A stretch of DNA of 64,000 bases, from contig CAWDVR010000001.1 of assembly GCA_963805975.1 (NCBI GenBank), forward strand, positions 1,440,001-1,504,000, read 5' to 3'. Positions 1-64,000 of the stretch are shown here, one piece after another. The DNA is from an uncultured Acidobacteriota bacterium. Its GTDB lineage: Bacteria; Acidobacteriota; Thermoanaerobaculia; Multivoradales; SZUA-115. The translations under genes were made by a program, and so were the position numbers. A model generated the notes under the pieces. The model was not told the origin of the DNA, did not search any database, and worked only from the letters and a program-made list of their open reading frames with translations. Within the stretch, counting starts at the first letter, position 1, and every line of letters starts with the position of its first letter.

Positions 1-1726
1 CACCATCCCCGCCCTGGTCTTCCTGGCGGGCGGCGTCGAGTTCTTCAACTACTTCAACATCTTCACCATGGCCCTGATCGGCGGCATCCTGGGTGTGCTG
101 TTCATGGTGCCGCTGCGCCGCTCGCTGATCGTCAAGGAGCACGGCACTCTGCCCTACCCCGAGGGCACGGCCTGCGCCGAGCTGCTGATCGCCGGCCAGA
201 AGGGCGGGTCGCTCGCCAGCCGCGTGTTCGCCGGTCTCGGCGTCGGCGCTCTCTACAAGACCCTGATGAGCATCCTCGGGTTGTGGAAAGAGGTGCCGGC
301 CCTGGTCGCCGGCCGTGGCGGGGCCTTTCCGCGCGCCTCGGTGGCCTGCGAGATCACGCCCGAGTACCTCGGCGTGGGCTACATCATCGGCCCCAAGATC
401 GGCGGCGTGCTGGTCGCCGGCGGCGTGCTCACCTATCTGGTCCTGATCCCGCTGGTCGCCTACATCGGCGATTCCCTCGCGGCGGCGATCCCGCCGGGGA
501 TCACCCCCGACCCCGGCGAAGCCCCTTTGCTGATCAGCCAGATGGGCCCCGACGAGATCCGCCTCGGCTACACCCGCTACATCGGCGCCGGCGCGGTGGC
601 GGCCGGCGGCCTCCTGACCCTGATGCGTACCATCCCGACCATCGCCTCCGCGGTCAAGGACAGCTTCAAGAACCTGCAAGACCTCAAGGCGGGCCGCAAC
701 CCCGCGCGCACCGAGCGCGACATCCCGATCACCTACGTCATCGTCGGCTCGCTGATCCTGATGGCCATCATCGCGCTCCTGCCGCAGCTCCCCGGCACCT
801 TCCCGGGCACCCTCTTCATGGGCATCCTGGTGGTGGTCTTCGGTTTCTTCTTCGTCACCGTCAGCTCGCGCATCGTCGGCCTCATCGGCTCCACCTCGAA
901 CCCGATCTCGGGCATGACCATCGCGACTCTGATGGCGACCTGCGCCATCTTCGTGGCCATCGGTTGGACGGGCGACGCCTACCAGGCCATGGCGCTCTGC
1001 GTCGGCGGCATCGTCTGCATCGCCGCCGCCAACGCCGGCAACACCAGCCAGGACCTCAAGACCGGCTACATCCTGGGCGCCACGCCGATCTACCAGCAGC
1101 TCGGCCTGATCGTCGGCGTGCTGGCCTCGGTCTTCGCCGTCGGCTTCACTCTCAACCTGATCGACAGCACGCAACGCCTGAACGGCATCGAGCACGCGAT
1201 CGGCACCACGGCCTACCCGGCGCCGCAGGCGACGCTGATGGCGACCATCATCCAGGGCGTGCTGGCGCAGGACCTCCCCTGGGGCCTGGTGCTGGCCGGG
1301 GCCTTCATCTCGGTGGTGGTCGAGCTGTGCGGCGTGCGCTCGCTGTCCTTCGCGGTCGGCGTGTACCTGCCGCTCTCGACCACGCTGCCGATCTTCCTCG
1401 GCGGCGCGGTGCGCGGCATCTTCGAAAAGGTGAGCGGCAGCAAGCCCGACAACGAGTCCGAGGTCTCGCCGGGCATGCTCTACGCGACGGGCCTGGTGGC
1501 CGGCGGTTCGCTCCTGGGGGTCGCCATCGCCGCCCTCCAGGTGCTCGAGAAGACGGTGATCGTGGACGGCGTCGCCACGCAGGTGCGGCTCTATGACTGG
1601 ATCCTCGACACCGTGGGTGTCCACGGCTTCGAGAGCCTGGGAGGCTGGGCGGACGTGCTCGGCAGCCTGGCGTTCCTGGCGCTGTGCTACCTGCTGTTCA
1701 GGGCGGCGCGGAAGAAGCTGACGTAG
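1..1726 (+). CDS. OPT family oligopeptide transporter (5' truncated by window edge)
   Basis: Frame open from window start; motifs LPYPEGTACAE, NPISGMTIATL, SQDLKTG, PAPQATLM; many hydrophobic segments. Confidence 0.9.
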   Translation, partial: TIPALVFLAGGVEFFNYFNIFTMALIGGILGVLFMVPLRRSLIVKEHGTLPYPEGTACAELLIAGQKGGSLASRVFAGLGVGALYKTLMSILGLWKEVPALVAGRGGAFPRASVACEITPEYLGVGYIIGPKIGGVLVAGGVLTYLVLIPLVAYIGDSLAAAIPPGITPDPGEAPLLISQMGPDEIRLGYTRYIGAGAVAAGGLLTLMRTIPTIASAVKDSFKNLQDLKAGRNPARTERDIPITYVIVGSLILMAIIALLPQLPGTFPGTLFMGILVVVFGFFFVTVSSRIVGLIGSTSNPISGMTIATLMATCAIFVAIGWTGDAYQAMALCVGGIVCIAAANAGNTSQDLKTGYILGATPIYQQLGLIVGVLASVFAVGFTLNLIDSTQRLNGIEHAIGTTAYPAPQATLMATIIQGVLAQDLPWGLVLAGAFISVVVELCGVRSLSFAVGVYLPLSTTLPIFLGGAVRGIFEKVSGSKPDNESEVSPGMLYATGLVAGGSLLGVAIAALQVLEKTVIVDGVATQVRLYDWILDTVGVHGFESLGGWADVLGSLAFLALCYLLFRAARKKLT

Positions 1727-1731
1727 GAGAG

Positions 1732-1851
1732 CCCCTCACCCCTGCCCCTCTCCCCGCTCACGCGGGGCGAGGGGTTCTGAAGCCCGACGCTTTGACGGTC
1801 TCCCCTCCGGTCCCCTCTCCCCGCATGCGGGGAGAGGGCTAGGGTGAGGGG
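1732..1851. repeat. Inverted pair of REP-like palindromes (CCCTCACCC...CCCTCTCCCCG-loop-CGGGG(C/A)GAGGG)
   Basis: Hairpin units at 1732-1774 and 1812-1851 in opposite orientation; the second supplies the epmB C-terminus (PSP-stop); same family at 59533-59655. Confidence 0.85.
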
Positions 1852-2885
1852 TAGACCGGCGTCTTTGCCGGCGCGCCGGCCACTTCCCGCACCAGGCGCG
1901 GCACCAGGTACCCGGGAAGCCGCACCGTCAGCGCGGCCATCAGCCGCACGGCCTCCTTCTCCTCCACCTCGAAGTGGGCCGTGCCCGTCACGCGGTCGAG
2001 GAGGTGGAGGTAGTACGGCAGCACTCCGGTCGCGAACAGGGCCCGCGAGAGATCGGCCAGCGCCTCCACCGAATCGTTCACCCCGCGCAGCAGCACGGCC
2101 TGGTTCAGCAGGGGCACGCCGGCTGCCTTGAAGCGCGCCATGGCCGCGGCGACCTCGGCGTCGATCTCCCGCGCGTGGTTGGCGTGCAGCACGACCACCG
2201 GTGCGAGGCGAGTGCCGGTGAGCCAGGCGAGGAGGTCGTCATCCACCCGCTCTGGGAGCACGACCGGGGTGCGGGTGTGGACCCGGAGCCGTGTCAGGTG
2301 GGGGATCTCGGCGAGCGACTCGGCCAGCCGTGCGAGCCGCGCGTCGGGAAGGAGCAGCGGATCGCCCCCCGAGAGGATCACCTCTTCGATCGTGGGATCG
2401 GCCGCGAGATAGGCCAGCGCCTGCTCGAATCCCGCCGCTGACGCGCCCTGCTCCGCGTACGGGAACTCGCGGCGGAAGCAGTAGCGGCAGTGGACGGCAC
2501 AGGCTCCCGCCGCCACCAGCAGCGCCCGCCCCTGGTACTTGTGGAGCACTCCGGGCACGGCCGCCCAGGCCAGCTCGCCGAGCGGATCAGCGGTGAAGCC
2601 CGGCCTCGCCTCGAGCTCCGCTGCCAAGGGAAGGACCTGGGCGAGCAACGGGTCGCGGAGGTCACCCTTCCGCATGCGCGCAACGAAGCTCCGCGGCACC
2701 CGCAGCGGGAACAGCCGGCCGGCACGGCGCATGCCGTCGAGGAGCCCGTCTGCGCTCGCGGAGGGCAGCTCGAGCAGCACCAGGAGCTCGGCCGGGTCGG
2801 TGACCGCTTGGGCGAGGCTCCGGCGCCACGCCCCCGGCACGGGCCGGGACGTCACCTGCGGATCAGCGGCAGTTCGCGCTATCAT
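1839..2885 (-). CDS. epmB: EF-P beta-lysylation protein EpmB (lysine 2,3-aminomutase, radical SAM)
   Basis: [11 protein letters not shown] motif, [16 protein letters not shown]; divergent from efp; start ATG 2885 chosen. Confidence 0.93.
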
Positions 2886-2939
2886 TCCGCGCGCTCCGCG
2901 GCAAACCCCGAGCAGGATGAGCTTTCGAAGAGGATCCCC

Positions 2940-3503
2940 ATGGCGACGTATTACACCAACCAGTTCAAGTCCGGCCTGAAGATTATGATCGATGGCGACC
3001 CCTACACCATCGTCGAGAACGAGATGGTCAAGCCGGGCAAGGGCCAGGCCTTCAACCGCGTCCGGGTCAAGAACCTCAAGACCGGGCGCACCGTCGAGAA
3101 GACCTGGAAGTCCGGCGATTCGGTGGAAGGCGCCGACGTGGTCGAGACCGAGATGCAGTACCTCTACAACGACGGCGAGAAATGGCACTTCATGGTGCCC
3201 TCGACTTACGAGCAGCACGAGGCGGACGAGCTCGTGCTCGGGGATGCCGCGCAGTGGCTCAAGGAGCAGGACATCTGCTACGTGACGCTCTGGGACGGCC
3301 GACCCCTCCTGGTCGTTCCCCCGGCCTTCGTGGTGCTCAAGATCGTCGAGACCGATCCCGGCGTGCGCGGCGACACCTCGAGCGGCGGCACCAAGCCGGC
3401 CAAGCTCGAGACCGGCGCGGTGGTGAAGGTGCCGCTCTTCATCCAGGAAGGCGAGGTCATCCGGGTCGACACCCGCATCGGTGAGTACGTGTCGCGAGCG
3501 TGA
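2940..3503 (+). CDS. efp: Elongation factor P
   Basis: [24 protein letters not shown] (modified-Lys loop), [14 protein letters not shown]. Confidence 0.97.
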
Positions 3504-3516
3504 GCAAGGACCTGTC

Positions 3517-4479
3517 GTGAGCGCGGACTGGCGCCCGTCCGCCTCGTTCGCCAACCTCCGTCTGCGGGCGCAGATCCTGGCGCAGATCCGCGCCTTCTTC
3601 GCCGCCCGCGGGGTGCTCGAGGTGGAGACCCCGGCGCTCTCGGGCGCCACCGTCACCGATCTTCATCTCGCGAGCCTCGAGACGCGCTGCCGGGCCGGGG
3701 CCGCCGGCGAGCGCACGCTCTATCTCCAAACCTCGCCCGAGTTCGCCATGAAGCGGCTGCTGGCCGCCGGCAGCGGGCCCATCTACCAGCTGGCCCGCGC
3801 TTTCCGGGACGGCGAGGCCGGACGCCGCCACAACCCGGAGTTCACCCTCCTCGAGTGGTACCGCCCCGGCCTCGATCACCACGGCCTGATGGACGAGATG
3901 GAGGCCTTGCTGAGCGAGATCCTGGGGACCGGGCCTGCCGTGCGGCTGAGCTATGCGGAGCTGTTCGAGGAGCGGCTGGGCGTCGACCCGCATGCGGCTT
4001 CCCCGCTCGAGCTCGCGGCCGCGGCCCGAGCCGCAGGCCTCGCAGATCCGCTCGACCTCGACCGCGACGGCTGGCTCGACCTGCTGCTCGCCGTGGTGCT
4101 CGAGCCGGGGCTCGGTCGCGGCCGGCCGGCCTTCCTCTACGACTTCCCGGCCAGCCAGGCCGCCCTGGCGCGGGTGCGGCCCGGGCCGCCGGCCGTCGCC
4201 GAGCGTTTCGAGGTCTTCGTCGAGGGCGTGGAGCTCGCCAACGGCTTCCACGAGCTGGCCGACCCAGCCGAGCAGCGGCGGCGCTTCGAGCGCGACCTCG
4301 AGCGCCGCCGCGAGCGCGGCCTGCCCGCGGTTCCGATCGACGAGCATCTGCTCGCAGCCCTCGCCGCCGGCCTGCCGCCGTGCGCCGGCGTGGCGCTCGG
4401 AGTCGACCGCCTGGTGATGCTGGCCGCAGGTGCCTCGTCGCTCGCGGAGGTGCTCGCCTTCCCCGTCGACCGCGCCTGA
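3517..4479 (+). CDS. epmA: EF-P lysine aminoacylase EpmA (GenX/PoxA)
   Basis: LQTSPEFAMKRLLAAG, HNPEFTLLEWYR, ELANGFHEL, GVALGVDRL; GTG 3517 after AAGGA. Confidence 0.95.
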   Translation: MSADWRPSASFANLRLRAQILAQIRAFFAARGVLEVETPALSGATVTDLHLASLETRCRAGAAGERTLYLQTSPEFAMKRLLAAGSGPIYQLARAFRDGEAGRRHNPEFTLLEWYRPGLDHHGLMDEMEALLSEILGTGPAVRLSYAELFEERLGVDPHAASPLELAAAARAAGLADPLDLDRDGWLDLLLAVVLEPGLGRGRPAFLYDFPASQAALARVRPGPPAVAERFEVFVEGVELANGFHELADPAEQRRRFERDLERRRERGLPAVPIDEHLLAALAAGLPPCAGVALGVDRLVMLAAGASSLAEVLAFPVDRA

Positions 4480-4574
4480 GAGCGTGCTATCCTTCTGGTT
4501 CCAGTAAACGACAGGAAACAGTGGTTCGCGGGCGTCCGCCGGGGGCACTCGCCCGCCTCGTCCAGGAGGTAGAC

Positions 4575-6653
4575 ATGGAGATCGGGAAGCAGTCTCGCTG
4601 GCTCAAGCTGATGCTCGTCCTGGCGCTCGCGGCGTGGCCCGCGCTGGCGCAGGAGGAAGCTCCGCCGCCGGAGGACACGGCGGCCCAGGAAGAGGAGTCG
4701 ACGACCGTCGAGGACATCATCGTCGTCACCGCCTCCAACGCCGAGCAGCGCCTGCAGGACGCGCCGGCTACCATGACAGTGATCACCGGCGAGGAGCTCG
4801 AGTTGGCGCCTGCCGACGACTACGGCGACGTGCTGCGCAACGTACCCGGCCTCAACGTGTCGCAGATGAGCGCCCGCGACATCCAGATTACCGGCCGCTC
4901 CTCCACCAACAGCCTGGCGGCGAGCGAGCTGGTGCTGCTCGACGGACGCTCCGTGTACCTCGACTTTTTCGGCTTCGTGATGTGGGACCTCCTGCCCATC
5001 AACCCGCGCGAGATCAAGCAGATCGAGGTGGTGCGCGGTCCGGGGAGCGCGGTCTGGGGCGCCAACGCCCTGACCGGCGTCATCAACCTGATCACCAAGA
5101 CCCCGCGCGAGTCGGCCGGCGGTGCCGTGCAGTTCGGCGCCGGTGAGCTCGGCACCCTCTACGGCAGCGCGAGCTACGCCGCGGCCGGCGAGAAGGCGGC
5201 CTTCAAGGTGATGGGCGCCTACTACGAGCAGGACGCCTATGACCGCCCGACCGGCATCATCCCCGGCACCAACACCCCCTATCCGCCCTTCGAGAACCAG
5301 GGAACGGAGCAGCCCAAGCTCGACCTGCGGGTGGACCTCGACCAGGACCCCAGCTCCGTCTGGACCTTCGGCGCCGGCACGGCGGGCACCGACGGCATCA
5401 TCCACTCCGGCATCGGGCCCTTCGACATCGAGAAGGGCACCAAGATGAGCTACGCCAAGGTCGGCTGGATGCGGGAGACGATGCGCGCCGGCTTCTTCAC
5501 CAACATCCTCGACGGCGAGGCGGACAACCTCCTGACCGTGGGCGCCGACGGCCGGCCGATCAAGCTCGGTTTCGACAGCAAGACCTACAACCTCGACTTC
5601 TCGAACGTCAGTCTGGTCGGGCAGAGCAACGTCCTCACCTACGGCGCCAACGCCCGCCACAACACCTTCGACCTGACGATCGCGCCGGAAGGCGACAACC
5701 GCGACGAGTACGGCGTCTTCCTCCAGGACGAGATCCTCTTCGGCCTCAAGGCCCGCTGGCTGATCGGCGGCCGGCTGGACAACATCGACCCGATCGGCAA
5801 CGTGTTCTCGCCGCGCACCAGCCTCGCCTTCACGCCCTCCGGCAACCACACCTTCCGCCTGTCGTACAACCGCGCCTTCAAGTCGCCGTCGCTGATCCAG
5901 AACTACCTCGACATCACCATCGTGAACCTCGTGAACCTGCCGACCGGCCCCTACATCTTCCCGTCGGTGGCGCAGGGCAACGAAGACTTGAAGGAAGAGC
6001 GGCTCGACGCCTACGAGGTCGGCTACGTCGGCACCTTCGGCCGCACCACCTTCTCGCTCGCGGTCTACCACAACGAGACCAAGGACTCGCAGGACTTCTA
6101 CACCGCCGGCACCTACACCGCGGCCAACCCGCCGCCGCGTTTCCCGCTGCCGCCCTTCGTGCTCGCCATCCCGCCGCCGCAGGGCCTGGCGGGCGTGCTG
6201 CCGTCCAGGTTCTCGTACCGCAACATCGGCCAGACCACCGACGAGGGCGTCGAGGCGTCGCTGATGTACCGCTCCACCCTGCCGTGGTCCTGGTCGCTCA
6301 ACTACTCCTACCAGGCCGACCCCGAGGTGGAGGGCATCCCCCGCGAGCAGATCAACACCCCGCCGCGCCATCGCGCCAACATGAGCCTGGGGTACAACGG
6401 CGACCTGTTCTTCACCAGCGGCAACGTCAACTACCAGGACGAGGCGTTCTGGACCGACGTGCTGGACTCTCGCTTCCACGGCCCCACGGAAGAATTCACC
6501 CAGGTCAACCTCACCGTGGGTGTGCGGCTGCTCAACGACCGTCTCCAGCTCTCGGTGATCGGCAGCAACATCTTCGACGAGGAAGTGCAGCAGCACATTT
6601 TCGGCGACCTCATCAGCCGCAAGATCAGCGGCCAGATCCTGTGGAGCTTCTGA
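4575..6653 (+). CDS. TonB-dependent receptor
   Basis: AGGAGG RBS, signal peptide, IVVTAS, plug motif IEVVRGPGSAVWGANALTGVINLIT, terminal Phe. Confidence 0.92.
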   Translation: MEIGKQSRWLKLMLVLALAAWPALAQEEAPPPEDTAAQEEESTTVEDIIVVTASNAEQRLQDAPATMTVITGEELELAPADDYGDVLRNVPGLNVSQMSARDIQITGRSSTNSLAASELVLLDGRSVYLDFFGFVMWDLLPINPREIKQIEVVRGPGSAVWGANALTGVINLITKTPRESAGGAVQFGAGELGTLYGSASYAAAGEKAAFKVMGAYYEQDAYDRPTGIIPGTNTPYPPFENQGTEQPKLDLRVDLDQDPSSVWTFGAGTAGTDGIIHSGIGPFDIEKGTKMSYAKVGWMRETMRAGFFTNILDGEADNLLTVGADGRPIKLGFDSKTYNLDFSNVSLVGQSNVLTYGANARHNTFDLTIAPEGDNRDEYGVFLQDEILFGLKARWLIGGRLDNIDPIGNVFSPRTSLAFTPSGNHTFRLSYNRAFKSPSLIQNYLDITIVNLVNLPTGPYIFPSVAQGNEDLKEERLDAYEVGYVGTFGRTTFSLAVYHNETKDSQDFYTAGTYTAANPPPRFPLPPFVLAIPPPQGLAGVLPSRFSYRNIGQTTDEGVEASLMYRSTLPWSWSLNYSYQADPEVEGIPREQINTPPRHRANMSLGYNGDLFFTSGNVNYQDEAFWTDVLDSRFHGPTEEFTQVNLTVGVRLLNDRLQLSVIGSNIFDEEVQQHIFGDLISRKISGQILWSF

Positions 6654-6666
6654 TCCCGCCCTGCAC

Positions 6667-6720
6667 CTAGTCCAAGACGGCCGTCTCCCCCACCTTCAGC
6701 ACCTGGAGGCGGCGGCCGGC
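6667..6720 (-). repeat. Diverged copy of the 3' end of the MBL-fold gene
   Basis: Encodes AGRRLQVLKVGETAVLD* versus DGRRLQVLRVGETGELD* at 7463-7516; the two copies flank the TA pair. Confidence 0.8.
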
Positions 6721-6734
6721 GCGGGGGCCTTGGG

Positions 6735-7079
6735 TCAGCTCGGTTCTTCCCGCTCCACCAGCGGCTCCAACACGGTAAGCACCTCGTCGGCGTGCCGCTC
6801 AGCCACCTGCCACACACGGTCCCAGTCGATCTTCTCGTAACCGTGGATCAGCCGGTCGCGCATCCCGGCCAAAGCCTGCCAGGGGACCTCGGGATGAGCG
6901 GCTCGAAACTCGGAAGAGAGCCGCTTCGTCGCCTCGCCAATGACCTCGATCTTCCGTACAACAGCCGAACGCACCAACTCGTTTGCAAAAAACTCATCTC
7001 TCGTCATCTCGCCGGTAAAGACGTGGATATCCCGACAAGCCAGGACGATGTCGAGCGCCCAGCCGAGATCACGCTGCAT
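6735..7079 (-). CDS. HepT/DUF86-like HEPN ribonuclease toxin
   Basis: AVVRKIEVIGEA and GMRDRLIHGY (Rx4H) motifs; 114 aa. Confidence 0.9.
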   Translation of the reverse strand: MQRDLGWALDIVLACRDIHVFTGEMTRDEFFANELVRSAVVRKIEVIGEATKRLSSEFRAAHPEVPWQALAGMRDRLIHGYEKIDWDRVWQVAERHADEVLTVLEPLVEREEPS

Positions 7080-7413
7080 AGAGGAGCTGTGCGCTCTCGA
7101 GGATCGAGCGCCGGCGGATCCAGTTGCGGCTTTCCTCGACTGCCTGCCGGCTGACGAGGTCTACCTTGCGCCCGAGAAGGCGGGACAGGTCTTCCTCAAG
7201 CGCCTGGTAGTGCCCCGCCCACGGCTTCTCGGCACCTAGCTCGAAGACCACGAGGAAGTCCACGTCGCTGTCGGTTCGGAAATCTGGGCCCAGAACGGAG
7301 CCGAAGGCATACAGCTCACGAACCCCATGCTTGCGACACAGGGCTCGAATCTCCTCGCCGGAGAGGCGGAGGGAGTTCGCGGGATCGATGGGCTCGGAGT
7401 GAGGTTGCGGCAT
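7069..7413 (-). CDS. Minimal nucleotidyltransferase (MNT) antitoxin
   Basis: FGSV...DSDVDFLV, GRKVDLV; overlaps the HEPN gene. Confidence 0.9.
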   Translation of the reverse strand: MPQPHSEPIDPANSLRLSGEEIRALCRKHGVRELYAFGSVLGPDFRTDSDVDFLVVFELGAEKPWAGHYQALEEDLSRLLGRKVDLVSRQAVEESRNWIRRRSILESAQLLYAA

Positions 7414-7462
7414 CTGTGCGCTCCTGGCCTGTATTCTACGGCCGTCCTTTCTCGCCGCGCCT

Positions 7463-8397
7463 TCAGTCGAGCTCGCCCGTCTCCCCTACCCTCAACACCT
7501 GGAGGCGGCGGCCGTCTGTCGGCCCTTCTCTCTCCCACCAGGTTCGTAGGCGATCGGCAGGCTCGGATATCGGCTCGTCGGTGAGCTGGAAGGCGCCCCA
7601 GTGCGTGGGAACAAGGTTCCGGGCACCGAGGGTGAGGAAGGCGCGGCCGGCCTCCTCCGGGTTCATGTGGTTGCTCCCCATGAACCAGCCGGGCTCATAG
7701 CCGCCGATCGGCAGCAGGGCCGCGGCGAGGTCGGGGAAGCGGCTGGCCGATCTCGGCGAAGCCCGCAGAAGTCTGCCGTGTCTCCCGCGTGGTAGACCCC
7801 CTGCCCACCACCTTCGATCACGAATCCGCCCCACCAGGAACGGTTCACGTCACCCGGTACGCGGTGCGACCAGTGCCGGGCCGGTACGAGAGTGATGCGG
7901 AGCGAGCCGAGCTCGGCCGCCTGCCACCAGCCGAGCTCCCGCACCTCGCGGAAGCCACGGCGGCGGAGCCAGGCCCCGAGCCCGAGCGGCACGACAGCCG
8001 GTAGCGGCTGGGCGAGCGCTGCCAGCGACGGCGCGTCGAGGTGGTCGTAGTGGTTGTGGGAGACGAGGACGGTCGTGAGGCGCGGCAACTGCTCGGGACC
8101 GAGCCCCGCTGCCCCGTGACGTGGGTAGAGCCAGCCGATGCGGCGCGAGAACACCGGGTCGATCAGCACGTGCTCGCCGCCCAGCGAGACGAGGAACGAA
8201 GAGTGACCAATCCAGGTGACGCGCGGCACCGGCGAGGCCGAGTGGATCCGTGCGAGGTCCGGCTCGACGCTCGGCGCGGGTGGGCCGGGCGGCGCGATGC
8301 GGCGGCGGCCGGTGAGCCGGTCCCACACGCCCCAGCGCAGCACCGCGCCCAGGCCCTGGGGACGGTGCGTCGGATCAAGGTTGGAGAAGCGAGGCAT
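7463..8397 (-). CDS. MBL-fold hydrolase (NAPE-PLD/RomA-like), frameshifted near 7745-7770
   Basis: TWIGHS, SHNHYDHLD, PARHWS and HAGDT in one frame; PIGGYEP, HMNPEEA and PTHWG in another. Confidence 0.82.
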
Positions 8398-8481
8398 GGT
8401 CGGCTAGAGGGTAGCATCGCCGGGCTGCCCCACTCCTGAGCCGGCCGCCGCCCGATCTCGCGAGCTACAATCCCGCCCGCC

Positions 8482-9207
8482 ATGCACCTGACGATCGATC
8501 CTCTCGTGCTCGACCGCTTCCCCGGCGTGGTGCTGGGCGTGGTCGTGGCTCGCGGCGTGGACAACTCGGGCGCCAGCCCCGAGGCCACCACCCTGCTGCG
8601 TGCGGCCGAGGCCGGGCTCGCGGCACGCTTCGGTTCCACCCCGGTTCCCGAGCACCCGGCGATCGCGCCCTGGCGGGAGGCCTACCGCGCCTTCGGCGCC
8701 AAGCCCAAGGACCACCCCTCGTCGATCGAGAACCTCGTCCGCCGCGTGCTCAAGGGCAACCCGCTGCCCACGATCAATCCACTCGTCGATCTCTACAACG
8801 CGATCTCGCTCGAATTCCTCTTGCCGGTGGGGGGCGAGGATCTGGATTCGCTCTGTGGTGACCTCTGCCTCACCTTCGCCAGCGAGATGGAACCCACCGT
8901 GCGCCTGCTGGGCGAGGCCGAGGAGAGGGCACCCAAGCCGGGTGAGGTGATCTATAGGGACGACCTTGGCGCCGTCTGCCGGCGCTGGAACTGGAAAGAG
9001 GCCGAACGCACCAAGCTGACGGCGGAGACGAGGAACGCGGTGCTGGTGCTCGAGGCGCTGCCGCCCGTCGAGCGGTCGGTCCTCGAGGCCGCGACTGGCC
9101 GCCTACGCGATCTCGTCGCGCGTCATTGCGGCGGCGAGGTGCGAGCGGCCCTCATCGACCACGACTACCCGAGCGCCCACCTCGGCGCTCAGGGCACGAA
9201 GCGGTAG
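8482..9207 (+). CDS. B3/B4 domain protein (PheRS-beta-like editing domain)
   Basis: WREAYRAFG, SSIENLVRR, INPLVDLYNAIS, CRRWNW. Confidence 0.88.
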   Translation: MHLTIDPLVLDRFPGVVLGVVVARGVDNSGASPEATTLLRAAEAGLAARFGSTPVPEHPAIAPWREAYRAFGAKPKDHPSSIENLVRRVLKGNPLPTINPLVDLYNAISLEFLLPVGGEDLDSLCGDLCLTFASEMEPTVRLLGEAEERAPKPGEVIYRDDLGAVCRRWNWKEAERTKLTAETRNAVLVLEALPPVERSVLEAATGRLRDLVARHCGGEVRAALIDHDYPSAHLGAQGTKR

Positions 9208-9914
9208 CCCACGCCGCGCACTGACAGGATGTGCCGCGGGCGCCAGGCGTCTTCTTCGAAGGCACGGCGCAGGGAGACGATCACGTTGTCCACCACTCGC
9301 GTGTTGGGGTGGTTGGGAAGCTCCCAGACCTCGGCCAGGAGCTCGCGGCGGTCGATCACCTGCTGCGGCCGCGCGGCGAAGACCTTCATCACCGCGACTT
9401 CCTTCTTCGACAGCTCGACGATACCGGCACGGGTCTGCGCCTCGAAGGTGTCGAAGTCCACCCAGTAGTCACCGAACGAGAGGCGGCCGGCGACCGCTTC
9501 CGGTGTCCCCGGCGCCGAGGCCGCCTCGGCCTCGCGCGACCAGGCGCGGCGGCGCAGCAGGCCCTCCACCCGCGCCAGGAGCTGCTCGAGGTCGAAGGGC
9601 TTGACCACGTAGTCGTCGGCGCCGAGCTTGAGACCATTGACCACGTCGTCCGGCTGGCTCCGGGCGGTGAGCATCAAGATGGGAGTGAAGTTGCGCTCGT
9701 GGCGCAAGCGCCGGCAGACCTCGAAGCCGTCGACCTCGGGCAGGCGCACGTCGAGGAGGATCAGGTCGTAGCGTTCGCCTCGGACCTTGTCGAGCGCCTC
9801 GCGCCCGTCGCGCGCCAGGTCTACCTCGTAGGCCTTGAGCTCCAGGTTGAGCACCAGGCCGGCGGCGAGCGCCTCCTCGTCCTCCACCACCAGCACGCGC
9901 GCGCGGTCGCTCAC
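9189..9914 (-). CDS. OmpR-family response regulator
   Basis: VLVVEDE, LLDVRLP, GADDYVVKPF, SVRGVGYRF; GTGA overlap with the kinase stop. Confidence 0.93.
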   Translation of the reverse strand: MSDRARVLVVEDEEALAAGLVLNLELKAYEVDLARDGREALDKVRGERYDLILLDVRLPEVDGFEVCRRLRHERNFTPILMLTARSQPDDVVNGLKLGADDYVVKPFDLEQLLARVEGLLRRRAWSREAEAASAPGTPEAVAGRLSFGDYWVDFDTFEAQTRAGIVELSKKEVAVMKVFAARPQQVIDRRELLAEVWELPNHPNTRVVDNVIVSLRRAFEEDAWRPRHILSVRGVGYRFVP

Positions 9915-10858
9915 CCCGCGGCCTCGACGACGGGCAGCTCGATGCGGAAGCGGGTGCCCGGCCGGCCTTCCTGCGAGAAGGCGCGCACCGTGCCTTTCAT
10001 CTCCCGCACCAGGCCGGAGACGATCGCCAGGCCCAGCCCGGTGCCCTTGCGGCGGTCGTTGATGCCGCGGCGGATCTGGTAGAAGCGGTCGAAGATCTTC
10101 TTGAGCTCCTTGCCGGGGATGCCCACGCCGTCGTCCTCGACCTCGATCGCCACCTTGCCGGGCAGGTCGGCGAGCCGGCAGCGCACCTCGCCGCCCCGGT
10201 TCGAGAAGTACACGGCGTTGTCGAGCAGGTTGGTCATCACCCGCTCGAGCGCGTCCTCGGTGGCCCGCACCACGGCGCGCGTGCCGCCCTCCACCGCCAG
10301 GTGCACCCCACGGCTCTCGACGCGCGGCCGGGCGGCCGAGAAGTAGGCGGTGAAGAAGCTCTCGAGCTCGATCGGCTCGAGGACGAGGCGTTTCTTTCTC
10401 GCCAGCAGGCGGCTGCTCTCGAGCACGTTGTCCACCAGCACGCCCATGCGCTCGGCCTCCTCGAGGATGAAGCTCACCGAGCGGCGCTGCTGGCCCTCCG
10501 ACAGGCCCGGCTGCTCCAGGGTCTGGGCGTGGAGCTTGATCCCGGCGAGCGGCGACTTCATCTCGTGCGTGATGTTGGAGACGAACTCCTCTTGTTTCTC
10601 GGAGTAGCGCCGCGCCGCGAGCGTCTGCGCGAGCTGGTAGGTGAGGCCGACGATGAGCAGGAAGAGCAGCGTGCAGCCCACGGTCAGCACCACCCACTGG
10701 AAGCCGCCGCCGCCGGACGGGCGGACCTGGAGTGCGAGCTCGTTGATGCGGGCGCTGGCGCGAACCACGTAGACCACCCACACGACCAGCAGGGCGATGG
10801 TGGCGAGGAGCGACAGGATGTACGTGAGGACGATGGGGGTGAAGCGCTTGCGGGTCAT
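9911..10858 (-). CDS. Sensor histidine kinase with two TM helices and a short loop
   Basis: ITHEMKSPL H-box, NLLDNA, DDGVGI, GTGLGL. Confidence 0.93.
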   Translation of the reverse strand: MTRKRFTPIVLTYILSLLATIALLVVWVVYVVRASARINELALQVRPSGGGGFQWVVLTVGCTLLFLLIVGLTYQLAQTLAARRYSEKQEEFVSNITHEMKSPLAGIKLHAQTLEQPGLSEGQQRRSVSFILEEAERMGVLVDNVLESSRLLARKKRLVLEPIELESFFTAYFSAARPRVESRGVHLAVEGGTRAVVRATEDALERVMTNLLDNAVYFSNRGGEVRCRLADLPGKVAIEVEDDGVGIPGKELKKIFDRFYQIRRGINDRRKGTGLGLAIVSGLVREMKGTVRAFSQEGRPGTRFRIELPVVEAAG

Positions 10859-10998
10859 GGGAACCCGTCTAGCCTAACCCAGGAAGGGCGCCGACCCTGC
10901 TAAACTGGCCCCTGCGTTTACCAGCGAAGAGCACTTACAGGCCCGGGCCTCGCTGCTGCAGCCGGTCGCCGGGTCGAGCCAACAAGGAGGCTTCCTCG

Positions 10999-13383
10999 AT
11001 GCCCATGTTCCGTCGTCTTGCGACCGCGATCGGATGGCTGGCCGGCCTCGCCGCCGCCGTGCCGGCCGCGGCCCTGCCCTCCCCCGACACCGCGCTACCG
11101 GTGACACGGGACTTCTACATCGTGCGCTTTGCCGAGGCGCCTCTCGCCCGCTACGCGGGTGGCGAGCCTGGCCTCGCGGCCACCAACCCGCAGGCCCGCG
11201 GCGAGGCGAAGCTCGACGCCCGGAGCCCGGAGAGCCAGGCCTATCTCGCCCATCTCGACCGTGTCCAGGGCGATCACCTGGCGGTGATGGAGGACACTCT
11301 CGGCCGGTCGCTCGACGTGGTCTTCCGTTACCGGGCGGTCTACAACGGCGTTGCGGTGCGCATGAACGAGGCCGAGGCGACGCGGGTCGCCGCGCTCCCC
11401 GGCGTCCTTTCCGTGCTGCCGGACGTGCACTATCCCCAGCACACCGACCGCGGACCGATCTTCATCGGCGCTCCCGGCATCTGGAACGGCACCGACACCG
11501 GCGGCCTGCCCGGCACCAAGGGCGAGGGGATCATCTTCGGCGACATCGACTCCGGGGTGAACATGCTCCACCCCTCGTTCTCGGACACGCCGGCCGACGC
11601 CTACACCTACGTCAATCCCAACGGCTCCGGCAACTTCCAGGGCTGGTGCGATCCGCTCAATCCCGACTACAGCCCGGCCTACAACTGCAACGACAAGCTG
11701 ATCGGCGCCTGGGACTTCGTCGAGGCGGTGCCCGGCATCACCGAGGCGGACGGGCCGGAGGACGACAACGGCCACGGCAGCCACACGGCCTCGACGACGG
11801 TGGGCAACACCTTACCCAGCCCTGCCATGTCGGGCGTGGCGCCGCATGCCAGCATCATCACCTACGACGCCTGTTTCACCTCCGGTGCCCAGGGCCTCTG
11901 CCCCTTCGCCGCCACCTCGGCGAGCGTCGAGCAGGCAGTACTGGACGGCGTGGACGTGATCAACTACTCGATCGGCGGCGGCAGCAGCCCCTGGGGCGGT
12001 GACATCGATACCTTCTTCCTGGACGCCGTGGCAGCCGGGGTGTTCGTGTCGGCCTCTGCCGGCAACTCCGGGCCCACCGCCTCGACCGTCGCCCACTTGG
12101 GCCCCTGGGTCATCACCGTCGGCGCCAGCACCCACGACCGCGTCAACGTGTTCAACGACCTCACCGGGATGACCGGTGGCACCTCGCCGCCGGCCGACAT
12201 GCAGGGCGCCAGCCGCACCGGCGCCTATGGCCCGGCTCCCATCGTCCACGCCCGCGCTTTCGACGCCTTCCCGCCCGGAGACCCCAGCGACGGCCAGTGC
12301 CTGACGGCCTTCCCGGCTGGTACCTGGACCGGCGGGCAGATCGTGATGTGTGACCGTGGCACCCTGGCGCGTGTGCTCAAGTGCGCCAACGTACAGGCGG
12401 GTGGTGCGGGTGGCTGCATCCTGGGCAACCTCGCGGAGGTCGGGGTGATCGCCGATCCCCACGTCGTCCCGGCAACCCACGTGGACCAGGCCGAAGCCAC
12501 CGCGCTCCGCACCTGGCTCGCGACCGGCAGCGGCCACACCGGCTCGATCACCGCCTCGGCGGTCGAGATCGATCCGGCGGTGGCGGACATCATGGCGGGC
12601 TTCAGCTCGCGCGGTCCGAACCTGACCTTCGACGCCCTGAAGCCGGACGTGACCAACCCCGGGGTGAACATCTTCGCCGCCGTGCACGAGGCCTCCATTC
12701 CCGGCTTCACGCCGGACTTCGGCAACCTCTCCGGCACCTCGATGTCGAGCCCGCACACTGCCGGCTCCGGCATCTTGCTGCGGGCGCTCCACCCCACCTG
12801 GACGCCCAGCGAGATCAAGTCGGCCCTGATGACCACCGGCAAGACGGCCGACGTGTTCAAGGAGGACTCGACGACCCCGGCCGATCCCTTCGATCGCGGC
12901 GCCGGCAGAGTGGACCTCTCCAAGGCCGGTAGAGTCGGCATCACGCTCGACGAGACCGCCGCCAACTACCTGGCGGCCAACCCCGGCACCGGCGGCAACC
13001 CGCGCACCCTCAACGTGCCCAGCATGCAGCACTCCGCCTGTGCCGGCTCCTGCTCCTGGACGCGCACGGTGGACAGCGCCGTGGCCTCGTCGGTGACCTG
13101 GACCGTCACCACCAGCGGGCCGCTCGGGCTGCTCCTGTCGGTGACACCCGCCTCGTTCACCCTCGGTAGCGGAGCCAGCCAGGCGCTCACCATCCAGGCG
13201 CAGATGAGCTTCCTGCTGCCCCTCAACGTCTTCGTCTTTGGCGAGGTGACGCTGACGCCGAACAATCCGGCCATCCCGGCGGCGCACTTCCCCATCGCGG
13301 TGCGCCCGACCGCTACGAGCTCGATCTTCGCCGATGGTTTCGAGTCCGGGAACACCTCGGCCTGGTCGCTGACGGTCCCGTAG
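10999..13383 (+). CDS. Secreted S8 subtilase (I9 propeptide, PA domain, Fn3-like domain, IFADGFESG tail)
   Basis: GDIDSG, GHGSHTAST, SAGNSG, SGTSMSSPH; AAGGAGG RBS. Confidence 0.92.
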   Translation: MPMFRRLATAIGWLAGLAAAVPAAALPSPDTALPVTRDFYIVRFAEAPLARYAGGEPGLAATNPQARGEAKLDARSPESQAYLAHLDRVQGDHLAVMEDTLGRSLDVVFRYRAVYNGVAVRMNEAEATRVAALPGVLSVLPDVHYPQHTDRGPIFIGAPGIWNGTDTGGLPGTKGEGIIFGDIDSGVNMLHPSFSDTPADAYTYVNPNGSGNFQGWCDPLNPDYSPAYNCNDKLIGAWDFVEAVPGITEADGPEDDNGHGSHTASTTVGNTLPSPAMSGVAPHASIITYDACFTSGAQGLCPFAATSASVEQAVLDGVDVINYSIGGGSSPWGGDIDTFFLDAVAAGVFVSASAGNSGPTASTVAHLGPWVITVGASTHDRVNVFNDLTGMTGGTSPPADMQGASRTGAYGPAPIVHARAFDAFPPGDPSDGQCLTAFPAGTWTGGQIVMCDRGTLARVLKCANVQAGGAGGCILGNLAEVGVIADPHVVPATHVDQAEATALRTWLATGSGHTGSITASAVEIDPAVADIMAGFSSRGPNLTFDALKPDVTNPGVNIFAAVHEASIPGFTPDFGNLSGTSMSSPHTAGSGILLRALHPTWTPSEIKSALMTTGKTADVFKEDSTTPADPFDRGAGRVDLSKAGRVGITLDETAANYLAANPGTGGNPRTLNVPSMQHSACAGSCSWTRTVDSAVASSVTWTVTTSGPLGLLLSVTPASFTLGSGASQALTIQAQMSFLLPLNVFVFGEVTLTPNNPAIPAAHFPIAVRPTATSSIFADGFESGNTSAWSLTVP

Positions 13384-13405
13384 GGATTGGACCCGGTTCG
13401 ATGGA

Positions 13406-13430
13406 CGGGGCGGCCCTCACGGCCGCCCCG
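13406..13430. terminator. GC hairpin between convergent genes
   Basis: CGGGGCGGCC-ctcac-GGCCGCCCCG perfect 10-bp stem; no U-tract. Confidence 0.6.
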
Positions 13431-13447
13431 GACTTGCCCCTTACCCT

Positions 13448-13843
13448 TCAGAGAGTGACGACGCTCCGCGCCTCGGCGATCATCTGCGAGAAGGTCTGCC
13501 AGCCGAGGATGGCGTCCACCGCGGCCTGCACCCTGGCCTGGTCCAGGCTGTAGAAGCGGGTCGAGGCGCTGCAGGCGTAGAGGCGGACGAGCCCGCTCTC
13601 GCGGCCTGGTGCCAGGAGATCCGAGAGCGGTGGCAGGTCCAGGACCTCCAACCGCTCGGCGGTGAGCGGCGGCGCCGGGTCGAGCGCATCCCAGCCACCC
13701 TCCACCCAGGCTTCGAGAGCACCGAAGAAGAGCGCGATGTCCACCGAGCCGCCACCCGCGGCGTGGCTCGCCGCGAGCGAAGAGATCTGGAAGCGGCCGT
13801 CCCAGTGGCCGGCATGGGCCAGGATCAGGAGGTCAGCGGCCAT
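13448..13843 (-). CDS. DsrE/DsrF-like protein
   Basis: 131 aa; IALFFGAL, RLYACSAS, VDAILGWQTF pattern of the DsrE fold. Confidence 0.65.
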   Translation of the reverse strand: MAADLLILAHAGHWDGRFQISSLAASHAAGGGSVDIALFFGALEAWVEGGWDALDPAPPLTAERLEVLDLPPLSDLLAPGRESGLVRLYACSASTRFYSLDQARVQAAVDAILGWQTFSQMIAEARSVVTL

Positions 13844-13858
13844 GGGTAGGTTCCCGAC

Positions 13859-14884
13859 CTACGACGCCGCCTCCCCCACCACCCAGGTCTCGGGGCCGCG
13901 GATCAGATCTTCGAGCTTCGCCGGCCGGCGTGCCTGCGCCTCGGCGATCTGCGCCACCGCGGCGGCGTCGTAGGTCGGCATGTCGACCGCCCGCACCACG
14001 CCGATCGGCGTCGGGAACTCGGGCGGCAGGAGCTGCGACATCAGGAAGGCGAAGATCGGGTCCTTCTGCCCCTCGTCCCACACCAGGCAGTCGTCGGCGC
14101 TCCACTGGCCGCCGAGCTCGATCACCTCGAGCCTGGTACCGGCGAGGCGGATGCCCTTGTTGCGGCCGGCGCCGAAGGTGAGCGGCTTGCCGTGCTCGAG
14201 GTAGAGCACCCCGTCCTCGCGGCTCTCTTTGTCGGTCATGTAGGTGAAGGCGTGATCGTTGAAGATGTTGCAATTCTGGTAGATCTCGATGAAGGCCGTG
14301 CCCTGGTGCTGGTTGGCGCGGCGCAGCACCTCGCGCAGGTGGGGCTGGAAGATGTCGACGCTCCGCGCCACGAAGGTGGCGCCGGCACCGATCGCCAGTG
14401 CCAGCGGGTTGAAGGGGTAGTCGACCGAGCCCATCGGCGTCGACTTGGTCCGCTTCCCCACCTCGCTGGTCGGCGAGTACTGGCCCTTGGTCAGGCCGTA
14501 GATCCGGTTGTTGAACATCAGCACCTTGACCCCGACGTTCCTGCGGATCAGGTGGATGAAGTGATTGCCGCCGATCGACATGGTGTCGCCGTCGCCGGTC
14601 GCGATCCACACCTCGAGGTCCGGCCGCGCGAGCTTGAGGCCGGTGGCCACGGCCGGCGCCCGGCCGTGGATGGTGTGGAAGCCGTAGGTGTTCATGTAGT
14701 AGGGGAAGCGGCTGGAGCAGCCGATGCCCGACACCACCACGAACTTCTCCTTCGGGATGCCCAGCTCCGGGAACACCGTCTGCACGGCGGAGAGGATGGC
14801 GTAGTCCCCGCAGCCGGGGCACCAGCGCACCTCCTGGTCGGTCTGGAAGTCCTTCTTGGTGAGGACCGGCGCGTCAACGGGCAT
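13859..14884 (-). CDS. korB: 2-oxoacid:ferredoxin oxidoreductase beta subunit
   Basis: WCPGCGD, SGIGCSSR, HGRA, GDGD, YGLTKGQYSPT. Confidence 0.93.
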   Translation of the reverse strand: MPVDAPVLTKKDFQTDQEVRWCPGCGDYAILSAVQTVFPELGIPKEKFVVVSGIGCSSRFPYYMNTYGFHTIHGRAPAVATGLKLARPDLEVWIATGDGDTMSIGGNHFIHLIRRNVGVKVLMFNNRIYGLTKGQYSPTSEVGKRTKSTPMGSVDYPFNPLALAIGAGATFVARSVDIFQPHLREVLRRANQHQGTAFIEIYQNCNIFNDHAFTYMTDKESREDGVLYLEHGKPLTFGAGRNKGIRLAGTRLEVIELGGQWSADDCLVWDEGQKDPIFAFLMSQLLPPEFPTPIGVVRAVDMPTYDAAAVAQIAEAQARRPAKLEDLIRGPETWVVGEAAS

Positions 14885-16781
14885 CGGGCACCTCGAGCAC
14901 CTCGCGAATCCTGTCGTAGAGCTCCTGGCGAAAGAACGGCTTGCCCTGCACCTTGCTGAAGGTGATGACGTCTTTGAGATAGCGGGCGCGCAGCAGCAGG
15001 GCGAGCTGGCCGGAGTTCATCTCAGGCACCAGCACGCGGGAGAACCGCGCCAGCACCTCGCCCAGGTTGTCTGGGAAGGGGTTCAGGTGACGCAGATGAG
15101 CACGGGAGACCGGCAGGCCCTCGCGCCGCGCCTGGTTGACCGCGCCGGTGATGGCGCCGGCCGTCGAGCCCCAGCCCAGGACCAGGAGCGGGCCGCCCTC
15201 GGGATCGCCTTCGACCACCACCGGCGGGATGTCGCGGGCGATCCGCGCCACCTTCTCCGCCCTGAGGCGCACCATGCGCTCGTGGTTGCCCGCGTCGTAG
15301 GAGACGTTGCCGGTCACGTCCTGCTTCTCGATGCCGCCGATCCGGTGCTCGAGGCCGGGCGTGCCGGGAATGGCCCAGACGCGGGCCAGCGTCTCGGCGT
15401 TGCGCACGTAGGGATGGAACCCTTGCGGGTCGTCGCGGAAGGAGACCTGCAAATCCGGCAGATCCTCGACCCGCGGCAGCTTCCAGGGCTCCGAGCCGTT
15501 GGCGATGTAGCCGTCCGAGAGCAGGACCACCGGCACCATGTACTTGAGCGCCAGCCGGCAGGCCTCGACGGCGGTCTCGAAGCAGTCCTTGGGCGACGAG
15601 CAGGAGACCACCGGCACCGGGGACTCGCCATTCCGGCCGAACATCACCTGCAGCAGGTCGGACTGCTCGGTCTTGGTGGGCATGCCGGTCGAAGGGCCGC
15701 TCCTCTGGATGTCGCAGACCACCAGCGGCAGCTCGACCATCAGGGCCAGGTTCATGGCCTCGGCCTTGAGCGCGATCCCCGGCCCGCTCGACACGGTGAT
15801 GCCCAGCGCTCCACCGAAGGCGGCGCCGATCGCCGCGCAGATCGCCGCGATCTCGTCCTCGGCCTGGAAGGTGGTGACGCCGAAGTGCTTGTAGCCGGCC
15901 AGCTCCTCGAGCACTCCCGAGGCCGGGGTGATCGGGTAGGCGCCCAGGAAGAGCGGCAGGCCGCTCCGGCGGCTGGCGGCCACCAGGCCGATCGACAGCG
16001 CCGAGTTGCCGTTGATGTTGCGGTAGGTGCCGGGCTCGAGGTCTGCCTTGTCCACCTCGTAGCGGACCTGGAAGGCCTCGGTGATGTTGCAGAAGTTCCA
16101 GCCCGCCTTGAGCACCTTGATGTTGGCCTGGGCGAGCTCCGGCTTGGCCTTGAAGCGGCTGCCGATCCAGGCGATCGAGTTGTCGAGCGGGCGCGAGAAC
16201 AGCCAGTAGGCCATGCCGAGGGCGAACATGTTCTTCGCCCGCTCGACGCTCTTCGAGTCGAGCCCGCTCTCCTCGAGCGTGCGCCGCGTCATGGTAGTGA
16301 GCGCCGCCTGGTAGACGCGGTAGCCGGCGAGGCTGCCGTCCTCGAGCGGGTTGGTCGTGAGGCCGGCTTTCTTGAAGTTGCGCTCGTTGAACTCGTCGGT
16401 GTTGACGATCACCACGCCGTTGGGCTTCAGGTCCTGGATCTCTTTGGTGAGCGCCGCCGGGTTCATCGCCACCAGCACGTCCGGGGCGTCGCCGGGCGTG
16501 TGGATCTCGTGGTCCGCGATCCGCACCTGGAAGGCGGAGACGCCGGGGAGCGTTCCCGCCGGGGCACGGATCTCGGCCGGAAAGTCCGGCAGGGTCGAGA
16601 GGTCGTTGCCGAGGAGCGCCGAGGTGTTGGTGAACTGGCCGCCGGTCAGCTGCATGCCGTCGCCGGAGTCCCCGGCAAAGCGGATGACGACGTCCTCGAG
16701 CTTCTCGAGGCGGACCTCGCGGAGCTGGGTGAGCCCGGTCTCGGGCGAGGTTTCTCGAGTGGTGGTGGCGGGGGTGGTCAT
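14874..16781 (-). CDS. korA: 2-oxoacid:ferredoxin oxidoreductase alpha (gamma-alpha fusion) subunit
   Basis: FAGDSGDGMQLTG, YPITPAS, QAEDEIAA, GPSTGMPT, EMNSGQL. Confidence 0.93.
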   Translation of the reverse strand: MTTPATTTRETSPETGLTQLREVRLEKLEDVVIRFAGDSGDGMQLTGGQFTNTSALLGNDLSTLPDFPAEIRAPAGTLPGVSAFQVRIADHEIHTPGDAPDVLVAMNPAALTKEIQDLKPNGVVIVNTDEFNERNFKKAGLTTNPLEDGSLAGYRVYQAALTTMTRRTLEESGLDSKSVERAKNMFALGMAYWLFSRPLDNSIAWIGSRFKAKPELAQANIKVLKAGWNFCNITEAFQVRYEVDKADLEPGTYRNINGNSALSIGLVAASRRSGLPLFLGAYPITPASGVLEELAGYKHFGVTTFQAEDEIAAICAAIGAAFGGALGITVSSGPGIALKAEAMNLALMVELPLVVCDIQRSGPSTGMPTKTEQSDLLQVMFGRNGESPVPVVSCSSPKDCFETAVEACRLALKYMVPVVLLSDGYIANGSEPWKLPRVEDLPDLQVSFRDDPQGFHPYVRNAETLARVWAIPGTPGLEHRIGGIEKQDVTGNVSYDAGNHERMVRLRAEKVARIARDIPPVVVEGDPEGGPLLVLGWGSTAGAITGAVNQARREGLPVSRAHLRHLNPFPDNLGEVLARFSRVLVPEMNSGQLALLLRARYLKDVITFSKVQGKPFFRQELYDRIREVLEVPDAR

Positions 16782-16797
16782 GGCCTGGGGTCCCGGC

Positions 16798-17445
16798 TCA
16801 CGAGGCCACACCCGACTGCGGCGCCCGCGCCTCGAGCGCCCCGGCGCGGCGCGCGGCGTCCACCAGGTTGAAGGCGTCACGCCGCATCTTGGCGCGCACG
16901 ATCTCTTCTTCCGGGTAGCGTGGCCGGTAGCCCAGGCGGTTCTCGTCGAAGGCGAAGGGCTTCAGCAGGTCCTCCTTGCCGACGATCGACTGCTCGCGGG
17001 TGTAGTAGGCCATGTCGTAGTTGTTGCTCATGATGATGGCCTCTTCCGGGCAGGCGTCCACGCAGTAGCCGCAGAACACGCAGCGCAGCATGTCGATCTC
17101 ATAGACCACCGGGTACTTCTCGATGTTGACGTCCGGATGCTCGCCGGCCTCGATGGTGATGCAGTCGGCCGGGCAGTTCTGGGCGCAGAGGAAGCAGGCG
17201 ACACAGCGCACCGAACCGTCGGGCCGGCTGGTCAGGATGTGGTGGCCGCGGAAGCGATGGCTGTACTCGCGCCGCTCCTCGGGGTACTCGATGGTGTACT
17301 TCGGACCCCGGAAGAGGGTGCGAAAGAAGTGCTTCGCGGTCACCATCAGGCCGGAGAGGAGCGGCAGGTAGAGCTTCTCGGCCAGGCCCTGCTTGTACGG
17401 CCTGGTCGTGGTGGGATGAGGGGTGGCGATCACGGGCTGGCTCAT
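16798..17445 (-). CDS. nuoI: NADH-quinone oxidoreductase subunit I
   Basis: CVACFLCAQNCP and CVFCGYCVDACP (two [4Fe-4S] motifs); ATGA overlap with nuoCD. Confidence 0.93.
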   Translation of the reverse strand: MSQPVIATPHPTTTRPYKQGLAEKLYLPLLSGLMVTAKHFFRTLFRGPKYTIEYPEERREYSHRFRGHHILTSRPDGSVRCVACFLCAQNCPADCITIEAGEHPDVNIEKYPVVYEIDMLRCVFCGYCVDACPEEAIIMSNNYDMAYYTREQSIVGKEDLLKPFAFDENRLGYRPRYPEEEIVRAKMRRDAFNLVDAARRAGALEARAPQSGVAS

Positions 17446-19142
17446 CGCTCGAGCTCTCCGGCAATGACGTTCAAGCCGCCCAGCGAGATCACGGCGTCCG
17501 ACAGCGTGCCGCCCTGGATCAGCTCGGAGAAGGAAGAGAAGATCGGGAAGCACGGCGGCCGCACCTTGAGCCGGTAGGGCTTCGAGGAGCCGTCCGAGAT
17601 GGCGTAGAAGCCGAGCTCGCCGTTGGCGCCCTCGACCGCGGAGTACTGCTCGCCGGCCGGCACCTGGATGCCGTCCATGATCAGCTTGAAGTGATAGATC
17701 ATCGCCTCCATCTGGTTGTAGCAGGCCTCTTTCGAGGGCAGGGCGACATGCGGGTCGTCGACGATGAACGGGCCCTCGGGAATGCCGCGGTCGAGGAGCT
17801 GGCGGATCATCGACAGCGACTGGCGGACCTCGAGCATGCGGATGCGGAAGCGGTCGTGGATGTCGCCGCCGTGGAGCACCGGCACCTCGAAGTCGAGCTC
17901 AGAGTAGAGGTCGTACGGATGCGCCCGGCGCAGGTCCCACTCGACACCCGAGGCGCGCAGGCACGGCCCGGTCCAGCCCCAGTTGACGGCGTCGGCGCCG
18001 TTCATCACCGCCACGCCCACGGCCCGGTCGAGCCAGATGCGGTTCTTGTTGATCAGCTTCTCGACGTCGTCGAGGAACGGCGGGATGATCTCGAGCAGGC
18101 GCCGGGAGCGGGACATGAAGTCCGGCGGCAGATCCTGCGCCAGGCCGCCGATGCGGCCGTAGGAGACCGTGAGCCGCGCGCCGGAGCAGGCCTCCAGGAG
18201 TCCGTAGATCTCCTCGCGCGGCTGGAACATGTACCAGAAGTTGGTGAGCGCCCCGGCGTCGACCAGCGTGGTGCCGTTGCACACGCAGTGGTCCATGACG
18301 CGGGAGAACTCGGAGAGCACGGTGCGCGCCCACACCGCCTTGGGCGGTGCCTCGATGCCGAGCATGGTCTCGACCGTGCGGCAGTAGCCCACGTTGTTGA
18401 TGAACGAGGAGCAGTAGTTGAGGCGGTCGGTGTAGGGGATCACCTGCTGCCAGTTGTGGGTCTCCGCCATCTTCTCGAAGCAGCGGTGCAGGTACCCGGT
18501 CTCGATCTCCGAGGCGACGATCACCTCGCCGTCGAGCTCGGCCACCAGCCGGAAGGTGCCGTGCATGGCCGGGTGCGAAGGCCCGATGTTGATCGTCATG
18601 CGCTCGAACATGTCGTCGGCGCCCTGCGGCACCGAGAGCTGCGGCCGGTACATCTTGTCCTCGGTCAGGATCCAGCGCCGCGCCGCGTCGTAGTCCTTGC
18701 GCAGCGGATGGCCCTGGAACGCCTCGTGGGTGAGCAGGCGCCGGAGGTTGGGATGGCCGGTGAAGCGCAGACCGAACATCTCGTAGGCCTCGCGCTCGAA
18801 CCAGTCGGCGGCCTTCCACACCGGGATGAGCGACGGCAGCACCGGGTCGGCGGCAGTGAGCGGTACCTTCAGGCGCAGGCGCCTGGCGCGCGGCAGCGAG
18901 TAGAGGTGATAGACGGCCTCGAAGCGCTCGGCACGGTCCGGATAGTCGACGCCGCAAAGATCCAGCAGTAGGTCGAAGCGCGTCTCCGGGCTCTCGGCCA
19001 AGTCACGCGCCACCTCGGCCAGCACCTCCCGGCGGACGACCCAGGTCTCCTGGTCCATCCCCTCCTGGACGGCGATCGAGCCGGCCGGGTACTTGTCGAA
19101 CGCCCTAGGCAGAGGCGGCTGCGGCAGCGTCTCGACGGCCAC
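17442..19142 (-). CDS. nuoCD: NADH-quinone oxidoreductase fused subunit C/D
   Basis: WFEREAYEMFG, GHPLRKDY, NIGPSHPAMHG, GYLHRCFEK, YTDRLNY. Confidence 0.94.
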   Translation of the reverse strand: MAVETLPQPPLPRAFDKYPAGSIAVQEGMDQETWVVRREVLAEVARDLAESPETRFDLLLDLCGVDYPDRAERFEAVYHLYSLPRARRLRLKVPLTAADPVLPSLIPVWKAADWFEREAYEMFGLRFTGHPNLRRLLTHEAFQGHPLRKDYDAARRWILTEDKMYRPQLSVPQGADDMFERMTINIGPSHPAMHGTFRLVAELDGEVIVASEIETGYLHRCFEKMAETHNWQQVIPYTDRLNYCSSFINNVGYCRTVETMLGIEAPPKAVWARTVLSEFSRVMDHCVCNGTTLVDAGALTNFWYMFQPREEIYGLLEACSGARLTVSYGRIGGLAQDLPPDFMSRSRRLLEIIPPFLDDVEKLINKNRIWLDRAVGVAVMNGADAVNWGWTGPCLRASGVEWDLRRAHPYDLYSELDFEVPVLHGGDIHDRFRIRMLEVRQSLSMIRQLLDRGIPEGPFIVDDPHVALPSKEACYNQMEAMIYHFKLIMDGIQVPAGEQYSAVEGANGELGFYAISDGSSKPYRLKVRPPCFPIFSSFSELIQGGTLSDAVISLGGLNVIAGELER

Positions 19143-19686
19143 GGGACTCTCTCTCCTTGGCGAGCCGCTCGCGATGCTTCTCGCGGTCGCGGATCACCTT
19201 CTCTTTGAGGGTGAGCACGCCGTAGATCAGCCCCTCGGGGGTCGGCGGGCAGCCGGGAACGTAGACGTCCACGGGGATGATCTCGTCGATGCCCTGCATT
19301 ACGTGGTAGGCGCGGTAGAAGCCGCCCGAGCAGGCGCAGGCGCCCATCGAGATCACCCACTTGGGGTCGGCCATCTGGTCGTAGATCTTCTTGAGCACCG
19401 GCCCCATCTTGTCGTTGATGGTGCCGGCGACGATCAGCACGTCGCTCTGGCGGGGCGAGAAGCGCACCACCTCCGAGCCGAAGCGCGACATGTCGTAGTG
19501 GGCCGACACCGTGCTCATGAACTCGATGGCGCAGCAGGCGGTGCCGAACGGGAAGGGCCAGAAGGAGTGTCGTAGAGACCAGTCCTCGAGCTTTTCGAAG
19601 CGGGTGGTCACCCAGGACTCGCCGGTCAGGCCGCTCTTGGCGGAGCGCCCTTCCCCGGAGTCCAGGACTTTCAACTTGTCACTCAT
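19105..19686 (-). CDS. nuoB: NADH-quinone oxidoreductase subunit B
   Basis: GTACCAIE, SPRQSD, MGACA, VPGCPP. Confidence 0.95.
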   Translation of the reverse strand: MSDKLKVLDSGEGRSAKSGLTGESWVTTRFEKLEDWSLRHSFWPFPFGTACCAIEFMSTVSAHYDMSRFGSEVVRFSPRQSDVLIVAGTINDKMGPVLKKIYDQMADPKWVISMGACACSGGFYRAYHVMQGIDEIIPVDVYVPGCPPTPEGLIYGVLTLKEKVIRDREKHRERLAKERESRGRRDAAAAASA

Positions 19687-19798
19687 CGGTGCCCCCTTCG
19701 AGGTGCGACTCTACCACCAGCGGCGTGCCTCATCCAAACGCTTGTGCGCGCCGGCACAAGCCTGGAAAACCTACCGGAAGTGGCACTTAGGGACCTGT

Positions 19799-21346
19799 TC
19801 AGACCGGGCCCGAGTCGCCTCGGAAGGGCTTGTAGGCGAGCAGCCAGAGGCCCGAGTAGTCGCGCATCAGGCGCATCCGCAGGAGCTGCAGCTCACGGGC
19901 CTCGGCCACGTCGCCGTCGGTCGTCGCCTCCTCGATGTAGGGGTCGAAGCGGCGCAGGAAGTGGGCAGCCAGGCGGGTGGTCTCGAACGCGGAGCGGTAG
20001 ACCGGCGCCTCGCCGGTGGTGACGGTGTCGTCCAGGATGGCGCGGATCTCCGCCACCTCGTCGTTGAGGCGCACCCGGAGGGCCGCCGACTCGAGCAGGA
20101 AGCGCTCGGCCTCCGGCCGCCCGCCGTCCCCGGTGGTGAGGCGCCGGTAGGCTTCCACCTCGCGCGGCTCGAGGCGCAGGGCGAAGATCTCCGGCCGCAG
20201 CACCACCACCCGCGGATCCTCGCGCGGGTTGGTGCCCTCGAGCGCCGCCACCAGCCGTTCGTAGTGCGCGGCGAGGAGGTCGCCGGCGCCGCCCGTGGCG
20301 GGCTTCTCCCGCGGCTCGGCCGCGAGCGTCGCCGGATGGGCATCGGTCCGCCCGGCGGCGCGGCTCACGCCGGGCCCCAGCCGGGGCATCAGCGAGCGCA
20401 TGCGGCGTCGGATCTGCGCCAGGTCGTCGAGCGACAGCTCGTCGCGCTGCCGGCGCTCCTCGAAGCGCTCGATGTCCTGGCGGAACTCGACCAGCTCCTG
20501 GTCGAGCTCGCTGCCCACGCCCACGTCCCGCCCCAGCTCGAAGATCTGCTGGTAGTCCTGGGCGAGCCTCTTCTCCTCGTCCTGGTAGAGGGCCTGGATG
20601 CGGTCGCGCAGCTTGAGGTTGGCGTCGACGATCGCCCGCAGCAGGTCGGGAAAGAGGAAGAGCGAGCCCATCGCGTGCTTGATGCCGCGGTAGCGGGGCA
20701 CGATCTCCCGGTGGACCAGCTCGTCCAGGTCCTTCACCTGGGCGACCTCGGTACGGATGCGGGCGATGCGCCGCATCTGCTCCTCGACCACAGGCTCGGG
20801 CGGCGTGCTCTCGCCCAGCACCTGCCACAGCCCCTTGAGCACCTCGCGCCCCGTGTCCTGGTGGCCGGAGACCCGGCCGGCGTCGGCGCCCGGAGCCTCG
20901 TCGGAGAGCCGGGTCAGGAGAAAGTCGAGCTTGTCGATGCGCGCCGCCGGCCAGCCGGAGCCGTCGTGGGTGTAGATGTAGAACTTGATCAACTGGGTCA
21001 GGATCTTCTCGGTGGTGTTGCGCACGCGCAGGAAGAAGTGACGCAGGGAGGCGGGATCGATTCTGCTATCCTCGGCCAGCAACGCCTCCATCAACATGCC
21101 GAGCTGCCGGTCGATCACCCCCAGCTTCTCCTGGACCAGCCCCACCGAGGAGGCGTTCAGGTGATGCGAGACTTCTTTGAGGTCCGAGTAGACCTGCTGG
21201 AAATCCACCGGATAGCGCGGCGGCTCGCCGTCGAGCAGGATCTTGTGCAGGCTCCCCACGAACTGGTGGAAGGCCCAGGCCGCGCGGAAGCGCTCGGAGG
21301 AGTCGACGTACCGCCGGTGGAGGGAGCCCAGCTCCGCTACCGTCAT
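19799..21346 (-). CDS. Hypothetical alpha-helical protein (~515 aa)
   Basis: Long ORF with host-like codon usage; no motif recognised. Confidence 0.7.
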   Translation of the reverse strand: MTVAELGSLHRRYVDSSERFRAAWAFHQFVGSLHKILLDGEPPRYPVDFQQVYSDLKEVSHHLNASSVGLVQEKLGVIDRQLGMLMEALLAEDSRIDPASLRHFFLRVRNTTEKILTQLIKFYIYTHDGSGWPAARIDKLDFLLTRLSDEAPGADAGRVSGHQDTGREVLKGLWQVLGESTPPEPVVEEQMRRIARIRTEVAQVKDLDELVHREIVPRYRGIKHAMGSLFLFPDLLRAIVDANLKLRDRIQALYQDEEKRLAQDYQQIFELGRDVGVGSELDQELVEFRQDIERFEERRQRDELSLDDLAQIRRRMRSLMPRLGPGVSRAAGRTDAHPATLAAEPREKPATGGAGDLLAAHYERLVAALEGTNPREDPRVVVLRPEIFALRLEPREVEAYRRLTTGDGGRPEAERFLLESAALRVRLNDEVAEIRAILDDTVTTGEAPVYRSAFETTRLAAHFLRRFDPYIEEATTDGDVAEARELQLLRMRLMRDYSGLWLLAYKPFRGDSGPV

Positions 21347-21390
21347 TGTCCGTAGACCGTCATAGAGGGTTTGTCCGCGAGGAGGAGCCA

Positions 21391-21969
21391 TTGTACGAGA
21401 AGGACCCTGCGCACGAGAAGACTGAAGGCTCCCCGGGTTCCGAGCTGCGCGAGCTGATCGGCCGCGAGGAGCTCGAGCGCCGCGTCTCGGAGCTGGCGGC
21501 CGAGATCAGCCGCGACTACGCCGGCTCCCGCCGCTTCATCGCCATCGGGGTGCTCAAGGGCTCGGTGTTCTTCATGGTCGACCTGCTCAAGCAGGTCACC
21601 GTGCCGGTGGCGGTGGACTTCTTCCAGACCTCGAGCTACGGCGACGCCACCTCCCCCGGCGAGGTCAAGATCAGGAAGGACGTCGACCTCTCGGTGCGCG
21701 GCGCCGACGTGCTGCTGGTGGAGGACATCGTGGACACCGGCTACACCTTGCGCACCATTCTCGATCTGCTCCGCTTCCGGGGCGCCAAGAGCGTCAAGCT
21801 CTGCGCGCTCCTCGACAAAGTGGAGCGGCGCAAGGTCGAGGTGCCGATCGACTACCGCGGCTTCCGGATCGAGGACCTGTTCGTGGTCGGCTACGGCCTC
21901 GACTTCGCGGAGCGCTACCGCAACCTGCCCTACATCGCCGTGGTCAACGAGGGGGCCGAGGCCGGCTGA
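21391..21969 (+). CDS. hpt: Hypoxanthine phosphoribosyltransferase
   Basis: VLKGS, SSYG, LLVEDIVDTGYT, FVVGYGLD, RNLPY; TTG after GGAGGAG. Confidence 0.93.
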   Translation: MYEKDPAHEKTEGSPGSELRELIGREELERRVSELAAEISRDYAGSRRFIAIGVLKGSVFFMVDLLKQVTVPVAVDFFQTSSYGDATSPGEVKIRKDVDLSVRGADVLLVEDIVDTGYTLRTILDLLRFRGAKSVKLCALLDKVERRKVEVPIDYRGFRIEDLFVVGYGLDFAERYRNLPYIAVVNEGAEAG

Positions 21970-22012
21970 GCCGGCCGCCCGCCCGATCCACGCGCAAGGA
22001 GCTTCGACCCCT

Positions 22013-22393
22013 ATGGACTTCCATCACACCGACCAGGCACCGGCCGCCATCGGCCCCTACTCCCAGGCGGTCTCGGCCGACGGCTGGCTCTACACTTCCG
22101 GCCAGGTGGGCCTCGACCCGGCGAGCGGCGAAATGGTCGCCGGCGGCTTCGACGCGCAGGCGCGGCAGGTGCTCGCCAACCTGACCGCCGTGCTGGCGAG
22201 CGCCGGCTGCAGCTTCCAGGACGTGATCAAGACCACCGTCTACCTGGCCGACTTCAAAGACTTCCCGGCCCTCAACGCTCTCTACGCCGAGGCCATGGGC
22301 AGCCACCGACCGGCCCGCTCCACGGTCCAGGCCGCCGGCCTGCCCAAGGGCGCCCTGGTCGAGATCGACATGGTGGCGCGGAAGCCGCAGTAA
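22013..22393 (+). CDS. ridA: RidA family enamine deaminase
   Basis: APAAIGPYSQA, SGQ, PARSTV, LPKGALVEI. Confidence 0.92.
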   Translation: MDFHHTDQAPAAIGPYSQAVSADGWLYTSGQVGLDPASGEMVAGGFDAQARQVLANLTAVLASAGCSFQDVIKTTVYLADFKDFPALNALYAEAMGSHRPARSTVQAAGLPKGALVEIDMVARKPQ

Positions 22394-22427
22394 GAAGCCG
22401 CAGCCAGCCGGCGGTCGAGCCCAGGCT

Positions 22428-23206
22428 TCACCCCGCGGTCTTCTCCGCCCAGCCCATGTATTGCACCGAGCAGTCGTGGCTCTCGCCGAGGCCGGCACGG
22501 CGCACGGCCTCGGCATAGCTCAGGCGGCCCTGTTTCCGGGCGCGCAGGATCATGACCAGGCGCAGGGGGTTGGCGCGCGCCTTGAGGCCGGTCCGGCCGC
22601 CAGGCGTGAGACCGCATTTCCCGAGCTCGGCCTCCAGCTCGTCCGGCTTGATGAACATCGACCAGTCGTGGAGGTTGGGGGGCATGAAGCGGGTCCAGCT
22701 CCACTCCTGGAAGATCTTGATCGCGATCAGCTTGCTCAGAGCAGTGCGGTTGATCGTGTCGTAGAGGTAGATGCCTCCCGGCTTGAGCACCCGCGCGGTC
22801 TCGCGGAGGACGCGCCCGAGGTCGTCCACGTGCTCGAGCACATCGCAGCAGTAGGCGAGGTCGAAGGTTTCGTCCGCGAACGGCAATGCCTCGCCGCTCG
22901 CCTGCCGGTAGTCGATCGCGAGGCCGGCTTCGCCGCGTGGGCACGGGCCGCGACGAGAGACTCGGCCGAGGGGTCCACGCCCGTCACCTTGCAGCCGAGG
23001 GCCGCGAGCTCCTCCGCCAGGAGCCCTCCGCCACAGCCGATGTCGAGCGTCTCGAGACCGGCCGGGTCGCGGCCCAGCTCTTCCACCAGGACGCGCCGCA
23101 TATAGCCGAAGCGCGCGGGGTTCAAGGCTTTGAGCACGTGCAGGAAGCCGTCCTCGTCCCACCAGCTTCCCGCCATGCGGTCGTAGAGCTGGTTGTCAAC
23201 CGGCAT
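22428..23206 (-). CDS. ubiG: UbiG-like O-methyltransferase, frameshifted near 22935
   Basis: WW..G..L..LNPAR, LDIGCGGG; then CCDVLEHV, LKPGG, DTINRT, FIKPDEL in another frame. Confidence 0.78.
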
Positions 23207-24146
23207 GGTCGTCCTTCGGAGAAACGTACTCGGCCAGCAGCTCGTCGACCAGCGCCGCCCGGCCGGCCTCTACCCGGTCCTCGATCACGGTGCGGCTCAA
23301 GGCCTCGAGCTCCGGCACCACGGCGAGGTTGCCTTCGCGGGCGAGGGCCGCCACGTCGTAGGCCGCGCCGTCCACCCAGCGGCCGGCACGGGACAGGGCG
23401 AGGCCCTGGCCCACCGGGCGCTCGAGAGCGAGCCAGAGCTCGGCGGCGAGGAGCAGGGCGGCGGCGAGCTCGCGGTTGCCCGCGCCGCCGAGCGGCGGCC
23501 TGGGCAAGGGTCGCGGCAGGAAGACGCCCAGCCCGAAGCCCGCCGCCACGCGAGCGAAGTCTCGGGCGTTGGACGGAGCACGGTGGAAGAGCGCCTTGAA
23601 CACCTGCTCGCCCCGCCCCTGGGCGAGCCGCCGGCTGGCGGCAGGCGACAGCTCGAGCGCCAGCGGCTGCACCACCGAGACGCCTGCTCCGGCCAGGACC
23701 TCACAACCCCGGCGCCACTCTCCGGGATCGTCCGTCAGCCCGGCAACGAGTGGCCAGGCGGCGGCGGCACCGGATGGCAGGCGAGCCAAGGCCGCGAGAT
23801 CGCGATCGAGGAGCGCCGGCAGCAGGTCGTAGACCGAGGTCAGACCGGCGACCGGCGCCTCTTCGCCCGGCGCGAGCTGCCAGAGCACCGGCGTGCCCTC
23901 GGCGAGCCGCGCCTCGGCCACGGCCTGGCGCGCCTCTGCTGCCGCGGGAGCCACGGGTGGTAGATAGAGAAGATCGTCGAGCGGGCGCTCGATCTCGATC
24001 GCCGCCTCGGGCGCCGGCTCACCGAGATCGGCGGTCGCGAAGCTCGTCCAGAAAGACGCGGGGCCAGGCCAGACAGAGGGCGTGAACCGGACCCAGAGCC
24101 GGCCCGGGTCCGGGAGCAGCGTCCGGAGCCGCGTGGTGTCGGTCAT
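23196..24146 (-). CDS. Hypothetical protein, possibly degenerate SPL-like radical SAM fold with HhH tail
   Basis: Overlaps ribE (ATGA) and ubiG; PLVAGLTDD motif; no CxxxCxxC. Confidence 0.55.
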   Translation of the reverse strand: MTDTTRLRTLLPDPGRLWVRFTPSVWPGPASFWTSFATADLGEPAPEAAIEIERPLDDLLYLPPVAPAAAEARQAVAEARLAEGTPVLWQLAPGEEAPVAGLTSVYDLLPALLDRDLAALARLPSGAAAAWPLVAGLTDDPGEWRRGCEVLAGAGVSVVQPLALELSPAASRRLAQGRGEQVFKALFHRAPSNARDFARVAAGFGLGVFLPRPLPRPPLGGAGNRELAAALLLAAELWLALERPVGQGLALSRAGRWVDGAAYDVAALAREGNLAVVPELEALSRTVIEDRVEAGRAALVDELLAEYVSPKDDHAG

Positions 24147-24766
24147 TCTCGGCCCGGCCCCGCTCCGGCATACATCTCGACGGCACGGAGAACGTACTTG
24201 CCGAGCACGTCGGCCTCGAAGTTCACGCGGTCGCCGGGCGTGAGCTCATCGAGCGTGGTCACGGCCAGGGTGTGGGGGATCAGCGCCACCTCGAAGCGAT
24301 CGCCGACGAGCGTTGCGACCGTCAGGCTGACGCCGTCGATCGCCACCGACCCTTTGGGGACCACGTTCCGAGCCAGCGCGGCGGGAAGCTCGAAGGCGAG
24401 CACGCGGTGGCCGGTGAGGTCCTGCCGGTCGAGCACGCGCAGAGTCCCATCGACGTGGCCCTGCACCCAGTGGCCACCCAGCGGATCGCCGAGCACCAGC
24501 GGCGGCTCGAGATTGACGGCCTGGCCCTGGCGCAGGTTGCCGAGCGTCGTCCTGGCGAGGGTCTCCGGCGACAGCTCCACCAGCGAGCGCTCGGCATCGC
24601 CCTCGACCACCGTCAGGCAGACGCCGGAGACCGCGAGGCTGGCGCCGGGACTGAGCCTCGCTCCCAGCCGGGCCGAGTGGCCGATCGCGAGCCGCAGGCC
24701 GCCGAGCCTCGACGGCGCCGGGTCCTCGATCAGCCGCCCGCGCTCGGCAACAAGTCCCGTAAACAT
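24143..24766 (-). CDS. ribE: Riboflavin synthase alpha chain
   Basis: MFTGLV, GVCLTV, VNLE, GGHWVQGHVD, KGSVAIDGVSLT, IPHT. Confidence 0.95.
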   Translation of the reverse strand: MFTGLVAERGRLIEDPAPSRLGGLRLAIGHSARLGARLSPGASLAVSGVCLTVVEGDAERSLVELSPETLARTTLGNLRQGQAVNLEPPLVLGDPLGGHWVQGHVDGTLRVLDRQDLTGHRVLAFELPAALARNVVPKGSVAIDGVSLTVATLVGDRFEVALIPHTLAVTTLDELTPGDRVNFEADVLGKYVLRAVEMYAGAGPGRE

Positions 24767-25825
24767 CCGTTGCGGTGTCCTGTCAGCAGGAAGTCTTCGC
24801 CCAGCCGGCCGACGGTGAGATTTTCGAGCGCCGGTGCCTCGGCGAGGGGTCCGAGGCCCGGACCGCCGAGCGGCGTCGGTGCCTCCCGGCCGCCCACGAG
24901 CTTCGGCGCCACCACGGCGAGGACACGATCGTAGCAGCCGGCGGCCACGAAGGCCGAGGCCACCTCCCCACCCCCTTCGACGAGAACGCTCTGGGTTCCA
25001 TGGGCGGCCAGATCGGCGAGCACCGCCGCGGGCCCCACCCGGGCGAGCCGCACCACCTGCGCACCCGCCCGCTCCAGAGCTTCCCAGCCGGCGGAAGGCT
25101 CTGCCTCGGTGTAGACCACCACCGGCCCTTCGTCCGCCAGCAGCTTGGCGTCGGCCGGCAGGCGCAGCCGCCGGTCGAGCACCACGCGCAGATTGGGACG
25201 GCCGGCAAAGCCCAGCCGGCGGTTGCCGCGCGGATCGTCCGCCAGCACGGTGCCGATGCCCACCAGCAGGGCATCGTGCTCCTCGCGCAAGGCGAGCGCC
25301 CAGCGGCGGGCGCGCGGCGAGGAGATCCAGCGGCTCTCGCCGCCGGCGGTGGCGATCTTGCCATCCAGGCTCATCGCCCACTTGAGCGAGACGCCGGGCC
25401 TGCCGAGGCGCTTGGCGATCAAAAAATGCAGATTGAGGAGCGCCGCCTGCTCGGCGAGCAGGCCGACCTCGACCTGGATCCCCGCCGCGCGCAGCCGGGC
25501 CAGCCCCGAGCCGCTCACCCGCGGGTCCGGATCGGCGTGGCAGGCCACCACCCGCGCGATCCCGGCGGCGATCACCGCCTCGGTGCACGGGGGCGTGCGG
25601 CCGAAATGGTTGCAGGGCTCGAGGGTGACGTAGAGCGTGGCGCCCACCGCCCGGCTCCCGGCTTGGCGCAGCGCTTCTACCTCGGCGTGCGGCGCCCCGG
25701 CGGCGGCGTGGAAGCCCTCCCCCACCAGCTCGTCGCCGGCCACCACCACGGCGCCCACCCGCGGATTGGGAGCCGTGCGATAACGCCCGCGGGCCGCGAG
25801 AGCCAGGGCTCGGGAAAGTGCGCGC

Positions 25826-25842
<17 letters not shown>
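24730..25842 (-). CDS. ribD: Bifunctional riboflavin deaminase/reductase RibD (probable CTG start)
   Basis: PNPRVG, HAE, TLEPCNHFGRTPPC, SLDGKIA, VEGG; start codon uncertain. Confidence 0.9.
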
Positions 25843-26796
<954 letters not shown>

Positions 26797-26800
<4 letters not shown>

Positions 26801-27168
26801 GCCTTGACGAAGGCCTCACCCGCGAGCAGCCGCGCCGCGTTCTCGAGCTCGCGCCGGGCCATCGCGGCACGCACCGGCGGGCGCTGCACGAGAACCAGGT
26901 AATAGCCGTCGGGCAACGGCACGGCATGGATCAGGAAGTCGTCCTGCTCGAACTGCAGCACGGAGAACTCACCCAGCCAGTTCGAGGAGACGATGCGCTC
27001 CATCTGCCGCAGGTGGATGCCGAGATAGGCGCCCAGGATGCGGAGCTGGTAGGGGCTGATCTCGGTGCAGGAGAGGTCGATGGTCTCGCCGCTCGGGTCG
27101 AGGAACAACGCGCCGACGGCGTTCTCGTTGTTGGCCAGCAGGTTGGCGAGCACGTAACGAAAGGGCAT
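26797..27168 (-). CDS. Roadblock/LC7-like protein
   Basis: 123 aa; GALFLDPSGE and DGYYLVLV pattern; ATGA overlap with ftsY. Confidence 0.65.
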
Positions 27169-27185
27169 TGCGCAGCTCCTCGAGC

Positions 27186-29036
27186 TCAGGCGAGTAGCGC
27201 GGCGCTGGCCCGTACTTCGTCGCTCGGTGCCGGCGGCCGCTCGATGGCCGACTCTACCTGACCGGCGTCGAAGGCGGAAAGGAAGGCGGTGACCACCTTG
27301 GCGTCGAAGCGGGTGCCGGCGAGCTTCTTGATGGTCTCGACGGCGAACTCCGGCGTGTAGGCCTGCTGATAAGGCCGCGTGGTGGTGACGGCGTCGAAGG
27401 TGTCGGCCACGGCGACGATGCGGGCGAAGAGCGGGATCTGCTCGCCCTTGAGGCCATCCGGGTAGCCGCGCCCGTTCCAGGCCTCGTGGTGCCAGCGGAT
27501 GGCGGGCACGATCTCCCGCAACTGCTCGATGCGCTCCATGATCTCGGCGCCGATCACCGTGTGCAGCTTCATCTGCTCGAACTCGTCGGCGGTGAGCAGC
27601 TCGCCCTTCTTGAGGATGCGGTCGTCGACCCCGATCTTGCCCACGTCGTGCAGCAGCGCGCCCAGCCAAACCCGCTGCTGGAACTCCTCGTCGTAGCCCA
27701 GGTGACGGGCCATGGCGCGGCTCACCGCCGCCACCCGCTCGGAATGGCCGCGGGTATAGGGGTCCTTGGCGTCGATCGCCGCCGCGAAGGCGCGGATCGA
27801 GCCGATGAAGAGCTCGCGGTTGACGGCGGCGGCGCGGCGGAGCTGGTCGACGTAGCTCTCGAGCGTGGCGCTCATGCGGTTGAAGTTCTCGGCCAGGTCC
27901 GCCATCTCGAAAGCGAGGCCGCCCACCTGCACCCGGTGCCCGAAGTTGCCGGCCGCGATCTCGTCCGTGGTCTCGGTCAGCCGGAAGAGCGGCTCGCCGA
28001 TCTTGCGGGCGACGGTGACGGCGAAGAGCAGGGCGAGGGCCACCAGCACGAGCGACGACAGCAGGGTGTTGTAGATCATGCGATCGACGGCCGCCGAGGC
28101 GGCGATCGTCGGCTTGACCACTGCCACCGAGCCGCCGGTCGAGCGGATGCGCGAGATCGTCATCTGCAGCTCGCGGCGCTCGCCGTCGACCTCGGTGTTG
28201 AAAGCCTGGGTAAAGCTGTCGGGGCTGCGGACCGCGTCCGCCAGGAGGCCCGACGCCGCCACCGCGGCGCGCATTTTCTCTCCCAGGGCGTTGGCCCACA
28301 GCGGCTTGCCCGCGGCATCGACGAGAAAGACGGCGGCCGAGCCGCCCTGGTCGGCCAGCGACTCGCCGAGCGGCAGCCGCGCCGCGGCCTCGATCACCAG
28401 CTCGGGAGGAGCGGTGCTGCCGGTGGGGAGCGGCACCGCCACGATGGCCAGCGGATCGCCGGCTCCGACCCGGGTCACGGCCAGGTGGGGCGCCCGCCGG
28501 TTGCGCGCCTCCTGAAAAGCGGTGCCCAGCTCGGCGTCCACCTGGGGTGAGACCGCGCCTCGCCGGGCCGTGGGCCCCGCGCCCGCGGCGTCGAGCAGGC
28601 GCAGCACCTCGAACCGCTCGCCGCTCTCCAGGCAGGCGCCGAGGTAGTCCTGGAGCCAGAGCTGCCGCAGGCGCTCGCCCACCGGACCGGGGCCGGGCAG
28701 CGCCAGGAACGTCTCGCCGCATTGCCGGACCTCGCGCTCCAGGGCCGCGAACCGGCCTTCCAGCCCTTGCGACAGCGAGGCCGCGGACTGGGCCAGGAAC
28801 CGGCGCTCCTGCTCCACCAGCAGGCCGCGGTTCTGCCGGATCAGGAGGGCGGAGGAGATCCCCAGCGGGATGATCCCGGAGAGCAGGAGGCAGAGGAAGA
28901 GCAGGTGGCCGAGCTTGAGGCGGTTTCGGGAGCTGGTCTTGCGACCGGGCTCGGGCGCCCTCCACGGGGTCGGCGACAGGCCGCCCGGGACGGCGAGCCT
29001 CACGGCGCCGTGAAGGGGCGAACTGGAAGAGGACAA
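27186..29036 (-). CDS. Membrane HD-GYP phosphodiesterase with sensor and HAMP domains
   Basis: Two TM helices, HAMP, DAKDPYTRGHSERV, LHDVGKI, HHEAWNGRGYP. Confidence 0.9.
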   Translation of the reverse strand: MSSSSSPLHGAVRLAVPGGLSPTPWRAPEPGRKTSSRNRLKLGHLLFLCLLLSGIIPLGISSALLIRQNRGLLVEQERRFLAQSAASLSQGLEGRFAALEREVRQCGETFLALPGPGPVGERLRQLWLQDYLGACLESGERFEVLRLLDAAGAGPTARRGAVSPQVDAELGTAFQEARNRRAPHLAVTRVGAGDPLAIVAVPLPTGSTAPPELVIEAAARLPLGESLADQGGSAAVFLVDAAGKPLWANALGEKMRAAVAASGLLADAVRSPDSFTQAFNTEVDGERRELQMTISRIRSTGGSVAVVKPTIAASAAVDRMIYNTLLSSLVLVALALLFAVTVARKIGEPLFRLTETTDEIAAGNFGHRVQVGGLAFEMADLAENFNRMSATLESYVDQLRRAAAVNRELFIGSIRAFAAAIDAKDPYTRGHSERVAAVSRAMARHLGYDEEFQQRVWLGALLHDVGKIGVDDRILKKGELLTADEFEQMKLHTVIGAEIMERIEQLREIVPAIRWHHEAWNGRGYPDGLKGEQIPLFARIVAVADTFDAVTTTRPYQQAYTPEFAVETIKKLAGTRFDAKVVTAFLSAFDAGQVESAIERPPAPSDEVRASAALLA

Positions 29037-29075
29037 AATGTTTAGGCTCCTCGAAGCATTATAACGGACGACCGC

Positions 29076-30173
29076 TCAAGAGAAGGGCGAAACGAGAAAG
29101 AGTCGCAGCGCCTGCTCGACCTCGGAACCGGGCACCGCGACCCCGATGCGGCCTCGGCCGAGGGCCTCCGGCAGCACCCAGGCAACTCCCTGCTCGGTGG
29201 CCTTCTTGTCCCGTCCCATGGCCGCGAGCAGCTCCGGGACCGCCACCTCGGGCAAGCGTGGCAGGTCGAAGCGCGCCAGGAGCCGTGTCAGCCGGCCGGC
29301 CTCCGCAGGAGTGAGCCCGCGCGCGAGGGCGAGGCGGGTCGCGAAGAGCATGCCGTAGGCGACGGCCTCGCCGTGGCGCAACCCGCGATAGGCCGCGGCC
29401 GATTCGAGTGCGTGGGCCAGGGTGTGGCCGAAGTTCAGGAGCTGGCGCTCTCCCCGCTCGTCCGGGTCCCGTTCCACCACTCGTGCCTTGAGCCGCGCCG
29501 CGGCCGCCGCCACCGAGGAAAGGGCCTCGCCGTCGCCGGCGAGCAGGCTCTCGAGATCGCGCTCCAGGGCCGCAAAGAGCTCGGCATCGAGGAGCATGGC
29601 CATCTTCACCACCTCGGCCAGGCCAGAACGCAGCTCCTCGGGCGGCAGCGTCGAGAGCACGGCCGTGTCGCCGACGACGAATGCAGGATGATGGAAGAGG
29701 CCGACCGCGTTCTTGGCCGCCGGCAGGTCGACGCCGGTCTTGCCACCGATCGCGGCGTCCACCTGCGCCAGCAGGGTGGTCGGCAGTTGCGCCACTTCGA
29801 CGCCGCGCAGGTAGGCCCCGGCGACGAAGCCGGCCAGGTCCCCCACGCTCCCGCCACCGAAAGCCACCAGGCGGCTGTCCCGCTTGCCGCCGGCCAGGAG
29901 CAGCCAGTTCCATAGCTCGCCGGCCGCGGCGACCGTCTTGGCGGGCTCGCCTTCCTCGACCTCGAAGACCTCCGAGCGCGCGGCCGCGGCGCGGAGGTGG
30001 GCAAGGCGCTCGCCGTGGAGGCCCATCACCCGCGGCGTCGAGATCACGAAGAGGGCGCGGCCTCGCACCCAGCTCGCGAGGTCGGCCGCGGCCTCGACCA
30101 GCGCTCCATGCCCGATCCGGATCGAGGTCGCTCCGGACGGGTGGCGCAGCTCGAAGCGCTCCGAGGAGGCCAT
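29076..30173 (-). CDS. aroB: 3-dehydroquinate synthase
   Basis: GGGSVGDLAGF, PTTLLAQVDAAIGGKTG, LNFGHT, HGEAV. Confidence 0.96.
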   Translation of the reverse strand: MASSERFELRHPSGATSIRIGHGALVEAAADLASWVRGRALFVISTPRVMGLHGERLAHLRAAAARSEVFEVEEGEPAKTVAAAGELWNWLLLAGGKRDSRLVAFGGGSVGDLAGFVAGAYLRGVEVAQLPTTLLAQVDAAIGGKTGVDLPAAKNAVGLFHHPAFVVGDTAVLSTLPPEELRSGLAEVVKMAMLLDAELFAALERDLESLLAGDGEALSSVAAAAARLKARVVERDPDERGERQLLNFGHTLAHALESAAAYRGLRHGEAVAYGMLFATRLALARGLTPAEAGRLTRLLARFDLPRLPEVAVPELLAAMGRDKKATEQGVAWVLPEALGRGRIGVAVPGSEVEQALRLFLVSPFS

Positions 30174-30191
30174 GCGCGGCGCCCCTTTTCC

Positions 30192-31949
30192 TCAGTCTAC
30201 GCAGACCGCGATGCCCAGCTCCGCCAACTGGCGCGCGTCGACCTCGGACGGCGCCTCGGTCATCAGGCAGGTGGCCGAACCGGTCTTGGGGAAGGCGATC
30301 ACGTCGCGCAGCGAGCCGGCGCCCGCCATCAGCATCACCAGGCGGTCGAGCCCGAGCGCGATCCCGCCGTGAGGCGGCGCGCCGTAGCGCAGGGCCTCGA
30401 GCAGGAAGCCGAAACGGGACTGTGCCTCTTCGGCACCGATCCCCAGCAGCTCGAAGATCCGGCTCTGGACGTCCTGGCGGTGGATACGGATCGAGCCGCC
30501 GCCGATCTCGGTGCCGTTGAGCACCACGTCGTAGGCTCGCGAGCGGACGGCACCGGGATCGGTCGCGAGGGTATCGAGGTCGCGCGGGTCCGGGCTGGTG
30601 AAGGGATGGTGGAGCGCGGCCCAGCGCTTCTCCTCGGCGTCGTACTCGAGGAGCGGGAACTCGGTCACCCAGAGGAAAGCATGCTTGCCTTCGGGGACCA
30701 GGCCGTGGGCGCGGGCCAGCTCCTGCCGCAGCACGCCGAGCGCGGTCTCGGCGACCTTCCGCGGCGCGGCCACCAGAACCGCCAGGCCCCCCTCTTCGAG
30801 TCCGAGGTCGGCGGCGGCGCCCTCGAGCTCGGCCGAGGTCAGCGCCTCCTTGACCTGGAACTGGATCTCGCCGCCGCGGCGGCGCAGCGTCAGCACACCC
30901 GCCGCGCCGCTCCTCCGTGCCAGGGCCGCCCACTCGTCCACCTGCTTGCGGCTGGCCTCGGCGGCGCCGGGAACGGCGAAGCCGCGCACCACTCCGCCCG
31001 CCGCCACGGTCTCGCGGAAGCCCCGGAAGCCGCTCTCGCCCAGCCGTGCCGAGAGGTCATGGATCGGCAGCTCGTAGCGCAGGTCCGGCCGGTCCGAGCC
31101 GTAGCGGGCCATGGCCTCGGCGTAGGTCAGCCGTGGATAGACGGCCGGCGGCTCGATTCCGGCGAGCGGAAAGATGCGCGCGAAGAGGCCCTCGATCAGG
31201 CGCATGACTTCGTCCTCGGTGACGAAGGACATCTCGAGGTCTACCTGCGTGAACTCCGGCTGGCGGTCGCCGCGCAGGTCTTCGTCACGGAAACAGCGCG
31301 CGATCTGCACGTAGCGCTCGAAGCCCGCCACTTGCAGGATCTGTTTGAAGAGCTGCGGCGACTGGGGCAAGGCGTAGAACGACCCGCGCCGGACACGCGA
31401 AGGAACGAGGTAGTCGCGCGCGCCCTCAGGCGTCGAGCGGGTCAGGATCGGTGTCTCGACGTCCAGGAAGCCCCGCTCGTGAAAGTAGGTGCGTACCGCC
31501 ATCGTCACCCGGTCGCGGAGCAGGAAATTGGCCTGCAGCTCCGGCCGGCGCAGGTCGAGGAAGCGGTAGCGCAGGCGGGTCTCCTCCGCCGCGTCGCCGG
31601 CGGTGTCCGGCGTGAAGGGCGGCGGATCCGAGCGGTTGAGCACCTGGGCACGGTCGGGGATCACCTCGACCAGCCCGGTGGGGATCCGCGGGTTGGGGTT
31701 CTCGCGCGCGGCGACCACACCCTCGATCTCGACCACCCACTCCGACCGCACCTCGGTGAGCGCCGCGGCCACCGTGGGACGTTCGTCGGGCCGCACCAGA
31801 ACCTGCGCCAGGCCGCTCCGGTCGCGCAGGTCGAGGAACATCACGCCGCCGAGGTCGCGGCGGCGATGCACCCAGCCGGAGAGCAGCACGGTGGTGCCAA
31901 TGTCGGTTTCTCCAAGCGTGCCCGCGCCTCGCCGCTCCATCGCGTCCAC
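30192..31949 (-). CDS. aspS: Aspartate--tRNA ligase
   Basis: RRRDLGG, PEGARDYLVPSR, CFRDEDLR, HHPFT, PPHGGIALGLDR. Confidence 0.97.
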   Translation of the reverse strand: MDAMERRGAGTLGETDIGTTVLLSGWVHRRRDLGGVMFLDLRDRSGLAQVLVRPDERPTVAAALTEVRSEWVVEIEGVVAARENPNPRIPTGLVEVIPDRAQVLNRSDPPPFTPDTAGDAAEETRLRYRFLDLRRPELQANFLLRDRVTMAVRTYFHERGFLDVETPILTRSTPEGARDYLVPSRVRRGSFYALPQSPQLFKQILQVAGFERYVQIARCFRDEDLRGDRQPEFTQVDLEMSFVTEDEVMRLIEGLFARIFPLAGIEPPAVYPRLTYAEAMARYGSDRPDLRYELPIHDLSARLGESGFRGFRETVAAGGVVRGFAVPGAAEASRKQVDEWAALARRSGAAGVLTLRRRGGEIQFQVKEALTSAELEGAAADLGLEEGGLAVLVAAPRKVAETALGVLRQELARAHGLVPEGKHAFLWVTEFPLLEYDAEEKRWAALHHPFTSPDPRDLDTLATDPGAVRSRAYDVVLNGTEIGGGSIRIHRQDVQSRIFELLGIGAEEAQSRFGFLLEALRYGAPPHGGIALGLDRLVMLMAGAGSLRDVIAFPKTGSATCLMTEAPSEVDARQLAELGIAVCVD

Positions 31950-31959
31950 TCCTTGCGCT

Positions 31960-32487
31960 TCAGGTCCCGGGACCCAAGATTTGTAGGTACTCGTCTTTCA
32001 GGGCTACGTAGCGATCGCGGATCTCGAGGATGATCCGCGACTCCTCGGCGGTCAGCGGTCGCACCACCTGGGCCGGCACGCCGAGCGCCAGGTGCCCCGC
32101 CGGCACCCGTTTGCCGGGCGCCACCACCGCCCCCGCCCCCACCTGTGCCCCGGCCTCGATCACCGCGCCGTCGAGCACGCGCGCACCGATGCCGATCAGG
32201 GCGCCGTCCTCGACCGTGCAGCCGTGGAGCATGGCGCTGTGGCCGATCACCACCCCGGAGCCGATCACCAGGGGATGGGTCTTGTGCATCACGTGCAGGA
32301 TGGTGCCGTCCTGCACGTTGGTGCCGGCGCCGATCGAGATCGAGTTCACGTCGCCGCGCGCCGCAGTGTGGAACCAGAACGACACGTCGTCGCCCAGCGC
32401 CACGTCGCCGGTCAGGTAGGCGCCGGGAGCCAGGAACACACGCTCGCCGAGTCTGGGAAGCTGGCCGCGATAGGGGTAGATCGGCAT
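31960..32487 (-). CDS. Gamma carbonic anhydrase family protein
   Basis: RGDVN, NVQDG, GHSAMLHGC, hexapeptide repeats. Confidence 0.9.
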   Translation of the reverse strand: MPIYPYRGQLPRLGERVFLAPGAYLTGDVALGDDVSFWFHTAARGDVNSISIGAGTNVQDGTILHVMHKTHPLVIGSGVVIGHSAMLHGCTVEDGALIGIGARVLDGAVIEAGAQVGAGAVVAPGKRVPAGHLALGVPAQVVRPLTAEESRIILEIRDRYVALKDEYLQILGPGT

Positions 32488-32568
32488 ACGAGTCCCTGGC
32501 GCCGGAGGCGCCGGAGCCGTGGAATCTAGCACGCGGCGTCCGAGGCAGGCGGTTATGATCGCTCGCTC

Positions 32569-33285
32569 ATGCCCAGCTCCGGCGCCGCTTCGCAGACGAT
32601 CGACGTCGTGATCCCGGCGCTCGACGAGGAGGGCTCGATCGGCCTGGTGCTCGCCGGGCTGCCGCGACCTCCGGTGCGCCGCATCGTGGTGGCGGACAAC
32701 GGCTCCCGCGACCGCACCGCCGAGCTGGCGCGCGCCGCGGGAGCCGAGGTCGTCGCCGCTCCCCACCCGGGCTACGGCAGCGCCTGCCTCGCGGGGCTCG
32801 CTCATCTCGCGGCGACCGGACCGCCGGAGATCGTGGTGTTCATCGATGCCGACTACTCCGACCACCCCGAGGAGCTACCCGATCTGGTGGCGCCGATCCT
32901 CGGCGGCACCGCCGACCTGGTCGTCGGCTCGCGCATCCTGGGCCGGCGGGAGCGCGGTGCCCTGCTGCCCCAGGCGCGGGCAGGCAACCTCGTCGCCTGC
33001 TGGCTGATCCGCCGGCTCTACGGGCATCGATACACGGACCTCGGCCCCTTCCGGGCGGTGCGGTGGGAGGCGCTCGAGCGGCTGGGGATGGAAGATCCGG
33101 ACTTCGGTTGGACGGCGGAAATGCAAGTCAAGGCACTGCGTCGGGGCCTGCGGGTGAGCGAGGTCCCGGTTTCCTACCGCCGACGGGTCGGCGTCTCGAA
33201 GATCACCGGCACGGTGGTCGGTACCGTTCGCGCCGGCCACAAAATCCTGTGGACCGTGTTCAAGTACTCCCGGAGCACTCGATGA
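32569..33285 (+). CDS. Glycosyltransferase family 2
   Basis: VIPALDE, DNGSRD, GYGSAC, DADYS, TDLGPFR. Confidence 0.9.
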   Translation: MPSSGAASQTIDVVIPALDEEGSIGLVLAGLPRPPVRRIVVADNGSRDRTAELARAAGAEVVAAPHPGYGSACLAGLAHLAATGPPEIVVFIDADYSDHPEELPDLVAPILGGTADLVVGSRILGRRERGALLPQARAGNLVACWLIRRLYGHRYTDLGPFRAVRWEALERLGMEDPDFGWTAEMQVKALRRGLRVSEVPVSYRRRVGVSKITGTVVGTVRAGHKILWTVFKYSRSTR

Positions 33286-33746
33286 GCAACCATCGCGGCC
33301 ACGCTGAGCCCCTGCCCCTCACTCTGCCAAGGGTCGAGGAGTCGATCGAAGTGCGCTATGCGGAGACCGACCAGATGGGCTGGGTGCATCACTCGCGGTA
33401 CTTGGTGTGGTTCGAGGTCGCCCGCACCCGGCTCTGCCTCGAAAGCGGGTATCACTACGCGCAGATCGAGGCCATGGGAACGCTCCTCGTGGTGACCGGC
33501 GCCGAGCTCCGCTACCGTCAGGGGGCCCGGTACGGGGAAACGGTCACCGTGATCTGCTCTCTGACACGGCTCGTCAGCCGGGGCCTGACCTTCAGCTACG
33601 AGGTCCGGCGGGGCTCCGAGCTGTTGGTCACCGGCAGCACGGAGCACGTTTGGGTGGAGGCCGCCACCGGCCGGCCCTGCCGCATCCCTGAAGTGCTGCG
33701 GCCCGGGTTCGAAAGGCTGCGCGGCGCGAAGCCGAGCTCCGGCTGA
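33282..33746 (+). CDS. Acyl-CoA thioesterase (YbgC/4HBT family)
   Basis: VRYAETDQMGWVHHSRYLVWFE; ATGA overlap. Confidence 0.88.
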   Translation: MSNHRGHAEPLPLTLPRVEESIEVRYAETDQMGWVHHSRYLVWFEVARTRLCLESGYHYAQIEAMGTLLVVTGAELRYRQGARYGETVTVICSLTRLVSRGLTFSYEVRRGSELLVTGSTEHVWVEAATGRPCRIPEVLRPGFERLRGAKPSSG

Positions 33747-33767
33747 TCTATCCATCCCTTGACGCAC

Positions 33768-33797
33768 TTGACAAGGTCACGTTTCTAAGTGTAGCCT
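33768..33797 (+). promoter_or_regulatory. sigma70-type promoter of the RES TA operon (leaderless)
   Basis: TTGACA-18 nt-TAGCCT, ATG 6 nt downstream; overlapping CACTT...AAGTG inverted repeat. Confidence 0.65.
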
Positions 33798-33803
33798 GGG
33801 TAC

Positions 33804-34406
33804 ATGAGTGCCGCCCACCGCCCCCGCCCGGCCGAGAATGAGGTCAGGGAACCGCAGCAGGTGGCCTATGCCGCGGAAGCCCCGCGGGCGCTTTTTCTCG
33901 ATCACGTCGTGGAACGCATCGCCACGGAGATGCGGTTCCTGGCCCGCGCTTATGCCGCGCAAGGCCGCTCTCTCGAGGAGCTGGGCTCGGCGGATGAGGT
34001 GGCCAACCGGATGGTTGCCACCCTGCCCGCACCGTCCGGCTGGAACGCGGTGCTGGGACCGTTCTACGGCTCGGCCCAGATCGGCAAGATCCTGGGCAAC
34101 GTCTCCCGGCAGGCGGTGGCCGACCGTCGGTCCCGGCGCACGCTGCTGGCTCTGCGCACTTCGGACGGCCAGTGGGTCTACCCGACCTTTCAGTTCGACG
34201 AGCGCCAGGAAGTTCTAACAGGCCTGCCGGCAGTAGTGCAGATCCTCGCCGAGAGCGGAGTCGACGACTGGACGCTGGCCGGCTGGCTGGTATCTCCGAT
34301 GCGTTCCCTCGGCGGCGCCACTCCTATCGACTGGCTGCGTTCCGGGAACGACGCTGTGATTCTCCGGACCTTGGCGCGCGATGCAGCGCGGCGTTTCGCG
34401 CAGTAG
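33804..34406 (+). CDS. Putative antitoxin (HTH plus Xre/MbcA/ParS-like C-terminus)
   Basis: NVSRQAV HTH, YPTFQF, WLVSP..LGGATPIDWL; directly upstream of a RES gene. Confidence 0.75.
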   Translation: MSAAHRPRPAENEVREPQQVAYAAEAPRALFLDHVVERIATEMRFLARAYAAQGRSLEELGSADEVANRMVATLPAPSGWNAVLGPFYGSAQIGKILGNVSRQAVADRRSRRTLLALRTSDGQWVYPTFQFDERQEVLTGLPAVVQILAESGVDDWTLAGWLVSPMRSLGGATPIDWLRSGNDAVILRTLARDAARRFAQ

Positions 34407-34444
34407 AACAAACGCCAGCCGCCGTGCCCAAGCGAAGCGAGACC

Positions 34445-35065
34445 GTGAGCCTGGCCCCGCCGCCGGCAGACCCGGCGGCGCTCGAGGGTTTTCCGCGGAT
34501 GGTGCTCGAGAGCGTGACCTGCCTGTATCGCGTGGGCCGCGCCGAGCGCTCACCCTGGTGGTTCGGAAGCTCGCTCGAGGGCCGCTTCGATCTGCCCGAG
34601 CCCGACGGCACCTGCTACGTGGCTCTCGATCCTCTCGCCGCCCTGCTGGAGGTGATCGGGCCCGACCGCGAGCGCGGCTATCTGAGCGCCGAGCACTTGG
34701 CTCGCCGTCGAATCTACGAGCTCTATCTCGAAGACGACCGCGTCCTTGCCGACCTCCCCGCAACGCAGGCCGCCGCCTTCGGAGTGACACTCGAGATCCA
34801 CGCCATCGTTCCCTACGACCTTCCCCAGACCTGGGCGCACCGGCTCCGGGCCGCGGGATTCGAGGGCGTCCGATATCTCGTGCGTCACGATCCTTCGGGC
34901 GAAGACGGCCTCGCGCTGTTCGGCTCCCATGGCGGCCACCCGGACTGGCCAGTCGACGAGGAGAGGGAGATCGGCGCACAGATGCTCGAGCGGCTCGAGA
35001 CCCGCTACGGCCTCAAGGTGCTCCGCATCCCACACTCGAGCCAGATCGAGGTCGTCGGCTCGTAG
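34445..35065 (+). CDS. RES domain toxin (NAD+ phosphorylase family)
   Basis: LYRV, GRFDL, GTCY, ALLE, GVRY..R motifs. Confidence 0.82.
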   Translation: MSLAPPPADPAALEGFPRMVLESVTCLYRVGRAERSPWWFGSSLEGRFDLPEPDGTCYVALDPLAALLEVIGPDRERGYLSAEHLARRRIYELYLEDDRVLADLPATQAAAFGVTLEIHAIVPYDLPQTWAHRLRAAGFEGVRYLVRHDPSGEDGLALFGSHGGHPDWPVDEEREIGAQMLERLETRYGLKVLRIPHSSQIEVVGS

Positions 35066-35098
35066 CCAGCTCGGGCCGGCTGCTATCCTCCTCGCGCC

Positions 35099-36274
35099 AT
35101 GCCTCGCCTTTCCCTCACCACCGGCGGTGAGAGCCACGGCCCGGGCCTGACGGCCGTCCTCGCCGGCATGCCGGCTGGGCTGCGCGTCGATCCGGCCTTC
35201 GTGCGGCACGAGCTCAAGCGCCGCCAGCACGGCTTCGGCCGCGGCCGGCGCATGCAGATCGAGCAGGACGAGGCCGAGATTCGCGGCGGGGTGCGGGGCG
35301 GCGAGACCCTGGGCTCCCCCATCGTGCTGTGGATCGAGAACCGCGACTACCGGGCGTGGGAGTCGGTGATGAACCCGCTCGCCAACGACCGGGAGCGGAG
35401 CGAGCAGCGGCGGCTCAAGACACCGCGGCCCGGCCATGCGGATCTCGCCGGCGGGCTCAAGTTCCTGCGCACCGACCTGCGCGACGTGCTGGAGCGCGCC
35501 TCGGCCCGGGAGACCACGGCGCGGGTGGCGGCGGGCGCCTTTGCCAAGCTGTTCCTCGCCGAGCTCGGCGTCGAGATCCGGAGCGGCGTCCGCTCGCTGG
35601 GGCCGATCGGCGCCGGCCGGGCGGCTCCGACCTGGGAGGAGATCGAACAGGTGGACGACGGCTCGCCGCTGCGCGCCATCGACCGCGAGCGCGAGCCCGA
35701 GATGGTGGCGCTCATCGAGCGCGCCAAGAAAGAGGGCGACACGCTGGGCGGCGCCGTCACCGTCATCGCCCACAACGTGCCCCCCGGCCTCGGCTCGCAC
35801 GTGCACTGGGACGAAAAGCTCGACGGCCGCCTGGCCCAGGCCGTGATGTCGGTGCCGGCGGTCAAGGCGGTCGAGATCGGTGCCGGCCTCGCGGCCTCGG
35901 CTGGCTTCGGCAGTCAGGCGCACGACGCCATCGAGCGTTCCGATGAGCGCTGGCACCGGCCCACCAACCGCGCCGGGGGCATCGAGGGCGGGATCACCAA
36001 CGGCGCCGACGTAGTGATCACCGCCTACAAGAAACCGATCTCGACCCTCATTCAGGGGATGCCGAGCGTCGACCTGGACACACTGGCGGCCGTGACCTCG
36101 CAGTACGAGCGCAGCGACATCACCGCCCTGCCCGCTGCCGGCGTGATCGCCGAGGCCATGGTGGCGCTGGTGCTGGCGGACGCGGCTCTCGAGAAGCTGG
36201 GCGGCGACTCGATGGCCGAGGTCATGGCGCACTTCCTGGCGACGACGGCTCAGCAGGCGGCCTGGCCCCGGTAG
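35099..36274 (+). CDS. aroC: Chorismate synthase
   Basis: GESHG, PRPGHAD, ERASARET, NRAGGIEGGITNG, KPISTL, ERSD. Confidence 0.97.
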   Translation: MPRLSLTTGGESHGPGLTAVLAGMPAGLRVDPAFVRHELKRRQHGFGRGRRMQIEQDEAEIRGGVRGGETLGSPIVLWIENRDYRAWESVMNPLANDRERSEQRRLKTPRPGHADLAGGLKFLRTDLRDVLERASARETTARVAAGAFAKLFLAELGVEIRSGVRSLGPIGAGRAAPTWEEIEQVDDGSPLRAIDREREPEMVALIERAKKEGDTLGGAVTVIAHNVPPGLGSHVHWDEKLDGRLAQAVMSVPAVKAVEIGAGLAASAGFGSQAHDAIERSDERWHRPTNRAGGIEGGITNGADVVITAYKKPISTLIQGMPSVDLDTLAAVTSQYERSDITALPAAGVIAEAMVALVLADAALEKLGGDSMAEVMAHFLATTAQQAAWPR

Positions 36275-36391
36275 GCCGCGCACTCGAAGGCCTGGTGGAA
36301 GGCGGTTGGCGAGGGGCCGCAATCTCCTCTGTGCCGGTTCCGGCTTATACTGGAGTGAGAAAGTAAGGATACCTCTCACCGGTTTCGAAAA

Positions 36392-37027
36392 ATGGGCCAA
36401 GAGGAAGCCGGTGGTCTGCTGCAACGAGCCCTGGCCGGCGATCAGATCTCTCTGTCCCGCCTGGTTGCCGTGCTGACGCCGGTGATCCAGGCGCGGGCCG
36501 CGCGTACCTTGCTGCCCCGCCGCTCGCGTCTCGCCGACGGGCGAAGCATGCGGCAGGAGGTCGAGGACGTCAGCCAGGAGATCTTCGTCCTGCTCTTCTC
36601 CAACAACGCCCGGGTCCTGCGTAGCTGGCAGGCGGAGCGCGGCCTTTCTCTCGAGAACTTCGTCGGTCTGGTCACCCAACGGCAGATCGTCTCCTTCCTC
36701 CGCAGCGGCAAGCGGAACCCGTGGCGGGAGGAGCCCTTCGCCGCGGAGGATCTCCTCACCGAAGCGCCGGAGCCTGGGCCCGAGCAGGTCGCCGCCAGCC
36801 GCGAGCAACTTCGCCTGGTGCTCGATCGGCTACGGGCCGACGTAAGCCCCCTGGGCTGGCGGCTCTTCGAGCTGCTCTTCATCGAGGAGCTGCCGCTGCC
36901 CGAGGTCATGGCCGCGAGTGGCCTCTCCGCCGACGCGGTCTACGCCTGGCGGAGCCGTCTGCGCCGGCTGGCCCACCAGTTGCTGGCTGGCTTGTCAGGA
37001 AACTCGGCGGGCGGGCGAAATACGTAG
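36392..37027 (+). CDS. ECF RNA polymerase sigma factor
   Basis: EVEDVSQEIF (region 2) and LSADAVYAWRSRLRR (region 4.2 HTH); 211 aa. Confidence 0.85.
   Translation: MGQEEAGGLLQRALAGDQISLSRLVAVLTPVIQARAARTLLPRRSRLADGRSMRQEVEDVSQEIFVLLFSNNARVLRSWQAERGLSLENFVGLVTQRQIVSFLRSGKRNPWREEPFAAEDLLTEAPEPGPEQVAASREQLRLVLDRLRADVSPLGWRLFELLFIEELPLPEVMAASGLSADAVYAWRSRLRRLAHQLLAGLSGNSAGGRNT
36993..37019 (+). promoter_or_regulatory. Putative ECF promoter TGTCAG-N16-GCGAA (copy 1)
   Basis: Inside the sigma gene 3' end, 22 nt before the anti-sigma ATG. Confidence 0.7.
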
Positions 37028-37041
37028 AGAGATGGCCACAC

Positions 37042-37857
37042 ATGAGTAAAGACCCACTGTTGAGCGATCTGGCGCGCCTGGCTCGCGAGGAAGACCGCGG
37101 CGAAGACATGGCCCTCGACGAGCGTTGGGATCGCCTTGCCGCGGGGACGCTCACCGCCGAAGAGGAGGCAGAGCTGAAGGCCCTCGCCGCGACCTCACCC
37201 GAGGCGCGGGACGCCTACGAGGCCTTCCGGCCCCTCGGAGCCGAGTTCGAGGTTCGGATGGTGGCCGCGGCCGCCGCCGAGCTGAGCGGCGACCACCGAG
37301 AGGTCGACCCTCGGCCGGTGCCGGCTCGCGTGCTCCCGTTTCAGCGGCCTGCGGTGCGCCTGTGGGGCTCACTGGCCGCCGCAAGCGCGGTGGCGGCGTC
37401 GCTGCTCCTCCTCTTGCGCGGGCCGGGCGGACTGCCCCATCTGCCTGTCTACACCGCCGAGCTGAGCGGTGGGAGCCAGATCCTCCGCGGAGGCGACCTG
37501 GTCCTGGGGCCGCCGGTCTTCACCCTCGGTTCGTTGCTGACTCTCGAAGTCCGCCCGGCGCAGTCGGTGAATGGCCTGGTGGAAGCGCGCAGTTTCCTCA
37601 CCCGCGGCGAGGAGGTGGTGCGCTGGGAGCGGGAGCCGCCCCTGGAGGTCGCCGGCGGCGCCGTGCGCCTGCGAGGAACGCTCGGCGAGGAGATCCGCCT
37701 GCCGGCGGGAGACTGGCGGCTGTGGATCGTCCTCGCCCGGCCAGGCGAGATGCCGTCGCCCGAGGAGGTCTTGGCAGATCGGGAGAGGAGCAGTGGGGGC
37801 CCCGGCTGGCAGGCGATTTCCGTGGAGCTGCGGGTGGAGGGCCTCTCCGACCCGTGA
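37042..37857 (+). CDS. Putative transmembrane anti-sigma factor
   Basis: N-terminal WDRLAAGTLTAEEEAEL helices, single TM (LWGSLAAASAVAASLLLLL), extracytoplasmic beta-rich domain; follows the ECF gene. Confidence 0.7.
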   Translation: MSKDPLLSDLARLAREEDRGEDMALDERWDRLAAGTLTAEEEAELKALAATSPEARDAYEAFRPLGAEFEVRMVAAAAAELSGDHREVDPRPVPARVLPFQRPAVRLWGSLAAASAVAASLLLLLRGPGGLPHLPVYTAELSGGSQILRGGDLVLGPPVFTLGSLLTLEVRPAQSVNGLVEARSFLTRGEEVVRWEREPPLEVAGGAVRLRGTLGEEIRLPAGDWRLWIVLARPGEMPSPEEVLADRERSSGGPGWQAISVELRVEGLSDP

Positions 37858-40595
37858 CCTCCCAGGAATCTCGGCCCGGCCGCGCCTTCGCCTTCCTCGT
37901 GGGCCTCGCCGGGGTGCTGCCGGGCTGCGGGCCCGGACCAGGGCCCGCGCCGCAGGTGGAGTATGCGCGTTGCTGGGCCGTGGACCTGCCCGGCCCGGTT
38001 TGCGTGCTCTACCCTGATCGCCAGCTCAAGCTGTGGGTCGAGGCTGACCCTCGCGACAGCGTCGAGATCGAGGCCGGGGGCGAGCGCCTGCCAGCCACGG
38101 GCGAGGAAGTGGGGGGCGGCCGGCGTTACCTGCTGGAAGCTCCACCGGCGGCCACCACGCTCAACATCCGCCTGCACCGACCGGACGGCAGAGCGAGCGC
38201 GGCCTGGTCGCTGGCGCTCGCCGAGCCGGAGGCGCCGGCGTGGTTTGGCGAGATTCAAGGGCTTCTCGCGGCCGGCAAGACGGACGAGGCCCGGAGGGTG
38301 CTTGCTCCGCTGCGAGAGTCGGCGCCCGCTCGGCAGCAGGGACTGGTTCTGCAACTGCTGGCGCTGGCGGCCCTCTCCGCCGGAGACAAAGAAGGCGCCC
38401 TGGCCCATTTCGAGAGTGCCAAGGCAGCGGACCATGCCCGCCACCGGTTGAGCGGCGAGGCCCGGAACGCGGCCCTGCTAGCCCGGCTGCAACTGGAGAA
38501 TGGCCGCTTCAGAGAGGCTCGTCAGAACCTGGGCGGCCTGTTGCTGACCGAGCCGGCACCGGCCGATGCGAAGGTTCTCGCGGCCTACTACGAGGGCCTC
38601 CTGGCGGACCAAGTGGGTGACTCCCGCCGGGCCTTGCAGCAGCTCCGAGAGGCTGCCGACCTGGCCGACCGAACCGGTCTCCTCCACTATCGCTGGCAGA
38701 CCGAGCTGACCCTGGCCCGGCTGCTCCGGGACCTCGGGCGCTCGCAGAGCGCGGAGGAGATCTTCGTGCGGCTTGCGGCGAACCCCCATTTCGAGACGCC
38801 TTGCGACCGTGGGGTCCTGCTCCAGAACTGGTCCTGGTCGCGGCTGATCGGTCGCGAGGGAGGCGAGGAGGCCATGGACCCGACCGCGATGCTGGAGGAA
38901 GCCCTCGCGTTCTTCGACCGTAACTCCTGCGCTCGTCCGGAGCAACGCCTCAACGCTCGTCTGAACCTCGCGCTCGCTCAGCAGCAGGCCGGCCGCTGGC
39001 GTGAGGCGCGCCGGCTGCTCGCCGAGGCACTGCCGCTGGCGGACCATGCGACCCTGCGCCAGCGCCTGTGGTGGCAGGATCTCGACGGCCGGGCAGCCAT
39101 CGCCGAAGGCCAACCGGCGCGTGCCCTGCGCCTCTACCAGGCCCTCCAAGAGATAGCGGAGCAGTCCCTCTCGCGCGAAGGGAGCTTCCGGGCCTGCTTC
39201 GGCCGGGCCCGGGCGGAGCTCGCTCGGGGTCGCCGCGGTGCCGCCCTTGCCACCCTCGTGGAGGCGGATCGGCTCAGCGAGGAGCAGGTCTGGCAGATCC
39301 CGCTCCACGAGGGGCGCGACACTTTTCTTGCCATGCGCGAAGCCGCCACGCGGCTCCACCTGGAGCTCTTGCTGGCGGCCGGGCGGCACGAACAGGCCTT
39401 TGCCCTGGCGAGGCGTTCCCGCTCGCGACTGCTCCGGCAACTGATGGTGCGGGATCGCCTCGCCCAGCTCACCGCGGGAGAGCAGGAGGAATGGGACCGG
39501 GCGTTGTCCGACTACCAGGCCTTGCGGGCCGAGATCGACCGCGAGGCTGCAGCGGCCTGGCAGCTGCCGAAAGATCAGGTCCGGCGAGCCGGCGAGGGCC
39601 GGGCCGCGCAGCTCGCGGGGGCCCTCGCGGAGCTCGACCGGGCCGTGGCCGGCCTGGGAGATCTCGCGCCGGGCGGCGAGGGGGCGCTCGCCCCGCCGCG
39701 GCCGGGTGAGCTGATCCTGGCCTACCACCCCTTGCCCGGGGGTTGGGTAGGCTTCGCTGCCCACCCCGGCGCGGTCGAGGTGCACCGCTTCGAGCTGTCG
39801 CGGGAAGAGCTCGCCCATCCCGCGGCTCTGGCCCTGAGGCTGCTCGAGCCCTTCCGCTCGGCGATCGCGCAGGCCGAACGGCTGCGGGTGCTGGCCTACG
39901 GTGATCTGAGGCCGATCGACTTCCACGCCCTGCCTTTCGCCGGTGAGCCCCTCCTCGCTCGGCTTCCCGTGATCTTCGGGCTCGATCTACCCACCCGCAG
40001 CGCCGCCGGCCGCGAGGGCCCGCGGATCGCCCTCCTGGTCACCGACCCGGAAGGCAACCTGCCGGCGGCACGGCAGGAGGCCGCCCAAGTCGCCGCGAGA
40101 ATCGACGGTTGGGGCCCGGCGTGGGACCTCCGACGCCTCGACCGCCAGGCTGCCAGCGCCGGGGCACTGCGCGCCGCGCTTCCTCGAGCCGAGCTCTTCC
40201 ACTACGCCGGTCACGGGGCCTTCGCGGGCTTCGCCGGCTGGGACAGCGTTCTGCGGCTGGCAGACAGCTCGCGGCTGACTCCCGCAGACATCCTGATCCT
40301 GCCCCAGGCCCCCGCCTGGGCCGTCCTCTCTGCCTGCGAAGCGGGGCGATCGTCCGGGGAGGCCCCGGGTGAAGGAATTGGCCTGGCGCAGGCGTTCCTG
40401 CTGGCCGGCACGCGAGCGGTGGTCGCGGCCACCCGCCCGGTGACGGACCGTGCCGCTCGCGACCTGCTGGGAGAGCTCTACCGCGACTGGAAGCCCGGTG
40501 AGGATCTGGCGCAGGCGCTCCGGGCGGCCCAGCTCGCTTGCCGGCGGCAGGACCCGGCCGCTGACTGGGCGAGCTTCCGACTGCTCGAACCTTGA
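37854..40595 (+). CDS. TPR-CHAT (caspase-like) protease, probable lipoprotein
   Basis: GTGA overlap; FAFLVGLAGVLPGC lipobox-like; TPR-like helices; FHYAGHG and VLSACE dyad; GLAQAFLLAG; WASF. Confidence 0.88.
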   Translation: MTSQESRPGRAFAFLVGLAGVLPGCGPGPGPAPQVEYARCWAVDLPGPVCVLYPDRQLKLWVEADPRDSVEIEAGGERLPATGEEVGGGRRYLLEAPPAATTLNIRLHRPDGRASAAWSLALAEPEAPAWFGEIQGLLAAGKTDEARRVLAPLRESAPARQQGLVLQLLALAALSAGDKEGALAHFESAKAADHARHRLSGEARNAALLARLQLENGRFREARQNLGGLLLTEPAPADAKVLAAYYEGLLADQVGDSRRALQQLREAADLADRTGLLHYRWQTELTLARLLRDLGRSQSAEEIFVRLAANPHFETPCDRGVLLQNWSWSRLIGREGGEEAMDPTAMLEEALAFFDRNSCARPEQRLNARLNLALAQQQAGRWREARRLLAEALPLADHATLRQRLWWQDLDGRAAIAEGQPARALRLYQALQEIAEQSLSREGSFRACFGRARAELARGRRGAALATLVEADRLSEEQVWQIPLHEGRDTFLAMREAATRLHLELLLAAGRHEQAFALARRSRSRLLRQLMVRDRLAQLTAGEQEEWDRALSDYQALRAEIDREAAAAWQLPKDQVRRAGEGRAAQLAGALAELDRAVAGLGDLAPGGEGALAPPRPGELILAYHPLPGGWVGFAAHPGAVEVHRFELSREELAHPAALALRLLEPFRSAIAQAERLRVLAYGDLRPIDFHALPFAGEPLLARLPVIFGLDLPTRSAAGREGPRIALLVTDPEGNLPAARQEAAQVAARIDGWGPAWDLRRLDRQAASAGALRAALPRAELFHYAGHGAFAGFAGWDSVLRLADSSRLTPADILILPQAPAWAVLSACEAGRSSGEAPGEGIGLAQAFLLAGTRAVVAATRPVTDRAARDLLGELYRDWKPGEDLAQALRAAQLACRRQDPAADWASFRLLEP

Positions 40596-40612
40596 GAGAC
40601 AGCCGGGCCTGC

Positions 40613-40639
40613 TGTCAGAAACCTCCGCTTCGCCGCGAA
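40613..40639 (+). promoter_or_regulatory. Putative ECF promoter TGTCAG-N16-GCGAA (copy 2)
   Basis: Intergenic, upstream of the S8 protease gene. Confidence 0.72.
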
Positions 40640-40726
40640 GGCCCTCCTGGGTAGCGGCAATCGATCCACGCGGGGCTCACCCCACCACGGGGCGACCTTT
40701 CTCGCCGCGCCTGGGAGAGATGTCCT

Positions 40727-42871
40727 ATGAAATCCGGAAGCCTTTGTGTCGTAGCCCTGATCGGATTGGTGTGGGCCGCCGCCGGGCATGCGGCTTCGGT
40801 GTCGATCCCACCCGAAGGCGAAGCCGACTACCCGCAAACGCCGGTCGTGGTGCCACAGACGAGTCGGTCGATCGATCCCAAGAGCGCCATCGCGCACTGG
40901 CGGCAGATCGGCCTGCGGAGCAAGGCCACGGACCGGTGCCCAACGGTGGATGGTTGGGCCGTCGAGAGCCTGCTGAGCCGAGCTCTCTCCTCGACGAACT
41001 GTGGGCCCGAGACCCTCGACCCCCAAGGCCCGTCCGAGGCCGCGCTCCGCGAGGAGCTGACAGACCTCGCCTTGCTGCGAAAGCTTGGGCTGGATCGGAT
41101 CTGCCTCTACACCGCCGACCCGCGCAACATTCCAGCCTTCAAGAAGGACGGCAAGCTGCCCGCCGACCTGGTGGCAGCGGCACCAGATCGCATGGCCCTG
41201 GCGCCAGCCGCGACGCCGGAAGCTTCGCTCGGCACGCTGGCCTTGGAGAGCTGGCAGATCCTGCGCACCCATTTCCTGGAGCAGGCTGGCAACACCTTCG
41301 ATCCCGCCAACCGGCTGCGCTTCACCGGCAAGCCGAGCGTCCGCCTGGTCTTCCTCGATACCCATCCAACCGGCGAGCGTGTACCGAGCGGTCCCGGTCG
41401 CTCGTTTCACGGCTACACCCTGGCCCACTTGGCCAACCAACTCATTTGCGGTGGCGAAGCCGGCTGTGCGGTCGAGATCGATACCCGCCTCGCAATGCCC
41501 TATGTGAACTTCGATGAATCGTCCGCCGACGAGGAGAGAGGAGGAAAGATGGGCCTGGTGGCCAACCTCTCTGCGGCGATCCTCGAGGAGGTTTGGCAGT
41601 GGCGGCGGGATCGCGACCCTGACCGGCCAAAGCACCTGGTGCTCAACCTGTCGTTGGGTTGGGATGGCGAGCTCTTCGGCGATCTCAACGCGCAGACCGT
41701 CTCCAGGCTCGAACCGGGGGTCAGGGCGGTCTACGACGCGCTGACCTTCGCCCGCGACCTCGGAGTGCTGGTGGTTGCCGCCGCCGGCAACGAGCGCGGG
41801 GGGCCGGCGAAGCCCTCCAGCCCCCTGTTTCCCGCCGTCTGGGAGCTGCATAGGCCAGCCAGTGGGCCATTCGCTTCTTGCAGAAAACCGATCTACGCCG
41901 TCGGCGGAGTGGACTGGCAAGGGCTGCCGGTGGCCAACGCCCGCACTGATGGCAAACCACGGCGTTCCGCCTACGCGGATCACGCCGTGACCGGCACCGA
42001 AGCCAGAGGAGCCGAGAGTCCTACGTGGATCTACACCGGAACCTCGGTGGGGGCCGCCGTCACCTCGTCGATCGCCGCCGCCGTCTGGCACCTGCGCCCG
42101 GAGCTGGGCCCAGGCCAGGTAATGAGGTTGATCGACCGCTCCGGAGAATCCCTGGAGGCGCGTGCCGACTTCTACCCCTGGCAGCGGAATCCGCTACTGC
42201 GCTGGATCCGAGGCGAACCGCGGCTCCGCCGGGTGTCTCTCTGCCGCGCGACCGCTCTCGCCCGGGGCCGAGGGCCGGAGTGCTTCTGCCCCAAGTGGAG
42301 ACGCGAGCCGCCGGTGCTGGCGCGCCCGATGCCTCCCCCAGCGACCGATTTCGTGGAGAGCGACCCGGAAGCCTATGGTCAGCGCTGCACGTCCACCAGA
42401 CGGCTGATGGTCAACGACAACCTCCTGCCAAAGGAGATCTGCCCGGCGGAGAGATTCGGCGACATCGCCAGTCAGCGCTGGACCTTTCCCCAGCCCGAGG
42501 ACAACCCCTGCATGGGCTGCGCGCTGATCCCGCCGCGAGAAACCGCCACCTTTCCGGAGCCCGAGGGCCCTCCGCCTTACACCCTGCAGATGGCCCTTCG
42601 TCCTGGGTGGCGCGACGAGGGCGCCGAGATCCTCGCCGCCACCCTCGACATCGAGCGTTTCGAGGGCGACCGGATGACCTACGTGATTTCTCAGGAACAT
42701 ATCGATAGGCTCAATGATCGAGACCCAATCCCGACCGGGACCAGCATCCAGCTTCTATTCAGCTTGGCCGACCGCGGGTCGCTCTGGGGCTGCACGGCCC
42801 GGCTCAACTTCAAGGTGAGGCGCGGCGACGAGGTCACATCGATCATCGACCCGGTGATCGTGGACCCCTAG
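40727..42871 (+). CDS. Secreted divergent S8 family serine protease, Cys-rich C-terminal region
   Basis: Signal peptide; FLDT, FHGYT, LNLSLGW, AAAGN, TGTSVGAA catalytic motifs. Confidence 0.82.
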   Translation: MKSGSLCVVALIGLVWAAAGHAASVSIPPEGEADYPQTPVVVPQTSRSIDPKSAIAHWRQIGLRSKATDRCPTVDGWAVESLLSRALSSTNCGPETLDPQGPSEAALREELTDLALLRKLGLDRICLYTADPRNIPAFKKDGKLPADLVAAAPDRMALAPAATPEASLGTLALESWQILRTHFLEQAGNTFDPANRLRFTGKPSVRLVFLDTHPTGERVPSGPGRSFHGYTLAHLANQLICGGEAGCAVEIDTRLAMPYVNFDESSADEERGGKMGLVANLSAAILEEVWQWRRDRDPDRPKHLVLNLSLGWDGELFGDLNAQTVSRLEPGVRAVYDALTFARDLGVLVVAAAGNERGGPAKPSSPLFPAVWELHRPASGPFASCRKPIYAVGGVDWQGLPVANARTDGKPRRSAYADHAVTGTEARGAESPTWIYTGTSVGAAVTSSIAAAVWHLRPELGPGQVMRLIDRSGESLEARADFYPWQRNPLLRWIRGEPRLRRVSLCRATALARGRGPECFCPKWRREPPVLARPMPPPATDFVESDPEAYGQRCTSTRRLMVNDNLLPKEICPAERFGDIASQRWTFPQPEDNPCMGCALIPPRETATFPEPEGPPPYTLQMALRPGWRDEGAEILAATLDIERFEGDRMTYVISQEHIDRLNDRDPIPTGTSIQLLFSLADRGSLWGCTARLNFKVRRGDEVTSIIDPVIVDP

Positions 42872-42893
42872 CGGAATCTCTACGTCTCGCCTC

Positions 42894-42931
42894 ACGCTGC
42901 CGGCCGGGGTCGAGCCCTCGGCCGGCAGCGT
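42894..42931. terminator. Hairpin between the convergent S8 and small peptide genes
   Basis: ACGCTGCCGGCCG / CGGCCGGCAGCGT perfect 13-bp stem. Confidence 0.65.
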
Positions 42932-43195
42932 TCACTGCTCGAGCTCTTCATGGGGCGAGACGGCATACGCTTCGTCGTCTCCGCCGGGCACCAACGTGCA
43001 ACCCATGCACGGGTTGTTCGCGGGCTTGTCCCACGCCCGTACTAACCACCGCTGTAGGAGCTCCCAGAGAGCGCCGACCCCGAAGACCGTTTTCGCCCCA
43101 CCACGCACCGGCGCCGCCCCCGCAAGGGACGATCCCGACAGCATGGCAAGGGCTACCACCACGACCACCGCGAAGCGCAGCTCACGTCGTGCCAT
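42932..43195 (-). CDS. Small secreted protein (87 aa) with PANNPCMGCTLVP motif
   Basis: GGAGG RBS, Sec-type signal peptide, amphipathic LWELLQRWLVRAW helix, motif shared with the adjacent S8 protease. Confidence 0.75.
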   Translation of the reverse strand: MARRELRFAVVVVVALAMLSGSSLAGAAPVRGGAKTVFGVGALWELLQRWLVRAWDKPANNPCMGCTLVPGGDDEAYAVSPHEELEQ

Positions 43196-43284
43196 GCCGT
43201 CCTCCGTTCGCTTGCAAGCCCCGCCGGCCACCGTCGGTCGAGTCGGTTCCGGTACTCTAACCCGCGGGCGGTTCACGGTTCTGC

Positions 43285-43311
43285 TGTCAGAAATCCCCCG
43301 CGGCCAGCGAA
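43285..43311 (+). promoter_or_regulatory. Putative ECF promoter TGTCAG-N16-GCGAA (copy 3)
   Basis: Same motif and spacing as copies 1 and 2. Confidence 0.68.
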
Positions 43312-43374
43312 GTGCTCTGTATCGAGGCCGGAAGACAGGATCTCCCTGTTTTCACGAGCACGGAGTACTTCATC

Positions 43375-43464
43375 ATGGCAAACGAACGGAGCTTGCGTCG
43401 TCGGGAAAAGCAAGCGATCTACAGCCTCGTAGCGACTTCACAGTGGCCGGGAGAGTGGAGCTGA
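43375..43464 (+). CDS. Possible 29-aa small ORF (MANERSLRRREKQAIYSLVATSQWPGEWS)
   Basis: GGAG 9 nt before ATG; downstream of promoter copy 3. Confidence 0.3.
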   Translation: MANERSLRRREKQAIYSLVATSQWPGEWS

Positions 43465-43479
43465 GGGGCCCGAAAGGGG

Positions 43480-44361
43480 TCAGGCGAGGAGCACCAGCGC
43501 CACGCCCACGGCCATCAGCAATGCCGCCACCAGCTTGCTCGCCGTCACCGGCTCGCCGAAGGCGAGGCGACCGAAGACCACCGCCAGCAGATTGCCCACA
43601 CCACGCTTGACGGTCTCGATCACGCTCACCCAGAGCACCGAGAGGGCCGCGATCTGGAGCGCCAGCGCCGAGAACCCCACCAGCACGCCCGTGGCGAGCA
43701 AACCGGGAGCCGAGCGGGCGGCACCGAGCGAGCCGAGACGGCCGCGTAGGGCGAGCAGCGCGAGGGCCGGCAGAGCGATTCCCAGATTGAGCAACGTGCC
43801 GTGTGTCGGCCCGTTCGCGCGCTCGATCGCCAGCTTGTCGAAGCCGATGGCCACCGCCCACAGGAGCGCCACCGCCAGCATCAGCAGCACTCCGCGCTGC
43901 TCGGCCCCGCGCTGCTTCAGCCACGCGAGGCCCGAGCCCGGCGTGCTGGTCAGCGCGAGCGCGCCCGCCACCACCAGCAGCGTGCCGGCGACCTTCGGCC
44001 AGCCCGGCGCCTCGCCCAGAACGAGCGCGGCGAAGAGCGTGGCGAAGACCGGCGTGAAGCTCAAGAGCGGCACCGTGGTCGAGAGCGGCGCGGCCCGAAC
44101 CGACGCGAAGTAGGCAAGGTTGGCCAGTAGGTTGAGCCCGACCGAGCCCAGGGCCGGCAGCCAGTAGGAGCTCGCCGGCGTCGCGAAGCCGCCGGCGAGG
44201 CCCCAGAGCGCGAAGAGCGGCACGTTGGCGGCCGTCATCCAGGCGAGGAGCGGCAGCGGCTCGATCTTCCCCACCAGCAGCTTGCGCAGCAGGTCGAGGC
44301 AGCTCCAGCCCAACGCCGAGGCAAGGAGCGCCGCGACCGACAGGGTCACGATCCCGGTCAT
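43480..44361 (-). CDS. EamA/DMT family transporter
   Basis: About ten TM segments; PLSTTVPLLSFTPVF, LGE, FGE repeats. Confidence 0.85.
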   Translation of the reverse strand: MTGIVTLSVAALLASALGWSCLDLLRKLLVGKIEPLPLLAWMTAANVPLFALWGLAGGFATPASSYWLPALGSVGLNLLANLAYFASVRAAPLSTTVPLLSFTPVFATLFAALVLGEAPGWPKVAGTLLVVAGALALTSTPGSGLAWLKQRGAEQRGVLLMLAVALLWAVAIGFDKLAIERANGPTHGTLLNLGIALPALALLALRGRLGSLGAARSAPGLLATGVLVGFSALALQIAALSVLWVSVIETVKRGVGNLLAVVFGRLAFGEPVTASKLVAALLMAVGVALVLLA

Positions 44362-44437
44362 GATGGCGGGCAGCCTATCCCACGCGGAGGCTTCCGGCCG
44401 GCTGCTACACTCCTCCCCCCATGAGACTGGTCCCGCC

Positions 44438-46201
44438 ATGAGACTGGCTCCCGAATTCGTCGCCGACATCCTCGCCCGCCAGGGCAAGGTCACCGCCGAG
44501 CAGGCGTTCGAGATCAAGAAGGAGGCCAAGCTCCTTCCCAACCGCGTCAAGTCGCAGCAGACCTTCGAGCAGACCTCGGTCGCCTACGACCTGATCCAGG
44601 GCCTGCGCCTGCCGGTGCTCGACCGGCCGGGAGGCTTCGTCAACGAGGTGGACATCGGCGAGGCCATCGCCAGGGACGCCGGCCTCGGCTACGTGCGCAT
44701 CGACACTCTGACGCTCAACGCGGACCTCATCGAGTCGAAGATGTCGCGCCCCTTCGCGCGGCGCCACCGCATGCTGCCGCTGGAGTTCGCCAACGGCAAG
44801 CTCAAGGTGGCCTGCGCCAACCCCTTCGACCTCGAGGGCATCGATCAGTTCCGCCGCATCGCCGGCCGCGACATCGAGCTCATGGTGGCGTCCGAGCCCG
44901 AGGTGCTGAAGGCGATCACCGAGTTCTACGGCCTGCGCCACTCGGTGAAAAAGGCCGAGCGCGACCTGGTCTCCGGCATCGACATCAGCAACCTCGAGCA
45001 GCTCGTCTCGATGAAGAGCGAGACCGAGATCGAGTCCTCCGACCAGCACGTCGTCAACGCCGTGGAGTTCATGCTCCAGCACGCCTACGACAGCCGGGCG
45101 AGCGACATCCACGTCGAGCCCAAGCGTGAGGACAGCCTGATCCGCTTCCGCATCGACGGCGTGCTGCACGACATCCAGAAGATGCCGAAGGTGGTGCACC
45201 GGGCCGTGGTCTCGCGCATCAAGACCATGGCGCGGCTCGACATCGCCGAGAAGCGCCGGCCGCAGGACGGCCGCATCAAGACCAGCCGCGGCGGGCGCGA
45301 GATCGAGCTCCGCATCTCGACCCTGCCGGTCGCCTTCGGCGAGAAGCTGGTGATGCGCATCTTCGACCCCGAGGTCCTGATGCAGGACCTGACGGGCCTC
45401 GGTTTCTACGCCGACGAGCTCGCCACCTTCCAGGACTTCATCCGCCGGCCGCACGGCATCGTCCTGGTCACCGGCCCCACCGGCTCGGGCAAGACCACCA
45501 CGCTCTACTCGGCGCTCAAGGCGATCTCCAACCACGAGCAGAACATCACCACCATCGAAGACCCGATCGAGATGATCTATGAGGAGTTCAACCAGACGGC
45601 GGTGCACGCCAAGATCGACGTCACCTTCGCCAACGCGCTGCGCCACATCCTGCGCCAGGACCCGGACATCATCATGGTCGGCGAGATCCGCGACCACGAG
45701 ACCGCCCACTACACCGTGCAGGCGGCCTTGACCGGCCACCTGGTCTTCTCCACCCTGCACACCAACGACGCCGCGTCCTCGATCACCCGCCTCGCCGACC
45801 TCGGCATCGAGCGCTTCCTCATCACCTCGACGCTGATCGGCACCATGGCGCAGCGCCTGGTGCGGAAGATCTGCCCGCACTGCGCCGTCGAGCGCTCGCT
45901 GACCGCCGAAGAGGCCCAGAGCCTGCGCCTCGCCGTGCCGGCGGGCAAGCGGGTGAAGGTGAAAGAGGGCGCCGGCTGCTTCGAGTGCCGCTCGACCGGC
46001 TACCTCGGCCGCACCGGCATCTTCGAGATCCTGCCGCTCGACGACGCCATCAAGCCCCTGGTCCAGGAAGCCGCCGACGCGCCCCGCATCAAACGCGAGG
46101 CGGTCAAGAACGGCATGCGCACTCTCCGCCAGTCCGCTCTCCGCAAGCTCGCCGAGGGCCAGACCAGCTTCGAGGAAGTGGTGCGGGTGACGGCGCTGTA
46201 G
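44438..46201 (+). CDS. GspE/PilB family secretion ATPase
   Basis: ASDIHVEP, RFRIDG, GPTGSGKTTT, EDPIE, LRQDPD, TGHLVFSTLHTN, CxxC pairs. Confidence 0.94.
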   Translation: MRLAPEFVADILARQGKVTAEQAFEIKKEAKLLPNRVKSQQTFEQTSVAYDLIQGLRLPVLDRPGGFVNEVDIGEAIARDAGLGYVRIDTLTLNADLIESKMSRPFARRHRMLPLEFANGKLKVACANPFDLEGIDQFRRIAGRDIELMVASEPEVLKAITEFYGLRHSVKKAERDLVSGIDISNLEQLVSMKSETEIESSDQHVVNAVEFMLQHAYDSRASDIHVEPKREDSLIRFRIDGVLHDIQKMPKVVHRAVVSRIKTMARLDIAEKRRPQDGRIKTSRGGREIELRISTLPVAFGEKLVMRIFDPEVLMQDLTGLGFYADELATFQDFIRRPHGIVLVTGPTGSGKTTTLYSALKAISNHEQNITTIEDPIEMIYEEFNQTAVHAKIDVTFANALRHILRQDPDIIMVGEIRDHETAHYTVQAALTGHLVFSTLHTNDAASSITRLADLGIERFLITSTLIGTMAQRLVRKICPHCAVERSLTAEEAQSLRLAVPAGKRVKVKEGAGCFECRSTGYLGRTGIFEILPLDDAIKPLVQEAADAPRIKREAVKNGMRTLRQSALRKLAEGQTSFEEVVRVTAL

Positions 46202-46224
46202 CTTCCGGCTCGAACGCCTTGCAC

Positions 46225-47373
46225 CTACGCGAACCGGTCCGAGAGCCGGTGGATCAGATAGCCGCTCTCGGCGAGGGCCTGCTCGGCGAAGGGGCCGAAG
46301 AACTCGCCGATCGAGCGGAACTCGGTTACGAAACCGTCCTTGTCGTCCTGCTCGACCATGGTGATGAGGCGCTCGTGGTGCTCCAGGAAGCGAGTGAGCA
46401 GGCTCCGGCGCTCTTCATTGGCGAGCACGATGTCGGCGTAGAGCTCGGCGTCCTGCGCGAAGATGCGGCCGGTCATCATCAGCTCGGCGCGGTAGATGGG
46501 GCTCGAGAAGTCCAGGATCTCGGCCGGGCTCATGCCCACGGTCTTGAGGAACGAGCCGTGGACCAGGGCGAGGAAGTGGCGCATGCCCTGGATCAGGTGC
46601 ATGGCCTGGTCGTGGCGCAGGGGGTCGACCTCTTTGAGGCGCATGCCCCAGAGCTCGCATTGCGCGAGCAGCCAGCCATAGCTCTCCGGGCCGCGGCCGG
46701 GGCAGACCAGCATGAGCTGCTTCGAGAGGTTGGCGACGTCCGGGCCGTGCATGGGGTGGAGGCCGACCACCGGCCCGGGGTGGACCGCCAGCATGAGTGG
46801 CAGCACCTCGCCCTTGTTGCTGGTGAAGTCGGCGAGCACCGTGTTCGCGGCAAGGTGCGGTGCCAGGCTCCGCAGCACCTCGGAGGTGTCACGGATCGGC
46901 ACGGTGACGATCACGACGTCGGCGCCCCGCGCCAGCTCGGCGACCTCGTCCCAGTCGTCCCGGCCGAGCTTGCGCACCACGTGGCCGCTCGCGGCCAGCA
47001 CCTTGCCGTAAAGGGTGCCCATGCCGCCGTAGCCGCCCACCAGCAGCACGGTCCTCGGCTCCGGGGTGGCGCTGGGAAAACGATCGAGCGACTGGCTGGC
47101 GCGCGAGGCGCTCATGATCATGCGCAGGAAGTCCTCGGCCCAGTCGGCGTCGAGGCCGCGCGTGGCCGCCTCTCGGCGGAAGCGCTCCACCTTGTCACCC
47201 TCGCGCCGGGGCACGAAGACCGGCACCGCGCTCGCGAGCTTCGCGAGCCCTACCTCGCGCACGATCTCGTTGCGCTCGGCCAGGAGGTCGAGGATGCGCG
47301 CGTCGACCACGTCGAGCCGCTCGCGCAGAGCGGCCAGGGGGTCGGCGCCGGGGAGGTCACGAGGCTCGCTCAT
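46225..47373 (-). CDS. tyrA: Bifunctional chorismate mutase/prephenate dehydrogenase
   Basis: N-terminal CM (LRERLDVVD), VGGYGGMG, LHPMHGP, HDQAM..IQ, SSPIYR. Confidence 0.9.
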   Translation of the reverse strand: MSEPRDLPGADPLAALRERLDVVDARILDLLAERNEIVREVGLAKLASAVPVFVPRREGDKVERFRREAATRGLDADWAEDFLRMIMSASRASQSLDRFPSATPEPRTVLLVGGYGGMGTLYGKVLAASGHVVRKLGRDDWDEVAELARGADVVIVTVPIRDTSEVLRSLAPHLAANTVLADFTSNKGEVLPLMLAVHPGPVVGLHPMHGPDVANLSKQLMLVCPGRGPESYGWLLAQCELWGMRLKEVDPLRHDQAMHLIQGMRHFLALVHGSFLKTVGMSPAEILDFSSPIYRAELMMTGRIFAQDAELYADIVLANEERRSLLTRFLEHHERLITMVEQDDKDGFVTEFRSIGEFFGPFAEQALAESGYLIHRLSDRFA

Positions 47374-47387
47374 CCCGCTCCCCGCGT

Positions 47388-48488
47388 TCAGGGCCCGAGG
47401 CCCGCCGGCAGGGGCTCGAAGCCCTGCAGCCGGGCGACGTCCGCGGCGACGGCGAGCAGGCGGTCGGGGTCGCCCCAGCGCTGGTCGAGGATGAACAGGC
47501 GCGGGTCGAACGGCCGGAAGCTCGCACCCTCGCGGCGCCGCACCTCGTAGTGCAAGTGCGGCGCGATGCTCCAGCCGGAAGCGCCCACGGTGGCGATCCT
47601 CTCGCCCCGCTTCACCCGCTGGCCGGTCCGGACCAGGAGCTCCCGGCAGTGGGCGTAGAGGGTCAGGAACTCGTCGCCGTGATGCAGCACCACCAGGTTG
47701 CCGAAACGCCACCAGCGATGGCCGGGGCCGGCGGGAAAGGTGCCGGCGAAGGCGACGCTGCCGTCGGCCGTGGCCACCACCGGCGTGCCCGCGGGAGCCG
47801 CGAGATCGATGCCCGCGTGGAGCTCACGGCCCTGGGTGAACGGGTCGCGGCGCTCGCCGAAGCCGCTCACCAGGACGAAGCTGTCACTGTCGACGCCGAG
47901 CGGGCGGATCGACGGCGTGAGCCGCACGGCCTGGGGATCAGAAGCCTGGTAGCTCTCGACCTCGGCAGCCCAGGTAGCCGCACGCTCGAGCTCGCGCTGG
48001 ATCTCGGCGATCAGCCGCTCGCCGTGGCGGATCCGGTCGCCTGCGGCGACCTCCGGCAGCAGAGGCGCCACCGGCTCGCCGGCCGGCAGGTCGTAGGCGA
48101 GCACCAGCTTCTGGGCCTCGAAGCGCACGTCCTGGCTGCGCGGCAGCAGCTCCTCGAGCCGTTGCACCAGGGCTTGGAGGCGCCGCGCCTCCTGCGCCTG
48201 CTGAGCGCCCGCCGCGCCGCCGGGATGAGGGCTGGTGAGGTCACGCCATACCCAGGGCAGGAAGGAGAGCCCGACGGCGACGAAGAGAGCGACCGCGACG
48301 AGGCCCAGAGCAGCTAGCCGCCGGCGGGCGGGAGTGGCGAGCAGGGTGCGCACGCGGCCCTTGCCGGCCGGCGGGTGGAACTGCATCTCCCAGGTGTCGG
48401 TCTTGCGCTGGCGCTCCAGCCAACTGCGCTCGCCTGCGGCGTCGTTCCCGGCCGCCCGGCGGGCGTCGCCGTTCTCGCCGCGGCTCAC
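47388..48488 (-). CDS. M23 family metallopeptidase
   Basis: HAGIDL, LYAH, APHLHYEV; N-terminal TM; GTGA overlap with suhB. Confidence 0.88.
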   Translation of the reverse strand: MSRGENGDARRAAGNDAAGERSWLERQRKTDTWEMQFHPPAGKGRVRTLLATPARRRLAALGLVAVALFVAVGLSFLPWVWRDLTSPHPGGAAGAQQAQEARRLQALVQRLEELLPRSQDVRFEAQKLVLAYDLPAGEPVAPLLPEVAAGDRIRHGERLIAEIQRELERAATWAAEVESYQASDPQAVRLTPSIRPLGVDSDSFVLVSGFGERRDPFTQGRELHAGIDLAAPAGTPVVATADGSVAFAGTFPAGPGHRWWRFGNLVVLHHGDEFLTLYAHCRELLVRTGQRVKRGERIATVGASGWSIAPHLHYEVRRREGASFRPFDPRLFILDQRWGDPDRLLAVAADVARLQGFEPLPAGLGP

Positions 48489-49324
48489 GGCGGCACGGTT
48501 GCGGGCACTCTGCCGCGGGTCAGCAGTTCCACTTGCGCCTCGCCGCCGTGGCGCGCCACGGCGGCGCGCAGCTCGCGGTGTACGTCCGGGTTGCCGGCGA
48601 TCACGTTGCCGCTGGCGAGAAAGCCGGCACCGCCGTCGAGGTCGCTCACCCGGCCCCCGGCCTCGCTCACCAGGAGCGCGCCGGCCGCGATGTCCCAGGG
48701 GCCCAGCGCGTACTCGAAGAAGCCGTCGAAGATCCCGGCCGCCGTGTAGGCGAGGTCGAGGGCCGCGGCCCCGCAGCGGCGGATGCCGCGTGCCTCGAGG
48801 AACACGTCGCGGAAGGCTGAGAGATAGACCTCCAGCGCGGCGTGCGAGCGGTAGGGATAGCCGGTGGCGAGAAACGCGCCGGCGAGGCCCCCGTGGGCCG
48901 AGACCCGGATGCTCTGGCCGTTGCGGAACGCGCCCTCGCCCCGGGCGGCGGTGAACAGCTCCTGGCCGAGCGGATCGTAGACCGCGCCGGCCAGCAGCTC
49001 CTCGCCGCGCCGCACGGCGGCCGAGACGCAGAAGTACCGCAGGCCCTGCATGAAGTTCGAGGTGCCGTCCAGCGGGTCGATCAGCCACTGGTGGTCTCCA
49101 CCCTCAGCCGTGCCGCCGCCCTCCTCGGCCAGCACCCGGTGCTCGGGGTGCCGGCGGCGGATCTCCGCCACCATCACCGCCTCGCTCTCGCGGTCGGCAC
49201 GGGTGACGAAATCGTTGGCGGCCTTGGCGACCGCGCCGAGGTCGCGTGAGCCGAAGTGCGAGAGCAGCACCTCACCGCCCGCATGCACGGCGGCGACGGC
49301 GGAGGCGAGGAGGGTGGAGGACAT
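48485..49324 (-). CDS. suhB: Inositol monophosphatase family protein
   Basis: DFVTRAD, WLIDPLDGTSNF, GAAALDL, WDIAAG. Confidence 0.92.
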   Translation of the reverse strand: MSSTLLASAVAAVHAGGEVLLSHFGSRDLGAVAKAANDFVTRADRESEAVMVAEIRRRHPEHRVLAEEGGGTAEGGDHQWLIDPLDGTSNFMQGLRYFCVSAAVRRGEELLAGAVYDPLGQELFTAARGEGAFRNGQSIRVSAHGGLAGAFLATGYPYRSHAALEVYLSAFRDVFLEARGIRRCGAAALDLAYTAAGIFDGFFEYALGPWDIAAGALLVSEAGGRVSDLDGGAGFLASGNVIAGNPDVHRELRAAVARHGGEAQVELLTRGRVPATVPP

Positions 49325-49362
49325 GGCAGGGAACCCGGCGGACGGCCCGGCGAGAGCCGCCA

Positions 49363-51060
49363 TTATTCCACGCGGCGGTAAAAGCGCTCGATCTCCGCCG
49401 CCGCGGGTCGGCCGAGGAAGCGGAAGTCCGGCCGTGGGCTCGAGACCTCGCCGCTGAAGGCCTTCCAGGCGAAGAGACCGGCGAGCCACGTCTTGTCCTC
49501 CAGGGCGGCGAGGAGAGCGCGGTAGGCCGCGGCCTGGTCGCGGAGGGAGAGCTCGCCCCCCTCCCGGTGTGGGTCTACCCAGGCGGCGCGACGGGCCGCG
49601 AAGCCCACTTCGGTCAGGACCAAGGGCTTGCCGAAGCGCGCAGCCGCGGCAGCCAGCTTCTCCACCACCCGGTGCGCGCCGGCCGCCAGCGCTTCGTCCG
49701 AGGCGTCCGGCGCCGAGGCGAGCGGGTAGTAGGCGTCCACCCCGACGAGGTCGAGCCGGTCCCAGAACGGCGCGTTCTCGAGGCCCCCGTACCAGTTGGC
49801 GGCATAGGTCAAGAGGCCCGGATAGAGGCGGCGTACGGCCGCGATCAGCTCCAGCCACTCCCGCTTCCGCGGCAGGGTCTTGTCGAGCTCCACGCCGATC
49901 GCCAGGAGCTCGGCGCCGGCCCAGCGCGCGAGAAACGCGTGATGCAGCACGTAGCGGCGGTAGGCGCTCCACCAGGCCCGCCAATCCGCCTCGCTCGTCA
50001 TCTCGACCTCGCCCGGCCAGGACTCGTGGGACACCCACACGTGCGGCTTCCACAGCACCGTGAAGCCCTTGGCATGAGCACGCCGTGCGGCGTGGAGACA
50101 GCCGATGTCGGTCTCGGCGCGCGGGCCGCGCAGCAGGTAGACCATCTCCGGCCGGCCCGGCGCCGGCTGGTAGGCGAAAGGCATGATGGCGACCGAGTCC
50201 GCTGCCAGCTCACGCAGCCGGTCGAGCTGGCCGTCGACGCTCGGCGAGTGGTAGCCCTGCTCCACGCTGTTGAGCATGGCGAGGGAAACGCCTCGGTACT
50301 TAAGGCCCTTGCCGCGGCCGAGCGGCAGACGAGAAACGGCCGGCTCGGCCTCCTTATCGCGCCTGGCGATCCGGGCCAGCACGGCTTCCACCTCGTCCGG
50401 CTTCCAGGGAGAGGCGAGCTTCTCGGCGAGAGTGTTCCCCGGCCGGGCCTCGATCACCGCCGCTGCGGCCGGCGTCCAGAGGAGCGCCGAGCCATCCCGC
50501 TGCTCGATCTCGGCGAGCAGCTCGGCGGCCAGGGGCAGCGCACCCGCCGCGGCAAAGCCCGGCAGCCACTCGGCGTAGCCGCGCCCGTACCAGTCGCCGG
50601 CCAGCCAGAGCGCCGCCCCACGCGCAATCCAGGGCCGCTGGCCGCGTGCCAGACCGGCCCGCTCGACCAGCCGGCGGGCGAGCGCCACGTGGTACGCGGC
50701 GAGGTCGCGCGCGTCGAAGACCAGGTGCAGATCGAAGCCCGCTCCCCCGGCCTCGCCGCCACGCCCGGCCACGGCCTCCCCCACCTCGCCCGTTTCCCGG
50801 GCCTGGGTCACGTGGTCCGGCTCGACGATCAGGGTGAACGGCCGCTCGACCGCGATCGGCACCCGCGGCGCCATCGCGGCCACCGCTGCTTCGAGCTCGG
50901 CGCCGAGCCGCGCGAGCTCGGGGCGAACCGGCGAGCCGGCGCGGACGAAGAGCCGCACGGCCTTGCCGGAGAACGCGAGGGGGTGCAGAGCAGGCGGCTC
51001 GGCCGCGAGGGCGGCGACCGCCGCGAAGCCCAGACCAAGGGCGACTAGGAAAGTCTGCAC
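49363..51060 (-). CDS. Secreted protein with C-terminal GH113-like TIM barrel
   Basis: LWKPHVW, IGVEL, TYAANW, GVDAYYPL, LTEVGF; GTG 51060 followed by a signal peptide. Confidence 0.75.
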   Translation of the reverse strand: MQTFLVALGLGFAAVAALAAEPPALHPLAFSGKAVRLFVRAGSPVRPELARLGAELEAAVAAMAPRVPIAVERPFTLIVEPDHVTQARETGEVGEAVAGRGGEAGGAGFDLHLVFDARDLAAYHVALARRLVERAGLARGQRPWIARGAALWLAGDWYGRGYAEWLPGFAAAGALPLAAELLAEIEQRDGSALLWTPAAAAVIEARPGNTLAEKLASPWKPDEVEAVLARIARRDKEAEPAVSRLPLGRGKGLKYRGVSLAMLNSVEQGYHSPSVDGQLDRLRELAADSVAIMPFAYQPAPGRPEMVYLLRGPRAETDIGCLHAARRAHAKGFTVLWKPHVWVSHESWPGEVEMTSEADWRAWWSAYRRYVLHHAFLARWAGAELLAIGVELDKTLPRKREWLELIAAVRRLYPGLLTYAANWYGGLENAPFWDRLDLVGVDAYYPLASAPDASDEALAAGAHRVVEKLAAAAARFGKPLVLTEVGFAARRAAWVDPHREGGELSLRDQAAAYRALLAALEDKTWLAGLFAWKAFSGEVSSPRPDFRFLGRPAAAEIERFYRRVE

Positions 51061-51102
51061 CGAGCGCGATGGTAAGGCGAAATCGGGCAGTCCGTGAGGA
51101 AG

Positions 51103-51180
51103 ATGGATTCCCACTTTCGCGGGAATGACGGAGGGACGACTGCGTTCTCTTCTGTCATTCCCGCGAAAGCGGGAATCCAT
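51103..51180. repeat. Inverted pair of ATTCCC-N8-GGGAAT palindromes (dRS3/RPE-like REP)
   Basis: ATGGATTCCCACTTTCGCGGGAATGAC ... GTCATTCCCGCGAAAGCGGGAATCCAT. Confidence 0.85.
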
Positions 51181-51209
51181 CTGTCACGAGCGAACGGCCG
51201 GAGGAGGCA

Positions 51210-51696
51210 AGGCTCCCGGAGTCAACCTCCGGAAGCCTCAGATCAATCGAGACTTAGGACGACCCGACCACAGTCTCGGCAGCTAAGCCGAGGATGTGAG
51301 GAGTCCTGCTGTGTCGGACTGGGTCTTGGCAGAGCGTCGCCAGTGGGCCGGCAGGACTGCCCCTCTTCACCCCGCCGCGAGGTGAGAGAAATCTCACCGA
51401 GTGGGCTGTGGTCCGAATCGTGGTACTCGTTCTCGGGGCGCTAGCTGCGCTGCTGAGAATCCTTCACGGTTAGAGATCACGCCCACGCGGCCGGGTGGAG
51501 GAGTGGCGCCCCCTCTTCCCACACTGTTGCTTGAGACAGACTCAGGCGCGGCTAGGACTCGCGATCCGAAATCCGGCGCTCCATTGCCGGCCCGCCGCGC
51601 CACTTTCCTCCTTTGGCTCAAAGGAGCCTCGGTCTACTAGGCGGCCCTGCAATACCCGCCTCCTCTGAACGGGGATTGCCTGCCTGTCATCCGAGG
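51210..51696 (+). ncRNA. Candidate large structured non-coding RNA (unassigned)
   Basis: More than ten nested stems, a GAAA tetraloop, mismatches mostly G-U on the + strand; no convincing ORF. Confidence 0.5.
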
Positions 51697-51739
51697 TAAT
51701 ACGGTCCGAGTTCGGCAGCGAGCGGTAGAATCCCGCGCC

Positions 51740-52522
51740 GTGGCGAAGAAGCACAAAGCCGGCCCCGGCCCGTGTGTCCACTGCCTCGCGCATGTTGCTG
51801 AGCGGACGTGGGATCATCTGTTCGCGCGCTCGTGGTACCCGGACACGACGCCGGAGAACCTCGAGTTGTGGAAGTTCCCTGCCTGCCAGCCGTGCAACAG
51901 AGCATACGGCGAGCTCGAACAGGATCTCCTCCTGCGCGTCGGCTTGTGCCTGGACCCCACCACCGTCGCGGCGAGCGGCATCCCTGCGGATGTTCTCCGA
52001 GGGATGGACCCTGCGGCAGCGCACAACGAGCAGGATCGTCGGGCGCGCGAGGCGCGACGGCAGAAGATCCTGAACGAGACGTTTGTCGTCGGCCCCGAGC
52101 ACACCCACGCGATCATTCCGGGCTTTGGGGCACGCCCGAATACCCCGCCGATCGGGATCGGCATCCCAGCGCAGTCGCTTGAGCGCCTAGTCGAGAAGTT
52201 CGCGCGGGGGCTCACCTACTTGCGCACGGGTCTCCTCATCACGCCAGCGTACGCGATCGAGGTGTTCGTCGATCCACAGCAGGGAGCACTCGTCGATACG
52301 CTCCTCACCCGCTTCGGGAAACGCGAAGAGCGTGGACCCGGCGTGACCGTGGCGCACGCATTCGCCAAGGACGATGACGCCACCTCGATCTTCGCCGTCG
52401 TCCTCTGGGGGGTCTTCCACCTGTGGGGGGTCGTGCGACGCGTCAACTCGACGAACGAGGATGCAGCAGACCACCCTCGCGAACTCACGCCCGCCAGCGA
52501 GCCGGCCGACGCACCCGTGTGA
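51740..52522 (+). CDS. HNH-like endonuclease domain protein
   Basis: CVHC...TWDHLF...PACQPCN zinc/HNH motif; TAGAAT 8 nt upstream of GTG; atypical codon usage. Confidence 0.65.
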   Translation: MAKKHKAGPGPCVHCLAHVAERTWDHLFARSWYPDTTPENLELWKFPACQPCNRAYGELEQDLLLRVGLCLDPTTVAASGIPADVLRGMDPAAAHNEQDRRAREARRQKILNETFVVGPEHTHAIIPGFGARPNTPPIGIGIPAQSLERLVEKFARGLTYLRTGLLITPAYAIEVFVDPQQGALVDTLLTRFGKREERGPGVTVAHAFAKDDDATSIFAVVLWGVFHLWGVVRRVNSTNEDAADHPRELTPASEPADAPV

Positions 52523-52737
52523 CCAAACGCGACCTGCAGATACTCCACGACAGGGCAGTACCGCTACCTCACGACAGCACAGATCGCCCGCCGCCACTTC
52601 GGCTCCCGCACGCTCGCGCAGCGACGCCTCCGCCGCCTCGCACCGCTGGAGTTCTCCACCGCTTTCACGTCGCTGAGGCCCGCCGCGCGGGCTTTCAGAC
52701 CTGGTGGTGCCTCTCCCGGCAGGCGCTGCACACGTGA
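52519..52737 (+). pseudogene. Remnant of a replication-relaxation (Replic_Relax) family gene
   Basis: MTKRDLQILH, frameshift, then QYRYLTTAQIARRHFGSRTLAQRRLRRL (wHTH start typical of the family). Confidence 0.6.
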
Positions 52738-53097
52738 GCACCGAGGCTGGGCTCGCAGCACAGAGCGTCCCGGTGCCTGCGCGGCTCCCACCCTCGCTCG
52801 GGTTTCTTGCCCACCATGCAGGATTTCTCGCTGCTCTTTAGAGGTTAGGATCTCTGCGCGGCACAGTCGGGATCGCGTGCGAAGGGCGCGTGCGTACCCC
52901 GCCGCCCTTCTTGCAGCCCTTGCGAATATCTTGACCTTGGCCTCCAGTAGAGACTTCCTGAAACGCATGCTCAGCGCATGCCGGAGCGAGAGGAAGGTCC
53001 GAAGCTAGCTAGAACGCTCTTGTAACCCGCTTATTCCACGAGGTTTACAGGCACCCCTGACGACCCCCAGAATGAGCCCTCTGCCGGCCGAATCTCG

Positions 53098-54516
53098 CTA
53101 CGGGCAGGTCGCGAACGCCTCCGTGTCCTGGATGGGCGGCGCCGCCGTGCCCTGGGCGTTCGGGTAGGTCTTGGTCTTTCCGGTCTGCGTGTCGACGACC
53201 ACCACTTCGAACCGGACATTGGTGGTCGCGGCGTAGAAGATCCACCAGCGGTCGTTGAGCGGGCAGCCGTTCACCAGCTTGACCAGGATCTCGAGGTTGT
53301 TGGGGTTCAGGAAGTAGAACGCCCCGGCGGTGTCGGTCAGCGGCACGGCTTGGCCCGCGCCGGACTGCCCGCCGGCGAACTCCCATCGCATCTCCACCTG
53401 GAACCGCCCGCTGCCGAAGCACAGCGTGTCGCCGTCGGCCACGCAAGGCACGCCCGTGGGGCCGTCGGTCGTCGCCGCCTCCTCGTTGGTGTAGGGCGAG
53501 CTGCCGCCGCCATTCGAGGCCCGCACGCGGAAGATGTAATAAGTCGCGGGGTCGAGGCCGTCCTCGGCATAGTCGGTGGCGCCGGCGCCGGCCGTGCCCA
53601 CCTGGGTGAAGCTGCCGCCGAGGGTCTTCCTCTCGATCAAGAACTGCGACTCGTTGGAGGAGTTGTCGTTCCAGCCGAGGTCGATCTCGCTGGTGGAGGT
53701 GGGCTCCGCGGTGAGGCCCGAGGGCGCGGCTGGGGCCGCGGGCTGCGAGCCGCCGTCGTCGTCGGCGATGGTCAGGGTGGCGGTGGCCGGAGTGCCTAGG
53801 GTCGCGCCGCCGGTGGGGGCGGAGAGCGCGAGCGGCACGGTCTCGTTGGGCTCGTCTACGGAGTCGGGGAGGATGGGAACGGTGAAGGTCTTGGCGCCGT
53901 CCACCCCGTCCGCCCAGGAGAGCGTGCCCGTGCGCGGCGTGTAGTCCGTGGCCGCGGTCGCGGTGCCGGTTCCGGTCGCGTACTGGACAGAGACGGCGCC
54001 GTCGTCGCCACCCGTGCGACGCACGGTGATGGTGGCGTTGCCGCTCTCGCCCGTGCTGTAGCTCCCGGTGCTGAACGAGAGGTTTCCCGGCCCGCCTTCC
54101 CCGCCTCCGCCCTGCACCACGATCGTGCCGGTCATCCCCAGGCCGGCGTGGGCATCGCACTGGAAAGGCAGGGTGCCGGCCTGCGTGAAGTTGAGGCGCG
54201 TCACCCAGTTGCCGGCCGGCCCGGAGGACGGGTCGGTCACGCTATAGGGATTGGCGCAGGGGCCGGCGCAGCGGATGACCCCCGGCACGTGGAAGTTGTG
54301 GGGCATCGCGGCGTTGTTGCGGACGCACACCGTCTGGCTGACGTTCACCGTCACGTTGCTGGGGTTGAAGGTGTTGCTCGCCGTGGTGCTGATCACCACG
54401 TCCCCGGCCTCGCAGTTGGCGGCGGGGTCCGGGGTGGGGCCGGGGTTGTCGTAGCCGGCGTGGGCGGCGGCGGAAAGAAAGAACAGGGCGGTCAGGGCGA
54501 GAGCTCGCTGGCGCAT
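53098..54516 (-). CDS. Secreted cupredoxin + Calx-beta + Fn3 protein with conserved C-terminal domain
   Basis: Signal peptide; HNF...FQCDAHAGLGM copper site; Calx-beta (DSVDEPNETV, TIADDD); Fn3; LVKLVNGC...WIFYAATTNV tail. Confidence 0.82.
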   Translation of the reverse strand: MRQRALALTALFFLSAAAHAGYDNPGPTPDPAANCEAGDVVISTTASNTFNPSNVTVNVSQTVCVRNNAAMPHNFHVPGVIRCAGPCANPYSVTDPSSGPAGNWVTRLNFTQAGTLPFQCDAHAGLGMTGTIVVQGGGGEGGPGNLSFSTGSYSTGESGNATITVRRTGGDDGAVSVQYATGTGTATAATDYTPRTGTLSWADGVDGAKTFTVPILPDSVDEPNETVPLALSAPTGGATLGTPATATLTIADDDGGSQPAAPAAPSGLTAEPTSTSEIDLGWNDNSSNESQFLIERKTLGGSFTQVGTAGAGATDYAEDGLDPATYYIFRVRASNGGGSSPYTNEEAATTDGPTGVPCVADGDTLCFGSGRFQVEMRWEFAGGQSGAGQAVPLTDTAGAFYFLNPNNLEILVKLVNGCPLNDRWWIFYAATTNVRFEVVVVDTQTGKTKTYPNAQGTAAPPIQDTEAFATCP

Positions 54517-54560
54517 GGGAACCTCCTCGGGGAGTAGATTCCCGTGGCCCTGCCGCAGGT

Positions 54561-55840
<1,280 letters not shown>

Positions 55841-55844
<4 letters not shown>

Positions 55845-56785
55845 GCCGCGTCCTCCTGTGCGCCCGAGAGCAGGTAGAGCACCGCCATGCGCACCGCGAC
55901 GCCGTGGCTCACCTGCTCGAGGATCACCGAGAACGGCCCGTCGGCCACCTCGCTCGAGATCTCGACGCCGCGGTTGATCGGCCCAGGGTGGAGCACGATC
56001 ACGTCCGGCTGGGCGAGCTTCAGGCGCGCCGCGGTCAGGGCGAAGAGGCGGAAGTACTCGCGCACCGAGGGGAAGAGCATGCGCGACTGGCGCTCGAGCT
56101 GCACGCGGAGCATCATCACCACGTCCTTGCCGGCCAGCGCCTCGTCGAGCGAGTAGGACACCGTGGCGCCCAGCGCCTCCATGCCGGGGGGCATCATGGT
56201 GCGCGGTCCGGCCACGGTCACCCGCGCCCCCATCCGGGTCAGCAGGTGGACGTTCGAGCGCACCACGCGGCTGTGCTCCACGTCGCCGACGATCGCCACC
56301 TCGAGCCCTTCGAGCCGGCCCTTGTGGCGGCGGATGGTGAAGGCGTCGAGCAGCGCCTGGGTGGGGTGCTCGTGCGCGCCGTCGCCGGCGTTGACCACGT
56401 GTGACTTGTTGAGGCGCTTCGCCAGCAGGTGCGGCGCGTAGGGATGGGCGTGGCGGATGACGATCACGTCCGGCGCCATGGCCTCGAGGTTGAGAGCGGT
56501 GTCGATCAGGCCCTCGCCCTTGGTGAGCGAGGAGCTCGAGGTCGAGAAGTTGACCGCGTCGGCCGACATGCGCTTGGCCGCGATCTCGAAGCTCGAGCGG
56601 GTGCGGGTCGAGGGCTCGAAGAAGAGATTGACGACCGTCTTGCCGCGCAGCGTCGGCACCTTCTTGATCGGGCGGGCGGAGACCTGGACGAAAGACTCGG
56701 CGGTGTCGAGGAGGAGCAGGATCTCCTCGCGCGACAGCTCCTCGATGCCGAGGAGATCCTTGCGCTGCCACGTTCCGCCGCTCAA
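55841..56785 (-). CDS. pyrB: Aspartate carbamoyltransferase catalytic subunit
   Basis: [30 protein letters not shown]. Confidence 0.96.
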
Positions 56786-57390
56786 CCGTGTCCCTCGTTG
56801 CCCTGGCTGGCGTGTCCCTCGTTGCCCGGGTCGGCCTGCGGCCGGTCGAGCAGCTCCACGGCCTCCTTGCCGGCGTCGGTCTCGGCGAAGGAGACCTTCA
56901 CCACCTCGCTCGCCGTGGTGCGCAACGCCATGCCCACGAAGTCGGCCTGGATCGGCAGCTCTCTCCAGCCGCGGTCCACCAGCACGGCGAGCTGCACGGC
57001 GCGGGGGCGGCCCCAGTCCACCAGCGCGTCGAGCGCGGCGCGCACCGTGCGGCCGGTGTAGAGCACGTCGTCGCAGAGCACCAGGAGGTGGCTCTCGACC
57101 GGAGCCGCGAAAGCCGTCTCGCGCACCACGGGCTGCGGCCCGATGGTCGAGAGATCGTCGCGGTAGAGGGTGATGTCGAGCACCCCCATGGCCACCCGGG
57201 AGCCCTCCATGCGCTCGATCTCCGCTGCCAGGCGCTCGGCGAGCGGTACGCCGCGGGTGCGGATGCCCACCAGCATCAGCCCCGCCACCCCGCGGTTGCG
57301 CTCCACGATCTCGCCGGCCATGCGGCGCACGGCACGGCCGATCTGGTGCTCGTCGAGCAGAGTCTTCTTGACTTGGAGGTTCGAAGCCAC
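56782..57390 (-). CDS. pyrR: Pyrimidine operon regulator / UPRTase PyrR
   Basis: [37 protein letters not shown]. Confidence 0.95.
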
Positions 57391-57459
57391 GCCGGGCCCC
57401 CGATGGTTAGGACCCTGGGTTCTTGGGTCGCCGCAGGATATTCGGGCCGGCCGGAGGAG

Positions 57460-58476
57460 TCAATCGTGCGGTCGGAAGGCGTGGAACGAGAGGAGCTGCG
57501 GGTCGTCGCTGCTCCAGACCGGGCTGGCCGGGTACTCCTCGGTCGTTTGCGTCAGGCCCTCCCCGCTCACCTGCAGACGCAGCACGTAGCCACCCACCGC
57601 CGGCAGGGAGTAACCGGTCTCCGGGTCCAGCCGCCGCGGCCAGCCCACCAGGTGCCGCGACTGGAGGTGGGTGTCGCCGCTGACGATCCGCCACTCCGGG
57701 ATCCCGATCTTCGGCAGCAGCGCGGCCGCCGGCAAGGGACGCCTGAAGCTCACCCAGAGCTCCCGGGCCACCGCCGCTCCCGGCGGCTCGAAGCGGACCG
57801 TCCAGGTCTCCCCTGCCGCCTGGTCTTCCTCGCGGCCCGGGTCGTAGGCCAGCCGCGCGAAACGCTCCTCCACCGCCCGGCGCGTGAAACCGGCCCGGGC
57901 CACGGCGGCCAGACCCTCGACCAGCCGCGCGGTCTCCTCGGCACCGCGGACCGGGATCGCGAACTCGGGCTCCTGGGAGTACCAGGACAAGGCGAAGCTG
58001 CCGCCGAGAGCGGGGTCGGTCAGATAGAGGTCACCGAACCGCGACACGGGCCGGCCGAAACGAACGAGCGCCCGCGGTGCGGGGAAAGACGCCGCCAGCA
58101 GGCGGCGACAGGCCTCCCAGCCGGACGTGAACCGCAACGTGTAGCTGCCGAGCGCCGGGTCCTCGACCTCCGTGGGGTCCTGGTGGAAGACGTCGATCGA
58201 GAGCTCCACGCGCGCCCGGGCCACGGCCGGCGACGGCGCGCTCGCCTCCAGCGGCCCGACGGCCTCCTCCCACTTCGCGCGGTCGCGAGGGAGCGGACCG
58301 ATGATGGCCTCGAGCTCCGACAGGCGGCGTGGCGGCTGGGCGATCAGAGCCGCGACCACGGCGGCCGGATCGGTGGGCGGCTGGGTGGCGGGCCCGGCAG
58401 CCTGGGCGAGGCTCACGGCTCCACAAGCGATCAGCACCGCGAGCCCCAAGAACCGGCGAAACATGGTCGCCATCAT
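57460..58476 (-). CDS. Hypothetical secreted protein
   Basis: Signal peptide MFRRFLGLAVLIACGAVSLAQA; no motif recognised. Confidence 0.6.
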   Translation of the reverse strand: MMATMFRRFLGLAVLIACGAVSLAQAAGPATQPPTDPAAVVAALIAQPPRRLSELEAIIGPLPRDRAKWEEAVGPLEASAPSPAVARARVELSIDVFHQDPTEVEDPALGSYTLRFTSGWEACRRLLAASFPAPRALVRFGRPVSRFGDLYLTDPALGGSFALSWYSQEPEFAIPVRGAEETARLVEGLAAVARAGFTRRAVEERFARLAYDPGREEDQAAGETWTVRFEPPGAAVARELWVSFRRPLPAAALLPKIGIPEWRIVSGDTHLQSRHLVGWPRRLDPETGYSLPAVGGYVLRLQVSGEGLTQTTEEYPASPVWSSDDPQLLSFHAFRPHD

Positions 58477-58562
58477 AGAACCTCCATTGCAGCTCCCTTG
58501 CCTTTCGACACCTCCAGCCGGTGCTCGGAAACCGAGAGCACGACGACCGGCCCGCCTGCGCG

Positions 58563-61165
58563 TCAGGAAGGTCGCCTCGTCGGTCGTCTCTGCGGCTGGG
58601 CAGTCCACGGATCGAGCGGCCAGGCGTGCTTGGGGTAGCGGCCGGCCAACTCTTTGCGCACCTGGGGGTAGACGCTGGCCCAGAAGCTCGCGAGGTCCTG
58701 CGTCACCTGCTGCGGCCGGCCGTTGGGCGCCAGAAGATGGAGCAGCACCGGCACCCGGCCGGCGGCGACGCGCGGCGTCTCCGCCAGGCCGAAGAGCTCC
58801 TGGATGCGCGCCGCGAGCACCGGCGGCTTGCCCTCCTCGTACTGGAGCCGGATGCGGCTGCCGCTCGGCACCGGCAGGCGCTCGGGCGCCTCACGCTCGA
58901 CCGCCGCGAGCTGCGGCGCCGTGAGCAAGCCTTGCAGGATCTCGAGCCAGGGCAGGCGGCGCAGCTCCTCGAACGAGCGCTTGCCCGCGGAGAGCCCCGG
59001 CAGGAGCGGGCGGAGCTCCTCGATGGTGAAGGCCGGAAGTGCCAGCTCCGGCATCCAGCCGCGGAGGCAGCGGAGCCGCGCGATGAACCCGGCCAGCTCG
59101 CCCTCGTGCGAGGCCGCCAGGCGGTCGAGGGCTTCGCCCGCCGCCGACGCCAGCAGCTCGGCCGCGGCCTCGGCCGGCGCCGGCACTTCCTTCTCTTCCA
59201 GCACCAGGTCCCAGGCGCGCCGTCGCTCCACGGCGACCACCCGCTCGCGCCCGGCGTCGAAGACGGTCTCGACCGTGTGCGTCACGGCCTCGGGTCCGAG
59301 GTCCACGAGCCACTCCGGCTCCACGGCCGAGGCCATCCGCACCAGGGCCTCGGCGCGCTCGCCCCGTGCCCCGGCGTCGATCTCCAGGCAGAGAAACAGC
59401 TCGGCCGCGGTGACGCCGCTCTCGGCAGCCAGGCGCACCCCCCGGCCGCCCACCATGACCCCGCGCGGGCTTCCCGGCTCCCGCCGCCGCGCGAGGCGGT
59501 CGGGGAAGGCGGCGAGGAGGGCACGATAGAGGCCCTCACCCCGGCCCTCTCCCGCAAGCGGTAGAGGGCGCCCCCGCACACCCGCGGAACCGGTAAGGCG
59601 GCTCTCTTCCGGCCCCCTCGCCCCGCGGGAGCGGGGAGAGGGCTGGGGTGAGGGGCGCTCTACCCACCCCGCGAGCTGGTCCCGCACCTGGAGCACCTGG
59701 CGCGCTCCCCCGGCCCGCAGCCCTTCGCCCGCGCGGCCCGAGCGCTCGAAACGATCGAGCGCCAGGACCCGGTCCTCGAGGTCCGAGCGTGTGGTAGGAG
59801 CCGTGCTCCCGGCCCGCCGCTCGAACGGCGAGCGCTCGGAGAGGAGCGCCGCCGCAAGCGCCGCCTCCCGCGCACAGCCCTGCTGCTCGCCGGACAGCAG
59901 CAGGCGCCCGAGCCGGGGATGGAGAGGCAGCCTGGCCAGGCGCCGGCCGAGCGCGGTCAGGCCCCGCGGGCCGGTGGCGCCCAGCCGCGCCAGCAGCTCG
60001 AGCGCCTGTTCGAGGCGTCCGCGCTCCGGCGCCTCGAACCAGCCGAAGGCGAAGAGGTCGGTCTCGCCCCAGGCGAGGAGCTGGAGCGCCGCGCCGGCGA
60101 GGTCCACGCGCCGTACCTCCGGCGTCGAGCGCCGCGGCATCGAGGCCTGCTCCGCCACCGTCCACAGCCGCAGGCAGCGCCCCGGCCCCTGGCGCCCCGC
60201 CCGGCCGGCCCGCTGCTCGGCGGAGGCCTGCGAGATCCGCGTCACCCGCAGCCGGTCGAGCCCGCAACCGGGATCGTGCTCGAGGATGCGCGCCAACCCG
60301 GAGTCGATCACCGCCGACACCCCTTCGATCGTCACCGAGGTTTCGGCCACGTTGGTCGAGAGCACCACGCGGCGAATCGCGCCGGGCCGCAAGGCCTCGT
60401 CCTGCCGCTCGGGTGCCAGGTCGCCGTAGAGGGGCACGATCTTCACCCCGTGCGCCGCAGCCAGCTCGGCGAGGGCCTCGGCCGAGCGCTCGATCTCCCG
60501 CACGCCCGGCAGGAAGACGAGGAGATCGCCCGCGGTCTCCCCCAGCAGCCGCCGCGCGGCCGAAGCGACCTGCGCCGGCAGGGGCCGGTCGTCCGGCCGC
60601 GGCAGGAGCTCGACCGCTACGGGAAACTGCCGCCCGGCGCTCGCCACCACCGGCGCGCCGCCCAGGAACCGCGCCACCGGCTCCACCTCGAGCGTGGCGG
60701 ACATGGCGACGATCGCGAGATCCGGCCGCACTTCCTGCCGTACCTTGCGCGCCATGGCCAGCGCCAGGTCACTCGCCAGGTTGCGCTCGTGGAGCTCGTC
60801 GAAGACCAGCGCGCCGACGCCGGTCAAGAAAGGATCGGCGTCGAGCAGGTTCGAAGCCACGCCTTCGGTGACCACCAGCACCCGGGTCTCGGCCGAGGCG
60901 ACCCGCTCGAAGCGCACCTGGTAGCCCACCTCGCGGCCGAGCGTCCAGCCCTGCTCGAAGGCGATCCGCGTGCAGCGGCCCGCGCGGCGACCCGGCGCGG
61001 CTCGACCACGATCACCTGGCCTGCGACCTGCCGGGCCAGGGCCGGAGGCACCCGGGTCGTCTTGCCGGCACCGGGCGGCGCCTGCACCACGGCAGCGCCT
61101 CGACTCGCCACCGCGGCCAGGACCTGAGGCAGGACGTCGTCGATGGGCAAAGGGGCGAGCGGCAT
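58563..61165 (-). CDS. hrpB: ATP-dependent helicase HrpB, frameshifted near 60968
   Basis: [13 protein letters not shown]; then [39 protein letters not shown]. Confidence 0.9.
59533..59655. repeat. REP-like inverted pair inserted in-frame in hrpB
   Basis: 123 bp of the same family as 1732-1851; translates as [11 protein letters not shown]...[12 protein letters not shown]. Confidence 0.85.
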
Positions 61166-61265
61166 CGGCTCCTCGTAACGATTCACATGCATCTTCGCCC
61201 ATGTAGAAGTTGCGGTTCAGAGCGGACCGCGCGTTCCCGTTCTACGGGAGAAAGGAGACGTTACC

Positions 61266-61583
61266 TTGACCAGCGAAGACAGGGGATCGGAAAAGCTGCG
61301 CGACCGGTTTGGAGGCTGCACTCTCGAGCCCAAGGACCTGGAGGCCCTCGTCGTCAAGCTCGAGCGCCACGGGTTCCGCCTCAACGACTGGCTGATCAAA
61401 GGCCAGCCGCGGCCGGACTGGGTCACGGGCAGCATCGACGTGCCGCGGGCCGAGATCGGCAAGGCGATCCAGGTGCTCGCCGAAGTCGACGGCGTGCGCA
61501 TCAACCTCGACGGTTTCCCGATCGGCATTCCCTTCCCGGACATCTACCGGATCGGGTTCCGCGGCGTCGGTCAGCCGGGCTGA
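61266..61583 (+). CDS. Small protein with duplicated G(Q/I)PxPD motif, candidate radical SAM partner
   Basis: AAGGAG RBS, TTG start; WLIKGQPRPDW and FPIGIPFPDI; 10 nt before the radical SAM gene. Confidence 0.72.
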   Translation: MTSEDRGSEKLRDRFGGCTLEPKDLEALVVKLERHGFRLNDWLIKGQPRPDWVTGSIDVPRAEIGKAIQVLAEVDGVRINLDGFPIGIPFPDIYRIGFRGVGQPG

Positions 61584-61593
61584 GGAGGCAGCG

Positions 61594-62637
61594 ATGGGGC
61601 CCACAGGCAGGTCGCGGATCCTCCAGATTCACCCCAGCCGCCTGTGCAACCTGCGCTGCTTGCACTGCTACTCCTCCTCAGGGCCGCAGGAGCGCGGCGA
61701 GATCCCGGCTTCGCTCCTGCGGTCCATACTCGCCGAGGCGACCGAGGAAGGGTACGGCGTGGCCGGGTTCTCGGGCGGCGAGCCGCTGCTCTATTCCGGC
61801 CTCGCCGAGGTGCTCGCCGAGGCCAAGGCGCTGGGCATGACCACCACCGTCACCTCCAACGGCATGCTGCTCGACGAGCGCCGCCTGGGGCGGTTGCAGG
61901 GGGTCACGGACCTCCTCGCCATCAGCCTCGACGGCACCCCCGAGGCGCACGACCGGATGCGCAACCGCTCCGGCGCGTTCGAGCGCATGGCGGGCCGGCT
62001 GCCCGGTGTCCGCGCGTCCGGCATCCCGTTCGGGTTCATCTTCACGCTCACGCAGCACAACCTGGATCAGCTCCCCTGGGTCGCCTCCTTCGCGCTCCAG
62101 GAGGGAGCCGCGCTGCTCCAGATCCACCCGCTGGAGCTCGCCGGCCGGGCGGCCACCGAGCTCGCGGCCTCGCGGCCGGACACCACCGAGTCCTCCTGGG
62201 CCTTCGTGGCCGCGGCGAGCCTCCAGCAGTCGCTCGGCGACCGGCTGCGCATCCAGCTCGACCTCTTCAGCCGCGAAGCCTTGCGCGAGGCGCCGGACAG
62301 GGTCTTCGCCGGTGGCCCCGAGGCCGGCGCCCGAGGCCGGAAGCTCGGCGAGCTGCTGTCGCCGCTGATCCTCGAGCCCGATGGCACGCTGGTGCCGGTC
62401 GAGTACGGCTTCCCGCGCGCCTTCCAGCTCGGCAACGTCCATCGCATGAGTTTCGGCGCCTGTGCCGACCGCTGGCGCCGCGAGCTGGACGAGCCGTTCC
62501 GCGCGCTCTGCCGGGAAGAGCACACCGACCTCCTGGGCGTCGAGGCCCTGCCGCTCGCCAACTGGTACGAACGGCTCTCGCAGCGCGCACACCGCGGCGT
62601 GGGCTACGGCTTGGTGGGGTTGGGACAGACGGCTTGA
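61594..62637 (+). CDS. Radical SAM protein without SPASM cysteines
   Basis: CNLRCLHCY, FSGGEP, TSNG, ISLDG..HD..R. Confidence 0.9.
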   Translation: MGPTGRSRILQIHPSRLCNLRCLHCYSSSGPQERGEIPASLLRSILAEATEEGYGVAGFSGGEPLLYSGLAEVLAEAKALGMTTTVTSNGMLLDERRLGRLQGVTDLLAISLDGTPEAHDRMRNRSGAFERMAGRLPGVRASGIPFGFIFTLTQHNLDQLPWVASFALQEGAALLQIHPLELAGRAATELAASRPDTTESSWAFVAAASLQQSLGDRLRIQLDLFSREALREAPDRVFAGGPEAGARGRKLGELLSPLILEPDGTLVPVEYGFPRAFQLGNVHRMSFGACADRWRRELDEPFRALCREEHTDLLGVEALPLANWYERLSQRAHRGVGYGLVGLGQTA

Positions 62638-62806
62638 TGCCGCTCAGCCGCGGGTGCCGGCCCCGCGCGCCGCCCAGAAGCAGAGCGTCACCAGCACCAC
62701 CTCGGCCGCCAGCAGCCAGAAGAGCAGGGGTTTTGGAATGGTCGGGCCGCCGTTGCGCTAAGATTCGCCGGTTTCCCGATCAGACGGCTGGAAAGAGCCT
62801 ACGAAC

Positions 62807-63367
62807 ATGGCCAAGAACGACGCGTCCCCACTGCCCGCCAAGACCGGCCTCGGCGCCTACCGCCAGGAGATCCGCTTCCTGGTCGCCTTCCTGCTCCTGC
62901 TGGGCCTCTCCTTCACCGTCATCTCCCTCAACTGGGTGAACGACCACGTCGTCGAGCCGTTCACCGCCGGCATCGCGCAGGTGAGCGGCTGGACCCTGAA
63001 GGCGCTCGGGCAGGACATCCGCATGCAGGGCACCATGATCCTCTCCGACCGCTTCTCGGTGAACATCAAGAACGGTTGCAACGGTGTGGAGACCATGCTG
63101 ATCTTCTTCTCCGCCGTGCTCGCCTTCCCCGCCACCTGGAAGTCGCGCGCCGCCGGGCTCGGCCTGGGGCTCGCCGCCATCCAGGTCGTCAACCTGGTGC
63201 GGGTCGTGGCCCTCTTCCTGACCGGCGCCTACCTGCCGAGGCTCTTCGACACCTCCCACACCGTCGTCTGGCAGAGCCTGGTGATCCTCTTCGGCGTGCT
63301 GCTGTGGATCTTCTGGGCCAACCGCTACGCCGGCCCGCCGGCCGCCACCCCGGCGACCGCGGAATAG
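62807..63367 (+). CDS. Exosortase (XrtH-like)
   Basis: IKNGCNG (Cys), NLVR (Arg), HTVVWQ (His); multiple TM helices. Confidence 0.8.
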   Translation: MAKNDASPLPAKTGLGAYRQEIRFLVAFLLLLGLSFTVISLNWVNDHVVEPFTAGIAQVSGWTLKALGQDIRMQGTMILSDRFSVNIKNGCNGVETMLIFFSAVLAFPATWKSRAAGLGLGLAAIQVVNLVRVVALFLTGAYLPRLFDTSHTVVWQSLVILFGVLLWIFWANRYAGPPAATPATAE

Positions 63368-63384
63368 GGCCCGGCCGCGAACCC

Positions 63385-63993
63385 ATGGCCCGGCGCGACA
63401 AGCCCGAAGCCACTCCGAGCGAAGCAGCGCCCGCCGGCGACCGCGGCGCCTGGGCGCTGCGGCTGATCCGCAACGTGCTCCTCTGGGCGATCCCGCTGTC
63501 GGCGCTGTGGTGGGCGGCGACGCCGTTCTACAACCGCTTCATCACCGTAGCCTCCGGCAACCTGCTGAAGATCGCCGAGAGCCCGAACGTGACCCGGCTG
63601 GTGCCTGCCGACCCGCACTACATCTCGATCCAGCGGGACGACTTCCCGCCCGGCAAGCCCAACTACCGCGTGCGGGTGACCGATCTCCATTTCCATCTGG
63701 TGCTGCTCGGTGCCCTGTTCCTGGCGGTGCCCGGCGTGCCGCTCAAGGCGCGGCTCGGACCGCTCGGCTGGGCGCTCCTGGTGGCCGTCTTCTTCCACAT
63801 CCTCGATCTCTTCTTCTGGGTCAAGTTCGCCTACGCCACCCAGCTCGGCGACTGGAGCACCGAGCACTACGGCGCCTTCGGGCAGAACTTCTGGGGCATG
63901 GCCAAGCACCTGACCGACCTGCCCTTCAAGCTCGCCCTCCCCCTGGCGCTGTGGGTGGGGTTCTACTACCGGAAGATCGTTCCCGCCCGGTAG
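63385..63993 (+). CDS. Exosortase-associated membrane protein
   Basis: Four hydrophobic segments; 17 nt after the exosortase gene. Confidence 0.6.
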   Translation: MARRDKPEATPSEAAPAGDRGAWALRLIRNVLLWAIPLSALWWAATPFYNRFITVASGNLLKIAESPNVTRLVPADPHYISIQRDDFPPGKPNYRVRVTDLHFHLVLLGALFLAVPGVPLKARLGPLGWALLVAVFFHILDLFFWVKFAYATQLGDWSTEHYGAFGQNFWGMAKHLTDLPFKLALPLALWVGFYYRKIVPAR

Positions 63994-64000
63994 TAGGCAG

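Follow-up and report, generated by a model that had tools for sequence, protein, structure and literature searches.

The window, which here designates the whole 64,000-nucleotide stretch of DNA that was analyzed, belongs to an uncultured Acidobacteriota bacterium of soil type. It contains a four-gene operon encoding an ECF-type sigma factor, a putative anti-sigma factor, a TPR-CHAT protease and a secreted S8 protease, followed by a small gene in reverse orientation that lies between the S8 stop codon and the next promoter of the predicted regulon (Table 1). Relatives of the sigma factor, at 27-69% identity, hold the same operon position. The following ORF, the putative anti-sigma, does not return any Pfam or NCBIfam match; a GGxxxxRG stretch is conserved after its hydrophobic segment (from position 37468) across 76 relatives, and represents a candidate CHAT cleavage site. 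The ensuing TPR-CHAT protein exhibits a lipobox LxxC (Cys at position 37926) that is conserved in close relatives, from which an extracytoplasmic location is predicted, while H762 and C803 are invariant among 94 sequences (His motif at position 40200, Cys motif at position 40326). Its model is closest to DdvA (8rot, E 9e-16), then to Csx29 and separase. Lastly, the S8 protease possesses a complete Asp/His/Ser triad and the oxyanion Asn, these catalytic residues being 96-100% conserved in the best 120 of 180 relatives, and its AlphaFold model adopts the pro-subtilisin fold (mean pLDDT 85.5). All four genes are present in 89 of the 130 S8-bearing loci and the CHAT gene in 119, a count that takes in duplicates and truncated contigs, and the named operon relatives belong to Thermoanaerobaculia and Myxococcota. 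A conserved fifth gene was ruled out by comparison of the homologous loci. In a quick tree of the catalytic domain, the window S8 clusters with three database proteins that form its sister clade (P0002-P0004, SH-aLRT 96) and sits apart from the S8s found in genomes of its own genus and family, suggesting that the operon was acquired laterally.

Table 1. Features of the operon and of the small gene downstream of it (positions in the window).
Feature	Position	Strand	Remarks
ECF-type sigma factor, 211 aa	36392..37027	+	NCBIfam TIGR02937, E 4e-6, below family cut-off
Near-consensus promoter copy inside sigma gene end	36993..37020	+	Faces anti-sigma gene; 24.0 bits, one mismatch
Putative single-pass membrane anti-sigma, 271 aa	37042..37857	+	Role suggested by position and one hydrophobic helix
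TPR-CHAT protease, predicted lipoprotein	37854..40595	+	PF12770, E 4e-30, plus TPR matches
Two-box ECF-type promoter, TGTCAGAAA-N14-GCGAA type	40613..40640	+	In front of S8
Secreted S8 (subtilase) protease, 714 aa	40727..42871	+	PF00082 above cut-off; D211, H228, N355, S440
S8-borne motif PQPxxxPCxxC, candidate ligand	42488..42532	+	Residues 588-602
G+C-rich hairpin	42896..42929	.	Between two convergent stop codons; z = -3.2, 1 of 200 shuffles folds as well
Secreted peptide precursor, 87 aa	42932..43195	-	DPxG-family scaffold (residues 1-57), then S8-type motif and acidic tail
Free motif copy in small ORF	42986..43027	-	Reads KPANNPCMGCTLVP
Second strict promoter copy	43285..43312	+	Back to back with upstream region of small gene; faces 29-codon ORF
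29-aa ORF with RBS	43375..43464	+	Position where homologous loci hold large cargo genes

Several elements of this organization are found in described systems. In the DdvA-DdvS system of Myxococcus xanthus, a periplasmic TPR-CHAT protease tied to an ECF sigma factor is kept in a resting state; a protein signal and a signal-induced site-1 cleavage have been proposed, and the activating signal is unknown (PMC11506125). The same work reports that separase cuts after Arg (PMC11506125). Both systems associate an ECF sigma under a single-pass membrane anti-sigma with an extracytoplasmic TPR-CHAT protein exhibiting a His-Cys dyad, the location being predicted from the conserved lipobox in the present case. 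However, the TPR-CHAT is fused to the anti-sigma in DdvA-DdvS, whereas it is a separate lipoprotein ORF at this locus and in the homologous loci, and an S8 protease with a fixed motif sits in the operon described here. DdvA-DdvS regulates a CBASS/CRISPR island; no CRISPR or CBASS gene was noticed beside the present operon in the ORF listing of the window. Judged from its predicted gene architecture, the operon resembles a split DdvA-DdvS yet, being devoid of the fusion, is not to be counted as a member of that system.

The ECF54 group, which is 100% actinobacterial, has a subtilase and a TPR-CHAT protein in its genomic vicinity and is devoid of a putative anti-sigma; a carboxypeptidase-regulatory-like gene is located at position +1, the promoter is of the GTATCAG/CTCC type, and the portions of its description drawn on here contain no peptide or ligand (PMC7826278). 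The subtilase and the TPR-CHAT beside the sigma are the shared traits, while the present operon differs by a membrane protein without Pfam match at +1, by its TGTCAGAAA/GCGAA promoter, and by its distribution in Thermoanaerobaculia and Myxococcota. Finally, in the type III-E Craspase (Csx29, Csx30, CASP-sigma), the allosterically activated TPR-CHAT protease Csx29 frees a sigma factor (PMC10028731). A TPR-CHAT protease linked to sigma release, as proposed below for the operon, is common to both, and Csx29 is the next structural match. Craspase is nevertheless cytoplasmic and RNA-guided, whereas the CHAT protein of the window carries a lipobox and has no Cas7-11 partner in the operon.

The S8 motif and the two-box promoter

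The 14-residue stretch of the S8 motif (positions 42491-42532, + strand) reads QPEDNPCMGCALIP. Among the best 120 of 180 relatives, P590, C595, and C598 are conserved at 100%, P594 at 99%, P588 at 92%, and Q589 at 93%, while Met is rare between the cysteines, where Pro is usual (85%); the S8 motifs vary by clade around these fixed Pro and Cys positions. In 21 of 115 S8 genes, the protein ends at most 8 residues past the second Cys of the motif. The AlphaFold model reports residues 586-589 as the sole run with a pLDDT below 50 after the N-terminal region, and the CxxC part belongs to a 10-residue block with a mean pLDDT of ~80. The first-pass annotation had taken the motif for a docking or ligand-like element, a view that gains from its near-invariance in the S8s, its C-terminal position in the 21 genes, and the low model confidence of the PQP part. 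Conserved, apparently poorly packed, and often terminal, the motif resembles a ligand for another protein.

This partner may be the S8 itself instead of the CHAT protein. The motif would then act as an intramolecular latch, a self-cleavage site, or a structural disulfide, and a free copy of it would be an S8 inhibitor or a substrate decoy. Such a role would agree with the confinement of the motif to the S8 in 86 of 88 operons, with the better-modeled CxxC block, and with the S8-only loci that retain the motif although no CHAT gene is adjacent (10 of 130 loci return no CHAT match, some of them being truncated). It fits less well with a PQP part that is unpacked in the monomer model and with a CHAT gene that is the constant neighbor in most loci, and we hold it to be unlikely, if a serious contender. 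A motif read by the TPR-CHAT protein is the reading preferred here.

The promoter located in front of the S8 gene is a recurrent feature of these loci. The GTCAGAA box is found in 45 of 52 CHAT-S8 intergenic regions, and the strict pattern, TGTCAGA[AT]-N13-15-[GT]CGAA, precedes 55 of 120 S8 genes and also occurs at sigma gene ends and before the cargo genes that follow the S8. In the genome under study, the strict pattern returns two copies, at 40613 and 43285, against none for four two-box control patterns, and the top three PWM promoter sites of the genome all fall within the locus (40613, 43285, and 36993 as the third-best), the copy at the sigma gene end being in the same position in several homologous loci. 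We infer that the operon's sigma reads this two-box promoter. If so, the S8, the anti-sigma, and the CHAT protein would be targets of their own switch, and the S8 having its own promoter suggests a positive feedback on this protease. The predicted regulon in the genome comprises the anti-sigma/CHAT pair, the S8, and the 29-codon ORF. Among the 107 S8 genes followed by 1 kb of sequence or more, 35 exhibit a co-oriented promoter within 1 kb downstream, at a distance of at most 162 nt in 33 of them; in the window, this distance is 414 nt because the reverse small gene lies between the S8 and the promoter. No similarity to cargo genes was found for the 29-aa ORF, which by its position is possibly a cargo-gene remnant. 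Since only this ORF lies past the 43285 promoter, the output of the circuit may have decayed in this genome.

The small secreted precursor and the free motif copies

Preceded by a good RBS (GGAGG, 5 nt before the ATG), the small ORF starts with a basic-hydrophobic N-terminus, read from the sequence as a signal-peptide-like start, and continues with a Trp-rich stretch, the motif, and an acidic tail, an arrangement already described in the first-pass annotation and found again here. Its neighbors are the S8 and an EamA transporter. A scan around the small gene gave neither a sigma-70 promoter nor a U-tract terminator. The two motif copies (42491-42532, + strand; 42986-43027, - strand) are identical at 32 of 42 bases and 9 of 14 residues, with four codon pairs that differ synonymously, as had been reported. 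The base identity expected from both peptide sequences and the local codon usage amounts to 31.4 +/- 1.7 (P(>=32) = 0.47). The observed value only matches this expectation, and the likeness therefore lies at the protein level; the 32/42 match reveals neither a recent duplication nor, by itself, selection on the peptide. A recent DNA duplication from the neighboring S8 is ruled out on the same ground, and the synonymous differences, previously given as a sign of selection, could instead reflect capture from a sister S8 allele.

Several results relate the motif of the small ORF to the S8 of the same locus. When the 5.36-Mb genome is translated in six frames, NPCMGC turns up in two places only, the S8 gene and the small ORF. 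With a motif profile from which all window sequences were excluded, the S8 comes first (43.7 bits) and the small ORF second (17.8 bits) among 69,522 frames, an unrelated 35-aa frame elsewhere in the genome scoring nearly as high (17.6 bits); given this second rank in the genome, the location of the small-ORF motif ~450 nt from that of the S8 is not due to chance. The small-ORF motif retains the equivalents of P590, P594, C595, C598, and P602 and is devoid of P588-Q589, which are replaced by an Asp seen at that position in 0 of 196 S8 motifs and by a Lys seen at that position in 1%. When compared with 180 distinct S8 motifs, it returns its own S8 at rank 3, ranks 1 and 2 being occupied by the sister clade: the peptide shares 10 of 14 residues with P0002-P0004 and 9 of 14 with its own S8.

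The remainder of the small ORF has a different affiliation. The genome encodes at least seven other secreted precursors, each combining a signal peptide with an amphipathic Trp helix and with G-x-x-x-D-P-x-G-like units, and precursors of such DPxG/DPNG peptides were not found in the published literature searched. When a profile is built from the N-terminal halves of 24 precursors of other genomes, leaving out the motif, the small ORF takes the sixth rank genome-wide, in the midst of the resident precursors (29.0 bits, E 3.8e-6), and further comparisons also match its scaffold to the DPxG-type precursors (E 8.5e-4; hhalign 74%, E 2.8e-5). Its 5' leader contains the GTGGC(C/T)GGC element common to five of the seven DPxG-type precursors, for a background of 0.018 per 70 nt. 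The Asp-Pro-x-Gly core is absent and replaced by Val-Pro-Gly-Gly, while the Asp is present in 45 of 46 units of the family, in which variants such as GCQILPDG occur. Where the DPxG precursors exhibit K-[ED]-G-C, the small ORF reads K-PANNPCM-G-C, that is, a 7-residue insert bearing the NPCM signature of the S8 clade. The three genes that were scanned next to DPxG-type precursors of the genome all encode TPR proteins; unlike these precursors, the small ORF has no adjoining cytoplasmic TPR gene. From the scaffold match, the motif rank, and the retained positions, the small ORF is a chimera in which a pheromone-type scaffold carries the S8 motif of the local clade.

How often such a free copy exists was assessed in 131 loci with 122 distinct S8 genes, of which 88 operons are fully flanked (at least 1.5 kb downstream and 6 kb upstream). 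Outside the S8 frames, the 131 loci contain seven motif matches: the window ORF, an ORF at the operon of G106, and five others that do not qualify, namely an S8 piece at a contig end, a frameshifted S8 tail, a start-less duplicate behind the S8 of G101, and two weak matches. A free secreted copy is thus present in 2 of the 88 fully flanked operons, on unrelated scaffolds. The second one is an 82-aa ORF with a signal peptide and an RBS near the sigma gene of G106; its N-terminus is unrelated to that of the window ORF, its motif and linker derive from another S8 clade (P0067, E 5e-15 within a set of 120 proteins), and its own S8 ranks only 68 of 180. The expectation that each homologous locus would possess a small ORF covarying with its S8 fails on both counts, the frequency of the free copies and the rank of the G106 S8. 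Of the idea of a free pheromone matching the protease copy, the pheromone-like scaffold and the local-clade motif are retained for the window, while the pairing of motifs breaks down at G106.

No orthologue of the small ORF was found in three large protein searches, which returned, respectively, the ORF itself among two candidates, one unrelated repeat protein, and one S8 fragment among 579 candidates; in 301 genomes, only weak matches were found besides itself (E 4e-4 or worse), including a paralogue of its own genome. With a strict DNA pattern, 300 genomes gave 44 matches (17 S8 genes, the two known small ORFs, and 25 others) and no further free copy, the 25 others being unrelated proteins or else frames that contain stops or merely shadow another gene. 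Among short frames, eight candidates were all discarded as shadow frames. Viral contigs gave no exact match to the NNPCMGC-type pattern and the ESM Atlas nothing at 0.9 or more. The profile searches scored a limited number of candidates per genome, and one of them missed the G106 copy, so that weak free copies can have been lost. Within these surveys, the free peptide is an accessory confined to single lineages, with two known cases that differ in scaffold.

These data also bear on less favorable origins of the small gene. A recent recombination between an incoming DPxG precursor gene and a sister S8 allele, at the look-alike GCxLxPG stretch, may have left a functionless product. That motif copies do arise by accident is illustrated by the start-less duplicate of G101, and such an event would account for a small ORF that is a singleton, for synonymous differences possibly inherited from the donor allele, and for a rearranged locus with a reverse insertion and an unusually distant promoter (414 nt, against at most 162 nt in 33 of 35 loci). 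However, the RBS, signal peptide, scaffold, leader, and open frame are all intact, the five fixed Pro/Cys positions from P590 on are retained, and the same motif was acquired by two unrelated scaffolds at this operon, which makes a mere accident improbable in our view. We also give little credit to a cross-talk between strains, in which a peptide carrying the captured motif of another strain's S8 type would act on, or block, the receptors of neighboring cells: the clade-wise variation of the motif around fixed Pro and Cys, the greater proximity of the window peptide to P0002-P0004, and the foreign origin of the G106 motif and linker would be expected, but the window peptide still falls within the clade of its own S8, which may have drifted after the capture, and only two cases are known. 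Lastly, an ordinary, diverged DPxG-type pheromone addressed to a cytoplasmic TPR protein of the genome, its likeness to the S8 being incidental, is very improbable: the scaffold does belong to that family, whose scanned neighbors are TPR genes and whose units do vary, but the Asp of nearly all units is missing, no such TPR gene lies beside the ORF, and the 7-residue insert carries the signature of the very S8 next to it.

A candidate protease-gated switch

The preferred reading, to which we assign a probability of roughly 0.45, holds that the small gene is a pheromone-type precursor bearing the local S8 motif, that this motif is a likely ligand of the TPR-CHAT protein, and that the peptide is a rare, sigma-independent add-on. 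The sigma would drive S8 expression from the two-box promoter, and the exported S8 would expose, present, or release the Pro/Cys motif. Putatively closed by a disulfide, the motif would bind the TPR region and switch on the CHAT lipoprotein, which would cleave the anti-sigma on the outer side of the membrane, the conserved Arg of GGxxxxRG being the probable site; the freed sigma would then produce more S8, in a positive feedback loop. The free peptide, processed near the WDK junction, would reach the same CHAT site without the S8, and the small gene, being outside the transcription direction of the regulon, would supply the motif as a primer or as a competitor. Between these two roles, an agonist that primes the switch is slightly favored over a decoy that jams it. 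In RRNPP quorum sensing (Rap-Phr, NprR-NprX), a small secreted precursor is likewise processed and its C-terminal part is read by a TPR protein. The RRNPP receptors are cytoplasmic and need peptide re-import, whereas the receptor proposed here is a protease predicted to be exported, and a second protease would supply most of the ligand.

The conserved operon, the near-invariant motif, the dedicated promoter, the scaffold, the match of the motif to its own clade, the existence of the G106 copy, and the precedent of DdvA, a resting TPR-CHAT for which a protein signal has been proposed, count in favor of the preferred reading. Against it stand the lack of conservation of the free peptide, the mismatch of the G106 copy with its own S8, the absence of P588-Q589, and the presence of a mere 29-codon ORF past the 43285 promoter. 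More tentatively, the whole may represent an undescribed envelope switch of Thermoanaerobaculia and Myxococcota, in which a subtilase-borne, putative disulfide-loop ligand is read by a caspase-like lipoprotein that cuts an anti-sigma and frees a sigma producing more subtilase, the ligand having moved twice independently onto small secreted genes that prime or jam the switch, once by taking over a pheromone precursor from another peptide system. A search covering mostly openly accessible literature returned no paper on the operon, the motif, or the peptide.

The work on DdvA leaves open which signal activates extracytoplasmic TPR-CHAT proteases (PMC11506125). The present locus offers a candidate ligand of ~15 residues, a conserved Arg in a candidate substrate, and a promoter suited for a reporter, which makes this question testable with four genes in a laboratory host. 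The feature is real, as a case of protease-gated ECF signaling with a concrete candidate ligand and promoter, to which a rare peptide of putative action is added. The chimera would also illustrate how the export scaffold of one peptide-signaling system can serve to rewire another. Should the peptide prove accidental, the operon would still yield a useful result in its conserved motif and promoter.

A second free copy of the S8 motif

The second small secreted ORF that carries the S8 protease motif outside the protease itself lies at L100, one of the S8-bearing loci compared. Both its motif and its linker derive from a different S8 clade. It is preceded by a sigma-70-like promoter, TTGACA-N18-TATCCT, and also has an upstream reverse half-site of the ECF-type motif, the spacing from this half-site to the ATG being close to that of the window small gene. 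At L006/L197, L019, and L185, paired S8 genes occur at short distance from one another, with motif variants unlike each other.

Features at S8 loci, in the window and elsewhere in its genome (G000)
Feature	Location	Strand	Remark
Free secreted S8-motif copy, second case	L100:4098-4346 (G106:C1)	-	
S8 C-terminal motif duplicate, start-less	L184:6061-6294 (G101:C607)		immediately 3' of S8 stop
DPxG-type secreted precursors, G000	C1:196253, C1:963909, C2:575045, C2:840707, C3:214130, C4:67525, C4:551000, C5:628730		
DPxG-type precursor with GCxxxPDG repeats	L195:12690-13079		S8 gene ~1.8 kb away
Cysteine-rich secreted mini-proteins	L012:4152-4499; L188:19078-19374		close to S8 loci
Xre/MbcA/ParS-like antitoxin and RES-domain gene pair	window 33804-35065	+	

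Precursors and neighboring genes

Most of the listed G000 precursors of the pheromone-like DPxG type adjoin a helical-repeat gene of 400-470 aa, and three of the adjoining genes were confirmed to encode TPR proteins. In the window, the antitoxin/RES-domain pair immediately precedes chorismate synthase and the sigma operon.

Cargo behind the ECF-type promoter

Right behind S8 and 3' of the ECF-type promoter, one cargo family recurs (L157, L158, L160, L163, L196, L210, L215, and L226), many members of which comprise ~700-770 aa, with an NPN[YH]FG stretch close to the N-terminus.
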